A stretch of DNA of 64,000 bases from a virus. Made by a program: the position numbers and the translations under genes. Positions 1-64,000 of this stretch are shown in pieces (positions within the stretch are counted from its first letter, which is position 1; the number at the start of each line of letters is the position of its first letter). Where the stretch lies: positions 64,001 to 128,000 of the IMG/VR virus record IMGVR_UViG_3300009103_000004. One strand, given 5' to 3'. The notes beneath the pieces were generated by a model. That model had not been told where the DNA came from and ran no database searches. It worked only from the letters and a program-made list of their open reading frames with translations.

Positions 1-331
1 CAACAGAAGTAAGAGGTGCAGTACACTGTAAGAACACCAACGTTTCAAAATCTGGTACACATTCAGCAAAATGAAGTAATACCTCTTCACTGTTTGTATC
101 ATCTCCAGATATGCAGTCAGGACGCCTTACTATCTTTGCACCAGACTCAACAGCAACCTCTTCTATATCACAACAATCCGTGCTAACCCACACGTCGTCA
201 ACATTAGACTCCAGCGCAGTTTTTATAGAATAATCTATAAGGGGCCTACCGTTTAACAATTTAATGTTTTTACCGGGAATGCCCTTGCTGCCACCTCTAG
301 CTGGAATTACGGCAATAGTTTTTCCACTCAT
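1..331 (-). CDS. neuA: Acylneuraminate cytidylyltransferase (CMP-NeuAc synthetase), 3' end outside window
   Basis: Manual translation from ATG at 331: MSGKTIAVIPARGGSKGIPGKNIKLLNGRPLIDYSI, the NeuA/KdsB IPARGGSKG..KN signature; neuB nearby. Confidence 0.9.
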   Translation of the reverse strand, partial: MSGKTIAVIPARGGSKGIPGKNIKLLNGRPLIDYSIKTALESNVDDVWVSTDCCDIEEVAVESGAKIVRRPDCISGDDTNSEEVLLHFAECVPDFETLVFLQCTAPLTSV

Positions 332-337
332 TATTTA

Positions 338-625
338 TTAACTACTAAACGAAGAATATATAGAAATCAAAGATAAAAGTAAGACAAAACAAAGTATAAC
401 GTTAACAACTAAAGAACTACGTTGCGATGTATCCTGTGAGACACAGCATTTGTTAGCACCACATTTGGGGCTTGTGCATTCTCGAACTTCGTAAGAGTCA
501 TAGAGTGCTTTGTTTATAATAGTGTTCATCTCGTAGTCGTACTCCTCAGGATCTACTCCGAGCTCATCGTGTAACTTTACTGGGTCGCTACTCATAACTA
601 TACTCGTCATCGTAGTACCCATCAC
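338..625 (-). CDS. Hypothetical protein with C-terminal hydrophobic segment
   Basis: ORF in the packed minus-strand run; ends in LVVNVILCFVLLLSLISIY. Confidence 0.5.
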   Translation of the reverse strand: MMGTTMTSIVMSSDPVKLHDELGVDPEEYDYEMNTIINKALYDSYEVRECTSPKCGANKCCVSQDTSQRSSLVVNVILCFVLLLSLISIYSSFSS

Positions 626-812
626 TTTTAGTAAGCCTGAGCAAAACCAAATCTTCTATAACATCACAACCTAGTTTTCTAAGAAGCTTAACACAGTCCA
701 TGCGACTAAACTTCTTTTCAACCTCCTCAAGCTCAATGGCATCGTAACCACTGTTTAGCATAGTGCTAACATAATCGCGTAGTAACTCCATGTCTTCTTC
801 TAAATCACTCAT
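588..812 (-). CDS. Hypothetical protein
   Basis: Acidic 74-aa ORF overlapping neighbours in operon fashion. Confidence 0.55.
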   Translation of the reverse strand: MSDLEEDMELLRDYVSTMLNSGYDAIELEEVEKKFSRMDCVKLLRKLGCDVIEDLVLLRLTKSDGYYDDEYSYE

Positions 813-1698
813 AAAACGAATAGTATAGAGATTCTGTCCATTTCTTACTCATTGCTTCGGGCGAAAAGTATTTTTTAGCATACATCCACCTGTCAATTCT
901 TTTTTCTTCAGGATCGTTATCTATTAAATCCATAATCTGAGATACAACATCGTCAACAGAAGAGCTAGGATCTACACTTTCCATCCAGGGCTCGTCAACG
1001 TCATAGTTCAAAGTCCAGCGACCCTGAGCTACAACGTCATAGTTTATTCTGCCGAAATCTCCCAATTCGCCAAAGCGCACCATGCCGTGTACCATTGGTA
1101 GTATCTGACTGATGTTGGCCTTACCCAAGGCAATAACGTGAGGGGCCTGAACCCACCCCGATTTATGGGGCAGCATAAACACCTTAACACCATACTCGCC
1201 AAGTTTTTTTATAACAGCTTGCGCCAATTTTTTATGAGGCTTGAGACAACCATTCCACGGGCTGGCATACCACAGTATGAATTTATTGAATGAAACAGGA
1301 GGACACACATCAGGTATGTCAACATGGTTTGCCCTATACATAACCTTTGGGTCCAATCCTACCTCCAGAAGCTTACTCCGAAATGTGTTGTTGTTAACCC
1401 AGTAATCCTTGAGCGGGTGCTTGATCATGTACTCACGTATATTCTTTTTTCTCAAAAGCTTCCTGTTACAACTACCCAAACCAAACAAGATAGACCTGTC
1501 CCTGTACTCTGGAACTATGTGAGTTATACACTGAGATAATATACCGTCAAAAGGCTCCTGTTCAGGAATCCTGATGTCCCACTCATGTTTCTTAAAATCA
1601 GATAAGTAAACAAACTCTATGTCGTCCTTAACTAGATCTCTGATCCTCTTAAGGCCGGATTCGGTGCCACTCTGCGCTATCCCAAGTATTTTTAACAT
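805..1698 (-). CDS. Putative glycosyltransferase (GT-B-like)
   Basis: 297 aa; C-terminus resembles the end of GT-B enzymes; context in glycan cluster. Confidence 0.45.
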   Translation of the reverse strand: MLKILGIAQSGTESGLKRIRDLVKDDIEFVYLSDFKKHEWDIRIPEQEPFDGILSQCITHIVPEYRDRSILFGLGSCNRKLLRKKNIREYMIKHPLKDYWVNNNTFRSKLLEVGLDPKVMYRANHVDIPDVCPPVSFNKFILWYASPWNGCLKPHKKLAQAVIKKLGEYGVKVFMLPHKSGWVQAPHVIALGKANISQILPMVHGMVRFGELGDFGRINYDVVAQGRWTLNYDVDEPWMESVDPSSSVDDVVSQIMDLIDNDPEEKRIDRWMYAKKYFSPEAMSKKWTESLYYSFYE

Positions 1699-1712
1699 TG
1701 GGGGTAAGTGAC

Positions 1713-2549
1713 TTATCTAAGCGATGTAATTTTAGATAACTCGCTGGGTGTTACAATTTTATCAGAACTACCAAGGGCCTTTTCCATATCTCGTATACCT
1801 CGAACCAGCTTAAACATAGCATGTGGCTCAAGCGAACACAGCTGATCACTACCCCACATAGTTCTGTCTAGAGTAACGTGACGCTCTATTATTTCTGCAC
1901 CAAGAGCAACTGACGCTATAGTTGGGGTCAAGGCAAACTCATGACCACTGTAACCTATCTTGCATTTTGGGAATCGAGCGCCAAGCGTGGGCATACAACG
2001 TAAGTTTAATTCTTCTAATGGGGCTGGGTAAGATGAGTTACAGTGCAAGATTGCAACTTTAGTACTCTTATCTGTTTTAGTAATCCAACTGTAAGCATCC
2101 TCAACATTAGACATGTCACTCATACCAGTGGACATAATAACTGAATCAAAAGATTCAGAGCATGCACGGACCAAAGACTCGTTAACTATAGATGCTGAAG
2201 CAAGCTTCACCCAAGGAAGATTAAATTCTTGTAAGAACTCAACAGAATCCAAATCCCATGGAGACGCAGACCAAGCAATGTTGTTTGTACTGCAGTGCTC
2301 GTCTATTTCCTTATACTGATCCAAATCAAATTCAACACGATGCTTGTAAGCCAAATAAGTAGTCTTGCCCCATGGCGTATCCCGAACCTTCTCTTTCATA
2401 TGTTCTGGAACGCAAACATCAGGATTACGTTTTTGAAACTTAACTGAGTCAAAACCAGCAGCAGCTGCAATAGTTATAAGGCGCTTAGCTACATCAAGGT
2501 CGCCATTATGATTAATACCGATCTCGGCTATTGTATATACTTTACTCAT
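1713..2549 (-). CDS. neuB: N-acetylneuraminate synthase family (short form, no SAF domain)
   Basis: IAEIGINHNGD, VKFQKR, MSTGM, HCNSSYP, GYSGHE, IERHVTLDR motifs; start moved to MSKVY at 2549. Confidence 0.93.
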   Translation of the reverse strand: MSKVYTIAEIGINHNGDLDVAKRLITIAAAAGFDSVKFQKRNPDVCVPEHMKEKVRDTPWGKTTYLAYKHRVEFDLDQYKEIDEHCSTNNIAWSASPWDLDSVEFLQEFNLPWVKLASASIVNESLVRACSESFDSVIMSTGMSDMSNVEDAYSWITKTDKSTKVAILHCNSSYPAPLEELNLRCMPTLGARFPKCKIGYSGHEFALTPTIASVALGAEIIERHVTLDRTMWGSDQLCSLEPHAMFKLVRGIRDMEKALGSSDKIVTPSELSKITSLR

Positions 2550-2916
2550 CTTTAAAGAAATCTTCAGAATATACACCGCGATCATCCACATAACAGTCAG
2601 CGCCGAACTTTACGCCTAGCCGAAGCTCGTGGTACTTCAGCCCCCATTCCTTTAACTGTTTCTTGGTCATCTCGGTCCACTCTTCAAGCTTTTCGGGATA
2701 ACTGGTTGCTCGTGCGGTATCTATGTATATGTAATGCCCAGATTCGTAGAGACGATTTACTAAAGCTATACGCTCCTTGTGAGGCTTAGCATCTCTATAA
2801 GTCTCCCCAACACTGGAGTATACACCATGATTCTTTGGATCTACTTGTGTACACAATGTACCATCCAAATCAAAACAAATGGAAGGCGCGGAATCTTTTT
2901 TTACTCTTTCACTCAT
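2542..2916 (-). CDS. HAD-family phosphatase (capsule-biosynthesis type)
   Basis: FDLDGT, TAR and YVDDR HAD motifs. Confidence 0.8.
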   Translation of the reverse strand: MSERVKKDSAPSICFDLDGTLCTQVDPKNHGVYSSVGETYRDAKPHKERIALVNRLYESGHYIYIDTARATSYPEKLEEWTEMTKKQLKEWGLKYHELRLGVKFGADCYVDDRGVYSEDFFKDE

Positions 2917-3584
2917 TACTCAGTTATATCAACATCTAAAAGTGTATAGTAGTCGTTATCGGAAGTTGCAAGTATTTTGTAAATACAATTGTTAAGTCCG
3001 TCTAAATCATTGAGTTCAGGGTATTTTTTAAAATTTTTAGTAACCTTCTGTTGAGGCTTCTTAAACTCCTTCCTGGCGGGATCATGGTTCCCCTTAAGCT
3101 CGCGGAAATGTTCCTTACCCCAAGCCCACTTCCTGTAGCCTTGAGATTCCTCCAACTGTATGCCCTTATTGTGAAACCTATGGCAGTAATTCCTATCCTC
3201 TCCGCCCCAACCCCAATAAGAATTAGCCCAGCCATTCAGCTCCCAATTAATCTTATTGTTAACTATTGATATCCCACCCATGCTCCACTTAGTGGGGCTG
3301 TGGACCTGCCTACCTGTTTCAGTGTAATGATAACCTGCGTTAGGTTTCTTAGGTAGCATATCCACATCATGAAAAGCAGTGTAGTCGGACTGGTCGTGAG
3401 TCTCCAAAAAACCAATATTCAATAACTTAGCACGATTAAATAAAAGATTATCAGCCTGGTTAACTACAGTGATGTGAAAAGGTATACCCTCTGCAGTTAA
3501 GTACTCATGGATAGCGGGAGCAAACTCGGATAAATGTTCCGGGCGGTCTCTGTAGGGTACTAGTATTTCTAAAGTGTAACTCAT
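2916..3584 (-). CDS. GT7 beta-1,4-galactosyltransferase-like
   Basis: PYRDR, FNRAKLLNIG, FHDVD and WGWGGED motifs. Confidence 0.88.
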   Translation of the reverse strand: MSYTLEILVPYRDRPEHLSEFAPAIHEYLTAEGIPFHITVVNQADNLLFNRAKLLNIGFLETHDQSDYTAFHDVDMLPKKPNAGYHYTETGRQVHSPTKWSMGGISIVNNKINWELNGWANSYWGWGGEDRNYCHRFHNKGIQLEESQGYRKWAWGKEHFRELKGNHDPARKEFKKPQQKVTKNFKKYPELNDLDGLNNCIYKILATSDNDYYTLLDVDITE

Positions 3585-3586
3585 GC

Positions 3587-4180
3587 CTATTTCTTGTTTA
3601 TCCTCCAGCCTTGCTTAATCTTCAAGTCACGAGACTTCAGGACTTTTAAATCAGTGCCTTCTGTAAACCTAGCTACCGCACGTATAACTTGCATACCGTT
3701 GGTCCCCTTTGCAACATAATCGTCGCCCGCAAGAACACCACCAGCCTTTATCTTAGGCCACCAAGCAACGAGCTCTTTATATACGTGCTCCGTCTCATGG
3801 TAATCGTCGACGTAGAGAAAGTCTATAGAGTTATCTTCGTACGCATCAGCAAGTTCAATAGCATCTCCTTTTATGATGTTAACATAATCAGATACGGGAG
3901 ATAAATTTTCTCTACATTTAGCTTCTATCCTACTGCCGTCTCGATTAGCGACATCCGCCTTCGTTTTTCTGCTCCCCGTGTCTCCTTCAAACAAGTCAAT
4001 AGAATCGAAACGTATGTTCTTACCACTATTGATAATCTCCACAGCCATACACGATGTACTCTTTCCCAGGTAACTACCGAGCTCCACAAATAAGGCGCCG
4101 TCATCAGCTTCCCTTACCATATTTCGATATAACTTTGCTGCATCAAACCAACCTTTTATTTTTTTGTAATAATGTTTCAT
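3587..4180 (-). CDS. Class I SAM-dependent methyltransferase (Methyltransf_24-like)
   Basis: VELGSYLGKS, IDFLYVD..H, GGVLAGDDY. Confidence 0.85.
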   Translation of the reverse strand: MKHYYKKIKGWFDAAKLYRNMVREADDGALFVELGSYLGKSTSCMAVEIINSGKNIRFDSIDLFEGDTGSRKTKADVANRDGSRIEAKCRENLSPVSDYVNIIKGDAIELADAYEDNSIDFLYVDDYHETEHVYKELVAWWPKIKAGGVLAGDDYVAKGTNGMQVIRAVARFTEGTDLKVLKSRDLKIKQGWRINKK

Positions 4181-4995
4181 ATTTTTATTTTATCAAAACC
4201 ATGTTGTATCTTTGAAATAGACGAAGAGTCTCCAGATCTTTTAGCATGGATAGTTGTACCACCATTGAGTATGGGCTCCATGCCTTTAAACCTAGTATCC
4301 GTAGCTATGTTAGTATGTACAAATATACAATCCGTACCGAGTGCTCGGCAGGGTAGCGCACAATGTAACCTAGGGGTAACAACAAGATCCGCACCTGCGT
4401 ACATAGATAATCTGTTCCTAGCAATATCAAGCCTGCGCTCAGGACTTGAATTAGGTAATACAGACAACCTGTGAGAAATGACTTCGCCCGAATAAGGTAT
4501 GTCTTTTAAAAATGGCTTGTTACCTCCCTTTGTCCACTGCTTATGACAGTCGCAAAAATACGTACCTCCTCGTTTACCTGAATAAGACTCAGGATTTAGG
4601 TATAGGGTTAAACAACCCGTAAAGTACGCAGAAATGCCATGTGACTTAAATAGGTCCACCGTCGAATAGTCACGACAGCCTATAGGCTCGTAACGTTTAA
4701 AATAATCCTTATATTTCTCAACCATTCCTACACTCTCATGCTGTATGTGAAAACTTATAAAAACAGGATGTATATTATTGGAAGGAGGGAACCTACTAAA
4801 GTCTGCCATGAACCATCCATTCATTATAAGGTTAACTGGATGTCCTTCGTAAGTGTGAAGAGACTCCCTATTCAAGATGGAAAATGAATCTACTCCTTTT
4901 TTACTTAAAAAATCTATAGCAGCTAACGTCTGTATATCGTCACCCAAATTGTAAGTAGGCGCGTAAACCACGGCGTAATCCTTATAATGTTTCAT
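4177..4995 (-). CDS. Polysaccharide pyruvyl transferase family
   Basis: NLGDDIQ, IGCRD and RLHCALP motifs. Confidence 0.85.
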   Translation of the reverse strand: MKHYKDYAVVYAPTYNLGDDIQTLAAIDFLSKKGVDSFSILNRESLHTYEGHPVNLIMNGWFMADFSRFPPSNNIHPVFISFHIQHESVGMVEKYKDYFKRYEPIGCRDYSTVDLFKSHGISAYFTGCLTLYLNPESYSGKRGGTYFCDCHKQWTKGGNKPFLKDIPYSGEVISHRLSVLPNSSPERRLDIARNRLSMYAGADLVVTPRLHCALPCRALGTDCIFVHTNIATDTRFKGMEPILNGGTTIHAKRSGDSSSISKIQHGFDKIKI

Positions 4996-5555
4996 AATCT
5001 CTTAAAATGACCCTGCTCCACCCACTCGCCTATTAGCCTGCGTTCTTTGCCCATACTATGGTGGTGCCGGTTATAACTAGAATCGAGAGCGCATATACAT
5101 CTTTCTAAGCCGGGGAATAGGTTCTGGTCTTTTATTTTCTTCAACACAAGGAAACCTGTAGACGGTTTTTTATAATCCAAGTCAGCCATAACATCCGAAG
5201 CCTCTTCCATGCTTATGACAGTTCGAGGCTTATCAGTTACTCGAAGTCTTTGGAGTATCGTGGATTTTACTTTGTCTGCAATAGAATCCGAATCTCTCAG
5301 CCATACTGCTTTAACGGTCTGGAAATGCCTCATCCTAAAAGGATCCATTCTTCCACGGAAGCAATAGTGCCGCAAACTCCAGTTAGCCACAAGAACAATT
5401 AGATCCGTACGGTAACCCACTTTACCAGTGCCTAAATTATCCATCTTGTTAAACCTAAGAACAAGATCAGTATCCTTTATGTCAGGAGTAAAGTCTCGAG
5501 AAGGACGAGAGTTCCCGATTATAACCAGACGATTTTTACCTTCAGTAAGACTCAT
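4992..5555 (-). CDS. GT29 sialyltransferase-like
   Basis: IIGNS...DLVLRFN...GYRTD resembles sialylmotif L; PSTG resembles sialylmotif S; close to neuA/neuB. Confidence 0.6.
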   Translation of the reverse strand: MSLTEGKNRLVIIGNSRPSRDFTPDIKDTDLVLRFNKMDNLGTGKVGYRTDLIVLVANWSLRHYCFRGRMDPFRMRHFQTVKAVWLRDSDSIADKVKSTILQRLRVTDKPRTVISMEEASDVMADLDYKKPSTGFLVLKKIKDQNLFPGLERCICALDSSYNRHHHSMGKERRLIGEWVEQGHFKRL

Positions 5556-6273
5556 TATATTTTAAAAACTTATCTTCAGGAGAACCCATCAAATGTTTCT
5601 TATCTGTGTAGTGACATATACTTACACGCGTATGCTTATTTAGCTTGGAATAACGGTAGTTCCAGTGGCTCTGTAAAGCGGTAATCGGGACTTTAGAGTA
5701 CCATGCAGAAGCGAGTAATAAAGGCTGCTCATACTTGAAAGCCCCGTATTTGATCCAATCCAGATGATCTAGCCCCGCATAAAATAAACAATTGCTCGTA
5801 GAACCTTGATCATCCTGATTCGATATCTCTTCGTAAGCTTCTAAAAACTTTACGGCACCAGGAGTATTAAAAAAACCAACTAAACCCCCGTTGTAAAAAT
5901 TTCTAAAATTTTCTGGAATATGTAGAAGAGATTTACGGACTTTCCAATTCAACCTCCATTGATGTCCCTTAACGGCAAAGACATCACCGCCCAAGTTAGA
6001 CATCTCTTGAAAAATGTTACCTGCCGAAGATGCTATGAGCATATCTAAGTCTAAGTGCAGTACCTGATCGTAACCTGAATTTATGTAGTCTAGAGCGTAC
6101 GGCAATCTGTGCCAGAAGTAGTTTGGGTTTAAGATACGTGGATGGAGCTCTGTCTCAATTTTAAATTCCGCACCAACAGAGTCACAGTAACGCTCGATAC
6201 AGGGTATGGAGAGATCCCTATATTTGTCATCAATACAATTATTGGTAGCGAGTGTATATATTATTCGGCGCAT
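5542..6273 (-). CDS. GT-A glycosyltransferase (GT34/GT8-like)
   Basis: LHLDLD DxD motif, YNGG, EQ, HYT. Confidence 0.65.
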   Translation of the reverse strand: MRRIIYTLATNNCIDDKYRDLSIPCIERYCDSVGAEFKIETELHPRILNPNYFWHRLPYALDYINSGYDQVLHLDLDMLIASSAGNIFQEMSNLGGDVFAVKGHQWRLNWKVRKSLLHIPENFRNFYNGGLVGFFNTPGAVKFLEAYEEISNQDDQGSTSNCLFYAGLDHLDWIKYGAFKYEQPLLLASAWYSKVPITALQSHWNYRYSKLNKHTRVSICHYTDKKHLMGSPEDKFLKYNESY

Positions 6274-7139
6274 GACAACTCATGATAATCCCGCCATAAG
6301 TTATTTACTAACTTATAACTTCTGTGTTTACCCTTAAGGCGTATCCTGTCGCACGCTGTTGTAGTAGGTTTCCCACTAGTGTAATGTATGATCTTGAGAC
6401 TAGATAGAAAATCGGGTTTTCTTTTTACTAGACCGTCAGGAACCACACGACGTATTCGATTGTAGCGATTTGATACCAAGTAGTAGTCGTGATTGATAAA
6501 AAATCTGGAAAGTATTGTCTGCTCTCCAACGCGACCCCTCCCTAGCCGCTTGTAGAAAGATTTAAAATCCAGAGAGTTGGCGAAAGAAATTAGTTCGTCA
6601 AAGAACGAATCAGACATGTACTTCTTGGAAACAACGTAAACTCCACCGTTTATATCCCTAGTACTGCACTGCACGCCAGTGCCTGCAGGGTAAAACCCGT
6701 TATATCGATCCAGATCCCATGATATGCTGTCGGCAGCTCCAACAAAACCGTAATCACTTGAAAGCCTGAACAACTCTGTCAAATCTCCAGTAACCAGTGT
6801 GTCTGCATCCAGGTAGATTATATGGTCATATTCTGAGGGTTTAAACACCTCCCACTTATATATGCAAGGAAGTGTTCTTAAACGAGAGCCCTTGGCATTC
6901 TTCCTAATACTATAAAACAAATCAGAATAAGTAGTGGTATCTACTTTCTTAAATTTAATTTTTTTATAGGAGTTGCTCAGCAGTCGCTTAGCAGTGGGGG
7001 TAAGCTTACATATATCATCATCGTGCAGTATAACTATATCCCCACAAAACCATTTATTGTTTTTAAGAAAAGAAAAAATAAGAACATTAGCCATCAGTAC
7101 GACGGCATTATTACAAACAAGATATAAAGCTATATTCAT
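6261..7139 (-). CDS. GT8 family glycosyltransferase
   Basis: YLDADTLV, INGGVYV, EQTIL, YN, IIHYT..KP. Confidence 0.85.
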   Translation of the reverse strand: MNIALYLVCNNAVVLMANVLIFSFLKNNKWFCGDIVILHDDDICKLTPTAKRLLSNSYKKIKFKKVDTTTYSDLFYSIRKNAKGSRLRTLPCIYKWEVFKPSEYDHIIYLDADTLVTGDLTELFRLSSDYGFVGAADSISWDLDRYNGFYPAGTGVQCSTRDINGGVYVVSKKYMSDSFFDELISFANSLDFKSFYKRLGRGRVGEQTILSRFFINHDYYLVSNRYNRIRRVVPDGLVKRKPDFLSSLKIIHYTSGKPTTTACDRIRLKGKHRSYKLVNNLWRDYHELSCAE

Positions 7140-7148
7140 ATGTCTGGG

Positions 7149-8018
7149 TCAGCGCGGAGTAAGATTGCTGTATCTACTTATAATGGCGTCATCTCCATAT
7201 TTGTTTAAGACAGACTTCATAACATCCAAACCATACATCCACCGAGATCCGCCAAAATCTTCTTCAGCTTGCTTTAAAACTTCTCTTGCGCTCTCAACAT
7301 TATCTTCACAAAGATAGGGATAACCCTCGCCCAACATATCAATAGCACCTCCCGAATTATAACTGCAAAGTATATTACTCTCGCTATAAGCAGCTTGTAT
7401 TATTTTGTTACTGGGCTTGTATGGGGAATTGCGTATGGAAATATGCATGTTACAATCTCTCAATCCTTCGCCTATTGGACAAGAACCAGGATATGATTTG
7501 CACTTCCTGTCTAACTTGTACTGATACTTACTGAGAAATTTTTTTAAAGTTGGACCACCGTCATACCGCAAGAGGCTTCCAAAAAACCCGGGCTTGAACT
7601 TTGATTTATTTTCATTAGCAATTCTAAACGAAGGACTTATATAGTGGGGTATTACATCAAACTTGGAGTCCGGATACAGCTTAAAAAGAACATCTGCGTA
7701 CTCTTCGGTACGGCAAATAAAAGAATCAACACCTATAAGGTGATCGGACCCAGAAGCCAGAACTTTTTTTATTACAGATAAATCGAGGTCAATAATGTCG
7801 ATATGTACAAAAAAAGAATCAGGTATTTTGTTTATCCTGTCTATGTGTCCAGACCTGGGCTTTAAAAACACATAAGACTTAGTACTCTCTAATTTGAAGT
7901 CTTCCATCCACACAGACTTGCAGCTGATACCGTTAGAATTTAGAAGATCGGAAACCTCATCTCCGCAAGTGACTGCGGAAGATGTTTTCCTACATTTTAC
8001 AAATATTATATCATACAT
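7149..8018 (-). CDS. Putative glycosyltransferase-like protein
   Basis: 289 aa with a KPSNKI motif, in the glycan operon. Confidence 0.45.
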   Translation of the reverse strand: MYDIIFVKCRKTSSAVTCGDEVSDLLNSNGISCKSVWMEDFKLESTKSYVFLKPRSGHIDRINKIPDSFFVHIDIIDLDLSVIKKVLASGSDHLIGVDSFICRTEEYADVLFKLYPDSKFDVIPHYISPSFRIANENKSKFKPGFFGSLLRYDGGPTLKKFLSKYQYKLDRKCKSYPGSCPIGEGLRDCNMHISIRNSPYKPSNKIIQAAYSESNILCSYNSGGAIDMLGEGYPYLCEDNVESAREVLKQAEEDFGGSRWMYGLDVMKSVLNKYGDDAIISRYSNLTPR

Positions 8019-8019
8019 G

Positions 8020-8877
8020 CTACCACCCCATGTAGTGTTTAACTACTTTTTCTTTACTTATATAACTTGGGACTAAGCCCGCTAGACATTCTTCTATATT
8101 AAAAAGTTTATAATTATTTTCCTCTTTTACTTTTTCTAAATCTGGGAAGTCAGAGTAAAATAAAAAATTATAGTCAGTACTAGATTTCAGATCTGCGGCA
8201 ACCGGATCAGCTTCTGGGCCCGACAATAACATGTCAGTCATGACGTATACATTACCCGAAACATCCATGGAATTTAGTGTGCTTAGTATGTTATCCTTAC
8301 TGTGTGCAGAACCCCACTGTTCGGGAGTGATGTCTACTCCAGGTAATGGAGAAAAGTGAGCACGCTTGTAACCATGTTTAGAGACTCTGTCCCCCCTCCG
8401 TACATGGATAACGCAATTGATATTATGATCAGTTAACTGTCTGGCTGACGTTAACGTCGTTTTACTAAACGGTATGTCTATACGTAAACCACGTGTAATT
8501 TCCTTAGCGTAATCTCCATACATATCGCTACAGTAAAACCTTTTCATACACAGTAAAGAGCCACCGTAGCATTGCTTAGGATTTCGACAAAGCGCATACA
8601 ACTCGCCATTAACCTTAATGCCAGCTACATTATAGTAAGCGTACCACGCAAGAGGAACCTCCCTCCCCCTATTATGCTTAGCTGCTAATATAAAATTAGG
8701 TAAAACTAATTCCAACCCAAGTTTGTAAGCCACAGATATATATACTCGAAACTGTGAAACTAAATCCAGCAACCCAGAATCTCGGCTTTCGCAAGCATCT
8801 GTGATATATAAATACTTGTAGCTACCCACGGTATGGGCCGGGGCTTTGGTGTATTTTTTTAAGAGTTCGTCTAACAT
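8020..8877 (-). CDS. Fucosyltransferase-like (GT11/O-FucT superfamily)
   Basis: IHVRRGD GDP-sugar motif and VYVMTD. Confidence 0.65.
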   Translation of the reverse strand: MLDELLKKYTKAPAHTVGSYKYLYITDACESRDSGLLDLVSQFRVYISVAYKLGLELVLPNFILAAKHNRGREVPLAWYAYYNVAGIKVNGELYALCRNPKQCYGGSLLCMKRFYCSDMYGDYAKEITRGLRIDIPFSKTTLTSARQLTDHNINCVIHVRRGDRVSKHGYKRAHFSPLPGVDITPEQWGSAHSKDNILSTLNSMDVSGNVYVMTDMLLSGPEADPVAADLKSSTDYNFLFYSDFPDLEKVKEENNYKLFNIEECLAGLVPSYISKEKVVKHYMGW

Positions 8878-8882
8878 TACTT

Positions 8883-10517
8883 CTACATATGCTTAACTCT
8901 GTATTCAACTATAGAGTATTTATGAGTTCTATATAAAATGTCATAAGGAGACCTAGCAACAGAAGAATTACGATGAGCTAGTTTTCTGTTAGCTCTTTCA
9001 GATTTTCTCCTGTCCTTAATAGGGTAATTCTCAGTACGCTCACTTGTCGAATGAGGTATATGGAAAATGTAGTCCGACAAAGAATTAAATATAACGGACG
9101 TCACACCACTCTCGTCAAATCGTTCATATAAGTCAGTATCGTCATGACCCCAACCAACAAGTCTCTCATTGTACCATACAAAATCAGATTTATTGAAAAC
9201 ACAAAAACCCCCAAATGATTCGGAAAACCACCAAGCACCACGAATGTAGTAATCTGCCAGCCTTGTGCCAGTTTTGCGGTCAAGCAATAGGTAGTCCATC
9301 CATGTAGAAGACTTTATTGCGTAGTCAGTATCCAGCTTGATAACTACATCAAACACAGCCATGTCCACGGCAAGATTGTATGCCTTTCCCAAAGAAAAAT
9401 AAGACTCGTCCTCTACACGTATAATCCTGACATACCCAGCATCGACAAAGTAACGTATGACTTCGTTATCCATAATAGGAGAATCAGAAGCCCAATCAAC
9501 TACTATGATCTCAGTTATATATGGACAGTTTAGCCAAGTTGGTAAAGATTTTAGCAAGTTATCTATACGATTCATACATGCGCAAACTGCAGAAATTTTT
9601 AAATCGGAATTCTTGTGGTAGGCCCGTACATCCTTAAACCGTTTAGTAACTGGCAACTCATATACAACTCCTGTAGGTTCTACTCCACAAGCGGTGCCTA
9701 CATAGAAAGAATCCAATTCTTCGAATTCGTAAGACTTTTTTAAACCCCGAGATTCTGCGTAAGCATCCCATTGCTTTGCCCGATCCTCCCTAGGCATAAA
9801 ATTATCCATCTCACTTATGTACGACCTATAGTTGGGAAGGTCAGTTCTCAAATCAAGCCCACGCCTGACACCAAACAGGCGCTTCTGTCTGTTCAAAACT
9901 ACAACAGTGTCGACAATACATATAACACCTCCGCATAATGATGGGTCTACAATCTGACAAAAAAGCATATCCATGCCCCAACCTACCAGCTTACCATCGT
10001 ATGCGCCCATGAACATAGAAAGTGACTCCCTCTTGAAAGTTACAAAGTTCATCTCAGTAAAATTAGTTACACGAGCGTAGTTTTCATATACGGGGCGCAT
10101 AAACCAATGCGGTAGAAGACCTGCAGCGTGCTGAGCTGCTCCAGCTATTAATAGTTCTGAGCTAGAGTTAAGTACGTCAACTATATCCGACAAACTGCCC
10201 TTCTGAATACGAGCATCGTCATCCCATACAGTTACTGTATCAAACAACTTAATTCTTGATGACGACTTATGATACACGTAATGAAGATTCTGAAACTTAC
10301 TCCCAGAGCGTGCGTAAAATTCGTCAGCACCGCCGCGCAACTGTTTTTTCTTAGATTTGGATGTACCATAGAATACTATAATAACATAAAACCTACTCTT
10401 CAAATAACGAAGAGAGTAAGACGCAAAAACCTCATGATCACCGGCGGAAATAAAAATACAATCTCTACGCCCAGATAATTTAGGTTTTTTAAAATTACTC
10501 CAAAAACTCATATCCAA
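8883..10517 (-). CDS. Two-domain glycosyltransferase (DUF707-like plus GT2/GT7-C)
   Basis: N-terminal WDDD and GWGMD; C-terminal CMNR, IIVVDW, LDTD, GWGHDD. Confidence 0.7.
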   Translation of the reverse strand: MDMSFWSNFKKPKLSGRRDCIFISAGDHEVFASYSLRYLKSRFYVIIVFYGTSKSKKKQLRGGADEFYARSGSKFQNLHYVYHKSSSRIKLFDTVTVWDDDARIQKGSLSDIVDVLNSSSELLIAGAAQHAAGLLPHWFMRPVYENYARVTNFTEMNFVTFKRESLSMFMGAYDGKLVGWGMDMLFCQIVDPSLCGGVICIVDTVVVLNRQKRLFGVRRGLDLRTDLPNYRSYISEMDNFMPREDRAKQWDAYAESRGLKKSYEFEELDSFYVGTACGVEPTGVVYELPVTKRFKDVRAYHKNSDLKISAVCACMNRIDNLLKSLPTWLNCPYITEIIVVDWASDSPIMDNEVIRYFVDAGYVRIIRVEDESYFSLGKAYNLAVDMAVFDVVIKLDTDYAIKSSTWMDYLLLDRKTGTRLADYYIRGAWWFSESFGGFCVFNKSDFVWYNERLVGWGHDDTDLYERFDESGVTSVIFNSLSDYIFHIPHSTSERTENYPIKDRRKSERANRKLAHRNSSVARSPYDILYRTHKYSIVEYRVKHM

Positions 10518-11139
10518 ATTTATTGATGTCCTCAGAGTAAATGTCTGCCACAGCGGCTACGGAATCGGAGTCATAATATTCCGAGTAGCTCCCACGAGAT
10601 GTTTTGTTAGCGTGACCTAGTTTTAAATCTGGTAGTCCCAGTTTACTGGAAAGAAGAGAGTAATCCGTAGATAAGTCTTCAAGCTTGAAAACCGAATCAA
10701 CGAGAACGTTTCCGGAACTGTCGCAAACGTACTCATACTGAGGCTTCCTATGTATATGATTTTTGGCGTAGTCTAGGAATGCTATCTTCTTGCACCGGGA
10801 GTGCTTTCTTAGGAAGCGCCTGCACTCCTTTCTGATCCTTGTGACGCGAGGATCGCAATGGTGTGTTATCCACCTTCCCTTTATATTGAAATGAAACATT
10901 GAAACTAAGCGATCCCAAGGATTTCTTACTACCGCAAATGTAAAGTATTCGTTCCAAATGTCAGCACCATAGTGATCTATTATCTGCTCAGCAGTGGAAT
11001 GTCGCCATATATCACCCTTATTCTTTTTATCATCGGGGACGTAGTAATCCTTAGCACACCTCCTAATGCTTCTGTTTACAGAAACACTTCCGCACTTTCC
11101 TATGTTAACGTATATAAACTTATGTTTGTGACTAATCAT
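10495..11139 (-). CDS. Sulfotransferase family 2
   Basis: ISHKHKFIY..KCGS 5'-PSB loop and VRNPWDRLVS 3'-PB motif. Confidence 0.85.
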   Translation of the reverse strand: MISHKHKFIYVNIGKCGSVSVNRSIRRCAKDYYVPDDKKNKGDIWRHSTAEQIIDHYGADIWNEYFTFAVVRNPWDRLVSMFHFNIKGRWITHHCDPRVTRIRKECRRFLRKHSRCKKIAFLDYAKNHIHRKPQYEYVCDSSGNVLVDSVFKLEDLSTDYSLLSSKLGLPDLKLGHANKTSRGSYSEYYDSDSVAAVADIYSEDINKFGYEFLE

Positions 11140-11753
11140 TCTCCAAATTCATACCCAAAATACTCAATGTCTTTTGCGTATTTTTCCGCAACGATTTCAC
11201 GAGTTTCATCATCGTAGTATTCGGTGTAGTGTTTATGCGTTGATTTGTTGCGGTGTAGAAGTTCTTGTCGGGGTATTCCTATCTTGTCGCAAACAACGTT
11301 GAAGTCTTCTTGGAGATTTTCAAATCTTCCAACTAAGTCCACCTCACTCGACCAAGTTAGTTGCTCGGGTTCCCAGTACTTTCGATTTCTTAAAAAATCG
11401 CAAAAAGTATTACAACCCTCCAATGCTTTGGTATACATTTTGTAGCTTTCAATCCACACAGGATTAGTTGGGGGGTTTTCCTTCCAGTACTTCAACATTT
11501 TCTTGCGATAGGTATACTCACTAAAAACTTTAGCCCAAGAGTTTCTGACAAAACAAAAACTAAAATAACCAGCTATATCTAATTCTAAAGACCTGGTACT
11601 AAGAAGCTCATGCTTACCTGTGAATAATCTTCCCCTCCTAAGAACTGGGTGGTTACAAGGTTCCCCATAATTACCCAATACGGACTCTATGGAACTAGTA
11701 CCCGTCTTGGGAATAGCAACAAATACAAACCTATGCTTATGTGATATTATCAT
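11136..11753 (-). CDS. Sulfotransferase family 2
   Basis: IPKTGTSS, VRNSW, GRFENL, YTEYYD. Confidence 0.85.
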   Translation of the reverse strand: MIISHKHRFVFVAIPKTGTSSIESVLGNYGEPCNHPVLRRGRLFTGKHELLSTRSLELDIAGYFSFCFVRNSWAKVFSEYTYRKKMLKYWKENPPTNPVWIESYKMYTKALEGCNTFCDFLRNRKYWEPEQLTWSSEVDLVGRFENLQEDFNVVCDKIGIPRQELLHRNKSTHKHYTEYYDDETREIVAEKYAKDIEYFGYEFGE

Positions 11754-12364
11754 AACTTTTCGTAAATTAAATCCATGTGTCCTTTGGCAATCCCTTTTGT
11801 GAAAAGTTTGTGCTTATTTAAGAAAGCATTTAGTTCGTCAAATAGAACTCCACCTGTATAATAGATTGCCTTCACAGATACTTCTGTGTGCAGCCAATCA
11901 ATTTTATATATATGGTCATCAAAACTTTTTAAAACTTCAAGCTCTGCGCCTTGCACATCTAAAAATACATCATACTCTTCAATATTTAAATTGAGAGAAG
12001 ATATTATACTAGACATTCTTGTTGACTGTAATTTTATTGACCCTTTGTAGCCTAATTTTTTTTCGTGCTTTTTGCGCATCTCAAATATACTAGAAGAAGC
12101 CAGCATATTGTCTGTGCTGTATAACTTAAAATCGTATGTCTCCGATTCTTTATTGGTCACTAATGCTTGTAGTGCTTGAAAATTATTTCCGTTTGATTCG
12201 TTTACTTGATTTAAATTTTTCTGTAACTCTTTAAAAACTTCGGGAATCGGCTCGATGAATAAACCTTCTTTGTATTTGTCTTTGTACTCAGGACGCTTAC
12301 CAGTAGGAAGCATTTCACGCATATCATTTGCGCCTATGAACAAAATTTTCTTTTTATTTTTCAT
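11750..12364 (-). CDS. FkbM-family methyltransferase
   Basis: FIGAN, IEP and LDVQGAELEVL. Confidence 0.8.
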   Translation of the reverse strand: MKNKKKILFIGANDMREMLPTGKRPEYKDKYKEGLFIEPIPEVFKELQKNLNQVNESNGNNFQALQALVTNKESETYDFKLYSTDNMLASSSIFEMRKKHEKKLGYKGSIKLQSTRMSSIISSLNLNIEEYDVFLDVQGAELEVLKSFDDHIYKIDWLHTEVSVKAIYYTGGVLFDELNAFLNKHKLFTKGIAKGHMDLIYEKL

Positions 12365-12372
12365 TAAGACCT

Positions 12373-13032
12373 TTAATAGACAATATTTCGCCAGTCTAGA
12401 GTTTTAGAAACAACTCCAAAACCGGCTCCGTAATTTGACAAATTTTCAGACTGAAGTTTTTCGACGTAATCCATATCCACTAAATCTGGGTGTACGTACC
12501 AATCTTCATAAACCCACTTTGGGTGCTTGTTGGTAATGTCCCCAAATACTAAGTAGTATCCTCTATCTTCTAGTATTTCCCTAGATTCATTTCTTGGGCC
12601 TGCATCTTTACCGTGGCAGTAATCATGCTCAAATGTTACAGTGGCAAACTTGTAGTCACCCATAACTTGCCCATCCAGAGCTTTAAGCACATTTAAAGTT
12701 TTTCTGGGGGGTTCAATATCTAATTGTAAGTAGTCTATGTTTTGAGGGGCGTTATATGTATTAAATATTTCTCGGTAGTTGTGTTGTTGAGCATCACCAA
12801 ATACGTAGTTACTATTAGGCCTGTGCTTCTTATACAACCTTTCATATTTTTTTCGCTTAAACTCAAACATTATACCTGTCCAATTTAAACTAGATTCTAA
12901 TAAGTAAGTATTATTTATACGTATTGGGGTATGCGACCCCACCTCAATAAAGAAGCCATCGGTTTTATTTTTTAGAATCTTGCAGACAAATTTATCTTGT
13001 TCTGCTTGCCCATTATATTTTACAGGTTTCAT
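12373..13032 (-). CDS. FkbM-like methyltransferase
   Basis: GQAEQD, FFIEVG, NNTY.LE..W.G, IDYLQLDIE, TFEHD, EDWY. Confidence 0.75.
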   Translation of the reverse strand: MKPVKYNGQAEQDKFVCKILKNKTDGFFIEVGSHTPIRINNTYLLESSLNWTGIMFEFKRKKYERLYKKHRPNSNYVFGDAQQHNYREIFNTYNAPQNIDYLQLDIEPPRKTLNVLKALDGQVMGDYKFATVTFEHDYCHGKDAGPRNESREILEDRGYYLVFGDITNKHPKWVYEDWYVHPDLVDMDYVEKLQSENLSNYGAGFGVVSKTLDWRNIVY

Positions 13033-13034
13033 TA

Positions 13035-13787
13035 TTAATCTTCAAATTGATAACCGAAGTATTCTATATCCTTAGCGTAGCGTTTTGCTACAATTTCTCT
13101 AGTTTCATCATTGTAGTACTCTGTGTAATGCTTACCCTTTGCTTTGTTCACATGCGGTAGTTCCAAATCGGCACCTATACGTTCACAGACCTTTGGCCAT
13201 TCTTCCTTAAGGTTTTCCATCTTAATGATCATGTCCATACAATCTTGCCGTGTCTCGTCGACAATAAACGTTATCTGGCTAACGCCATGCCACTTCACCC
13301 ACGCGTAATCGGAACCTAACCATTTGTAGCCGTGACAGTTTCCTGGCTCAGAAAGACTTTTGACAAAGCCCTCAAAAGTGTCGCCGTGCTTGTCGTGAAA
13401 CTCTTTAAGAAATTCTCTACGAGTACGTAACCATTTTTCAGAGGATGCACTGTCGGGGTTCTCGACTACGGAGTCGGTAGTAGCGATCTGTATGTCGTAT
13501 TTGTAAGAAGACACGAGTCTAGACCAGGGGTTACGCACTATAGCAAACTTGAAGTACTCATCCCAGCACTCTGCATATGACGGATCATTATGAGGAGAAG
13601 GATATATCTTAGGTATCGGGTACTCCCGACCAATTTGATTCTTATGCCAATATCCCTTGTTAACCCAAGCGGGATCGTGCTTACCCTTACCCTTTATATG
13701 CTTGATATACCCAAACGCTCGCTCTACCGAAGAGCCTGCGTTCTTCGGAATGTGTATAAAAATGCATTTATGTTTATGGCTTATCAT
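13035..13787 (-). CDS. Sulfotransferase family 2
   Basis: HIPKNAGSS and VRNPWSRLVS. Confidence 0.88.
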   Translation of the reverse strand: MISHKHKCIFIHIPKNAGSSVERAFGYIKHIKGKGKHDPAWVNKGYWHKNQIGREYPIPKIYPSPHNDPSYAECWDEYFKFAIVRNPWSRLVSSYKYDIQIATTDSVVENPDSASSEKWLRTRREFLKEFHDKHGDTFEGFVKSLSEPGNCHGYKWLGSDYAWVKWHGVSQITFIVDETRQDCMDMIIKMENLKEEWPKVCERIGADLELPHVNKAKGKHYTEYYNDETREIVAKRYAKDIEYFGYQFED

Positions 13788-14530
13788 GTTTGGTTGGTAT
13801 TCCTAAGATGATTAGTATAACCTGACCGAAGTAGCGTCCTGTATTTATCGTCAGCTTCTTTCCCGTGTATACTTTTGGGAAAGGTATTAAAGTCAGGAGG
13901 GTCCTGTAGATCCCATATTACGTTATTAGGATTGATACTAGCTGCCAGCCAACTAAAGGAACGGTAACCAACTAAAAAATTCTTTGCAGTGGCAAGAGCA
14001 CAAAAGTCATCATCCACAGAATTTGAAACAAGCTCGCACTTCATGCCGAGGCCTTCCAGTGCAGTTACGAGCTCATCCAAGTAACGCTTTGAAGCAGAAG
14101 CCATCAGATTCGTATGGTTGCCGTGAAATATGCAACAACGATCAAAGCTCTCAGACAGTCCGTTGGAACTTATTATAAAAGCATATTCTTCAGGAGAGGG
14201 TGGCTTTTCTGTAGGTATCTTAAATACATCTCCAACTCGAACGTGTAAAGCCAGGGCATCATCCGGTACAGTCTCAAAAGTTCTTGAGCTAACTATACCT
14301 GATAAAAGGTCAAAGTCTAATTTCGTAAAAGAAGGCATAAGACCCCATGCGCTTTCCTGTAGTGGTAAGTCGACGCTAGACAGATATCTGTGCACTATAG
14401 AATCCTCAGGATGTAATAACCCTTTGGGATTCAAAGTTATTATCATATCCCCAAGGTTATATATGCTAAGCCACTTCTTCTGACCTTTGCTAAGTTTACG
14501 TGATCCCATTATATATATTTCTTCATACAA
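13784..14530 (-). CDS. Fucosyltransferase-like (GT11-like)
   Basis: LHVRVGD, DDDF..L..A and SFSW motifs. Confidence 0.6.
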   Translation of the reverse strand: MYEEIYIMGSRKLSKGQKKWLSIYNLGDMIITLNPKGLLHPEDSIVHRYLSSVDLPLQESAWGLMPSFTKLDFDLLSGIVSSRTFETVPDDALALHVRVGDVFKIPTEKPPSPEEYAFIISSNGLSESFDRCCIFHGNHTNLMASASKRYLDELVTALEGLGMKCELVSNSVDDDFCALATAKNFLVGYRSFSWLAASINPNNVIWDLQDPPDFNTFPKSIHGKEADDKYRTLLRSGYTNHLRNTNQT

Positions 14531-15468
14531 TCATCTATTTTAGAAAAATCTGGGTACCCTAGATGTTTATAATATCTTTGATGCAGGGACAGTCCTATCC
14601 TTTTACCTTTAAGTGTTAGTCCTACTAAAGGAGATGGGGCACCTCTATAATGATTTATGTAAGCCAGATTAGGATCGCATACGACACTATGCGTATCCTT
14701 ATCTGCACAACCAGCATTATGTATAGATATGATGACAGGACTCTTTGCTAAAGTTTTATACATACCTTTAACCATTACCCATTTCTTCTTCTTTGTTTTT
14801 TTTGTCGGGTGATTAAATGTATCATAAGCGTATTCATGCATACTTCGTACTGGCACACCTGGTTTTCGAGATGGGCGAACTCGCTGATGAAGACGAAGGG
14901 CACCTAGTTTACCTTCTAGATTATGTTCGGATAACAAATCACCAATAGTGTCAGCCTCCATCCAAATAAACTCATCTGGGTCTATCAACATCCACCAGTC
15001 GGAATCATTATTCTCAATAGCGTCTTTATAAATAGATAATTGGGCATTGCTATTAACCTGACGTTTTCTAGAAACTCCCCAATTTTTGGACTCCAGCCGA
15101 TATGGCTTGTGCCAAGGTTTTAAATGAACTCCAGGGTATTTGGATGCGATGCTACGTAACCGTTCCATATTATCTTCATAAGAAGCATCAGATATGTGAG
15201 CCCCGGGCTTCATTTTCCACGCCTTGCCATCTTCCCTATCACCCTCAAACCAATCCGCAAAGTCCTTCTTACGAACTGATTCCTCTTTATACGAGTCGCA
15301 TAGTTCAACATCCCTAGAAGAATCGATTAAACGCTTATCTATAGACTTAGGGCCGTTCTCATAAATATGTATATCCGTGAAGCCGATTGACAAGTTGTGG
15401 TCGATCCACTCTTCTATAAAATCAATCTCCAAGCTAGGAAGTATAACAGTGGCTATAGAATATTTCAT
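14509..15468 (-). CDS. GT92/GT2_4-like glycosyltransferase
   Basis: IEEWIDHN..IGF..I.IYEN, IDPDEF, INHY. Confidence 0.75.
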   Translation of the reverse strand: MKYSIATVILPSLEIDFIEEWIDHNLSIGFTDIHIYENGPKSIDKRLIDSSRDVELCDSYKEESVRKKDFADWFEGDREDGKAWKMKPGAHISDASYEDNMERLRSIASKYPGVHLKPWHKPYRLESKNWGVSRKRQVNSNAQLSIYKDAIENNDSDWWMLIDPDEFIWMEADTIGDLLSEHNLEGKLGALRLHQRVRPSRKPGVPVRSMHEYAYDTFNHPTKKTKKKKWVMVKGMYKTLAKSPVIISIHNAGCADKDTHSVVCDPNLAYINHYRGAPSPLVGLTLKGKRIGLSLHQRYYKHLGYPDFSKIDDCMKKYI

Positions 15469-16118
15469 TTGTTAAAACCCCAGCCAAACATGTCAGTGTC
15501 CTCACAATAGACTTTGCCAACTGTATCCACCAAGTCCCCTGTATAGTGTTCAGAACAAGAACCGTGCTTAGTTGTATTCTTTTTGGGTAGTAGAGAAACG
15601 TTAGGAGCTTCAAGGTAGTCGCAAAGCAAAGGTAGCATGGCGGTAATATCAGAAATATCGAACAAAAGTCCTACATCAGATTCAAACACGTTCTGGTAAG
15701 CAGTAATAATAGTAGAAGCTGGAATAACATGCCAAGCATCTCGCTCTCTACCCCCTTTACTACCGCCCACGTAATCCTTTACAAATTCCTCAAACGATAA
15801 GCCCTTTAGTGGGCTATACTGCTTGGGCGAATTGTTTAGCATTGTCCAGTAAGACAATATCCGCTCCCAGGGATTCCTTAATATTGCGAACGACTTAAAA
15901 CTGGAATCCACTCCAGCGTCCTGTAAAACCCTAAAATAGTTCTTATAGCCATCCAGCATCCACGCAGCATACCGCCTATCCACATTCTTCATCTTTTTAA
16001 ACGCAGGTAAGTCCTTAACCTCCAGAGAGTTGTCAGAAAAGAGTCGAGACTTCTTTATGGACGTACCGGCACACTTTGGTATGTGTATAAATAAAATCTT
16101 TCTATCAAAATCAATCAC
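15465..16118 (-). CDS. Sulfotransferase family 2
   Basis: HIPKCAGTS and LRNPWERILS. Confidence 0.88.
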   Translation of the reverse strand: MIDFDRKILFIHIPKCAGTSIKKSRLFSDNSLEVKDLPAFKKMKNVDRRYAAWMLDGYKNYFRVLQDAGVDSSFKSFAILRNPWERILSYWTMLNNSPKQYSPLKGLSFEEFVKDYVGGSKGGRERDAWHVIPASTIITAYQNVFESDVGLLFDISDITAMLPLLCDYLEAPNVSLLPKKNTTKHGSCSEHYTGDLVDTVGKVYCEDTDMFGWGFNK

Positions 16119-16124
16119 GACATT

Positions 16125-17141
16125 CTAAAAATTACGAAGCTTGGTCATAACTTGTTTTATAGCCATCCACATGTCTAAATACTTATAAGTAGCCAGCCGC
16201 CCCAGGAACAACACATTGTTCTGTGATTGAGCTATCTTCTTGTACTTGCTATATATGTACCGGCCCTCACCGAAGTTCATTGGGTATATGGCGAGGTTCT
16301 TTCCAGGTATATGTTGTTGGGGATAGTCCCTGGTTATCACTGTTTCTGGACCTTGCTCGTTCAAGTATACGCTATTGTCTGAAGTACGATTGTACGGAGC
16401 GTCTCCACATTCATTCAATATAGCACCCTTATCCCAGTTAAACTCTGCCTCATCCTTGGTGACGACAGTGTGCTCGAACCTAAGGGATCTGTACGGAAGG
16501 TGACCATGAGCGTGGTCGCAATAATCATCCACCTTGCCTGTGTATATGAGTTTGTCACAACTGTACATGCCATCCATCCACCGCTTCCATTCGTCGGGGC
16601 CAACGCCAAGATTAACCTCAATACCGGACAACATGTTGTTCATCATATCAGTATACCCACGAACAGGTATGCCTTGGTGCTTATCTGTAAAATATCTATC
16701 GTCCCAATCGTCGCGCTTGCCAGGGACACGGTTGGTTATGGAGCTGGGGAGGTCACACCAAGGTACGCCCCAGTGGCGCTCCGAGTACTTGGTGAAAACA
16801 AGATCCCTTATTTCTTCAGGAGTGAGTGATCTGCCGAGCTGCTCTTCAGTCTTCTTATTGTAGGGTATACTGATCCTCCCTAGATCAGTGTTGGCCTCTA
16901 CACGATGCGTATATCCGTTAAACGAAGTATACCTATTTACAAACTCCCAGACCTCATCGTCATTCGTGTGGAATATATGCGGGCCGTATTGGTGTACGGT
17001 TACATTGTTAAGCAAGCCATCAAAACAGTTGCCCCCGATATGACGCCTAGTGTCAAATACCTCTACAGAGTGTCCCTTGTCCCGCAAAAGTATTGCAGAG
17101 ACAATCCCGGATAGTCCGCAACCAACAATGTTGATTTTCAT
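16125..17141 (-). CDS. glf: UDP-galactopyranose mutase
   Basis: GCGLSG, IGGNC, YGPHIFHT, LPYRSL, GRLATYKYLDM. Confidence 0.95.
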   Translation of the reverse strand: MKINIVGCGLSGIVSAILLRDKGHSVEVFDTRRHIGGNCFDGLLNNVTVHQYGPHIFHTNDDEVWEFVNRYTSFNGYTHRVEANTDLGRISIPYNKKTEEQLGRSLTPEEIRDLVFTKYSERHWGVPWCDLPSSITNRVPGKRDDWDDRYFTDKHQGIPVRGYTDMMNNMLSGIEVNLGVGPDEWKRWMDGMYSCDKLIYTGKVDDYCDHAHGHLPYRSLRFEHTVVTKDEAEFNWDKGAILNECGDAPYNRTSDNSVYLNEQGPETVITRDYPQQHIPGKNLAIYPMNFGEGRYIYSKYKKIAQSQNNVLFLGRLATYKYLDMWMAIKQVMTKLRNF

Positions 17142-17932
17142 CCAGACTTACTACTAAACGGCAACTCATTTAGCAAGTCTTTAGGGCCATATATAACTGG
17201 TGATTGTTTCAACTTACTGCGTTTCCTGACCCTACCCGAGAAGGCCCTGAAGAGTTCAGCCCAAGAACTGTTTCTATACTTGGGAGTGCGTATGTAGTTA
17301 AGGAATACGGCGGTCATCAAACCTTGCCTGCGCCTGCGGTACACAACCTCATATGCCACGCCACCAGAGTTGCAAGCAGCCAGCAAAATGTGACGCTGAG
17401 TTTCAGGATCCTTCTGCTTCCTGCCTAGCTTGCGTACGGCAACACCATCGCCTAGCTCACTTATCTTGTCACGTATAGGCTCGGGGTGAAAATCCGTTTT
17501 GTTATCCTCATCAGTCATGGTGCCGCTATGGCATGCATCTATTATAAGCGTAACCCCAACACCTCTGTTGTGACCCCACAAGCATTGCTTTATATCATCA
17601 TCAGTAAGCGCATCATCCCAATCGTGGTCATAAGTTATAAGGCATTCGTCTAAAAAGTCCGCCTCGTCATCGTCCTTATCAGGTACTTGACCGCCGTGAC
17701 CACTAAAGTAGAACAGTACATGGTCGCCACTAGTTGAAGTGTTTATAAGAGTTTTAAGTGCAATCAGTATATTTAACTTTGTAGCTTTTTCATTAAGTAG
17801 CATTTGTATGTCGTTAAACTTGAACCTGTTAGAACATACACGAGCTACCTTAGACGCATCATTCATACAGCCTCTAAGGTTTTTTCTTGAATCCGCATAT
17901 CTGTTTATACCAACTATTAGTGCTCTATTCAT
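17138..17932 (-). CDS. Metacaspase (peptidase C14)
   Basis: RALIVGIN, LRGC.ND, FSGHG (catalytic His) and DACHSG (catalytic Cys). Confidence 0.92.
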   Translation of the reverse strand: MNRALIVGINRYADSRKNLRGCMNDASKVARVCSNRFKFNDIQMLLNEKATKLNILIALKTLINTSTSGDHVLFYFSGHGGQVPDKDDDEADFLDECLITYDHDWDDALTDDDIKQCLWGHNRGVGVTLIIDACHSGTMTDEDNKTDFHPEPIRDKISELGDGVAVRKLGRKQKDPETQRHILLAACNSGGVAYEVVYRRRRQGLMTAVFLNYIRTPKYRNSSWAELFRAFSGRVRKRSKLKQSPVIYGPKDLLNELPFSSKSG

Positions 17933-17980
17933 ATTATTTATCTATTTTAGAGAATCTGTACCAACTAGCCAAGCTCATCT

Positions 17981-18838
17981 TTACCACCCCCTGCTAAGCA
18001 AAGTGCCATGCTCGCCATGCTTGATGACACAATGGCCAGCATAAGAAGAATCGTGTTCCTTGAGATCAGAACACGCAAAACCCTTATAGTCTAAATATGT
18101 TGGAACCAAAGACTCACAATAACCACGTATACCAGACCTGTGACCTGACACTAAAGTTTTAACAGCATCATTACTCAATCTAAACACAGCAAAATGGCAG
18201 CCATAATTGTTAAGAGGATCGAAACCAGAAACAATCTCCCACCAGGGCCACCAAGAACCACCCCCGCCTTTCACACTAAGATTGTACGCCAGAAAGCCAT
18301 CATCCACTGAGTCGTAAGCAAGAAGATACTTAGCAAAGTCACCGCTAGGCCAAGAGTCATACTCTATGTTCCAGTAGTATGCTGCGCTAGAATCGGAACG
18401 AAGATAGTAATCTAGTGTGCCGAACTCGCCATTGAACCATAGCGGGTTTCCTTTGAGGAACCGTTCGGTTTTGTCGCCTGGTGTGATGGGGTAATTAAAG
18501 TTGGGACACTTATTGGTTACGAACCCGTTTGCTATAATGTCCTTAACAGTAAAATCGTGAACAGCAAAAGCCAAAGGATCTCCCAAATTATCGGACGCAT
18601 TATCATACAATATTACAAGCTCGTAATCATATTTGCGAGTACTAATACCGTTATATTCGGATATCCCTTTTTGCAAGCGTGCTAAAACACTTTGTTGTGA
18701 TATGCCCTTGGTACGGCTCGTATCGTCCGTAAAAGGCCAAACATGTGTTCTGTAAAGTAGCTTACAAGTTGGTAGTTGTTTCTTTACTGACACTGGGATC
18801 AATCCAAGTGTTTCCAGTCTCAGGGCCAAACTCCGCAA
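17981..18838 (-). CDS. Hypothetical protein, possibly glycosyltransferase-like; start uncertain
   Basis: YYWNIEYD and GYCE segments; context in glycan cluster. Confidence 0.45.
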   Translation of the reverse strand: MRSLALRLETLGLIPVSVKKQLPTCKLLYRTHVWPFTDDTSRTKGISQQSVLARLQKGISEYNGISTRKYDYELVILYDNASDNLGDPLAFAVHDFTVKDIIANGFVTNKCPNFNYPITPGDKTERFLKGNPLWFNGEFGTLDYYLRSDSSAAYYWNIEYDSWPSGDFAKYLLAYDSVDDGFLAYNLSVKGGGGSWWPWWEIVSGFDPLNNYGCHFAVFRLSNDAVKTLVSGHRSGIRGYCESLVPTYLDYKGFACSDLKEHDSSYAGHCVIKHGEHGTLLSRGW

Positions 18839-19001
18839 CTAGTATCTCATCTAACTCAGCGTCAACACTAGCTTGGTGCTTGTGCTCATAACCGGCTTTA
18901 AACATCTCAGAAGCAACCGAAACATTTTCAGCGTTGTAATACATATAGTGCTCTTTCAAGCAAGTCTCGCCCTTATTTTTATATCGTATCTTATATAGCA
19001 T
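18762..19001 (-). CDS. Hypothetical protein
   Basis: 79-aa ORF abutting the upstream gene. Confidence 0.5.
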   Translation of the reverse strand: MLYKIRYKNKGETCLKEHYMYYNAENVSVASEMFKAGYEHKHQASVDAELDEILVAEFGPETGNTWIDPSVSKETTTNL

Positions 19002-19004
19002 AGT

Positions 19005-19652
19005 TTATCTGTTTATTTTATTGGGATTAAAGATATACGACCAAGCTCTTTCTAAAAAATGACCTTCTTCTGGATCGCGTTCATTACTTACGGTTGTTAG
19101 TAACTTTCTATAATATTTTTTCGAATGTGACAACACATATTTCTTTGAAACTGAGAAACATGCACCAAAAGAACATCTAAATTCATCTTTGTCAGGAACT
19201 TCCAAATTTAAATATTTTTCCCACCATTTTTTAAAAGTTAACTCCGACCTAGTGAAGTTTTTCCATTTTAACATTCTTGGTATATGATCCCAGTTAGTAT
19301 ACCTGTTGCTTGATTCGTTACTATCAAGTTTCATGGAAGCAGATGGCTTGTCCGTATCTATGTCTAAGTATAAATCCCACCTGTAGCCGTAACCATGTGG
19401 TCTCGGCTCGCCCTGAACAAATACAGTTATATCTGACAGAGTATCATAGTTATTAACTATATGTGTAAGATACGTATGTGATTCCCTACCTATGTTAGGC
19501 ATGCGTTTTATCTTATCTATACGCTCCAATATCTCTGGGCGTATAGCGCGCCTGTCTTTAGAGTAAACAGTTACCTTAACATCGTCAGGGACATCCAGTA
19601 CCCATTTCAGATCTTCCTTATACCTAGCTACTACAATTTCTTTTGTTATCAT
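19005..19652 (-). CDS. DUF3431-family protein
   Basis: VVARY.E...W, PNIGRESHTYL.HI..NYD.L and LERAW..IF. Confidence 0.8.
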   Translation of the reverse strand: MITKEIVVARYKEDLKWVLDVPDDVKVTVYSKDRRAIRPEILERIDKIKRMPNIGRESHTYLTHIVNNYDTLSDITVFVQGEPRPHGYGYRWDLYLDIDTDKPSASMKLDSNESSNRYTNWDHIPRMLKWKNFTRSELTFKKWWEKYLNLEVPDKDEFRCSFGACFSVSKKYVLSHSKKYYRKLLTTVSNERDPEEGHFLERAWSYIFNPNKINR

Positions 19653-20272
19653 TAACTAAATGAGTAATCAAATTTCTCACAATCAATTTTAAAGACATCA
19701 CCTATAATGTCCCGTGTTTCAGAATCATAGTAAGAAGAATATTTACCACGGTCGCCAGTATTAAGGCGGCGCAAAGTATTTTGCTTATCCGGCATATCCA
19801 ACTTTCTACATACCTTGTTAAAGTCAGTAAGTAATTGCTCAAAACGTCCTATGAAGTCAACTAGTATATTACCTGAATCATCGGTAAGCCACAGATATTG
19901 AGGACTAAGCTCGAGAGTAGAGTCCAAACCAGAATGCCCGAGAGTAGTGTTTGGATCATTATTAACCCATTGAACGAATCGAACCCAATCTGAAAAAAGG
20001 GTTGTACCGAACATGTTGGTGCATTGTTGCAGGAGTTTCTTGTGCGCGGGCCCATTAGATCGCAAACACATTGTATGGAATGATACCATACGGTCCCACG
20101 GATTCCTGACAAAAGCGAAAGCGAAGTAGTCCTCGTATGACGCACCCAACAAGGTCTTATATTGCAGGGCGGTAAGGTGGCGATCCCTCCTATTAAATAA
20201 AGTACGCGTTATAGATGTTCCTGCACACTTTGGAATGTGTACATGGATACACTTGTACTTGTTAGATATCAC
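19652..20272 (-). CDS. Sulfotransferase family 2
   Basis: HIPKCAGTS and VRNPWDRMVS; likely GTG start at 20272. Confidence 0.88.
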   Translation of the reverse strand: MISNKYKCIHVHIPKCAGTSITRTLFNRRDRHLTALQYKTLLGASYEDYFAFAFVRNPWDRMVSFHTMCLRSNGPAHKKLLQQCTNMFGTTLFSDWVRFVQWVNNDPNTTLGHSGLDSTLELSPQYLWLTDDSGNILVDFIGRFEQLLTDFNKVCRKLDMPDKQNTLRRLNTGDRGKYSSYYDSETRDIIGDVFKIDCEKFDYSFS

Positions 20273-21186
20273 AAACCAATGCTTTCCTTCCAACCAGGAA
20301 CCCAGTCCTCTAGGTTCATAGTCGGTGCCCAGCCCAGTACGTCACGTATCTTATTGTTGTCAGCAAGTGTCTCCCTAGGCTCTATGACAGGGTCCAGCTG
20401 AACTCGGTCACCACCGATAAGATCCGCCAAGTCGTTTACAGACCTGTTATCACAGTTACCTACGTTGAATACTTCACCACCACCAATCTTACTAGATTCA
20501 GATGCAAGGATGTTAGCACGTACGACATCACGTACGTAAGTGAAATCTCTACGCTGCTCACCATCACCGTTAATAGTCAGTGGCTTGCCTTGCAACCTCT
20601 GATCAGCAAAAATGCCCATAACCAGTGCGTATGCTCCAGTAAGAGGCTGTCTCTCACCGTAAACGTTAAAATACCTGAGGCAGACTGTAGGCAGAGAATA
20701 AACATCAGAGAATAGCTTACAGTAAATCTCGCCTATGAGCTTTTGCGCTGCATATGGGCTTAGGGGGTTTGTAGGGTGTTCCTCATCAGATGGTAAATAC
20801 TCAGGCTCTCCTAGTACCGAAGATGACGAGCTGAAGACGAAACGGTTGACATTGTAATCGCTACATAGCTTTAGCATGCGCAGAGTACCGCCAACATTTA
20901 CTGAGTCAAACCCAACGGGATCTTCTATAGAAGGCTGCACACGAGCCTTGGCGGCAAGATGAAACATAGTGTCAACACCACCGTCCAGCTCAGATATAAT
21001 AGCAGCTTCGGAACACTCCTGGCTTATATCGACTATAAGCAACTTTGACTTCGTGTTTACATTCTTATATACGCCGGTGGACATATCATCTACCACCAGA
21101 ACCTCGTCACCCTGTGATATGAGCTCGTCAACAAGATTGCTGCCAATGAAACCCGCACCACCTACTACTATATGTTTTTTACTCAT
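20269..21186 (-). CDS. NAD-dependent nucleotide-sugar epimerase/dehydratase
   Basis: GGAGFIG, YAAQK (YxxxK), LRYFNVYG, RDFTYV. Confidence 0.92.
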   Translation of the reverse strand: MSKKHIVVGGAGFIGSNLVDELISQGDEVLVVDDMSTGVYKNVNTKSKLLIVDISQECSEAAIISELDGGVDTMFHLAAKARVQPSIEDPVGFDSVNVGGTLRMLKLCSDYNVNRFVFSSSSSVLGEPEYLPSDEEHPTNPLSPYAAQKLIGEIYCKLFSDVYSLPTVCLRYFNVYGERQPLTGAYALVMGIFADQRLQGKPLTINGDGEQRRDFTYVRDVVRANILASESSKIGGGEVFNVGNCDNRSVNDLADLIGGDRVQLDPVIEPRETLADNNKIRDVLGWAPTMNLEDWVPGWKESIGL

Positions 21187-21236
21187 GAGTACTGTTAATA
21201 CTTAATCTTCGTTATTTGTAAACAGAAATGTTCTTC

Positions 21237-22667
21237 TTAATCTACAGTGATTACGCTATCTGCAACAGAATATATGTTATTGTTATAGTCTAACCTGCCG
21301 TGGTAGCAATACCCTAAGCGCATTAACTTGGTGTGGTACACGCTAGTTTTCCACTCATGTATCGGAGACTCGGATATTATTATAGGAAGTTGCTGCTCTA
21401 TCAAATGCAACGCACCTCGTATAACCGACCACTCGTAACCTTCCGTATCGAGATGTATGACAGATACCTCACACTCTTTAGGCAAGTATGAATCTAAAGT
21501 TGTAGCTTCCACGGTTTGAACTTCGCCATCTTCCTCTAGTGTACTAACTCTGGACCCACCACCAAGCTCACCCCTCAAACGGGTGCTTACAACCATATCT
21601 ACATGTCCCTGTTGGCGGGATAGCGCCTTGTTCTCCAAAACCACGTTGTCTAACTTATTTAACTCTATGTTACGGACAGCATACTCGTAATTCTTTGGAA
21701 CAGGCTCAAAAGCATAAATAGTACCAGAAACCCCAGCACTCAAACCAGGAAGCATCTCACCTATGTACGCACCAGCATGAACTATAGATTTTCCGTCCGA
21801 ATTAGCTGTAATAAAATCAATGGTTTCACGCTCCCATACTTCACTGTCGGATAGCGTATGATATACAGGACGCGAGCAGTGACTGTTGGGCATGTAGAAC
21901 CTACCGTGTTCGTTCTCAAATAAACTCTCGCCCTGATGTTGTTTAGTCACTTGTAACTTGTATACACTTTCTTCCTCCTGCTTCTCACGCCAGTTGTCAA
22001 ACGTAAGCTCCTCGTGACCCTTATATTTATGCTTGAACACACCGCGATAGTTGCGTCCATAACATCTTGTACATATATCGTCTTTACACACGGTAAAATC
22101 AGACCCCTCAGAAACATCCTCCCAAGAAACTGCTTGTCCATAAGATTGATTAAAATACCTCTTCACTCCCCTAGAAAACGCAGTAGGGCCCGTGAGTGCA
22201 TGAACTCTATCATACCTACGACAACATATATTTCGTGTCACAACCTCTATAACTTTTTCAAGCATGGGGTGTTGGGGCTCAAACACTAAAGCCCATTGTG
22301 CGTATAACTGTGTACCATGGTAGCCATGTATAGGCTCGCTACTAATTAAGGCAGCATCTGTTTCATTCAAAAAATGAGATAATGTGCAAACAATAGTAGC
22401 GTCCATATCCAAATACACACCACCGTCTTGATACATTATGAGATAACGCCAAAAATCAGTCTTAGCAACAATGTTAGCTAACTGATTGTAAGCAAGCAAT
22501 ATGTCACCGTCAAAATAGTCATGCACATACGAATCTATTTCAGCATCTTCAAATATAGTATGTTTGAAATCTTTATTCCTATCCATAAATAACTCTGCTT
22601 GTGCTAAGGCAGGTTTAGGAATATTACTAACGTCCGGGTAGGTTTGGAATATTTGTTTCGGTATCAT
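21237..22667 (-). CDS. GT32 (OCH1-like) glycosyltransferase fused to FkbM methyltransferase
   Basis: IPKQIFQT, D.WRY, GGVYLDMD, TGP; C-terminal AFEP and LDTEGYE. Confidence 0.85.
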   Translation of the reverse strand: MIPKQIFQTYPDVSNIPKPALAQAELFMDRNKDFKHTIFEDAEIDSYVHDYFDGDILLAYNQLANIVAKTDFWRYLIMYQDGGVYLDMDATIVCTLSHFLNETDAALISSEPIHGYHGTQLYAQWALVFEPQHPMLEKVIEVVTRNICCRRYDRVHALTGPTAFSRGVKRYFNQSYGQAVSWEDVSEGSDFTVCKDDICTRCYGRNYRGVFKHKYKGHEELTFDNWREKQEEESVYKLQVTKQHQGESLFENEHGRFYMPNSHCSRPVYHTLSDSEVWERETIDFITANSDGKSIVHAGAYIGEMLPGLSAGVSGTIYAFEPVPKNYEYAVRNIELNKLDNVVLENKALSRQQGHVDMVVSTRLRGELGGGSRVSTLEEDGEVQTVEATTLDSYLPKECEVSVIHLDTEGYEWSVIRGALHLIEQQLPIIISESPIHEWKTSVYHTKLMRLGYCYHGRLDYNNNIYSVADSVITVD

Positions 22668-23389
22668 TTGTATCCAAGTAGCTCAAAATCTTCCTTAAAA
22701 TACTCCCGCGCCATGGCCTCGGACTCATCGTCATAATAATCCATATAAGGCTTACCAGCATCTTTTGCCTTTCGCGTAGTTGGGAGTTTTATCTTTGGTA
22801 TACCCAAATCAGAACATACGGCGCTGAAGTCATTCTGTAAATTCTCAAAGCGAATAAGCCTGTCAACCAGAAGTTGCCCATCACGGTTAGGTATATAACA
22901 AATTTGTGGGCGAGTGTGAGTCCACGTATGCGGTCTCCAATTTTTTTCCGCAGAACCAGAAAGTAACAAGCTCAAAGCTTCTTTAAATCCTACTTCCTGG
23001 TATTGAAGTACATAGTTATAACTAGAGACAAAGCGAGATAAAGGGTGTCTGCATTGGGTAAATTTGTAAGCATCTTCAAAAAATGCTTTGTAACGCTGTG
23101 AGTAATCCCACCACTGCTCACCGTTAACCTGGCAGATGTGAGTTTTGGATGGAAAATCCCCAGACAGGTACTTACCAGGAAACTTATCCAATGGATGGTG
23201 GTCAGACATGATTCGAATTATGCCGTCAGCATTTAAGCGTTTACTCGTTCGGTATTTATCAAACATATCACACTCAAACTCATGTGAATCTGCATGCTTG
23301 CGCTCAAAATAAAGATCTGACAAACCCAGAAGTGCAGCCCTGACTGATGTGCTGGCCGTCTTGGGTGCTCTAAACCAAATTGCCTTCAT
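22664..23389 (-). CDS. Sulfotransferase family 2
   Basis: PKTASTS, RHPLSRFVS, DFELLGY; start moved to MKAIW at 23389. Confidence 0.85.
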   Translation of the reverse strand: MKAIWFRAPKTASTSVRAALLGLSDLYFERKHADSHEFECDMFDKYRTSKRLNADGIIRIMSDHHPLDKFPGKYLSGDFPSKTHICQVNGEQWWDYSQRYKAFFEDAYKFTQCRHPLSRFVSSYNYVLQYQEVGFKEALSLLLSGSAEKNWRPHTWTHTRPQICYIPNRDGQLLVDRLIRFENLQNDFSAVCSDLGIPKIKLPTTRKAKDAGKPYMDYYDDESEAMAREYFKEDFELLGYK

Positions 23390-26234
23390 GTGTCCATTTA
23401 GTGTTAAAATATTTTTGTTTTTCTGAAAAAGAATCAGGAAACAATTTATTACCAGTACCACCCCATTCATGTTCAAAGCCTCCGGATGAGTTGATTCGTA
23501 GTATCTTGTATCCACTATCCTTAAGCTGAAGGCATAAGTCTGTATCTTCTAGCCAAAAGGGCTTGAACTTTAAATCCATCTCAAATGCAACACCATAGAG
23601 AGATCTTCTGAAAATTTGACAACAACCAGCTAGAGTGTCCACAAACCCCTCGCCATCACCGTCAAAGACATCAGTATGTTCAAACGTAGAGTAGTCTTGA
23701 AAATAAGCACCCACAACTCCACACATACCAATACCAGTGTCGGATAACACAAATTTTGCTCTATCAAGAAAAGAACTGTTACGGATGTAAGAGTCACTGT
23801 CTACACTAACAACTATGTCGCCACGCGCTTCCTCAAACAGAACAGCCCTACCCCCGGCAACACCGTCATTGTCATCAGAATAAATTACTCTAACTTTTGA
23901 AAAGCGCTCCTCAATCAAGCGAAGCCACTCTCTAAACTCAGAGTTACTAGCGTTATCATATATTAACACCTCCTCTATGTCATCACGATGCTCAGCTAAC
24001 TCTAACCACGTAGACATGCAATCCTTTGTTTTATCCAACCTGTTGTGTGTTAAAAATACTAAGGATATAGAGGCCTGGGACATATCGTTGTAAGCAGGGG
24101 CTGCAAAACTGGCGTACATGGATTTAGAAGCGGATATGTATTCAGGCGTAATAACTTCATCGTTAACAGACTCATCATGATTCCACAAATGTACCGAGTA
24201 GGATCCGCGATATTCCTCTTCGTACTGCGCGCTATCTTCAGATAACAAACAATCATTTATCTTATCCCACAGAGGCCAGAAAAAAGAATGCGATCCCAAA
24301 ATCTTCAGTTTGTTCTGAGGCCAGTGCTTGGAATTTGCTATAACGTTAGGGACAACAACAGAATGCCAATCCCAAGCGTCGTCCCTACCCGCAGATTTGA
24401 AGGACCTGTATGAGTATATCCAATCAAGTATAAATTCAGATCCAGGCTTGGCCACTATAGTCGCATTACACAGACCATAATAATCATATTTATCGTAAAG
24501 TGCAGGATCCATAAAAATGCGAGCGGAATCCTGTATACCAAGAGATGTCTCAATATCGTAAAGATTTTCAAATGAAGAAACAGTTATGGTGTCCAAATCA
24601 AGGTATACACCACCATACTTGTACAACATTAGCAACCTAACCACATCAGACATATGGGCGTAATGCACAACTGGGTTACCAAAGATCTCGTGTACAAGAT
24701 CAACCTTGTTCATAGTGAGGTAGGGCTTTATTAGATCCCACCACACACCATGTGGCTCAGAATGATAGTGGAAGTAAACAGCGTCTGGAGCGTTATAGTG
24801 TATAGCTGTCTTAATAGCCAAGTATTGAACAAAAGTAAACTCCTCTGGAATATTGGACATACCAAAAGAGAAGTGGAATATATTCGGAACCTTGTTGTGA
24901 TCATACGAAATAGGATCTGGTATAAAATCCGGGGTTACGCTTGTGCCATTCTCAAAAACATAACCGCCTAACTCAATGTCTTCGGAAAAAGACTTGGCTA
25001 CGATCTCCCTAGTCTCGTCGTCGTAGTAATCCGAATAATGGTTGGGGTATGTCTTGATGGTGTCGCTGAATGTGACACCTTTGAATATAGAAGAGTCAAG
25101 TGAGTGCCTATCTTCGACGCAAAAGACATGATCAACACAGTCGCCCAAGTAATACTGTTGTTTGCGAACATTGGTTGTACGAACGTAGTCTTCAAAACTT
25201 ATAGTGTCTGAAGCACGTTTGTCAAAATCACGAAAGTACATAGAAACCAACCGCTCCCAGGGGTTAACAACAAAAGCAAAAGAAGTGTAGGAGTCACAAG
25301 TGTCCTGACCGTAAATATCTCTAACCTCAGAAGCCCTGAGCTCTACCGGGTTGTACAGGCCAGTGTCCACCATTGCTTGTTTGCAATTATCATCTGGGAG
25401 CGTAATTGGTATGAGTTGACGCTTGTGGTTTATAAGAGGCAAATGAAGCCTGTACAAATCTGCGTCCAGTTTGGTTGAAGGCTTACGCATGGAGAACCAG
25501 CCCGGGCCACACTTGCTGTCTTTACCAGAATGGTTCTCACCAGTACCCATGTTATATGCAGCAGCAGTTACATTGGGCCATTTCTCCAAACTGTCATAAC
25601 AGTTAAAGAAATAAGTCTCGTAGTTCATATGACACCCCAGAACACCCTTGAGGAAAAAAGGATGTACATTATCTCGTATGTCCTTGGCTGAAGACTCAAC
25701 GGACAACTTGTCCATGGATATATCTGTTATAAGAGTACGGTAGTTAAGTATATGAGAAGTACCGCAAGTTTCTCTGAAGCCCACGCGATGAGTAATCTTG
25801 TAGTTCTGTACATACACACCGCGATCAAACCACCACCCCATCCTACCAGGCATGTCCTTAACCGACGAAACTGTCTTATCCGAAATAAAATCATCAGCGT
25901 CAAAGAACATTACATACTCAGGGTCATACTTCTCAGCCGCTATCAACCCTACCACAAACTTAAGGCCCCTGTCATAATTACAAGCTGGCACACCAGTAAC
26001 TGGGCCATCAGCAAGAGATGGCGAATCGAAGCCCACCTCTACAAACTCAACGTGATCCTTTATTCTATGGTTATCGGAAAAGTCATCCAGTATCCTGTTG
26101 CACACTACTATTACACGAAAGTCCTTGTCTGTCTGGCTGCACACCGAAAATAGGGTGTCTCTAAGCAGGTCCCAGACGCGCTCATAGTAAAAGCTATTCT
26201 TAGGGTGCCTTACGGAGGTTATAAATGTAAACAT
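23370..26234 (-). CDS. 954-aa multidomain enzyme: GT-A + partial sulfotransferase + GT32 + GT2
   Basis: FFDADD; VNPWERLVS and YSDYYD; SDVVRL..LYKYGGVYLDLD; LTHNR..YDNAS..VDSD..EDTD. Confidence 0.8.
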   Translation of the reverse strand: MFTFITSVRHPKNSFYYERVWDLLRDTLFSVCSQTDKDFRVIVVCNRILDDFSDNHRIKDHVEFVEVGFDSPSLADGPVTGVPACNYDRGLKFVVGLIAAEKYDPEYVMFFDADDFISDKTVSSVKDMPGRMGWWFDRGVYVQNYKITHRVGFRETCGTSHILNYRTLITDISMDKLSVESSAKDIRDNVHPFFLKGVLGCHMNYETYFFNCYDSLEKWPNVTAAAYNMGTGENHSGKDSKCGPGWFSMRKPSTKLDADLYRLHLPLINHKRQLIPITLPDDNCKQAMVDTGLYNPVELRASEVRDIYGQDTCDSYTSFAFVVNPWERLVSMYFRDFDKRASDTISFEDYVRTTNVRKQQYYLGDCVDHVFCVEDRHSLDSSIFKGVTFSDTIKTYPNHYSDYYDDETREIVAKSFSEDIELGGYVFENGTSVTPDFIPDPISYDHNKVPNIFHFSFGMSNIPEEFTFVQYLAIKTAIHYNAPDAVYFHYHSEPHGVWWDLIKPYLTMNKVDLVHEIFGNPVVHYAHMSDVVRLLMLYKYGGVYLDLDTITVSSFENLYDIETSLGIQDSARIFMDPALYDKYDYYGLCNATIVAKPGSEFILDWIYSYRSFKSAGRDDAWDWHSVVVPNVIANSKHWPQNKLKILGSHSFFWPLWDKINDCLLSEDSAQYEEEYRGSYSVHLWNHDESVNDEVITPEYISASKSMYASFAAPAYNDMSQASISLVFLTHNRLDKTKDCMSTWLELAEHRDDIEEVLIYDNASNSEFREWLRLIEERFSKVRVIYSDDNDGVAGGRAVLFEEARGDIVVSVDSDSYIRNSSFLDRAKFVLSDTGIGMCGVVGAYFQDYSTFEHTDVFDGDGEGFVDTLAGCCQIFRRSLYGVAFEMDLKFKPFWLEDTDLCLQLKDSGYKILRINSSGGFEHEWGGTGNKLFPDSFSEKQKYFNTKWTHEGNLV

Positions 26235-26887
26235 CAGTCAAAGGTATATTTAAACGTTTCTATATCTTCAGCATACAGCTTAGACACTATGTCCACAGAG
26301 TCACTATCATAGTACTCTCTGTAATCCTTTTTACGCTCGGACTCGTTCTTAACCTCGAGTGCGGATGTTCTCAACCTAAGCTTAAGCGTAGAGGCTATCA
26401 AGCCCAAGTCATCCGTAAGAGTTTCGTATCTTCCTATAAAGTCTGGGAGCAGGTGACCCTTGTAACAAACAAACTCAACCTGTGGGAGTAAGTGAGGAGA
26501 ACTCTTGTAGCTGTAAGGTATAAAGTGAGCCTTGGCATTAAACCAAGTATCATGGTTCTTCACAAACTCGTTGAAATCACCATCGTAATGCTGAATGTAT
26601 AAATTTGAAACACGATTATCCGTAAAGTTTATACCACCCAGCGCCAAATAGTGGAAAGCTGACACAAGACGATCCCAAGGATTTCTTACAAAACATAGTT
26701 TGAAGTAGTCTGCCCACAAGTCAGATGACTTTCCGAAGTTGTCATAGAGATGCTCCATACTCTCATGCTCACCGATTTGCATATCTATGTCGTGTGTCTT
26801 TCTCAATTTATGGAGTAGGGCTGTGCCAGCGACCCTGGGAACATGAAAGAATATAAATCGCTTGTCGTAGCAAATGTACATCACCAA
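26234..26887 (-). CDS. Sulfotransferase family 2
   Basis: HVPRVAGT, VRNPWDRLVS, GRYE, YREYYD. Confidence 0.88.
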   Translation of the reverse strand: MVMYICYDKRFIFFHVPRVAGTALLHKLRKTHDIDMQIGEHESMEHLYDNFGKSSDLWADYFKLCFVRNPWDRLVSAFHYLALGGINFTDNRVSNLYIQHYDGDFNEFVKNHDTWFNAKAHFIPYSYKSSPHLLPQVEFVCYKGHLLPDFIGRYETLTDDLGLIASTLKLRLRTSALEVKNESERKKDYREYYDSDSVDIVSKLYAEDIETFKYTFD

Positions 26888-26925
26888 TAGATAAAAAAAA
26901 GAACCACGCCTGTCAACGGATACAT

Positions 26926-26960
26926 AAAAAAAGCGGCACCTATTGGGGTACCGCCTTTTT
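26926..26960 (-). terminator. Intrinsic terminator
   Basis: GCGGTACC-loop-GGTGCCGC hairpin followed by T7 on the minus strand. Confidence 0.8.
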
Positions 26961-26975
26961 CACATATGAACAAAC

Positions 26976-27575
26976 TTAAAGTTCTAAGTTATCAGCTAAT
27001 TCCATTTCTTCGTTATAGTACTCTGTGTGCAAGTGGAGGTCATCAGCTGGAGAAGGTATAAAAACACGGTTCTCCAAGTGCTTAGGTAGCTTATCCCCAC
27101 CATAGTGAAGGTGCACATCGTAAGCATCATCCAGAGTCTGCTGGTCGGCCTCACCGACCTTCCACGCATTAGCTAAATACTTATCAGGTATACACCTCGT
27201 GTTCCAAAGTTGCAAAATGTGACCGTCGTCAACGTCCAGTTCGTATGAGAAGGCTGGCTTGCTGAGTGGACTTAGGGGCGTAATAACGGTGCAGCTGGTA
27301 TTGGACCATATGTTATCTCGACCCCAATGTTCAGCGTTATCACTCATTACCATCACCATCAACGGCCTATTTGCTCCACCGAGAAGTGTGGGAGATAAAA
27401 GAAAGATATCCCCATCCTTGATCTGTTCTACATCAACATCGTAAGGCTTATCCAGCCCACGAAATACATTTTTACGCGCCTTAAACTTAATCCACTCGCT
27501 GACCCAATTATTAAATTGAGCTATGTGCATAGCAGAGGAAGCATGGTGCGAAACCGCTTGCATTAGATTATTCAT
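26976..27575 (-). CDS. Hypothetical protein
   Basis: 199-aa ORF between a promoter motif and a terminator. Confidence 0.7.
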   Translation of the reverse strand: MNNLMQAVSHHASSAMHIAQFNNWVSEWIKFKARKNVFRGLDKPYDVDVEQIKDGDIFLLSPTLLGGANRPLMVMVMSDNAEHWGRDNIWSNTSCTVITPLSPLSKPAFSYELDVDDGHILQLWNTRCIPDKYLANAWKVGEADQQTLDDAYDVHLHYGGDKLPKHLENRVFIPSPADDLHLHTEYYNEEMELADNLEL

Positions 27576-27602
27576 GACATAAGTATGTTAGTTGTTCATG
27601 TA

Positions 27603-27612
27603 TATATAACAC
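27603..27612 (-). promoter_or_regulatory. Repeated putative promoter motif GTGTTATATA
   Basis: One of nine similar copies upstream of minus-strand units. Confidence 0.65.
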
Positions 27613-27672
27613 AGGACTTAATAATATTTTTTAACCTTGAAATGAAATTAATGATACTATTATGATATACTT

Positions 27673-27867
27673 ATGTTATCTTGGCAAGTACTAAATGCAC
27701 GTGGTAAATTATGTTATGCGCTGTGCATCATCAACTTAGCTATAGCGTTTACCCTAGTAGTAAATGGACATCTAATAGGCCTGTGCCACGCAGTATTCGC
27801 AATGCTCTTGGGACTAGCTACATATGATCCAAGAAACCAAAAAGAAAATGATAATAAGACAAAATGA
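27673..27867 (+). CDS. Small membrane protein
   Basis: Two hydrophobic stretches; TTGAAA-18nt-TATGAT sigma70-like promoter at 27637-27666. Confidence 0.55.
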   Translation: MLSWQVLNARGKLCYALCIINLAIAFTLVVNGHLIGLCHAVFAMLLGLATYDPRNQKENDNKTK

Positions 27868-28120
27868 CGATGAATGGCATTACGCTAACGAATACCAAGA
27901 ATTGCTAAAGCTAGATATGGGGGAAGCTCTAAACAAACCAAGTAAGTTAGAGACTAACCTCAAGGATGTTATACTCAAAGTCCTTTACAACTTACAAAGG
28001 ACAGACCTTAACCTGGAAAGCCCAGCAGCTAAGGAGATGTTAGCTACAGAAATAGCTAAGGGTATGAAAGATATAGCAGATAAAAAACAATGGTTCGATA
28101 AACGCTTTTACGAGTTTTAA
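27824..28120 (+). CDS. Hypothetical protein
   Basis: ORF overlapping the previous gene. Confidence 0.6.
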   Translation: MIQETKKKMIIRQNDDEWHYANEYQELLKLDMGEALNKPSKLETNLKDVILKVLYNLQRTDLNLESPAAKEMLATEIAKGMKDIADKKQWFDKRFYEF

Positions 28121-28126
28121 AATTAA

Positions 28127-28744
28127 CTAAAACAATTCGTATGAGACAGAACGTATACAACCCCCGCGAGCTTTTATTTCAGATAAAGTTTTTTTAGATT
28201 TAAACTTTAGATTAAAAGGCTCTTTATCTATTTCTACTCCGCTTTCGTTTTTACAGTCCAACCGTATGTGTGGATTTGTTGGCTTATCAATGTTAGGAAT
28301 AAAGTTTCCTATAGGTAAGTGATCAGTAAAAACTAAAAACTTAAACGGAGTTTTATTATTTACTTGGTTGATAAATCTTAAAATGCTTTCATTGGAAAGA
28401 TGTTGTAGTACCTGCCTAATGATTGCCACGTCAGCTACCGGTAAAGTATCTCTACATATGTCTAGGTGCCTAAACCTAACATTAGGGATGTTAAATCTTT
28501 TTATGTTCCTGTTTATTATAACTTCCGATACATCACAAGCAGTGTATCGTTCACAATAATTAACCAAATGCTGGCCTACATTGAAATCCCCGCACCCGAG
28601 ATCAATGATGGTCTTAGGTTTTACAGACTCTAAAAAGACTGCAACTGCTTCCACATAAGACGACAGGTACGCCCCTTTACTCCCATACCCACTTGAACCC
28701 CAAACGTCTTTTGTGTAAATTTCGTCAAAAATGTTAGTATCCAC
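28127..28744 (-). CDS. Class I SAM-dependent methyltransferase
   Basis: SG.GS, IDLGCGD, RQVLQHL. Confidence 0.85.
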   Translation of the reverse strand: MDTNIFDEIYTKDVWGSSGYGSKGAYLSSYVEAVAVFLESVKPKTIIDLGCGDFNVGQHLVNYCERYTACDVSEVIINRNIKRFNIPNVRFRHLDICRDTLPVADVAIIRQVLQHLSNESILRFINQVNNKTPFKFLVFTDHLPIGNFIPNIDKPTNPHIRLDCKNESGVEIDKEPFNLKFKSKKTLSEIKARGGCIRSVSYELF

Positions 28745-28761
28745 AGGACACAGAAACGCTT

Positions 28762-29571
28762 TTACGAATTTTGATTATCTACCCAAGGTGGATTACTAAA
28801 TAAGTCCACGGATTGTTTTTTCTCCATCTTCTTGTCACCATCAGTAAGAGCCTCATATGCCTTGCCACCACCAACCACAGCCGCAGTGGCTCCCAATGCT
28901 TTTGCCTCTAAAGATTGAACTTCTTTCTTGGACATTTGACTTGCAGCGGCATCTCTCTCAGCTTTAGTAAAACTACCGGGGTGCTTGGGTGTACCACCTT
29001 CGGGCACAGTCCTGTCAGCTGATGGCTTACGTGGCATACTGCCCGGATTTCCGCTAGCTGCAGGATTTGTAACAGCTGCTGTTCGCTTTGGTGGCTTGAG
29101 GCCGGTAGGACCTTGAGGGCTTACAGGGGGCTTAGGAGCGGGCGTGCCGTACGGGATCGTGGGCTTGAACTTGGGCTTGGGCTTGGGCCTGAACTTGGGA
29201 ACAGCAAACTTAACAAGGGGAGCGGCTAGCTTAGCAATCTTTGATAATATGTTGGCATCCTTACCCCAGGGAGGAGTGGCGGGTAATGGGAGTTCACGTG
29301 GAGCTTCTGGCTTTGGTAACCAGTCACCAGGATTACTCCCGCCAGGCCCTTCTGGCAGTGGAGTAGGAAGAGGCCCCTCTTCCCAGGGAGCTTTACCTCC
29401 AGGGCCCCTAGGGTTGGGAGGTAGGGGGCCGTCCCAGGGGGGACGCTCAGGCCCAGGCAATTCACGAGGCGGCTCACGCTCAGGCAAACCAGGGAGAGTT
29501 GATGTAGGCTCTACCGGGGGTGTATGCGGTGGGAGCGGAAAGTCATGTATTGGACCTGCTTCTTTATTCAT
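28762..29571 (-). CDS. Pro-rich KxA-motif protein related to the 41.6-48.2 kb family
   Basis: Contains LVKFAVPKFRPKPKP and TAAVTNP; TTGGCA-17nt-TAATCT upstream. Confidence 0.65.
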   Translation of the reverse strand: MNKEAGPIHDFPLPPHTPPVEPTSTLPGLPEREPPRELPGPERPPWDGPLPPNPRGPGGKAPWEEGPLPTPLPEGPGGSNPGDWLPKPEAPRELPLPATPPWGKDANILSKIAKLAAPLVKFAVPKFRPKPKPKFKPTIPYGTPAPKPPVSPQGPTGLKPPKRTAAVTNPAASGNPGSMPRKPSADRTVPEGGTPKHPGSFTKAERDAAASQMSKKEVQSLEAKALGATAAVVGGGKAYEALTDGDKKMEKKQSVDLFSNPPWVDNQNS

Positions 29572-29651
29572 AGTTAGAAAGATTACGGTAATATTATGTA
29601 ATTGCCAAGTAAATACCGTGGTTTATTATTACACAATACAAATATATATAT

Positions 29652-29966
29652 ATGTTAATAATAATAGATGCAGAGTTATCCGACCCTCCTAGCTCAAGAA
29701 CATGTTTTAGAGATACTACGTTATATGCTTCGATTTTTGTAGATGCAGACGTTCTAGTTGAGTGCAGCCCGCATACAATAGATTTCTATTGGAAATGGTT
29801 AAAGCGGGGTGGAGCAATGGACTTCGTTTCACAAATTATAAAATTTGGCGAAGAGACAGGGTTCTCCATACGTCGCTGTTGTGGCGGTAGCATAAACTTG
29901 GAACGCCTAGATGAAGTTTCTTTATCTAGGGTCATATCTACGCTGAATGCATATCGTAAGACTTAG
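29652..29966 (+). CDS. Hypothetical protein
   Basis: 104-aa ORF starting a short plus-strand run. Confidence 0.6.
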   Translation: MLIIIDAELSDPPSSRTCFRDTTLYASIFVDADVLVECSPHTIDFYWKWLKRGGAMDFVSQIIKFGEETGFSIRRCCGGSINLERLDEVSLSRVISTLNAYRKT

Positions 29967-30819
29967 CATATTACTGCTCGTAAGCAGTTGTAGTAAATTT
30001 AGAGAACCGCAATTAAATATACTTGATTGTGGTTGTCACGGCCACTATCCTGCTAGAAATTGTCCATGTAGTGAATTTGGTATATGTGGGTGTGATGTAA
30101 CAGTAATGTCCAGCAGACAAGCAGAATTTAGAAAAACGGTATATAAGGAGCCAGTACTTTGGTTTGTATACTATACTCGTGTGTTAGAATACGGTAGCGA
30201 ACGAGATGTACGAACTGTGATCAAGGCATGCAGTGCGGATGAAGCAAAGAAAATACTTATCGAGCAGCTTGGTGTTGAGTTCCCATATCATAGAGCCAAA
30301 GCAATAACATTATATAAGTTGTGGCACGGATTTAGAAAGGGCTACAAATTTGGTAACTTTAATGATTTAAATGTAGACGACATAGCTACAATAGCGTTCC
30401 CGAACAAGGTGGGGAAACTGTACCATGTTGAGAAACAAAGGCCTGAGGGGTGGAAGAACAGGTTTAATTTCTCACAGCCTAAGGATGGTAGTAATAATGG
30501 CTTTGAATCTGGGGAAAAGAACTGGGCCTTCATACATAGGAAGGGGAAGTCACTACCTGAAGCTGAGAGGCACATGTACCGCTATAAAGGTAAGTGGATA
30601 CGCATAACGGAAGAAGAAAAGGAAAAAGAAAAAGAAGAGATACGGGATGCGCTACTTAGGGCAGAAGGTAATAGAAGAAAAGCATGTGAGTATCTAGGTG
30701 TTAGAAGTCACAAACTATACAAGATGATGAAACGACACCCAGAAGTTGATTGGAACAAAGAAATTCCAAAGGGCGGTATAGGGTTATGGATGGGAGGAAA
30801 GAATGACAAGAAGTGTTGA
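29947..30819 (+). CDS. Protein with C-terminal Fis-type HTH
   Basis: IRDALLRAEGNRRKACEYLGV..KLYKMMK matches the HTH_8 pattern; N-terminus lipobox-like and Cys-rich, start uncertain. Confidence 0.65.
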   Translation: MHIVRLSILLLVSSCSKFREPQLNILDCGCHGHYPARNCPCSEFGICGCDVTVMSSRQAEFRKTVYKEPVLWFVYYTRVLEYGSERDVRTVIKACSADEAKKILIEQLGVEFPYHRAKAITLYKLWHGFRKGYKFGNFNDLNVDDIATIAFPNKVGKLYHVEKQRPEGWKNRFNFSQPKDGSNNGFESGEKNWAFIHRKGKSLPEAERHMYRYKGKWIRITEEEKEKEKEEIRDALLRAEGNRRKACEYLGVRSHKLYKMMKRHPEVDWNKEIPKGGIGLWMGGKNDKKC

Positions 30820-31048
30820 ACAACAAATAAGAATGATGCTTGATAAGTATCAGGAGTCTAACTTTACAGTACCTGAAGTTCGGAGGTGCCTAGCTGAGGT
30901 TATTGAAAACCAGCTAGAGAAAAGAATTAAGAAGATGGAGGAGCATCGTGTTCGAGGAGTTGATGGGATTGAAAAATTTCCGCATAACGATCAAGAGCGC
31001 TATCCCGGGTCAAATGTGTCTGACCAAACTCCCACGCCCCCTGTATAA
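30803..31048 (+). CDS. Hypothetical protein
   Basis: Overlaps the previous gene start/stop; tail overlaps the convergent GT90 gene. Confidence 0.5.
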   Translation: MTRSVEQQIRMMLDKYQESNFTVPEVRRCLAEVIENQLEKRIKKMEEHRVRGVDGIEKFPHNDQERYPGSNVSDQTPTPPV

Positions 31049-37718: not shown

Positions 37719-38027
37719 CTATTTACCTTTCTTTTTGTTGTTTACCCAGTGCAAATAATCCACTGGTCGCATCCCGAGCTCTTTGGCTCTTGCCCTGACT
37801 TCATCTTCATCATAAAGCGTGTAGTCTATTGGACAATCGTCGCTTATGACTGGGTAGTTGTGCAACGTTGTTCTATTTTTATTTTTCTTAGCTTTGGAGC
37901 AACCCTCCAAAAACAATACAAATAGCAAACAAAGCAAAACTGGGAAGAATGTACTGTTACTAGTCATTTTTAATATTGTCGCTATACTTTGGGTAATCAT
38001 CACTGCTATCCGACGTAAACTTTTCAA
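37719..38027 (-). CDS. Putative lipoprotein; start uncertain
   Basis: Hydrophobic stretch ending in LEGC lipobox. Confidence 0.5.
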   Translation of the reverse strand: MKSLRRIAVMITQSIATILKMTSNSTFFPVLLCLLFVLFLEGCSKAKKNKNRTTLHNYPVISDDCPIDYTLYDEDEVRARAKELGMRPVDYLHWVNNKKKGK

Positions 38028-38193
38028 AGTCGTAGTGTTCGTCTAAAAAGTCCTTGGCGTCTGACATAGTATCATCAAAGTGCCGAGTCCTGTCCTCTTG
38101 CGGCGTGTCTTCGTCTGCCTGTATTACCATTTCGTGTAACAGCTCTGCTGCTAATTTTGCCTTCTCCGATTTTTTCATATTTCTTTTTACCAT
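37960..38193 (-). CDS. Hypothetical protein
   Basis: Packed minus-strand ORF. Confidence 0.55.
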   Translation of the reverse strand: MVKRNMKKSEKAKLAAELLHEMVIQADEDTPQEDRTRHFDDTMSDAKDFLDEHYDFEKFTSDSSDDYPKYSDNIKND

Positions 38194-38348
38194 TCAGAGC
38201 CAAAGCGTAGTTACGGGAAGCAACTACACCGGCATCTGAATTTATTTGTTTAATTGTTTTCAAATCCCACATTATTTACGCCTTCCTCCATATAACCAAA
38301 CTAATGCCATGGTAGCTATTGCCACTAAGCAAATTAATCCAAGTACAC

Positions 38349-38606
38349 TCATTGTTTCGGGTGTTCTAGGTTTCTACCCATCATATTGTTTACAAAATAC
38401 AGGGCACCTATATTACCTTCTAGCTCTGACAGTGTTCCACGTAATCTACGTAAAGACTCTCTATCTGCCTCATTCGGGTGTAGTCGGTAATACTCTATTA
38501 GAGCAGACACGTCTCTTATCTCAGCTTCCATATCTCTCAATGCTTCTGCAAAACCATACTTTTTACTTCGTAGCTGTGGGAAGTCAAATTCCATTTGAGT
38601 GCTCAC
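38349..38606 (-). CDS. Hypothetical protein
   Basis: 4-nt overlap with the upstream gene. Confidence 0.55.
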   Translation of the reverse strand: MSTQMEFDFPQLRSKKYGFAEALRDMEAEIRDVSALIEYYRLHPNEADRESLRRLRGTLSELEGNIGALYFVNNMMGRNLEHPKQ

Positions 38607-39220
38607 GGAGTCTTATTTGTTTTATGCTCAAGAGTAGGTAATGTCGTAGAGTTTTTCCTGTCATGAGCTTCTATATCGCGCTCAAGCTGCTCTATCAGTT
38701 CAGCTTCATCCCTATACAGCAGTTCCTCTTGTTTACTCTCTAGAGTATGATCAACTTCCTGTATTAGCACAGCTCGTAGCAAATCAGCCTCTACCACGTT
38801 TCCAGCTTCTATAGCATCATGGAAAAGCTCTGTAAACATTTGCGTAGCATCCCTATGTATGTTTGGAGTACGAGGTGTTTTAGTTCCATCTACGGGCCCC
38901 CACTGACTTATTGCAGCGTGATAGCCGTCAGAGTAAGAATCCATGGTACCCCCATGAAGAAACGATATCCCCATCTGGGTTTTGCCAGCTTCAAAACCAC
39001 GCTGATAACCTCGTTGGTCAGCCTCGTAAGCCTCATTGGTCTTAATGCGTAACTCACTGAATAAATCTGATATCTGAGCATCTTGAATAGTACTCTCTAC
39101 GTCAAACGTCTTTACCAAAAAGTTCAGACGTTCTATCTCATCCTTATGACCAACTAAAAAATACCCGCCTACGCAGATAATGTTTAAGATTGTCAGTACC
39201 CATATTGTGTTTTGTTTCAT
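38603..39220 (-). CDS. Membrane-anchored hypothetical protein
   Basis: N-terminal hydrophobic segment; GYQRGFEAG. Confidence 0.65.
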   Translation of the reverse strand: MKQNTIWVLTILNIICVGGYFLVGHKDEIERLNFLVKTFDVESTIQDAQISDLFSELRIKTNEAYEADQRGYQRGFEAGKTQMGISFLHGGTMDSYSDGYHAAISQWGPVDGTKTPRTPNIHRDATQMFTELFHDAIEAGNVVEADLLRAVLIQEVDHTLESKQEELLYRDEAELIEQLERDIEAHDRKNSTTLPTLEHKTNKTP

Positions 39221-39225
39221 TGTAT

Positions 39226-39750
39226 TTAGTGAATGTGAAAAGCCCCTAAACGTAGGAAGCTTATGAATTTACGTATGTAGTCTTTACTCTCTTTCCCTGA
39301 AAACTCAATAGCCAACGCATGTTGAGCACCTGAAATTACTCCAGATCTATGTTTTTTATACTTCTCGTTATCTTTACCCAAACTAACAGAACCATCTTTG
39401 TTGGCCCCGGGTATTGGGACCTCAAAATCCGGTATATCATCTAGGGCGTCTTCCAAAGCCTTTGCCATATTACTGGCATCTTTCTCAGTTACAACCTGTC
39501 CGCTGTTACTGTCATAGTGACCATCCCAGTCTACAACCTCCTTACAATGTATGGCGTAATCCTCATCTGATATGTCATGCTCCTTAGCCTCTTCTTCAGA
39601 CATCGCCAATACCTCTGTTCCTAATGGTTTCCAACCATACTTTGCTGCCAGCACTAAAATAGGTGACCACCCCCATATGTTCCAACGGAAGTAGTTATCA
39701 TCCTCTTTATCTGACTTAGACTCATCTACTGTATATAGGTCATACCCCAT
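39226..39750 (-). CDS. Hypothetical protein
   Basis: Likely start MGYDL; YFRWNIWGW and Y.SN.GQ.V...DA segments. Confidence 0.7.
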   Translation of the reverse strand: MGYDLYTVDESKSDKEDDNYFRWNIWGWSPILVLAAKYGWKPLGTEVLAMSEEEAKEHDISDEDYAIHCKEVVDWDGHYDSNSGQVVTEKDASNMAKALEDALDDIPDFEVPIPGANKDGSVSLGKDNEKYKKHRSGVISGAQHALAIEFSGKESKDYIRKFISFLRLGAFHIH

Positions 39751-39826
39751 ATTATGCAATTTCTCCTTCTTATGTGTTATGTGTTTATGAAGAACAATAT
39801 ATCTACTAACTAAAAACAACAAAACT

Positions 39827-40315
39827 ATGAAAACTATAAATATAATATTCTTCTCTTTGTTTCTTATAACAAACGCTTTGGTGGCAAAACCAACAACCTT
39901 TCTGACAGAGATAAACGATCACGCAAGTGAACCGGATCTCAGAAAGAAAATCGTTGGATACCGCGACTTAGGCGTGTCTGGTAATAATCGTTGTTTCTTG
40001 ATAGCAACAAGCATTTCCGGATGGACCGCCTCAAAGGCACACCTCGCCATGGGCGTAAATCACCTACTCTTCGAGAAGGTTGAATTACGTCTCGTAAATG
40101 GTAAATGGACCGTGCACAAACGGTGGTTCCACCCGGTAGTAAAGGGCCGTAAGACGCCTTATCTAAACTCTTCAATTTGGTACGCCGACCTCACCGAGCA
40201 TAACACCCTGAAGTTCAGGGATGATGCGAGGAAGTTGGTAACCGATTGGATGGACTATTTAAGGTTAGTCTACAACCCGATGCTAATTGCAATTGAAACA
40301 AGCAACGTAATATAA
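39827..40315 (+). CDS. Hypothetical protein with signal peptide
   Basis: MKTINIIFFSLFLITNALVA. Confidence 0.65.
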   Translation: MKTINIIFFSLFLITNALVAKPTTFLTEINDHASEPDLRKKIVGYRDLGVSGNNRCFLIATSISGWTASKAHLAMGVNHLLFEKVELRLVNGKWTVHKRWFHPVVKGRKTPYLNSSIWYADLTEHNTLKFRDDARKLVTDWMDYLRLVYNPMLIAIETSNVI

Positions 40316-40528
40316 CCATGGACATATTCGAAACAAAACCGTGGCATAGCTTCCAATGGCATGATCATTTGTGGCTGCTAATACCAGCCATAATATTATT
40401 AATGCCGTGGTGGGCGCCAAAGCTAAGCGACTTAATCTACTGGCTTAAAAACCGGAAGAGCTAGTCGCCAAACAAAGAGAAGGTCCTGAAAGGGGGTAAA
40501 CAAATACACCTTCTCTTTTACCTAACAA

Positions 40529-40873
40529 CTAAGATTTTGATATGTTCTTGTTAAACTTAAGTAGCCCCGAATCAGTGATTACCTTGTCCACTACGAGAGT
40601 CATGGTACTAAGTATGTCACCTTGTGCCTCTTGCTGCTTATCATTAATGTCAGCTTGAGCGCTAACAAAATTACTCATTGCAAGAGTTCCGATACCCAGC
40701 TCCTTGACTACAGTAGTCAGGGATTTGTTTAGGGTATCCATTTTTTTATCTATCTGCTCACTCAGCTGAACTTGACGCTCCATCAACTGGATCATCTGTT
40801 CCATCATCTGAGTGGGTCCCACTGTCTGTGGGTAGTTTATTACGTTCCCCGATTCGTCTGTTATTATTTCCAT
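40529..40873 (-). CDS. Hypothetical coiled-coil protein
   Basis: Heptad-like 114-aa ORF. Confidence 0.55.
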   Translation of the reverse strand: MEIITDESGNVINYPQTVGPTQMMEQMIQLMERQVQLSEQIDKKMDTLNKSLTTVVKELGIGTLAMSNFVSAQADINDKQQEAQGDILSTMTLVVDKVITDSGLLKFNKNISKS

Positions 40874-40997
40874 CTTCTTCTAGTATTGTTATTAATTTAT
40901 CTAACCTGTCACTAATAGAATCTAGTGACTGTACCAATCTAGGTAGCGTTCCCTCGTAGAACTGAACGCCCCTGCTTGTTTCGTGGAATTGAATCAT
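40758..40997 (-). CDS. Hypothetical protein
   Basis: FHET..G..FYEGTLP.L N-terminus; overlaps the next gene. Confidence 0.55.
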   Translation of the reverse strand: MIQFHETSRGVQFYEGTLPRLVQSLDSISDRLDKLITILEEDGNNNRRIGERNKLPTDSGTHSDDGTDDPVDGASSSAE

Positions 40998-41003
40998 AAA
41001 AAA

Positions 41004-41074
41004 TGGTGGAGGTGGGCAGATTCGAACTGCCGTACCATTATCGCACGGACAATGGTCGAAACCGATTCACCCCC
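41004..41074 (-). ncRNA. Mini-tmRNA (tRNA-like domain only, 71 nt)
   Basis: GGGGGTG AATCGGTTTCGA CCATTGTC-CGTGC-GATAATGG TAC GGCAG-TTCGAAT-CTGCC CACCTCC ACCA; G3.U70 pair, stemless D loop, T arm, CCA. Confidence 0.8.
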
Positions 41075-41442
41075 ACAATGTTAATAAGTTTAGCTCTTGT
41101 ACGCCTAGCGTCCTCAAGCGCCCTGTTATAAGTTAGGCGTTTCTTACCAAGTTTCCAAACCCAACCTGTTGGGTGTTGCAAGTATGTTGCGCCATTCTCC
41201 CGAAATGTCCCTGCCCAAAACGGGAGGACAAAACATTTGGATAAGGATACCACCTCTTTGTGGTCTTCATACTTTCTCTTAAACCTAAGCTCTGGTGCCT
41301 TACAGGTACCGTCAGCTAGAAACTCTATAATCTCAACACCTAAGTCTACTCTTGGGTAATCACGTAGCTGCACGTGCCTGTACCTGCTTCCCACCGCTAA
41401 TGATCTAGTCCCATCTACAATATTAATTATTTTATCATGCAT
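41038..41442 (-). CDS. Hypothetical protein
   Basis: Downstream of promoter motif 41494-41503; 3' end overlaps the mini-tmRNA. Confidence 0.55.
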   Translation of the reverse strand: MHDKIINIVDGTRSLAVGSRYRHVQLRDYPRVDLGVEIIEFLADGTCKAPELRFKRKYEDHKEVVSLSKCFVLPFWAGTFRENGATYLQHPTGWVWKLGKKRLTYNRALEDARRTRAKLINIVGVNRFRPLSVR

Positions 41443-41571
41443 CTTGTCCTTGTCTGATAGTTATACATATATGTAGGATAATCCCTACAATTATATATAA
41501 CACAAGATGCTAATTAGTTCTACTGATTAATAGGTAAAAAAAATTATTTAAATTGGGACTAGGGCCCCCTT

Positions 41572-42186
41572 CTATTCATATCCCTTAAAATCTGCAGGAG
41601 ATAGTTTTCTTACAAGTTCCTTACCAGTAACCTTGTCCAAGTAAGTAACATTTGGAAAGCTTCCGGGTCCGAATGCATTGGATGATGTGGGTGTATGGCC
41701 CTCATCAACTAGCTTCAAAAAAGTTTTTCTAGCAGGGCCTTCGACATAAGTATTCGCAAAATCCTTCTGCCATTCGCCAAAATGCTTTCTACTCATAACG
41801 CCGGTCGCAACATTACCATATGACTTACCAAGCATTGGACCGCGCATTGCTGCTTTGGGGTCTTTTAAGTAGTCATCATAGGTGCTAAAAAATTTTCTCA
41901 TCCCACTAGGATTAAGTCTCTTAGCCTCGTTATACCAAGGGTTAACAGGCTGTTCTTTGCTAACATTCCCTAGAGAGAGCGGTTTCTTTGGCATTTGCCC
42001 AACCTTAGGAACAGATCTCCTAACATTAGGAACAGGTCTTACAATAGCAGAAGATTCTGGATGTTTAAATGATTTTGGTATTGGAGGAGGAGCTACAGCT
42101 CGTGGCTTTAACTTGGGGCGTACCTTGGGCTTTATTCTGGGAACAGCTTCCTTAACCAGCCAATACTTTTCCTTGTTGGTCATCAA
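41572..42186 (-). CDS. NKEKY-leader family protein
   Basis: MTNKEKYWLVKEA then VPRIKPKVRP. Confidence 0.75.
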   Translation of the reverse strand: MMTNKEKYWLVKEAVPRIKPKVRPKLKPRAVAPPPIPKSFKHPESSAIVRPVPNVRRSVPKVGQMPKKPLSLGNVSKEQPVNPWYNEAKRLNPSGMRKFFSTYDDYLKDPKAAMRGPMLGKSYGNVATGVMSRKHFGEWQKDFANTYVEGPARKTFLKLVDEGHTPTSSNAFGPGSFPNVTYLDKVTGKELVRKLSPADFKGYE

Positions 42187-42608
42187 CCACCTGTGTAATG
42201 CGGAAATTGATTTCCAAGAAGTTTCTTTAGTTTCTCACTCTGAGCAGATGAGTCTAAAGTTCCCCAAGACCCAGTACCATATCTTTTATTGTAGCTATCT
42301 ATTGCAGAACGACCAGCAGCGTTGGCTCTATCCTGCTGCCACTTAGCTCTCCCGGTAAGTGGAGGAGGAGCGGGAGCTGGGATCGACACGTTTACTGGAG
42401 GAACTGGAGGAGGAGATCCAACTGGTGGTTTTTTAGAAACATTACCGGGATTGTGTGGTACAGTTGGCTTAACTACCTTTCCCTTGGCGGGTGGTGCTAT
42501 TTGAGCTCCACTGGCAGAATCAAATGTCCCATACGAATCAGAGTATGATCCAGACGTTGAGTTAGACTCAGCTAACTTTACTAAAAAATATTTCTCTTTA
42601 TTGTTCAT
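42183..42608 (-). CDS. NKEKY-leader family protein
   Basis: MNNKEKYFLVKLA. Confidence 0.75.
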   Translation of the reverse strand: MNNKEKYFLVKLAESNSTSGSYSDSYGTFDSASGAQIAPPAKGKVVKPTVPHNPGNVSKKPPVGSPPPVPPVNVSIPAPAPPPLTGRAKWQQDRANAAGRSAIDSYNKRYGTGSWGTLDSSAQSEKLKKLLGNQFPHYTGG

Positions 42609-42618
42609 AGTTATTTGT

Positions 42619-42927
42619 TCATTTCAGACCGCCAGAAGCAGCTAATATCCCGGCCAAGGCAGCAGGTATCATAGCAGCTTGGTAGGGGTTCATTTGAAAT
42701 GGGTTTACGTATTCCCACCAGTTATCTCGTTTTCGCGTAGTAAAGAATCCATCTTCTCCCCGTTGTCTGATGTCTCTAACTTCCTTCTTATATTCTGACA
42801 TTGGCTCGCAATACGTACCATCTTCCTTTTCAACACACCAACGTTCAGGAACTTCTCTCTTGGGATCTGGTTCCTGAATCCCAAAAAAAGCTTCCTTAAC
42901 CAGCCAATATTTCTCTTTGTTGTTCAT
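42619..42927 (-). CDS. NKEKY-leader family protein
   Basis: MNNKEKYWLVKEA. Confidence 0.75.
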   Translation of the reverse strand: MNNKEKYWLVKEAFFGIQEPDPKREVPERWCVEKEDGTYCEPMSEYKKEVRDIRQRGEDGFFTTRKRDNWWEYVNPFQMNPYQAAMIPAALAGILAASGGLK

Positions 42928-42929
42928 GG

Positions 42930-43271
42930 TTACTCCTTTCCTTCCTCAGAATTAAGATATTCTAAATTAGCTATATCCTGTTCTGTAAGTTCTTCGCCTC
43001 TCTTTTTCTTAGCCTCTAGGTCTTTCTTTTGTTTTTTTGCTCTTCCGCCTAAAGGTCCCGTAGTATGAAGGGGAGCATAAGCACCTATTGACGCGCCAGG
43101 CATAAAAAGAGACATTAAAGTAGCGTAAGCCCGAACCTTATCCTTATTAAAAGGCTTGGCATTAGGTCCACGCATTCTAGCTACCAAGCCGGGGTGTTTG
43201 ATGCCACGCTCTTCCCAGGATTTATATTCCTTTGCAGTTTTGAATAGAAAATATTTCTCTTTGTTACTCAT
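42930..43271 (-). CDS. NKEKY-leader family protein
   Basis: MSNKEKYFLFKTA. Confidence 0.75.
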   Translation of the reverse strand: MSNKEKYFLFKTAKEYKSWEERGIKHPGLVARMRGPNAKPFNKDKVRAYATLMSLFMPGASIGAYAPLHTTGPLGGRAKKQKKDLEAKKKRGEELTEQDIANLEYLNSEEGKE

Positions 43272-43274
43272 CAG

Positions 43275-43820
43275 TTACATTATAGACGCTCGAAAAGCTT
43301 TCAACTTCTCGTTCGCAGTTTGCTCTCGTATCCATTCAAGATTCTTTCTCCGATGCTCTATATACTCTCTTCTCTCTTCTTCAGTAGGTGGCTCGTGTCC
43401 ACGTCGTGCCCTCCAGTCATCAAGATCCTTGGTTTCAGAAATATTCTTTTCGTAAACCTCCAACAATCTACCCAAATCCTTCCTATCAAAACTAGGTGCG
43501 CCTACCCTTCCTTCCAAGAAATCATCTGGCGAATTATGAGTACCCTCAATCATACGATCCTCTAAAAGACGATTGACCAATTCTTTGTCGGTCTCCCCCC
43601 AAAACTTATACCAAGGCCGATCTTCCCCATGCATCATCTCATGCACCAAAGGACCTTCAGTCCCCTTATCCCCCAGCCATCCTGTTACGTTATACTTGTC
43701 AGCAGCATCTCCACCCTCAGTTAATCGAATGTCATCAGGAGTGAGCTCTCTATCGTATCCGGCAATACCCAAGCCCATACCAGCTAACTTAACCAAATAA
43801 TATTTCTCTTTGTTATTCAT
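43275..43820 (-). CDS. NKEKY-leader family protein
   Basis: MNNKEKYYLVKLA. Confidence 0.75.
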   Translation of the reverse strand: MNNKEKYYLVKLAGMGLGIAGYDRELTPDDIRLTEGGDAADKYNVTGWLGDKGTEGPLVHEMMHGEDRPWYKFWGETDKELVNRLLEDRMIEGTHNSPDDFLEGRVGAPSFDRKDLGRLLEVYEKNISETKDLDDWRARRGHEPPTEEERREYIEHRRKNLEWIREQTANEKLKAFRASIM

Positions 43821-44007
43821 TTTCTATTTTAATTAAAAAACAACCTATGTTCTTACTTAGCTGTGTAACTCGTTCCAGAGCTTCTTCTTTTTTCTTACCC
43901 CGCATTTTTTTAGCTTCCTCATAAAGGTCCAGTATAAAGTCATTAGTTATCTTATGTTTAACCACGCCAACTACTTTATCTTCCTTACTCAAGGTGACTG
44001 ATTCCAT
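43813..44007 (-). CDS. Hypothetical protein without the leader
   Basis: 64 aa, coupled to both neighbours. Confidence 0.55.
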   Translation of the reverse strand: MESVTLSKEDKVVGVVKHKITNDFILDLYEEAKKMRGKKKEEALERVTQLSKNIGCFLIKIENE

Positions 44008-44735
44008 TAAGGGTTATACTTACTAGAGGTACTAGGAGAATATATATCCCTAAGCGCACCAGACATAGGACCCTCTTCAGCCCAGCCTCGTTGGAACTCA
44101 AGGTCGTCAAGGTCGTCATAAACAGAACCAGGTCTTTTATTGCTCCTAGCCCAGGGAGGTGCGTCGTCGGATATGCCAGTCGGACGTTTACCACTTAGAG
44201 ACCTCTGATAATCTGCCCATCCTGGAGACATAGCAGTCGGTATGGGGTCGCCGGGCTTCCAGAGAGGTGGAGGGTCTTTGGGGAATACGGGTTTTTTGGG
44301 AGTCCGCTTAGTCTTAGGAGCACCAGTTATAGGACTAGTTCCTTTACTTCCTCCTGAAGGAGGACTTTTCCAAGTCGCCTGTGGGGTTCCAAATCTTTTA
44401 AGTTCCGTTTCATTCGGAAACCATTTTCTCATAAATAGCTCTCTTTGTTGTTCGAGAGGCGAATTTCCGCGTAATTCTCTATCGAGAGACTTCGGCTTAG
44501 CTGTCACCTCTTTTTGTTTACCAGTTATAGGACTAGTTCCTTTACTTCCTCCTGAAGGATTTGTAACGGCTGCTGTTTGCTTGCCTGATGGTGGCTTGGA
44601 CTTAATAGGAAATACGTCTGTGTCCCTTGGGACTTGTATCGGCTTAGCTAAAACCTTGCTAGGCTTGGGCCTAACCTTAGGTCTAATCTTAGGTATAGCG
44701 TACTTAACCAAATAATATTTCTCTTTGTTGTTCAT
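44007..44735 (-). CDS. NKEKY-leader family protein, Pro/Lys-rich
   Basis: MNNKEKYYLVKYA then IPKIRPKVRP; TAAVTNPS. Confidence 0.75.
   Translation of the reverse strand: MNNKEKYYLVKYAIPKIRPKVRPKPSKVLAKPIQVPRDTDVFPIKSKPPSGKQTAAVTNPSGGSKGTSPITGKQKEVTAKPKSLDRELRGNSPLEQQRELFMRKWFPNETELKRFGTPQATWKSPPSGGSKGTSPITGAPKTKRTPKKPVFPKDPPPLWKPGDPIPTAMSPGWADYQRSLSGKRPTGISDDAPPWARSNKRPGSVYDDLDDLEFQRGWAEEGPMSGALRDIYSPSTSSKYNP
44322..44559. repeat. 40-bp direct repeat pair (44322-44361 and 44520-44559)
   Basis: ACCAGTTATAGGACTAGTTCCTTTACTTCCTCCTGAAGGA twice, encoding PSGGSKGTSPITG. Confidence 0.9.
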
Positions 44736-45349
44736 TTCCTTGGGGTCATGTTATAGCCTGTTATTTCTTCTTTGTTAGTGGTAAGATTCGTGTTAATTGG
44801 AGTCCCAGTTGCGTAAGTTCTCGTAGGAGCATTTCCAGTCATGGCAAAAGAACCTAACGCTTGTTGCCAAGGACTCTGCGCAGTACCTGGTTGGTTTGTA
44901 GTAATCTGATCCTTAGTTATATTGCCGTTCTGCATCACTGTCTCAGCACTAACATGTTCCCCGAACTGCTTGGCTTGATTGTTCATGCCTGGTGTAGGAT
45001 TAGCAGATATTCTATCTCCCATAGTGTTCATGTCTGAGCCATATAAAGAAGTGGTAGCTTTGTTTTGCGCCCAAGTCTTGGCTCCTTGTGGTGCAAAACT
45101 ATTCCACATGGTGCCCGCCATACCTACCAGTGGCTGGGCAACCGTATTGAACATAGCGCCAGCTTGCTGTCCAGCTTGCCCAGCTTGCTGTAATACGTTA
45201 GTTGGTTTTTCACTCATTACTCCTGCGGGAGGTCCTGAGAAAGCTGCACCTATCGAGCCTGCAGGATGTTTGAAAAAGTCTCCTACAGAATAGTTCTGTT
45301 GGTTGGCTAACTTAGTTAAATATAATTTTTCTTTGTTGTTCATATTCAT
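44732..45349 (-). CDS. NKEKY-leader family protein, Q/A/G/T-rich
   Basis: MNNKEKLYLTKLA. Confidence 0.75.
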   Translation of the reverse strand: MNMNNKEKLYLTKLANQQNYSVGDFFKHPAGSIGAAFSGPPAGVMSEKPTNVLQQAGQAGQQAGAMFNTVAQPLVGMAGTMWNSFAPQGAKTWAQNKATTSLYGSDMNTMGDRISANPTPGMNNQAKQFGEHVSAETVMQNGNITKDQITTNQPGTAQSPWQQALGSFAMTGNAPTRTYATGTPINTNLTTNKEEITGYNMTPRK

Positions 45350-45891
45350 CGAGTACTGTTTTGATCCAAAGCACGAGAGTTAGGAAATGATCTAGAATCC
45401 AGTTGACTTCCTACTACACCGCCAGCACCCATAGCAGCAGGAACAGCAAGAACAGAAGCGGGGATGCCGCCCTTTTGAGCTGCCTGTCCTGACAAACCTC
45501 CGCCAGATGGGTTAAACTTTAGCTCATCAACTACAGAACGAGGTATTACAGGAGCAGTTGTATCCATTTTCTTAGGTGCCTGCAGTTTAGGTCTGGGGGT
45601 TGAAGGCGAAGCTGCTGGCGGAGCTGCTGCTGGAGCTGGCCTCTTAGGCATGGGCATAACGTTTGGTGTCTCTCCCTTTGAAGGATTTGTAGCAGCTCCT
45701 GGTCTCCTACCACTAGAACGAAGATGTTCAAACGAATCTTTGTTCTCACGTACGCGTTTAAGATAATGCTCTAAATGAAGATCTCTATGACCAAAGCGTG
45801 GGTCAGCCTTAGGCCTTGGGCGAGGATTTGGCCTAACCTTTAACCTAGGAACAGCTTCCTTAACTAAAAAATATTTCTCCTTATTATTCAT
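45346..45891 (-). CDS. NKEKY-leader family protein
   Basis: MNNKEKYFLVKEA then VPRLKVRPNPRP; GAATNPS. Confidence 0.75.
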   Translation of the reverse strand: MNNKEKYFLVKEAVPRLKVRPNPRPRPKADPRFGHRDLHLEHYLKRVRENKDSFEHLRSSGRRPGAATNPSKGETPNVMPMPKRPAPAAAPPAASPSTPRPKLQAPKKMDTTAPVIPRSVVDELKFNPSGGGLSGQAAQKGGIPASVLAVPAAMGAGGVVGSQLDSRSFPNSRALDQNSTR

Positions 45892-48164
45892 TTTCTTGGT
45901 ACCAATGGGTTGTTTTCTAATTGTTCGTCTGTTTTAAATTGATCTAAAAAGGAATGTCTAGGATCTTTACCGAAGCCTACGTCCCGTGTTCCCGACTTAG
46001 CATTAGGGAGTCCGTGACTATCCTCTCCTGTAAAATCTACAGCACTGGGGCTGCCCATATTTCCTGGAGGTGTTTGGGTACCAGGCTGGCCCATAGCTCC
46101 CGGATCGCCTGGAGGTTTTGATCCTATGGACGGAGATTCTTTATCGCCTACAGGTATTACTACTGGTGTCAGTGCGGGATTACTAAGTACCGCTTCCCAA
46201 GGAGCATCAGTCGTAGTTTGACCCTGATGTATCCTATCAGCAGCCTCTAAGTACGGTATCGACTGCTGCCCTAAATCTCTTGCACCAGTTGCGATAGACG
46301 ATGCACCAGTTGATAGGCCAGAGGCTGCAGCAGTTGCCGCCTGATCCACTATATGTTCAGCGTCCTCTTCTTTAACTCCAAGATCAATAAGAGGAGCCTT
46401 TGCGTATTCTGTTCCCTTTTCCTTAGCCTGCGATTGTAAATCACCAGCTACAACACCGCCTGCGTTCCTTACTAGTTTAGCAACGGGAGTATTTGCAGCA
46501 GCGCGGTACTCAGCTAAGTTAGGTACATCAGAATTTAAGAACTCCTCGCTATTCAGCGTAGACATATAGTTTATTAAGTCCTCTCTCGACTCATCTCCAA
46601 ACTCAACACCTGTACCATCTGCGGCCTGGTTAAATAGTGTATTCATTCCTTGCCCCGCGACCACGGATACAGGGCCTCGTAAACTTTGTGTAAGTAGACC
46701 GGAACCTTCTGGTATTCTAGCCTCACCCAACATGGCATTAGTAGCTAAATTAAGTATCAAATCGGACTGTCGATTTACAGAATCTTCGTAAGGGCTAGTC
46801 TCACCCCATATTTGGTATGGATTAAGTTTACTATTTATCACCTGGTTTACGGCAGGCCAAGCATCTTTACGTATGGAACGCAACATTCGTTCTTTAGCAT
46901 CATCACTCAGCGTAACGCCGTATTCAGCTTCAATACTAGCAGCAAATTCATCAACAATTTGTGATGGTACAGCATCTACAGCATTATAACCTTGGTATGA
47001 CAAAATTGGAGCCGAAGATGCTATTGTGGCTCTACCCAAAGGCGACTTCCAATATCCCACTCCGCCATAATGAAGGGGACTGAGAGCTGTGTTTACTCCA
47101 CGCCGGAATAAAGTATCTTTCCTACCCAAATCAAACGGCCTAGTAGCTTTTGCTAGAGGATTATATTTCCAAACAGGTTTATTTGGTCTAACTAGATTAA
47201 CTGCTGACTGAGTACCTGGACGTCTAATAATATCCAAAAACTTACCAACATCTTGTGTAAGAGCATCTGGCCTTGGTGCACCACCCGGCCTCGTAGCTGG
47301 CTTGCCCGGAACATTAGTTAATAGCTTTTCCTCTAATTTTTTAACTAAAAATGGGTGTACTGGCTTAGGTCCTCGATATCTGGACGGATTAGTAGCAGAA
47401 CCTGGTCGGAAAACTTGTCTATTACCCGGGGTTTGTCTTGGGGTTGGGCGTACACCTTTATTATTAGGGAGTGACCGCAGGCCAGTTAGAGGCGTTGGCT
47501 TGGGCTTAACCCTAGGTCTAATTTTTGGTACAGCAGATTTTACAAGTGAGGCACTCTTTTCCTTTTTCTTCTTTTTATTCCTATCTTTATAGTTGTTGTA
47601 AGCCATGTGGGCCACGCCTGTAACTAAACCCGTACCAGCTGCACCTGCAGTCCAAGCCCAAGGATTGTTGGCTCTCCAAAAAGGAAGTTGTAACGTCCTA
47701 TCCTTACGGAGAGCACTATCTGGAGTAAAATCAATAGGAGCTGCAGCGTCAGTATCCTGTATTACAGGCTTGGGAGGAGTAGCCTTGTTCCAGGTTCTAC
47801 TAATATCAACTGCTTCATTATTAGCGTGCCTTGCAATTCGTTTTTTAAGCTCATGATGTTCACGCGCTATAGGATTCGAATTATCCCCACGTAACCAAGG
47901 TGGTATCGTTTTTGGAAGAGATTTACTTCCCGTTGAAGATATTTGATCCCTAAGTGCAATATGTTCCCTACGATCTTGTAACGGTAATTTTCTCCATTCA
48001 GGAGTTCCTATTTGCTGTATTTTATCTAAAAAGCTAGAACCACCAAACTCAGGTGCAGCAAACCCCCCAGAGGATATGCTCTGTCTGGCTTTTTCAACAG
48101 CGTCCGGACTCATGTCTATCCCGCATTTGACCAAGCCCAGTTGTAGTTCTCTATTCACAAACAA
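45888..48164 (-). CDS. 758-aa KxA-motif protein, possible virion internal protein
   Basis: Internal EKSASLVKSAVPKIRPRVKP and GSATNPS; TTGACC-17nt-TAACAT upstream. Confidence 0.7.
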   Translation of the reverse strand: MFVNRELQLGLVKCGIDMSPDAVEKARQSISSGGFAAPEFGGSSFLDKIQQIGTPEWRKLPLQDRREHIALRDQISSTGSKSLPKTIPPWLRGDNSNPIAREHHELKKRIARHANNEAVDISRTWNKATPPKPVIQDTDAAAPIDFTPDSALRKDRTLQLPFWRANNPWAWTAGAAGTGLVTGVAHMAYNNYKDRNKKKKKEKSASLVKSAVPKIRPRVKPKPTPLTGLRSLPNNKGVRPTPRQTPGNRQVFRPGSATNPSRYRGPKPVHPFLVKKLEEKLLTNVPGKPATRPGGAPRPDALTQDVGKFLDIIRRPGTQSAVNLVRPNKPVWKYNPLAKATRPFDLGRKDTLFRRGVNTALSPLHYGGVGYWKSPLGRATIASSAPILSYQGYNAVDAVPSQIVDEFAASIEAEYGVTLSDDAKERMLRSIRKDAWPAVNQVINSKLNPYQIWGETSPYEDSVNRQSDLILNLATNAMLGEARIPEGSGLLTQSLRGPVSVVAGQGMNTLFNQAADGTGVEFGDESREDLINYMSTLNSEEFLNSDVPNLAEYRAAANTPVAKLVRNAGGVVAGDLQSQAKEKGTEYAKAPLIDLGVKEEDAEHIVDQAATAAASGLSTGASSIATGARDLGQQSIPYLEAADRIHQGQTTTDAPWEAVLSNPALTPVVIPVGDKESPSIGSKPPGDPGAMGQPGTQTPPGNMGSPSAVDFTGEDSHGLPNAKSGTRDVGFGKDPRHSFLDQFKTDEQLENNPLVPRK

Positions 48165-48211
48165 GGATGTTAGATAACTTACATAAAAAGGTCAAAGCAT
48201 AACTAATAGGT

Positions 48212-48247
48212 AAAAAAAGGTCGTACTCGTTAAAATACGACCTTTTT
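48212..48247 (-). terminator. Intrinsic terminator
   Basis: AGGTCGTA/TACGACCT stem flanked by A and T runs. Confidence 0.8.
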
Positions 48248-48263
48248 AGTTTCAAGTTGTGTG

Positions 48264-49442
48264 TTAGTCCTTTTCAAGGCCAAGACACGACTTTCTGCTA
48301 TTTAGATCCGCCTCAGAGATTAGCTGACTTTGGCGGTTCTCTATCTCAGTCTCCCGAAGTCGGGCCACTTGCTCGGGGCTGAGGCCAGGCTTCTCTGCCC
48401 CTTCGGGCATCTTTTCAAGGCAAGTCCTGAAATTCAACTCGTTGTTGATCTGACCTAACATATGTCTTAGGTCGCGACTCGAGTTGAAAGCCACAGAATG
48501 TGGCCGGATGTAAGCAGCCTCTTGGTCCACGTTTTTAATCATGGACTCGTGTCGGTTATTAGCGAACTTCATATCGTTATAACCGATAACGGCAGAGATC
48601 TTGGGCATATCCAGCTCCTCAGCGAGAGGTTTCCACTTCTTCTCAGGGTCCGAGGGTCTTACCTGCCGAAGCTTGGTTGCCCAATGCTTGGTGTTCCTGA
48701 CCAAGAAATGTGGAAACCACATCTCCAACGAGTCTTTCCCATTGTAGCAGCATGCCCCGCTACCCATGATATTGGTTGTGTACTTCTTTATAAGATCCGT
48801 AATAAAGAACCGAAGTTCGGAATATTCCGGATACTTTTCGAGGTTGCCCTCAAGAAGCTTCCACACAGGACCCTTGGACTGCTTAAGATATGCAAGCCTC
48901 TTCCTGATGCTCATTTCAGGAAACTTCTTAAAGAAGTTCACGAGCCTGCTCGGATAATCCTGGAGACTTTCCTTCCTGAGCGACTTCCGTCTCCGGATGT
49001 GAGAGCGTCCCGCATAGTCCTTGTAATCCGGCTCGCTGGCTTGCAGTAGCTCAGACAGCCTATGAGCATCTCTTCCCTTTGCACGGAAGAACACCTCCAA
49101 AGGCGAATCAAGAACTGACTCGACAGTTGGCCACTCAAATGAGTCAGAGTGGGTGGCTTTCCCGTACTTGCAGAGCTTGCCATCCACGTCGACCGGCAAG
49201 GTCTTGAGATCATTGAGGTAGTTGTGGTAACCATCCTCAAAGCCGAAACGACCGAGATCGATGAATCCTTTGTCGTCTTGCTTCCCAATGAGGGTGGGAC
49301 GAGGTCCCACCTTCGCACGAAGTGATCCATCGAGAACAATCCAGTGCTGCGACGTGAACACGAACTCACACGCCGCTAGCTTGTAGTAAGCAAAGCGCAT
49401 GTCAAAGCACGTTGCTGATGTTGATATTAATAATTTTTTCAT
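48264..49442 (-). CDS. Hypothetical protein (cassette gene)
   Basis: 392 aa between promoter motif 49491-49500 and a terminator. Confidence 0.75.
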   Translation of the reverse strand: MKKLLISTSATCFDMRFAYYKLAACEFVFTSQHWIVLDGSLRAKVGPRPTLIGKQDDKGFIDLGRFGFEDGYHNYLNDLKTLPVDVDGKLCKYGKATHSDSFEWPTVESVLDSPLEVFFRAKGRDAHRLSELLQASEPDYKDYAGRSHIRRRKSLRKESLQDYPSRLVNFFKKFPEMSIRKRLAYLKQSKGPVWKLLEGNLEKYPEYSELRFFITDLIKKYTTNIMGSGACCYNGKDSLEMWFPHFLVRNTKHWATKLRQVRPSDPEKKWKPLAEELDMPKISAVIGYNDMKFANNRHESMIKNVDQEAAYIRPHSVAFNSSRDLRHMLGQINNELNFRTCLEKMPEGAEKPGLSPEQVARLRETEIENRQSQLISEADLNSRKSCLGLEKD

Positions 49443-49509
49443 AGTTTTTTTATTCTTTGTTTATAGTTAAATAAATATCGTTACCATTAGTATATAACAC
49501 ATGACAGGT

Positions 49510-49538
49510 AAAAAAACCCCCTAACTAGAGGGGGTTTT
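49510..49538 (-). terminator. Intrinsic terminator
   Basis: AACCCCCT/AGGGGGTT stem followed by a T run. Confidence 0.8.
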
Positions 49539-49559
49539 AGTGGCTCACCGTTATACGGT

Positions 49560-50498
49560 TTACCAGAAGGGCCTAATCGCCTTCAAGGCTATACAGGCGT
49601 CACGTTCCGTTTCGGAACTAACCGTAGATTGTAGTGCGGATAATGCCCGCACTGCATTTTTCAAGGCAGTGCTGTATTCGGCATTGTGCCCGGATCTGGC
49701 GGACACCTCGGTGATGTAACTCAGAAGCTTCTTCAACTCCCATCGCGGGTCCTTAGACCAAGGACTGGTGTCACCCCGAGCACGCCTTGCCTGCATATGG
49801 TGCCGCAAGCCGTTTAGTTTCTGGTATGGATTGTACTCAATGACTCGCCGTCCGTCAGGCAGAGTTACGACCTCATCCTCAGGGACAATGGGGCCTAACT
49901 CTTTCTTGTCGAATATTCCGGCAATGCGGTCGGCCTCGGCCTTTGCTGCGGCCAGAATCTCTGGAGCTGGGGGTTCAGGTTGGGATTCACCCAGGAACTC
50001 CCACATCGCGTACTTCTTTAGAACCTCGTACTTGCCTTCGACGGAATCATAACCCTCATCATCATAGGAGATGCGGAGGGCCCGGTCGACCTCTTGGACC
50101 CCGTTGCCAGGGTACAATCCACCGAGATGTGCGGCTTGGTCCTCGATTCTACGATAGTACCCCACGGCCTCTTTCAAGGATGTGAAATATCTCGTCCAAT
50201 CGTATGCAGAGCCCTTATCGTAGTTAGAGCACTCCGAGATGAGGAAGTGACCCTCCCTATCTTCGACGTTCGCTCCGTCGTACAGATCGGAGATAGAAGT
50301 CTCGACCTTCTCATTGCACGGGCGGCACAGAGCACAGGTTTCAAAACCGTACGAATCGGTCTCACCCTGAACTATAACCTCAGCAGGTTTTCCGCAGTCC
50401 TCGCATGTATCAGGTCCGACTTTGAAGGATAAACCACCGCCGTAACGAATGGTCTGCCCGTCATCCTTCCCAATGATTGCTAATATTTTATTTCTCAT
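49560..50498 (-). CDS. Hypothetical protein with CxxC pairs
   Basis: CEDC and CALCRPC; promoter motif at 50554-50563. Confidence 0.75.
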   Translation of the reverse strand: MRNKILAIIGKDDGQTIRYGGGLSFKVGPDTCEDCGKPAEVIVQGETDSYGFETCALCRPCNEKVETSISDLYDGANVEDREGHFLISECSNYDKGSAYDWTRYFTSLKEAVGYYRRIEDQAAHLGGLYPGNGVQEVDRALRISYDDEGYDSVEGKYEVLKKYAMWEFLGESQPEPPAPEILAAAKAEADRIAGIFDKKELGPIVPEDEVVTLPDGRRVIEYNPYQKLNGLRHHMQARRARGDTSPWSKDPRWELKKLLSYITEVSARSGHNAEYSTALKNAVRALSALQSTVSSETERDACIALKAIRPFW

Positions 50499-50816
50499 AA
50501 TTTATCTTTGTTGTTTGTTGTATTGTTGTGATTAAATAAAATGACTCCATTATTATATAACCCGTAACAGACAACTATTTCACTAACTAGACATAGGTAT
50601 AAATATGAAAAACATATTAGTAAAAACTTTGACAATGTACTCACGAGCCAGGGAACGCATAATGTCCAAGACATATTGGAAGAACTCACTAGCCTTCTTA
50701 AGGCTTCCCGAACTGAAGTTCCTCAAGACCTTCGGCTTTATAATGAGTATCATGTTTTAACAATATGTAAAAAAGACCGAGTGAACGGTCTTTTCGACCC
50801 GAAGGTCTTTTGGCTT

Positions 50817-51041
50817 TCACCGGAGAGGATGGGTACGTTCCAGCTCTCTGTTAGCATCCGCTTCAGCTTTGTCTATGACGTGCATCCACATGTCTTCAGT
50901 GATATACCATGGTTTTGTGCCGCCTTCAGTGTGAGCAACCTTCCAGGCTCTATCCCACAGCATGGGCCAGCCTAGTCCATCGTAAACGGTCTCAAAGCTT
51001 TCAGAGATCCAGAACCAAATAAGTGTAAGTAATTTTTTCAT
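50817..51041 (-). CDS. Hypothetical protein (cassette gene)
   Basis: MKKLL start; hairpin near 50769-50794 downstream. Confidence 0.6.
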   Translation of the reverse strand: MKKLLTLIWFWISESFETVYDGLGWPMLWDRAWKVAHTEGGTKPWYITEDMWMHVIDKAEADANRELERTHPLR

Positions 51042-51244
51042 AATTGTTGTTGTTTTAGGTTAAATTAAGCAGTTTTATGACATGCCGGTCATATATTAGT
51101 AACACAAAACAGGGGTAAATTGCATGTTTTAACAGGGCAAAATTGCAGGGCATATCATGCATAATGATCAATAGAAAGCCGGGCTATTGATCAAAAGTCG
51201 TTAACTCTCTTCGATGCATGATATGACAGGCGCATGCAACAGCT

Positions 51245-51274
51245 AAAAAAACCCCCTATTTGGAGGGGGTTTTT
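51245..51274 (-). terminator. Intrinsic terminator
   Basis: Same stem as the terminator at 49510. Confidence 0.75.
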
Positions 51275-51441
51275 ACTTCCACTTTAGGGAAGATTTTTAC
51301 CATACCGGTCCCCTTGCAGGGGTGGCACCAGCCCTGGTAATTTGTCCATCGGGCGAACTTATCTCCGCCACCTTTACCTTTACAGGTAGGACAAACTTTA
51401 AGACTGTACCCTCCAGATTTATCCAAGATCATTCTAGGCAT
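51256..51441 (-). CDS. Small CxxCxGxG zinc-finger protein
   Basis: CPTCKGKG and CHPCKGTG. Confidence 0.65.
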   Translation of the reverse strand: MPRMILDKSGGYSLKVCPTCKGKGGGDKFARWTNYQGWCHPCKGTGMVKIFPKVEVKTPSK

Positions 51442-51661
51442 CGCTTACACCCTTTCCTTTATGTTCAGACATTCTTTTCTCCACGTATTGATTCACTGAC
51501 ATCGGATAAGGATGCCTTTTATCAAAACGAGGATTAAGACGGCAGAGCCGGGAATACTCTTGTATATAATACTTCCGAAGTTCTGCTTCTGAGAGTCCTA
51601 TCAATACTGCACTCATCTTATTCCCTCCCCAAGAGTTTCCGATCCGCGACCTCAAGGTCAT
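51434..51661 (-). CDS. Hypothetical protein; start uncertain
   Basis: Packed ORF, likely start MSAVL. Confidence 0.5.
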   Translation of the reverse strand: MTLRSRIGNSWGGNKMSAVLIGLSEAELRKYYIQEYSRLCRLNPRFDKRHPYPMSVNQYVEKRMSEHKGKGVSDA

Positions 51662-52034
51662 GAGCTACCTCCAGCAAACGATCCACAATGTTCGTTTGAA
51701 TGTACTGAGACTCTAACTCCTCATGGTACCTTACATCATCCTTAATGTTGTCAACGATCTTACGCAATGCAGCAGCTTTTTTGGCCAGAACGCCATCTCT
51801 AATAAGAAGATCTTCTATTGAGATGACAACCTTACCGTCCGCTTCCTGCTGCTTCTTCCTGAAATGCGCACCTATGCCCAGTCCCAACTCAGTTAACTTG
51901 GGCTCAGGCTTGGGAGCTATCTTTTCCCGAATAGCACGGATGTCGGGAGCAATAGATGATAGGATCGCAAGATCCTTACTTATTGCAATAAGTGTATCCC
52001 ATATAGCGCTTAAGTAATTTAATATTCTTTTCAT
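51618..52034 (-). CDS. Hypothetical protein (cassette gene)
   Basis: Promoter motif at 52086-52095 upstream. Confidence 0.65.
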   Translation of the reverse strand: MKRILNYLSAIWDTLIAISKDLAILSSIAPDIRAIREKIAPKPEPKLTELGLGIGAHFRKKQQEADGKVVISIEDLLIRDGVLAKKAAALRKIVDNIKDDVRYHEELESQYIQTNIVDRLLEVAHDLEVADRKLLGRE

Positions 52035-52119
52035 AGTTTTTTTATCCTTTGTTTAGTTTATTAAAAAATTGTTGTTCCTCAAAAGTATATAACACGTAAC
52101 ACGTAAAAAAACCCCATTG

Positions 52120-52497
52120 TTAAGAGGGGGTTTTCTTGGCTTCAGTTACTACCCGAAGCCGGTCGGTCCTATCTGGATCGTTGAAGTCTCGGCCCTCTTT
52201 CCAGAGGAACCCACCATACTTCTCTTCCCATTCAGGAATGTCAATAAGCAGGTAGTTTATGCCGAGTATTCTTTCGGACCCATATACAGGACCAGTTAGT
52301 TCCTTCGCCCGGGACTTGTAGCAGCTCGGTTGAAGAATCCAGACTTGGCGATCAGTATGCCGGAGATCAGACAACCTATCTATTTTAGGAGTCTTGATCA
52401 CCTTGTGGTAACCGCCGTCGTATACCTTTCGCCAACCTGCATCCACAAGGGAAGCAAGCATAACGAAGGCCAGTAGTGTTGTTATATATTTTTTCAT
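52120..52497 (-). CDS. Hypothetical protein with signal peptide
   Basis: MKKYITTLLAFVMLASLVDA; terminator at 52105-52134. Confidence 0.7.
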   Translation of the reverse strand: MKKYITTLLAFVMLASLVDAGWRKVYDGGYHKVIKTPKIDRLSDLRHTDRQVWILQPSCYKSRAKELTGPVYGSERILGINYLLIDIPEWEEKYGGFLWKEGRDFNDPDRTDRLRVVTEAKKTPS

Positions 52498-52559
52498 ATG
52501 TTGTTTGGGTTAATTAAGCAGTTTTATGACATGCTGGTCATAAGTACATAACGCAAATA

Positions 52560-52730
52560 TATCATATATTGCATTGTTTATGATATAATTGATATATCAA
52601 ATGTATCATTATCTATATCATAATGTATCACAAACATATCACAACAATGGCCATTATATATCATACTATCACTTGTGTATCATTTATGTATCAGAACTAT
52701 GACATAGTGTGATATATCATTTTATATCAT
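52560..52730. repeat. AT-rich phased TATCA/TGATA array
   Basis: About 12 TATCA and 3 TGATA copies, many 9-12 bp apart. Confidence 0.7.
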
Positions 52731-52741
52731 AACTGACATGT

Positions 52742-52778
52742 AAAAAAAGGAGGGTACAGGCCGAAGCCCATACCCTCC
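52742..52778 (-). terminator. Intrinsic terminator with UUCG loop
   Basis: GGAGGGTATGGGC-TTCG-GCCTGTACCCTCC followed by T7. Confidence 0.88.
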
Positions 52779-52813
52779 AATGGGTGTGGTTGTCTTCTCC
52801 ATAGACAAATTAC

Positions 52814-53197
52814 TTACGTGACATGATATCCTGACCCCCCACAGGTGGAGCACGTAACTGGATATAAACTCCAGTTTCCAGCATTGTTGTATTTGTATGT
52901 TCTACTGGCTATAAAGCCACCATACGTGAATGCTCTGTTGTCTACCTCGAACTCCTCATCATGTCCATCTGGATCTAACAATCCAACACCGTTACATATA
53001 TAACATACGTCGAAGCCACGATTAGAGTTACAAAACTCTTTTTCGTGTGTAGTATCAAACGATCCATCTATGCTGGCTAACCAGCAATCATGTAGATCGA
53101 CATCATACATGTTATAAGCAGTGTCCAGGACTTCACGGTACTTTAACATGTCTACCCATCTCCGTACTTCACCGACAGTCGCTATATCTTTAGTCAT
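52814..53197 (-). CDS. CxxCxGxG zinc-finger protein
   Basis: CYICNGVG and CSTCGGSG. Confidence 0.65.
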   Translation of the reverse strand: MTKDIATVGEVRRWVDMLKYREVLDTAYNMYDVDLHDCWLASIDGSFDTTHEKEFCNSNRGFDVCYICNGVGLLDPDGHDEEFEVDNRAFTYGGFIASRTYKYNNAGNWSLYPVTCSTCGGSGYHVT

Positions 53198-53378
53198 GAC
53201 TCTCCTAGCTCACTCAGTATAGAGAGGAGGTTGCGATAAGATCTCGGCAAGCTTCTTTTCTATGAATCATCTTCATGACGACACCTTCACTTTCCTATGA
53301 GCTTTCCACTCATGCTTTGGGCAGTATGTCCATCCTCCTTGCTTCACCGACTCCGCTGCCTCGGAATCGGAAACACGT

Positions 53379-53591
53379 TTAATCTCTTTTTTCTTTTTTA
53401 TACACTTCATTGGATTGTTCCTCCATGTTTTGGTTATTAGGTATTTCATATACCTTATTATATAATTCCTCTGGTACATCGCCAATAAGCAATGGTTCAA
53501 TCTCATAGGTTAATACCAAGTGAGACTTACCACTTATTGCACGTATAGGCTCATTCAAACCCGTACCAGGATGATTTCTATTTTTGTTCAT
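53379..53591 (-). CDS. Hypothetical protein
   Basis: 4-nt overlap with the upstream gene. Confidence 0.5.
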   Translation of the reverse strand: MNKNRNHPGTGLNEPIRAISGKSHLVLTYEIEPLLIGDVPEELYNKVYEIPNNQNMEEQSNEVYKKEKRD

Positions 53592-54007
53592 ATTGCGTCA
53601 CACTCGCCTAGCATCAGATTGAAGTGACGTTTTGCGGGCTGGTCTATAATGTCACCGTCTGGATGTTCGATCCGTACAGGCCAATCACCAGGCTGGCATT
53701 CAATTTCGGAATTTTTAATTGTTCCAAATTCTTTTACATAGCTGGGACCGGGATCAAAATCGGTGCGTACAAATAACTTCCAACCATCAAAACGGTTAGA
53801 AATCGATGTAGTAAATTTCAATATGTTTGAATATGGAGTATCTTTTGAATACGTTACCGAGCCCCCGCAGGGTGCATCGGGGTGGATATGGAAACGTACG
53901 GTAAAGTTACTGTGCGGTGCCAGAAACGATGCCGTTATTGCCTTGCGCATCGCACTTTGCCTCTGCAGAGATGAGTGGAATTTATTAATCTCTTTCTCAT
54001 GATTCAT
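53588..54007 (-). CDS. Hypothetical protein
   Basis: 139-aa ORF. Confidence 0.6.
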   Translation of the reverse strand: MNHEKEINKFHSSLQRQSAMRKAITASFLAPHSNFTVRFHIHPDAPCGGSVTYSKDTPYSNILKFTTSISNRFDGWKLFVRTDFDPGPSYVKEFGTIKNSEIECQPGDWPVRIEHPDGDIIDQPAKRHFNLMLGECDAI

Positions 54008-54039
54008 TTACTATTATCCTTGGTTTATTATTTATATAA

Positions 54040-54790
54040 AAGGCGGGGGACCCTGACCCCCTGACTGTAACTGACGTTAGTTCATTACGTGCCTCTGGTT
54101 TATGGTTTTGGCTTTCTGAATTAACTGTATGCTCTGGCACCATCGGTGTTTCAGAGACAGCCTACAGCCTAGCCGGGATTTAAATTGACCCCCTATATTG
54201 ACTAATTGCGTCCGGTTCATTTGTGTCACCTATACGTAGTTATGGGCTGTGTACTCACGTGGGTACACCACATAACTTTCCTTCGGACGGTCATTACTCG
54301 CTTGTCCTTGTAAAAACCTTCAAGACAATACCGTGGGTACTGCTTCTGCTTGTTGGTAGCTACGTTGTCCGTAGAGTAAAACTTATAATGAGTCATGAAC
54401 ACATTAATAAGCGACGATCCATGGTGTATGACGCATAAGATCTCTAAGCGACCGACAGTCGCATAGTAGTGTCAATCTAGGGGGGCTGTATACTGTGGGT
54501 ATAGATGTTACGTAATGTCTCGCGAACTATAAGTTAACATCCGACCAAATAGAATCGAGTGGTAGCTGCTATCCACTCATGGATTCTTTATCACATTAGC
54601 TTTACGTTTCTGTGATATCAGGAATTAGTTTTGTGTTAGGAGTGAAGCCCTAAAAAAGGCGTACTCTCCCCCAACCCCAGTTATGCGGATTCTCTTGCCG
54701 CATTAATATCACTGTTCGGGTACATTGTTTTGTATGGCTAACCAGCCCTAATGTCCGCAATAGCTTCTTAGGCTTAGATGAAGTATACAG
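54040..54790. ncRNA. Candidate large structured ncRNA
   Basis: No credible ORF; long-range stem 54189-54202/54471-54484 enclosing several hairpins, with more hairpins on both sides. Confidence 0.55.
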
Positions 54791-54820
54791 AGAAATATTC
54801 CTTTCGTTTGTTATTATTAA

Positions 54821-54914
54821 AACCCAGTAGAGGAGACTCGAACTCCTCATGGTACCTTGTGACCTTCCTCACGGTTTCTGTGTAAGAGGGTACCGACCAT
54901 CCAGTTACTGAGTT
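54821..54914 (-). ncRNA. tRNA-like RNA with T arm and no encoded CCA
   Basis: AACTCAGTA/TACTGGGTT closing stem, GGTACC stem, GAGGAG-TTCGAGT-CTCCTC arm. Confidence 0.55.
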
Positions 54915-55066
54915 CTAAATTGATAAAAATAAAGAGAGCGGGTGTTGACTTTAACGAGCAAAGGATGACAACAAAGAAACAAACCAAGGCTCTGGGTACA
55001 ACACCCGCTCAACTTCAAACCCATATAAGTGAAAGGGGGGGAACTTATATGGGAGGTAAATGATTA

Positions 55067-55936
55067 CTATTTAAGAGGATTAGTCTTATGAGACGTAATC
55101 GTCAACGGATTGGCTTTCACCAATTCTGCTTCAGTTGGTACGGAACCTACTGGATACTTTTTATCCATGTAAACTCTGTATTCCATACCATCCGGTAGGT
55201 GGGCGTCCATGTAGTCAGCGTCCCTTCCGAGGCGCATGAGAGTATTGAAGCCGGAATTAAGGTATTCTTCCGAATCTTCTTCACCGGCGTTACCGTCACA
55301 TATGCTTGTAAGCGTGTAGATTATGAGGGGCTCAGATCCACTTCCACTCTCCAATCCCGCCAAGGGAGTATCTATATTGTGTTCATCAGGATCGTCGAAA
55401 TCTACTTTCCAAGTGCGAAGTAAATGATCAAGATGCTCCTTAGCATGGTGCAGAGATGGATACCCAAACCAAGTGTCATGGTCCTCGTCATACTTATCCA
55501 TGTCGAGGAGTTTATAATCAGAGAAGATCGCGGATAGCAGCTCATCGGTTTTCGAACTTTCATCCTTAACATTTAGCAAGACATACTCTTCTGGCCATTG
55601 ATCCGCCCAGGGTAAACAACCTAAAGTTAGGCTAACGTTACTAAAAATCTCCTCAAACTTACCTTCGCCGTTATCACGATCATACAGATCGAATCTAACT
55701 TCGTCGGTACCCAAGTCGACCTTCATTACTCTACCGTTGTGGTAGTCCAAGCGTACTTCGTTGTTGGGATGCTTGTGCTCCATCATATGGTATTCAAGAT
55801 AAGCTTCAGCGAGCGTCATAGGACGCTGGCCACTTACGTCTGCAAGACCAAAGCCCTGCTGCTTGGAGTTATTATACAACTCCCAGAATAGAATCCAGTG
55901 GGGAAACCCACTAGGTAGTTTTATTATATTATCCAT
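55067..55936 (-). CDS. Hypothetical protein
   Basis: 289 aa with LDYHNGRVMKVDL..LYDRDNG segment. Confidence 0.75.
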   Translation of the reverse strand: MDNIIKLPSGFPHWILFWELYNNSKQQGFGLADVSGQRPMTLAEAYLEYHMMEHKHPNNEVRLDYHNGRVMKVDLGTDEVRFDLYDRDNGEGKFEEIFSNVSLTLGCLPWADQWPEEYVLLNVKDESSKTDELLSAIFSDYKLLDMDKYDEDHDTWFGYPSLHHAKEHLDHLLRTWKVDFDDPDEHNIDTPLAGLESGSGSEPLIIYTLTSICDGNAGEEDSEEYLNSGFNTLMRLGRDADYMDAHLPDGMEYRVYMDKKYPVGSVPTEAELVKANPLTITSHKTNPLK

Positions 55937-55971
55937 GATATGTTACCTATTTGTATTTAGTTTATTTGTTG

Positions 55972-56900
55972 TGAGAAAACCTAATGAGGAAGGACTGCCT
56001 GTAGGCTGATCAGTTCCTTATACCCTAGTCCTATTACGCTAATCGGATACCGAAGTATATGCTGATATAACGTAGCGCCCTTGGTTGTGTCTCCAGTTAG
56101 GGTTGTCTCATTAATACTCTTTTCAGAATAAATTGATGTGGTCCGTCTTGCTCTCTGCCTTTTCGTAGGTTTACTTGGCCAATCAGAGAATCGATGTTCA
56201 TAGCCCCAGACGCCTACTGTATCGGCGGGGGTTGTTGGAAACCTCTTTCGAAGCGTACCACCTTACGCGCGATACCATCTTACAGACCGACTAGTATAAG
56301 TACATATACGGAAGGACCGTGATCCCTCGCATCGGAGTACAGTCCCCAATGCCATGTAAAAATACATAGTAACTACTAAGTTCAACCACAAAGCACTTTT
56401 ACTTGAATAGTAAAAGATAAGGGAGACCACGCTAGCCCACTTGAACGTGCGCACGTTGTGAGCGACAACGAATGGTGGTTTGTGCTGTAACTCCCAAAGA
56501 TAAAAAGTAGTGAGCCGGTGAGGGGGGTGTCTATGTTTTAACCCGATCCCCACCGGCTCTAATATCCCACTTCCGCTGGAGACGGAGTGTGGGACAAAGG
56601 ATGAGGTGGTGGTTACTGTCCGTAGATCAAATAACCACCAAGCGTATGTAGCGGTCGCGCCCGACCCGTGCTGATAAGAAAGACAGCTAGAACCTCAGCG
56701 CTATCCCCTAGAGGAGTCACGGCGGTTCGATTACGTTTGATCTAGCCTATGACCTATCAGTATGCCTTCATGGCGACTTGCATACTACCTTTTTACCTCA
56801 AAAAGTGGAGAAGCATCGACGTGTTAGAACTCCTTACCGACTGGCTTAACTAACCAGCAAGCCGCTACTACAAGCAGCTGGAATGGGATCACGAGCATAC
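55972..56900. ncRNA. Candidate structured ncRNA region
   Basis: ORF-poor; stems at 55972-55984/56097-56110 and 56512-56520/56551-56559 among others. Confidence 0.5.
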
Positions 56901-57059
56901 AACCTTTCAATTTGCCAATGCTTCTTCGCTCGTGTCTTTTTAGGACCATTTCCCTGGTAGGAGTTTTGTTGAGCAGATCCCCTACGGTTTGTTCTTGTAC
57001 CTAGGAACAAGAAAAGCAAACGCGAAGAGAATACGTACTCAAGTATATATACCACAAAA

Positions 57060-57437
57060 TCATATAATATTTCGCGGCATCTCGCCTTCCTTGGAAAGCT
57101 TGTCACTAACAGATGCTTTACGCACTGCTTCATTATAGCCATCAGTACCCACAAGCCCCAGTGTGTTATCAGCTAACTCATACTGATCAACTTTATAGAT
57201 ACTCAAAAAGCTTTTGAAATGTATCTTTTCACTTTCATACGCTATCCACTTTCTTAGCCTGTCTACGTGACCAGAAGCTTGAATTATCAATCTGACATCA
57301 TGGAACAGATATGGATAGTATTCTACTTTATTTCGAACAAAGATACCCGGGTTTAATGCTTCAGCTATATTGTTTACAAATATTTGCGGAAGCGGTTCAT
57401 CCAAGTCTTTGAGCATTTCATCTTTATGTTGGTTCAT
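57060..57437 (-). CDS. Hypothetical protein
   Basis: Packed ORF. Confidence 0.6.
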   Translation of the reverse strand: MNQHKDEMLKDLDEPLPQIFVNNIAEALNPGIFVRNKVEYYPYLFHDVRLIIQASGHVDRLRKWIAYESEKIHFKSFLSIYKVDQYELADNTLGLVGTDGYNEAVRKASVSDKLSKEGEMPRNII

Positions 57438-57780
57438 TGCGTTTGAATATATATTTATAATTTTCTTTTGACTCTTTAACTAATTCTTTTCCCTTACTAG
57501 GGGTGTTACTATCAGACATACTGGTTTCTTTAAAAACTGCAAAAAGTCTTCCTATCCACGCCTGTAATGGCATTTCCATCTCAACCTCTTTACTAACTTC
57601 GCCGTTTTTTATTTCCTGTACAGCTATGTCAGCGAGAGTCTCCATACCGAACAATCCCTCGCCCTGCTTTATTGTCATCGTTTCACGAACAGTTATACCA
57701 TTTTTTTCAAAATAGTATTCCGCAACCAAGTGCTTTAGCACAGGGCACATTACTTCATCATCTTCATCATCATCAAACAT
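57424..57780 (-). CDS. Hypothetical protein
   Basis: Packed ORF. Confidence 0.6.
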   Translation of the reverse strand: MFDDDEDDEVMCPVLKHLVAEYYFEKNGITVRETMTIKQGEGLFGMETLADIAVQEIKNGEVSKEVEMEMPLQAWIGRLFAVFKETSMSDSNTPSKGKELVKESKENYKYIFKRNEPT

Positions 57781-57812
57781 GGGACATTTTACCTAGGTTT
57801 AGTTGTGTAATT

Positions 57813-58076
57813 TTAAAACTCATAGTGTTCAGGATCTGCTTGTACTGCCTCTATTGCTTTCTTGCGAATAGTATCATAACACCAGCCACTCATAGTCATG
57901 AGGCAGATGTCTACGATTTTGGGGTTTTCATTATAAGCGCAAAGAAGATGCATGGCACGCTTGTGATACGGCTCATCATCTTCGATTATCTCCTTTATGA
58001 AATACTCCATGAAAGCAGTGCGGTACGGTATACCTTCCTCATCTACAAATGTAAGTTCAGTTTGAGTATCGCTCAC
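57813..58076 (-). CDS. Hypothetical protein
   Basis: Packed ORF. Confidence 0.6.
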   Translation of the reverse strand: MSDTQTELTFVDEEGIPYRTAFMEYFIKEIIEDDEPYHKRAMHLLCAYNENPKIVDICLMTMSGWCYDTIRKKAIEAVQADPEHYEF

Positions 58077-58077
58077 A

Positions 58078-58263
58078 TTAGTATCTTATTTCAGTACCGT
58101 ATATTGCAGAATCACCAACACTAGATATAATTTGCTCAACCCACTGATCCTTATTCTTAGGCGTTCCGTCTGGATTATAATGTGCTGACCTATCTTTAGT
58201 CATCCTATACTTGGGAGACTTACGTACTTTTTTAACCGCCTTTTTAGTTTTTTTTGCTGCCAT
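58078..58263 (-). CDS. Small Lys-rich protein
   Basis: MAAKKTKKAVKKVRK N-terminus. Confidence 0.6.
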   Translation of the reverse strand: MAAKKTKKAVKKVRKSPKYRMTKDRSAHYNPDGTPKNKDQWVEQIISSVGDSAIYGTEIRY

Positions 58264-58265
58264 CG

Positions 58266-58409
58266 TTATACCCTCTTTCTCATTGCTTTAGCTTTATTTC
58301 TAAGGCTACGCTCTTGAGCCTTTCCACCACCGGGTCGTCCCCGTTTTCTGTTCTTTTTATTCTTGGTAATTTTCCTACCATATTCTTGATACAAGTTATC
58401 GTTACTCAT
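58266..58409 (-). CDS. 47-aa basic protein with AT-hook-like RKRGRP (below the ORF-track cutoff)
   Basis: Manual translation MSNDNLYQEYGRKITKNKKNRKRGRPGGGKAQERSLRNKAKAMRKRV; fills the gap between neighbours. Confidence 0.6.
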   Translation of the reverse strand: MSNDNLYQEYGRKITKNKKNRKRGRPGGGKAQERSLRNKAKAMRKRV

Positions 58410-58770
58410 TTTTCTTTATTTCCTTATTTTTAGACTCCCAATGATCAGCCTCATATACAAGATCGGCGGAATCATCAGAATCAGTTTTATCATCAACCAT
58501 TGCATCCAGTATAACCCATTGATAGTCGTATGCTAAATTCGCATAGTACTGGACCTGGTGCTGTGCTATATACAATTCATGCTCTAACATATATTGCTCG
58601 TGTGTCTTCCCAGCAATAAGTTGCCACTTCTGAGGAAGTGTCCATGTTAGATTATCAAAAAGCCACACCGACGTGTGACCTATACCCATTCGTGTAGTTA
58701 CATCGTGGATCCAAAATATAATGTTATTCCACTTATGATTTACCCAGTTAGTTAATTTCAAAAAAATCAT
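58402..58770 (-). CDS. Hypothetical protein
   Basis: Packed ORF. Confidence 0.6.
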   Translation of the reverse strand: MIFLKLTNWVNHKWNNIIFWIHDVTTRMGIGHTSVWLFDNLTWTLPQKWQLIAGKTHEQYMLEHELYIAQHQVQYYANLAYDYQWVILDAMVDDKTDSDDSADLVYEADHWESKNKEIKKNE

Positions 58771-58979
58771 AAATTTTTCTTGGTTTTCTTTTTACGAGGT
58801 TTGTGCATGGACTTAGCTTTAGATAAAGCCTCTGTCCAATTCTTCTCAAAATATAGCCACGAAGTTCCATCTGGTACGAACTTGTACCATATCGCTGTGC
58901 CATAGATCTGGGAGTCCCTCTTCTCTAGGACTAAACCTAACTTTTTTGCTATATCCTCAGCATCACTCTGTTTCCCCAT
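58767..58979 (-). CDS. Hypothetical protein
   Basis: Packed ORF. Confidence 0.55.
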   Translation of the reverse strand: MGKQSDAEDIAKKLGLVLEKRDSQIYGTAIWYKFVPDGTSWLYFEKNWTEALSKAKSMHKPRKKKTKKNL

Positions 58980-59256
58980 TTAATATATCTCCAAAATCTA
59001 ACTGTATTCCTTTGTTTAGACGTAGAACTATTTGTTCCACTTCATAAAAGCACACATCTCTTTCTTCGTAGTTATCAAAGCTAAAAACCTCAAAACATTT
59101 ACCCGAAGCGTAGAGTCTCACATAGTACTTGTCCCTGCCATGTGACTTGACAGGGCCATCAGCAGTGACTCCACAGATATGAGAAAAATTTAATAGGGTA
59201 TCGCGATACTTTACCCACATACTATATTCCGTGGTATTCCCAACCGCGCTTGTCAC
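58963..59256 (-). CDS. Hypothetical protein; start uncertain
   Basis: Packed ORF. Confidence 0.5.
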   Translation of the reverse strand: MTSAVGNTTEYSMWVKYRDTLLNFSHICGVTADGPVKSHGRDKYYVRLYASGKCFEVFSFDNYEERDVCFYEVEQIVLRLNKGIQLDFGDILNGETE

Positions 59257-59503
59257 ATACCATTCGAATTAACTGCTTAGCATCCCACTCATTAAACCAT
59301 ACTTTTTCAAGCAAATGATCCAACCACCCAATAAGCTGCAGGGGAGTTTCAACTCTGTCGTATTCTATTGGGTAGGAAGCTTTCATACCCTTTTCCCTTA
59401 AAAAAAGGATACCGCCGTCATCACCCCATTCGAAGTCCACGTTTCCCGGATCTTCATTGTTCATCTTTTTAAACTCGTTCCATTCTATAATTTCAGGTTT
59501 CAT
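59222..59503 (-). CDS. Hypothetical protein
   Basis: W+.HL.EK.W segment; packed ORF. Confidence 0.65.
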   Translation of the reverse strand: MKPEIIEWNEFKKMNNEDPGNVDFEWGDDGGILFLREKGMKASYPIEYDRVETPLQLIGWLDHLLEKVWFNEWDAKQLIRMVCDKRGWEYHGI

Positions 59504-59534
59504 TTTTAGCCTTGGTTAATTTTAAGTGGTTAAA

Positions 59535-59611
59535 TGGTGGGCCCTGTCGGGTTCGAACCGACGACCTGCCGATTATGAGTCGGACGCTCTAACCAACTGA
59601 GCTAAGGGCCC
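59535..59611 (-). tRNA. tRNA with CAT anticodon, most likely Ile2 (lysidine type)
   Basis: GGGCCCTTAGCTCAGTTGGTTAGAGCGTCCGACTCATAATCGGCAGGTCGTCGGTTCGAACCCGACAGGGCCCACCA; 77-nt cloverleaf with CCA; body resembles ileX-type tRNAs. Confidence 0.9.
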
Positions 59612-59858
59612 AAACGACAACGAGGCGGAGCATCAAGGAAGCTTCCATTGTACGCACTCCAACTAGTTTGTACCTCGTTGCCAAATAGGGCCGATACAGC
59701 CGCAGGTAGGTACCTAAAACGGTTTTGTTTAGTTTGTTAACGGTTAGTTTTAGAACTACGACTGTACCGGCAATTTAAAGCCAGTACGGCGTTGGTCGGT
59801 TTGGAAAAGTCCAACTAGTTAATATTTAGTTAGTGACCGCTACCGTACTGGCTAAGCG

Positions 59859-60089
59859 TTAATTGCCTGCGTCGACCTTGGCCTTTAAGCCGTCTATATC
59901 TGTGCGTAGATTAATTACCTCTTCTAACAATCTCTCAATTGTATGATGAGTTTCTATATTACCACGCTGCAGGATATTCATACCCTCACGTAAATGCTCC
60001 ATAACAGATGTAAGTTTTTCAACTTGATCTGTAGCATCTACGTTGGGAAGTACAAAGTTTTCAGGAAGTGCCTTATCCATCGTGCTCAA
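59859..60089 (-). CDS. Hypothetical coiled-coil protein
   Basis: Packed ORF. Confidence 0.55.
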   Translation of the reverse strand: MSTMDKALPENFVLPNVDATDQVEKLTSVMEHLREGMNILQRGNIETHHTIERLLEEVINLRTDIDGLKAKVDAGN

Positions 60090-60381
60090 CTCCTATGTTC
60101 ATAGTTTTAAGTAATTCCTCCCAGTTACCAGATGAATGATCGGGAACAGATATTTGATCCCCACCGAACTGAACGAGTGCTCGTGCAGCGGCAAATGAAT
60201 CATTCTTGGCCTGCAGGTCGGAAAAAATATCCACCTGCGATTCATTTAAATCTACCTCAAAGTAACAAGCAGTAAACTCTGGTACTGTTTCAGCAGTTTT
60301 ATATAGATCAGCGGAGCTACTCACAGTTTTAACACAAAGACTGTGAAGCCCGTAATCATCTAGTATTCCACAATATTTCAT
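60073..60381 (-). CDS. Hypothetical protein
   Basis: Packed ORF. Confidence 0.6.
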   Translation of the reverse strand: MKYCGILDDYGLHSLCVKTVSSSADLYKTAETVPEFTACYFEVDLNESQVDIFSDLQAKNDSFAAARALVQFGGDQISVPDHSSGNWEELLKTMNIGVEHDG

Positions 60382-60794
60382 AATATATTTCTATGCAAGT
60401 TTTCTGCAGATGTTTTGGTGGTTGGCAATGCGCTTTTCACATTAGAAGAAACCAACAACTTGTTAGAGTTTTTATTTCTAGATATTATTTTTCGTTTATA
60501 ACCCGGAACTTGGAAGTCTTTAAGTGTTGACTCTGGTATAAGTTCGTAACCTGCTCGACGTTTAGCTCGTTCAAGTTTACGAAACTCATCCTGACATCTC
60601 CAATAAGCTACATCCTCAAACTTAACCTGTGAACTCAACCTGGGACTTGTTCTCCTACCCCACGATGTAATTAATGTAGCTAAGCGTTTCCCATCATTGT
60701 CGTGTTCGTGACCAATGACAAATAGTTCCAAGATATAAACTTTGTCTGATTTTTCATCTTCATAATGTAAGACTTGGCGTTTATATAATTCCAT
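60378..60794 (-). CDS. WGR-domain protein
   Basis: SDKVYILEL...SWGR...K.R.GY. Confidence 0.75.
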   Translation of the reverse strand: MELYKRQVLHYEDEKSDKVYILELFVIGHEHDNDGKRLATLITSWGRRTSPRLSSQVKFEDVAYWRCQDEFRKLERAKRRAGYELIPESTLKDFQVPGYKRKIISRNKNSNKLLVSSNVKSALPTTKTSAENLHRNIL

Positions 60795-60796
60795 AA

Positions 60797-61840
60797 CTAA
60801 TCTTTTAGAGTTATATCATCGATCGAAAGAAATTTAAATTCTTCATTACCTATCCTATGCTCTGCCACGTAATTGTTAAGGCGTGTTACAGCTTCATCCA
60901 TGTGTTCAGGATCAGACGGTAAGTCGTCTAAATCAACACAATTCTGTAATTCCAAACCGGCATCCCATATGTCTCGAGTTATAGGCCTAAACCCTAAAAA
61001 CTCAATTGCATTGCGACAGCAATCCAGGAAATCATCTACAGTTCCAGAAGTCTCAACTCCATCACGTATAGCCGAGCCTATTTGATTGAGCGGTAACCCT
61101 GTATACTTGTGAGACGAAGTGTCCCAAAATCTACTTGTAAACAAGCCCTTAAACGTGGCGTTAGCACTACGCTTCGAGCCCATAGCTTGAGCGGCCTGTT
61201 CGTGTAAGAGTTTGTACATAATCTCCTGCTCATCAGAGTAAGGCTTAGCCTTGTATTGACGCTTGGGCGTAGATCTGGAGACCGAGTCATCAAGTGGATG
61301 ACTGGAACTATGTATAACCGTAGCCAAATCCTGTAAGCGAGTATTAACTGCGTCCAATCTACTTTCTAGCAACTCACGCTGCATCACTGACTCGGATCGC
61401 AAATCTCGTAATACATCAGTACTAGTTTCTCCCTCTACGTAAACACTATATTTACGAACAGTTGGAATAACTTCAGCATTAACCCACCTCAGGAAATCAA
61501 CAGCTTCTTGCTTGTCAGAACAAAAAGCCAAAACGTACAGCCCAGGTTCCAGTATAAGATTATCCTCAGGAAATGCGAAAGGTACTATATTCCTTATACG
61601 ATCCATCATATCCCCACAGTTATCTACATCTATGCCCAAAGCACTGTATACGTCTTTAGCGTAAAATGCGGGCTCTCCAGACATTGTGCGAGATACACGA
61701 AGTGAATTATCAAGCCACTTTATAGTACAACTTGATTCTCCTGATAGACTTTCAAGATTTTCTATATTTTCATTAACCTCACCTTCTATGACTGCAGCAG
61801 CGTCACTTACATTTATAAAATTGGGAGTTGGTGTTTCCAT
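60797..61840 (-). CDS. Bro-N domain (antirepressor-like) protein
   Basis: F.AKDV..ALG, EPGLY.L...S.K.EA..F..WV..EVIP.+RK. Confidence 0.85.
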   Translation of the reverse strand: METPTPNFINVSDAAAVIEGEVNENIENLESLSGESSCTIKWLDNSLRVSRTMSGEPAFYAKDVYSALGIDVDNCGDMMDRIRNIVPFAFPEDNLILEPGLYVLAFCSDKQEAVDFLRWVNAEVIPTVRKYSVYVEGETSTDVLRDLRSESVMQRELLESRLDAVNTRLQDLATVIHSSSHPLDDSVSRSTPKRQYKAKPYSDEQEIMYKLLHEQAAQAMGSKRSANATFKGLFTSRFWDTSSHKYTGLPLNQIGSAIRDGVETSGTVDDFLDCCRNAIEFLGFRPITRDIWDAGLELQNCVDLDDLPSDPEHMDEAVTRLNNYVAEHRIGNEEFKFLSIDDITLKD

Positions 61841-61855
61841 TATATATTCCTTTAG

Positions 61856-62842
61856 TTATTCATTAGTTTGAACTTCTTCCACATGCTCTGTGGTTGAGCC
61901 CTCAGCAATTAATTCTGCCTCTTCTTGAACGCTATGTTGTTCTCCCCTTTGAATTTCAAATGGGAGCATATTGATGAGCTCTTCGCCTTCAGCCATTCTA
62001 CCGTCAGAGTAGTTATACTCTAACATATCCTCTCTTGAGTAAAAAGCTTTGTGCTGCCTGTGTATACCCTCCAAGGTATATACAGGCTCAAGCTCATTGA
62101 TGTGTTGAAACGAGCGCATGGGGTAGATGTTGCCGGGTAACATTACCGGCGAGTGTGTACCAAATAAAAACGTAAAGTTGAATTTATTATCGTACCCAGC
62201 CCAGGGGTCTCCTATATACCAGTATGGTCTGTGATATTCTGATAAGTGCCCTATTACATTAGAATCGGCATTAAGCGTGAAGCTATCATCATCAGGGTTT
62301 CTGGCCTGCCTGTATATAGCACGCTTGCCAGTAGAAAAATGTAGTAAAACATCTAGCCGATTGTCCCTGGTAAGTTGTTCTACTTCAGACGCAGAACCTA
62401 CGCCATCACAGTCATAGTAAATCAAACCGCCCAACTCTACATTGCCGTCATGTCTGGAAATGTAAGATGCATGCCCATAATGATTTGCAAGAAGATTTGG
62501 AGCGTTACAGTTATCCATGTTATAGCACTCAACAGGCCACATTGAAAAGCTAGTATGAGCTTCCAATCTTTCACAACGAGCTTCATTTTTTTCAAAAACA
62601 AAACCTCTGTAGCTAACTCCTTGTTGCTCTAAAGTTTTGTATATTACAACTGGAGAGCCTAAGCAACGCTTGCCAGCGTTATTACGCCACATTCCTAAAC
62701 CGCCATGTGCGTCTACAAATACAAACTCGTCAAATCTAAGACCCTCAGATACTAACTCTGTGTGTCTTGATGATATATGCTCTACTACCGAACGAACTAT
62801 ATTTTGTTTGTGAAAACTATATTCACTGTAAGATGTTGTCAT
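61856..62842 (-). CDS. TcmP-like methyltransferase-fold protein
   Basis: K..IV, FVDAHGG.G, GSP, FVFEKN, D.N, IYYD pattern. Confidence 0.55.
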   Translation of the reverse strand: MTTSYSEYSFHKQNIVRSVVEHISSRHTELVSEGLRFDEFVFVDAHGGLGMWRNNAGKRCLGSPVVIYKTLEQQGVSYRGFVFEKNEARCERLEAHTSFSMWPVECYNMDNCNAPNLLANHYGHASYISRHDGNVELGGLIYYDCDGVGSASEVEQLTRDNRLDVLLHFSTGKRAIYRQARNPDDDSFTLNADSNVIGHLSEYHRPYWYIGDPWAGYDNKFNFTFLFGTHSPVMLPGNIYPMRSFQHINELEPVYTLEGIHRQHKAFYSREDMLEYNYSDGRMAEGEELINMLPFEIQRGEQHSVQEEAELIAEGSTTEHVEEVQTNE

Positions 62843-62843
62843 T

Positions 62844-63623
62844 TTATTTGGTTGCGCCGAACCTGCTGCTTAGCATATCTGCGCAATGGAAGATAATTGT
62901 TAATGGATTTTCAGTACCAGCTAATTCAAACTTGCTGGTCTCATACGCTCCGCCATGAAATTCTATGGCTTCTTTCTCAATATCACTGAGGTGCTCTAAT
63001 AGGTTAGGTGCTATTCCAGCAAGCAAGGCAAGGCTTTTAAGCCCACCGTTTTTGATAGAAAGTTTCTTATTCTCGAACAACCAGTTAAGAGCTCTTCCAG
63101 AGCCACCACCAGGCTTACCAGCAGTGGTGAGACGCTCCTTCAATTCAGTAAAAGCAAAACATTCTTTATTTATTTTATAAGGAATCTTCTCACTAACAGC
63201 GCCAGATTTTAATATATTCTCTTGGTACTGCTCATTAGTTGCAGCGTCCATTACTTTATGAATATCGTGAAGAATAGCCACAGTGAGGATGTTACCGTCA
63301 TTAATAACGCCGGGCCAGATGTGATGTTCACGATCTGCAACTGTGCACTTATCTACAAATGCGCACCCTTCGGTAAGCGCAAAGTGATATTCTATCAAGC
63401 CATCAGCCAAAGCTTTTGCTATACTGAATACCTCCAGTATATGCTTAACAAGGCCTCCAGGATAGGCGTGATGGTATGCAATTTTAGATGAAGCAGGTGC
63501 TGCTACTAAGAGTGCACTTATATCTTCAATAAAAGAACTTAGTTCAAGAGCCAGTGGCTCCTCTACATGTTTATCGATAAGAGACAAAATAGTCTCTATA
63601 CGTGGATCTAATAATTCTGCCAT
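62844..63623 (-). CDS. HD-domain protein (YhaM-like)
   Basis: APAS..HHAYPGGL..H, LHD..K, I..H.G, H.AD. Confidence 0.85.
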   Translation of the reverse strand: MAELLDPRIETILSLIDKHVEEPLALELSSFIEDISALLVAAPASSKIAYHHAYPGGLVKHILEVFSIAKALADGLIEYHFALTEGCAFVDKCTVADREHHIWPGVINDGNILTVAILHDIHKVMDAATNEQYQENILKSGAVSEKIPYKINKECFAFTELKERLTTAGKPGGGSGRALNWLFENKKLSIKNGGLKSLALLAGIAPNLLEHLSDIEKEAIEFHGGAYETSKFELAGTENPLTIIFHCADMLSSRFGATK

Positions 63624-63675
63624 AACATAAAAAAAGCGCCGGTAGGCGCTTAGGATTTAAAATATAATTTGTGTA

Positions 63676-63891
63676 TCAACTACCTCTTTTAGGAGGTCTA
63701 CCTCGTTTTCCAACCTGCTTTACTTTACTTGAAAGTTTATCAACATCTGCGGAAGTACCATCCACATACAAACCGAAGTCGCTGGCCATGTTGGGTAACA
63801 ACTCTAGGTTTTTTCTAACTACATCAAAATCAGATTCCACTTCTGAAATGACGTCTACTGTTATAGTTAAGCTAAATTTTTTCTTAATCAT
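63676..63891 (-). CDS. Hypothetical protein with C-terminal AT-hook-like motif
   Basis: Ends in KRGRPPKRGS; terminator-like hairpin at 63629-63651. Confidence 0.6.
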   Translation of the reverse strand: MIKKKFSLTITVDVISEVESDFDVVRKNLELLPNMASDFGLYVDGTSADVDKLSSKVKQVGKRGRPPKRGS

Positions 63892-64000
63892 GCCTACCCT
63901 TAACCATAGCTATAAACTCAAACATTTTCTTTTTACTCTTAATTTTTATTATCTCTTGTTTGTGAATGTACTTGAACATCTTTTCCTTCATTTTAAACAC

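What the first reader, a model, noticed from the sequence alone, without database searches (positions are those of the whole stretch)
41004..41074. A tmRNA reduced to its tRNA-like domain
Seen: an ssrA-type 5' end (GGGGGTGAATCGGTTTCGAC) and 3' end (GGCAGTTCGAATCTGCCCACCTCCACCA) joined by only an 8-bp helix with a 5-nt loop. The G3.U70 alanine determinant, stemless D loop, T arm and CCA are intact; no tag reading frame or pseudoknots. Known: SmpB and AlaRS recognise this domain. Inference: an SmpB decoy that blocks trans-translation, or a tag-free ribosome rescue RNA.
Basis: partly seen in the sequence, partly recalled or inferred. Interest (0 to 1): 0.82.

Follow-up and report, generated by a model that had tools for sequence, protein, structure and literature searches.

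The report
Phage tag-less mini-tmRNA gene
A 167-kb uncultured, probably marine phage carries a real 71-base gene for only the alanine-accepting, tRNA-like end of the bacterial ribosome-rescue RNA (tmRNA). One such phage RNA (mycobacteriophage DS6A) is already published, so this is a new member of a known but under-annotated kind that probably competes with the host's rescue-and-tag system.

Summary
On the minus strand, 41074->41004, lies a 71-nt RNA gene. It matches Rfam tmRNA end to end (60.3 bits, cut-off 47, E 4e-21), with 308 of 374 model positions replaced by a 5-nt loop. It has a 7-bp acceptor stem with G3.U, a stemless D-loop, a 9-bp connector hairpin, a T arm and an encoded ACCA. It has no tag frame and no pseudoknots.

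It is not a one-off. Two pattern scans gave about 45 distinct look-alikes of 62-85 nt, nearly all on viral contigs. Covariation is strong: 96% of cells paired against 49-61% for slid controls. In the scan that left the acceptor stem free, 36 of 36 kept G1-C, G2-C and G3.U, so alanine identity looks selected. ARAGORN misses every one tested.

The phage encodes no SmpB, ArfB/RF, Pth, RtcB or integrase, so the RNA must use host factors. Near-identical contigs keep the RNA. One contig switches, 21 nt into the gene, to a different mini-tmRNA.

The kind is published: DS6A is "TLD only", and a similar RNA inhibits tmRNA in E. coli. This scan has already noted it on other DNA (95 notes, at least 82 genomes).

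The likely role is a charged competitor of host tmRNA for SmpB and stalled ribosomes. Expression, charging and binding were not tested.

The parts
41004..41074 (-). 71-nt tag-less mini-tmRNA (tRNA-like domain only). RNA position i = window 41074-(i-1). Acceptor 5' strand 41074-41068; D-loop analogue 41067-41057; connector helix 41056-41048 with 41042-41034, loop 41047-41043; T arm 41031-41015; acceptor 3' strand 41014-41008; ACCA 41007-41004.
   Evidence: Rfam RF00023 60.3 bits, E 4.4e-21; constrained fold; family covariation; identical in near-identical contigs L036 and L037.
41038..41442 (-). 134-aa ORF of unknown function. Its last 12 codons and its UAA stop (41040-41038) lie inside the RNA gene (37-nt overlap). 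5' maturation of the RNA would leave this mRNA without a stop codon (inference).
   Evidence: ORF list. Codon-usage score is positive only in this frame: 0.16 to 0.22 against -0.28 to -1.27 in the other five. No Pfam or PHROG family; only near-identical copies in 5.8 billion proteins. Nonsense variant E37* in L037; a different 131-aa tail in L035.
40758..40997 (-). 79-aa ORF whose ATG starts 6 nt (UUUUUU) after the encoded CCA. The RNA is therefore wedged between two same-strand ORFs and has no convincing promoter of its own.
   Evidence: promoter/terminator scan at background level; coding score 0.27 in frame.

Best explanation
This is a functional phage gene for a tag-less ('TLD-only') tmRNA. 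It is most likely cut out of a long minus-strand transcript by host RNase P at the 5' end and by host 3' processing at the encoded CCA. Host alanyl-tRNA synthetase would charge it through G3.U70 and A73, and host SmpB (with EF-Tu) would bind it. Because it has no resume codon, tag frame or pseudoknots, it cannot carry out trans-translation. It would instead compete with host tmRNA for SmpB and for the empty A site of stalled ribosomes. ssrA tagging, and the proteolysis and mRNA decay tied to it, would then be suppressed during infection. Shown here: the identity, the architecture, conservation in a large phage family, selection on the alanine identity pair, and the absence of phage-encoded partner proteins. 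Inferred: processing, charging, SmpB binding, competition, and what happens to the ribosome after peptidyl transfer.
For: Identity: RF00023 above cut-off with the whole central domain deleted.
Family: the first pattern scan gave 26 viral contigs, against 3 small MAG contigs in 185,579 prokaryote genomes (596 Gb); two of those three were checked and carry phage families. With the free-acceptor scan, the narrower metagenome scan and L035 this makes about 45 distinct sequences. All 21 tested sequences reach the RF00023 cut-off.
Structure: 96% of cells paired against 49-61% for slid controls. 13 of 19 pairs change on both sides, including all 7 connector-helix pairs and 4 of 5 T-arm pairs, which the search pattern did not fix.
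Charging under selection: in a scan that left the acceptor stem free, 36/36 distinct minis have G1-C72, G2-C71 and G3.U70, while positions 4-7 vary. No tRNA-like-domain candidate lacked G3.U.
Processing with tRNAs: relatives sit inside tRNA clusters or directly before a tRNA.
Host dependence: no SmpB, RF-1/ArfB, Pth, RtcB or integrase domain in the 94%-complete genome, and no neighbour protein shared across the family.
Literature: DS6A is 'TLD only', and a similar molecule strongly inhibits tmRNA whether or not it is chargeable (Mao 2009 as cited in PMC4131195 and PMC11915505). [quoted passage not shown]
Against: No dedicated promoter or terminator was found. The unconstrained minimum-energy fold is not the tRNA-like one. 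The position before the invariant A next to the T arm is U here (GUAC), where most relatives and the Rfam consensus have G (GGAC); the effect on SmpB binding is unknown. The published inhibition did not need charging, so conservation of G3.U is not explained by titration alone. It is also unclear why blocking rescue would help a phage that needs ribosomes. The host is unknown.
Confidence: 0.58

Rival explanations
1. Productive tag-free rescue. Ala-charged mini-tmRNA with SmpB and EF-Tu enters stalled ribosomes and takes the nascent chain. The ribosome is then freed by drop-off plus Pth, or by a host release factor. Phage proteins made from cut mRNAs would gain one alanine instead of a degradation tag. 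The benefit would be ribosome recycling without proteolysis, rather than inhibition.
For: G3.U70 is kept in 36/36 relatives although the published inhibition does not need charging. Peptidyl transfer to a TLD-only RNA works in vitro. CDS-less tmRNAs persist in jakobid mitochondria together with SmpB and are thought to help with incomplete mRNAs (PMC11915505).
Against: No release step is known for a peptidyl-TLD. The phage brings no Pth, ArfB or RF of its own. The only in vivo test of a similar RNA showed inhibition of tmRNA.
Confidence: 0.22
2. Cis-coupled control of the upstream gene, or operon punctuation. The tRNA-like fold mainly serves as an RNase P/3'-processing site that splits the transcript. 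This leaves the 134-aa ORF without a stop codon and the next ORF with a 6-nt leader. The released RNA then decides whether the truncated product is tagged.
For: The stop codon of a frame with coding-like codon usage lies 37 nt inside the RNA, and the next ATG is 6 nt after the CCA. The published parallel is smpB reading into ssrA in Carsonella (PMC4131195). Other minis are also tightly abutted by ORFs, with the next start 11-29 nt downstream in six further types.
Against: The overlap is not a family trait, and many minis sit among tRNAs or behind their own promoter. The ORF carries a nonsense codon in a near-identical contig (L037) that keeps the RNA intact. Its tail changes with the RNA allele in L035, so the overlap looks incidental. 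A mere processing signal would not need G3.U.
Confidence: 0.08
3. Anti-defence decoy. The RNA mimics tmRNA or tRNA to absorb a host immune factor. Candidates are a nuclease that cuts t(m)RNA, or a defence protein with an SmpB-like RNA-binding domain such as type II/III-A CoCoNuT systems.
For: Literature leads only. SmpB-like domains occur in CoCoNuT defence proteins (PMC11090510), and t(m)RNA fragments serve an anti-CRISPR protein (PMC11662646). Minis are spread across unrelated phages.
Against: No defence or anti-defence gene is linked to minis in the loci examined. Nothing in this window points to such a target. It does not explain strict alanine identity.
Confidence: 0.07
4. Decaying remnant of a once full-length phage tmRNA, or an assembly artefact, with no function.
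For: No expression evidence. This particular sequence has no close relative beyond near-identical contigs.
Against: The deletion is exact and leaves a closed helix. The same sequence is assembled independently in JGI and ENA samples. Family-wide covariation and the invariant identity pairs are those of a selected RNA.
Confidence: 0.03

Closest known systems
'TLD only' (CDS-less) tmRNA of mycobacteriophage DS6A (tmRNA Website tmID 11587; Mao et al. 2009 as cited in PMC4131195 and PMC11915505)
   Same: Phage-encoded. Acceptor stem with G3.U, stemless D-loop, T arm, and a connector helix in place of the whole mRNA-like and pseudoknot part. I located it at JN698994 28478-28560; the architecture is the same.
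   Different: DS6A is 83 nt with a two-part connector (internal A-rich loop), does not encode CCA, scores 43.2 bits (below the Rfam cut-off), and sits in a temperate actinophage that has an integrase and an RtcB-like ligase. The window RNA is 71 nt with a plain 9-bp hairpin, encodes CCA, scores 60.3 bits, and sits in a 167-kb phage with no integrase or RtcB found. There is no sequence relationship beyond the shared tmRNA core.
Full-length bacterial and phage tmRNA (Rfam RF00023; e.g. mycobacteriophage Bxz1 group, Bacillus phage G, two-piece tmRNA of Melnitz, PMC9004378)
   Same: The same tRNA-like domain, and presumably the same partners (AlaRS, SmpB, EF-Tu, RNase P).
   Different: No resume codon, no tag reading frame, no stop codon and no pseudoknots, so it cannot template tagging or normal termination.
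CDS-less organellar tmRNAs: jakobid mitochondria and ~65-bp genes of Mallomonadaceae plastids (PMC11915505)
   Same: Natural tmRNAs reduced to about the tRNA-like domain and kept by selection.
   Different: Those are the only tmRNA of an organelle and work with an imported SmpB. Here the RNA is added by a virus on top of a host that presumably has full tmRNA, so it acts as a competitor rather than as the sole system.
Engineered TLD-only constructs (crystallography with SmpB; Shimizu and Ueda 2006 peptidyl-transfer assays, cited in PMC3895274; the E. coli construct of Mao 2009)
   Same: Nearly the same design: the 5' and 3' tmRNA ends joined by a short hairpin. These bind SmpB, accept peptide in vitro and inhibit tmRNA in vivo.
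   Different: Those are laboratory designs based on host tmRNA. This one is natural, with its own sequence.
smpB reading into ssrA in Carsonella (PMC4131195)
   Same: A protein-coding frame whose stop lies inside the tmRNA gene, so RNA maturation would make that mRNA non-stop.
   Different: There the upstream gene is smpB itself, giving a feedback loop. Here it is an orphan 134-aa ORF that is dispensable in at least one contig (L037).

Membership tests
tmRNA (ssrA, Rfam RF00023) | Score at or above the curated Rfam gathering threshold | tested here: met
   60.3 bits against 47, E 4.4e-21, model 1-374 (repeated).
tmRNA (ssrA, Rfam RF00023) | tRNA-like domain: 7-bp acceptor stem with G3.U70, discriminator A, CCA, T arm with GUUCGAAUC-type loop, D-loop without stem | tested here: met
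   Direct reading plus the cmscan alignment and the constrained fold.
tmRNA (ssrA, Rfam RF00023) | mRNA-like domain with resume codon, tag reading frame and stop codon | tested here: not met
   308 model positions are replaced by a 5-nt loop. ARAGORN finds no tmRNA or tag peptide.
tmRNA (ssrA, Rfam RF00023) | Pseudoknots PK1-PK4 | tested here: not met
   Only 23 nt lie between the D-loop analogue and the junction before the T arm, and all are used by one hairpin.
tmRNA (ssrA, Rfam RF00023) | Alanylation by AlaRS and binding by SmpB | not testable with these tools
   Indirect only: G3.U70 is kept in 36/36 relatives, and the G18 and A42 positions flanking the connector are invariant in 19 sequences.
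TLD-only / CDS-less tmRNA (DS6A type) | Complete tRNA-like domain whose two halves are joined directly by a P2-like helix, total about 60-120 nt | tested here: met
   71 nt with a 9-bp helix. It aligns with 18 other minis, and DS6A has the same layout.
TLD-only / CDS-less tmRNA (DS6A type) | Encoded by a phage, in addition to the host tmRNA | tested here: met
   IMG/VR virus record of 167,189 bp, 94% complete. Phage-type families are present. The genome has only one tmRNA-like hit.
TLD-only / CDS-less tmRNA (DS6A type) | Structure kept by compensatory change among relatives | tested here: met
   96% of cells paired against 49-61% for slid controls; 13 of 19 pairs change on both sides.
TLD-only / CDS-less tmRNA (DS6A type) | Inhibits host trans-translation when expressed | not tested
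   Known only for a similar E. coli construct (Mao 2009, cited in PMC4131195 and PMC11915505).
Canonical tRNA-Ala | Anticodon arm and D stem | tested here: not met
   No anticodon arm. ARAGORN calls no tRNA here. Within the Rfam tRNA clan the tmRNA model is the best match.
Phage attP fragment of ssrA (integration-site copy) | Only the 3' part of ssrA, next to an integrase | tested here: not met
   Both the 5' and 3' halves are present and joined. No tyrosine integrase domain was found in the genome.

The most novel reading that the evidence does not exclude
The charged mini-tmRNA is not just a sponge. It enters stalled ribosomes and gives a tag-free end to translation. Phages across many lineages would thereby switch host ribosome rescue from 'rescue and destroy' to 'rescue and keep'. 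In this phage the gene is also placed so that its own maturation turns the upstream gene into a non-stop message that it then handles. This would be a viral reprogramming of ribosome quality control by a 71-nt RNA alone.
Probability: 0.2. Interest if true: 0.75.

Novelty: new member of a known kind. Interest (0 to 1): 0.42.

Why it matters
Trans-translation is the main ribosome-rescue route in bacteria and is studied as a drug target. A natural, very small RNA that many unrelated phages carry, and that looks built to occupy SmpB and stalled ribosomes, would be a ready-made probe and inhibitor of that route. It would also show that phages manipulate ribosome quality control.

The published record holds one phage example (DS6A). 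Standard phage annotation uses ARAGORN (PMC7162821, PMC9004378), which missed every copy tested here. The class is therefore much larger than the literature suggests.

This copy adds three things: a very compact form (71 nt), a free-acceptor test showing that alanine identity is conserved, and a coding frame that runs into the RNA gene.

Tried and rejected
- Close relatives of this RNA or phage: none. Megablast of 4 kb against cultured phages, two strict RNA patterns in IMG/VR, two neighbour proteins in IMG/VR, blastn of the 71 nt against phages (only T-arm/acceptor matches to tRNAs) and tblastn of a 954-aa protein all failed. Only near-identical contigs turned up through exact protein look-ups.
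- Own promoter or terminator: the sigma-70 and terminator scans are at background level. A Bacteroidota-type -7 box upstream is only a near match, is badly spaced, and has no -33 TTTG (read by eye). Rejected.
- Host: upstream regions lack Shine-Dalgarno enrichment. Some Bacteroidota genomes carry a tmRNA-like 5' end within 2-3 mismatches of this RNA's 5' 20-mer. No other phylum was compared, so the host stays open. In the one MAG that holds both a full tmRNA and a mini, the two tRNA-like domains differ, so minis are not simple recent copies of that genome's tmRNA.
- Conserved partner protein near minis: none across types.
- Mao et al. 2009 itself is not held; it is cited only through PMC4131195 and PMC11915505.
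- The Atlas look-up of the epimerase confirmed a tailed-phage affinity but gave no host.
- attP-fragment and pseudogene readings were rejected (see the membership test and the rivals).

Full report
**What is there**

The plus strand at 41004-41074 is the reverse complement of an RNA-sense sequence that reads 41074->41004. cmscan against Rfam 15 gives one hit there, RF00023 tmRNA. It scores 60.3 bits (gathering score 47), E 4.4e-21, and spans model positions 1-374, with 308 central positions replaced by 5 nt. The whole-genome search repeats it as the only tmRNA-like hit.

Numbering the RNA 1-71:
- G1-G7 pairs with C61-C67, and G3 pairs with U65 (the tRNA 3:70 position).
- Positions 8-18 (AAUCGGUUUCG) are the stemless D-loop analogue.
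- A19-C27 pairs with G33-U41, giving 9 pairs (one G.U) around the loop CGUGC.
- G44-G48 and C56-C60 form the T stem around UUCGAAU.
- A68-C-C-A71 is encoded.

The unconstrained minimum-energy fold is a different structure (-32.1 kcal/mol, z -3.85). The tRNA-like fold costs -29.8 kcal/mol. The fold is argued from homology and covariation, not from energy. ARAGORN reports nothing here.

**Where it lies**

The window is bases 64001-128000 of a 167,189-bp IMG/VR virus record that CheckV rates 94% complete.
- By a simple ORF tiling, 171 of 181 genes are on the minus strand, and starts are preceded by A/T-rich sequence without Shine-Dalgarno enrichment.
- Few proteins match PHROGs or Pfam. Those that do include an Ant-like anti-repressor, a methyltransferase, several glycosyltransferases and a sugar epimerase whose nearest Atlas clusters are mostly Uroviricota.
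- Nothing similar exists among 50,697 cultured-phage records or, by two proteins, in IMG/VR.
- The genome has one tRNA (Met) and no full-length tmRNA.
- It has no SmpB, RF-1/ArfB, Pth, RtcB or tyrosine-integrase domain.

Whatever the RNA does, it does with host proteins.

**Local anatomy**

A 134-aa ORF (41442->41038) runs 37 nt into the RNA gene, and its UAA is RNA positions 35-37. Its codon usage scores positive only in that frame, so it is probably a real gene. It has no family and no relatives beyond near-identical copies. The next ORF's ATG (40997) follows the CCA after UUUUUU. Promoter-like and terminator-like sites are at background level.

The simplest reading is a polycistronic transcript from which the RNA is excised. 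That would leave the upstream message without a stop codon. The published parallel is smpB reading into ssrA in Carsonella (PMC4131195).

**Near-identical contigs**

Exact-protein look-ups found contigs from other samples.
- L036 (ENA) and L037 (JGI 3300009130, a 21-kb contig) are 99.85-99.9% identical over 0.9-1.3 kb and carry the RNA unchanged.
- In L037 the 134-aa ORF has a nonsense change (E37*).
- L035 (ENA, 2.7 kb) is 100% identical for 647 nt up to window 41054, which is 21 nt into the RNA. It then continues as a different mini-tmRNA with a longer two-part connector, T stem UGGGG/CCCCA, the same acceptor 3' strand, and then ACGA instead of ACCA. The DNA downstream is unrelated. This allele also passes RF00023, at 56.1 bits.

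L035 is either a mosaic junction inside the gene or an assembly join across a shared 21-mer. In either case a second mini-tmRNA with the same first 21 nt exists in those samples.

**A family, not a curiosity**

A pattern for the two tmRNA ends joined by 12-42 nt found 26 IMG/VR contigs. The same pattern found only 3 places in 185,579 prokaryote genomes (596 Gb), all on small MAG contigs. I checked two of these and both carry PHROG families. A narrower pattern found 3 metagenome contigs.

- All 21 tested sequences reach the RF00023 cut-off, at 50.6-91.2 bits. ARAGORN calls none of those scanned.
- On an alignment of 19 distinct sequences, 96.0% of cells form standard pairs, against 49-61% when partners are slid by 1-3 columns.
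- 13 of 19 pairs change on both sides. These include all 7 tested connector pairs and 4 of 5 T-stem pairs, none of which the pattern fixed. 0 of 500 shuffles reach the observed covariation score.
- G18 and A42, which flank the connector helix, are invariant.
- Related phages carry syntenic minis with compensatory differences, for example L004 against L008.
- Several minis lie within tRNA clusters. L033 has a TTGACA-17-TATAAT promoter directly upstream and a tRNA 3 nt downstream.
- No neighbouring protein family is shared across types.

**Is charging selected?**

The first pattern imposed GGGG...CUCCACCA, so it could not test the alanine determinant. A second scan fixed only UUCGAC, the T loop and ACCA.

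Among its hits, 36 distinct sequences have a perfect 7-bp acceptor stem 4-11 nt before UUCGAC. All 36 have G1-C72, G2-C71 and G3.U70, while positions 4-7 vary. The four hits with 6 of 7 pairs are ordinary tRNA pieces.

Keeping G3.U across sequences this diverged points to selection for alanylation. A pure SmpB sponge would not need that.

**What is known**

- Hudson, Lau and Williams list mycobacteriophage DS6A as "TLD only". They note that a similar molecule strongly inhibits tmRNA whether or not it is chargeable, perhaps by titrating SmpB (PMC4131195, citing Mao et al. 2009).
- The 2025 tmRNA database paper repeats this. It adds CDS-less plastid genes of about 65 bp beside the tag-less mitochondrial tmRNAs (PMC11915505).
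- I located the DS6A gene at JN698994 28478-28560. It is 83 nt, scores 43.2 bits, has the same layout with a two-part connector, and does not encode CCA.
- Peptidyl transfer to a TLD-only RNA occurs in vitro (Shimizu and Ueda 2006, as cited in PMC3895274).
- Literature searches found no paper describing the class across phages. Phage surveys annotate tmRNA with ARAGORN (PMC7162821, PMC9004378), which explains the gap.
- Within this scan the class has been noted many times on other DNA: 95 notes in at least 82 genomes, several followed up with the same conclusions.

**How it most likely works**

- Shown: a conserved, structured RNA with alanine identity, encoded by a phage with no protein partner of its own.
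- Established knowledge: RNase P, AlaRS, SmpB and EF-Tu all recognise exactly the parts that are retained. The parts needed to resume and terminate translation are absent.
- Inferred: the RNA is excised, charged, bound by SmpB and delivered to stalled ribosomes, where it competes with host tmRNA. Tagging and the linked decay therefore fall.

Whether the ribosome is then trapped or freed without a tag is open. I put about 0.58 on the competitor reading and 0.22 on productive tag-free rescue. The remainder goes to cis-processing control, anti-defence decoy and remnant readings.

**Limits**

No expression, charging or binding evidence was obtained. The host is unknown; the lack of Shine-Dalgarno use and the 5'-end similarity to some Bacteroidota tmRNAs are only hints.

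**Verdict**

The gene is real and correctly described. It is a new member of a published but barely annotated kind, and its function is still untested.

Noticed in passing
window 41572-45891 (minus strand): A run of consecutive small genes whose products all begin with nearly the same ~13 residues (MNNKEKYWLVKEA-like) and then diverge into unrelated, partly low-complexity bodies. No Pfam or PHROG family matches.
   Followed up: partly
L035:2537-2619 (+), junction at window 41054: A contig identical to the window for 647 nt switches, 21 nt into the RNA gene, to a different mini-tmRNA allele (56.1 bits, no encoded CCA) and to unrelated downstream DNA. This is either a mosaic boundary inside the gene or a k=21 assembly join.
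   Followed up: partly
L037:5001-5111 (= window 41442-41332): In a 99.85%-identical contig from JGI 3300009130 the 134-aa ORF upstream of the RNA carries a nonsense change (E37*) plus a second change 6 nt further on. The RNA itself is unchanged.
   Followed up: yes
window 40529-40997 (minus strand): The 79-aa and 114-aa ORFs downstream of the RNA overlap by 116 nt in different frames, and both show coding-like codon usage. Gene callers on related contigs chose differently between them.
   Followed up: partly
whole genome G000 (window = 64001-128000): 171 of 181 tiled ORFs lie on one strand, and start codons are preceded by A/T-rich sequence with no Shine-Dalgarno enrichment. This suggests a host that does not rely on SD pairing.
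   Followed up: partly
window 8883-10517, 14509-15468, 20269-21186, 23370-26234, 30927-31832 (minus strand): A cluster of glycosyltransferases (GT2, GT7C, GT90, GT92-like, and a 954-aa multi-domain one) plus an NAD-dependent sugar epimerase. This is an unusually large sugar-modification set for a phage.
   Followed up: no
L033:3734-3950 (minus strand): A complete small unit: a TTGACA-17-TATAAT promoter, an 81-nt mini-tmRNA, then a tRNA 3 nt downstream. It is a good candidate for showing independent transcription of a mini.
   Followed up: partly
L003:46-127 and L018:337-417: These two minis start one base upstream of the first pattern match (acceptor GGGGGUG, not GGGGUGG). That register shift accounts for the only unpaired acceptor cells in the covariation table.
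   Followed up: yes
G001: C86:2177-2550 and C92:5116-5196: A Bacteroidales MAG holds a full-length tmRNA (173 bits) and, on a separate 5.7-kb contig beside three tRNAs, a mini-tmRNA. The mini's tRNA-like domain differs from that of the full-length gene.
   Followed up: partly
window 59535-59611 (minus strand): The only tRNA gene of the phage: tRNA-Met (CAU), 71.3 bits.
   Followed up: no
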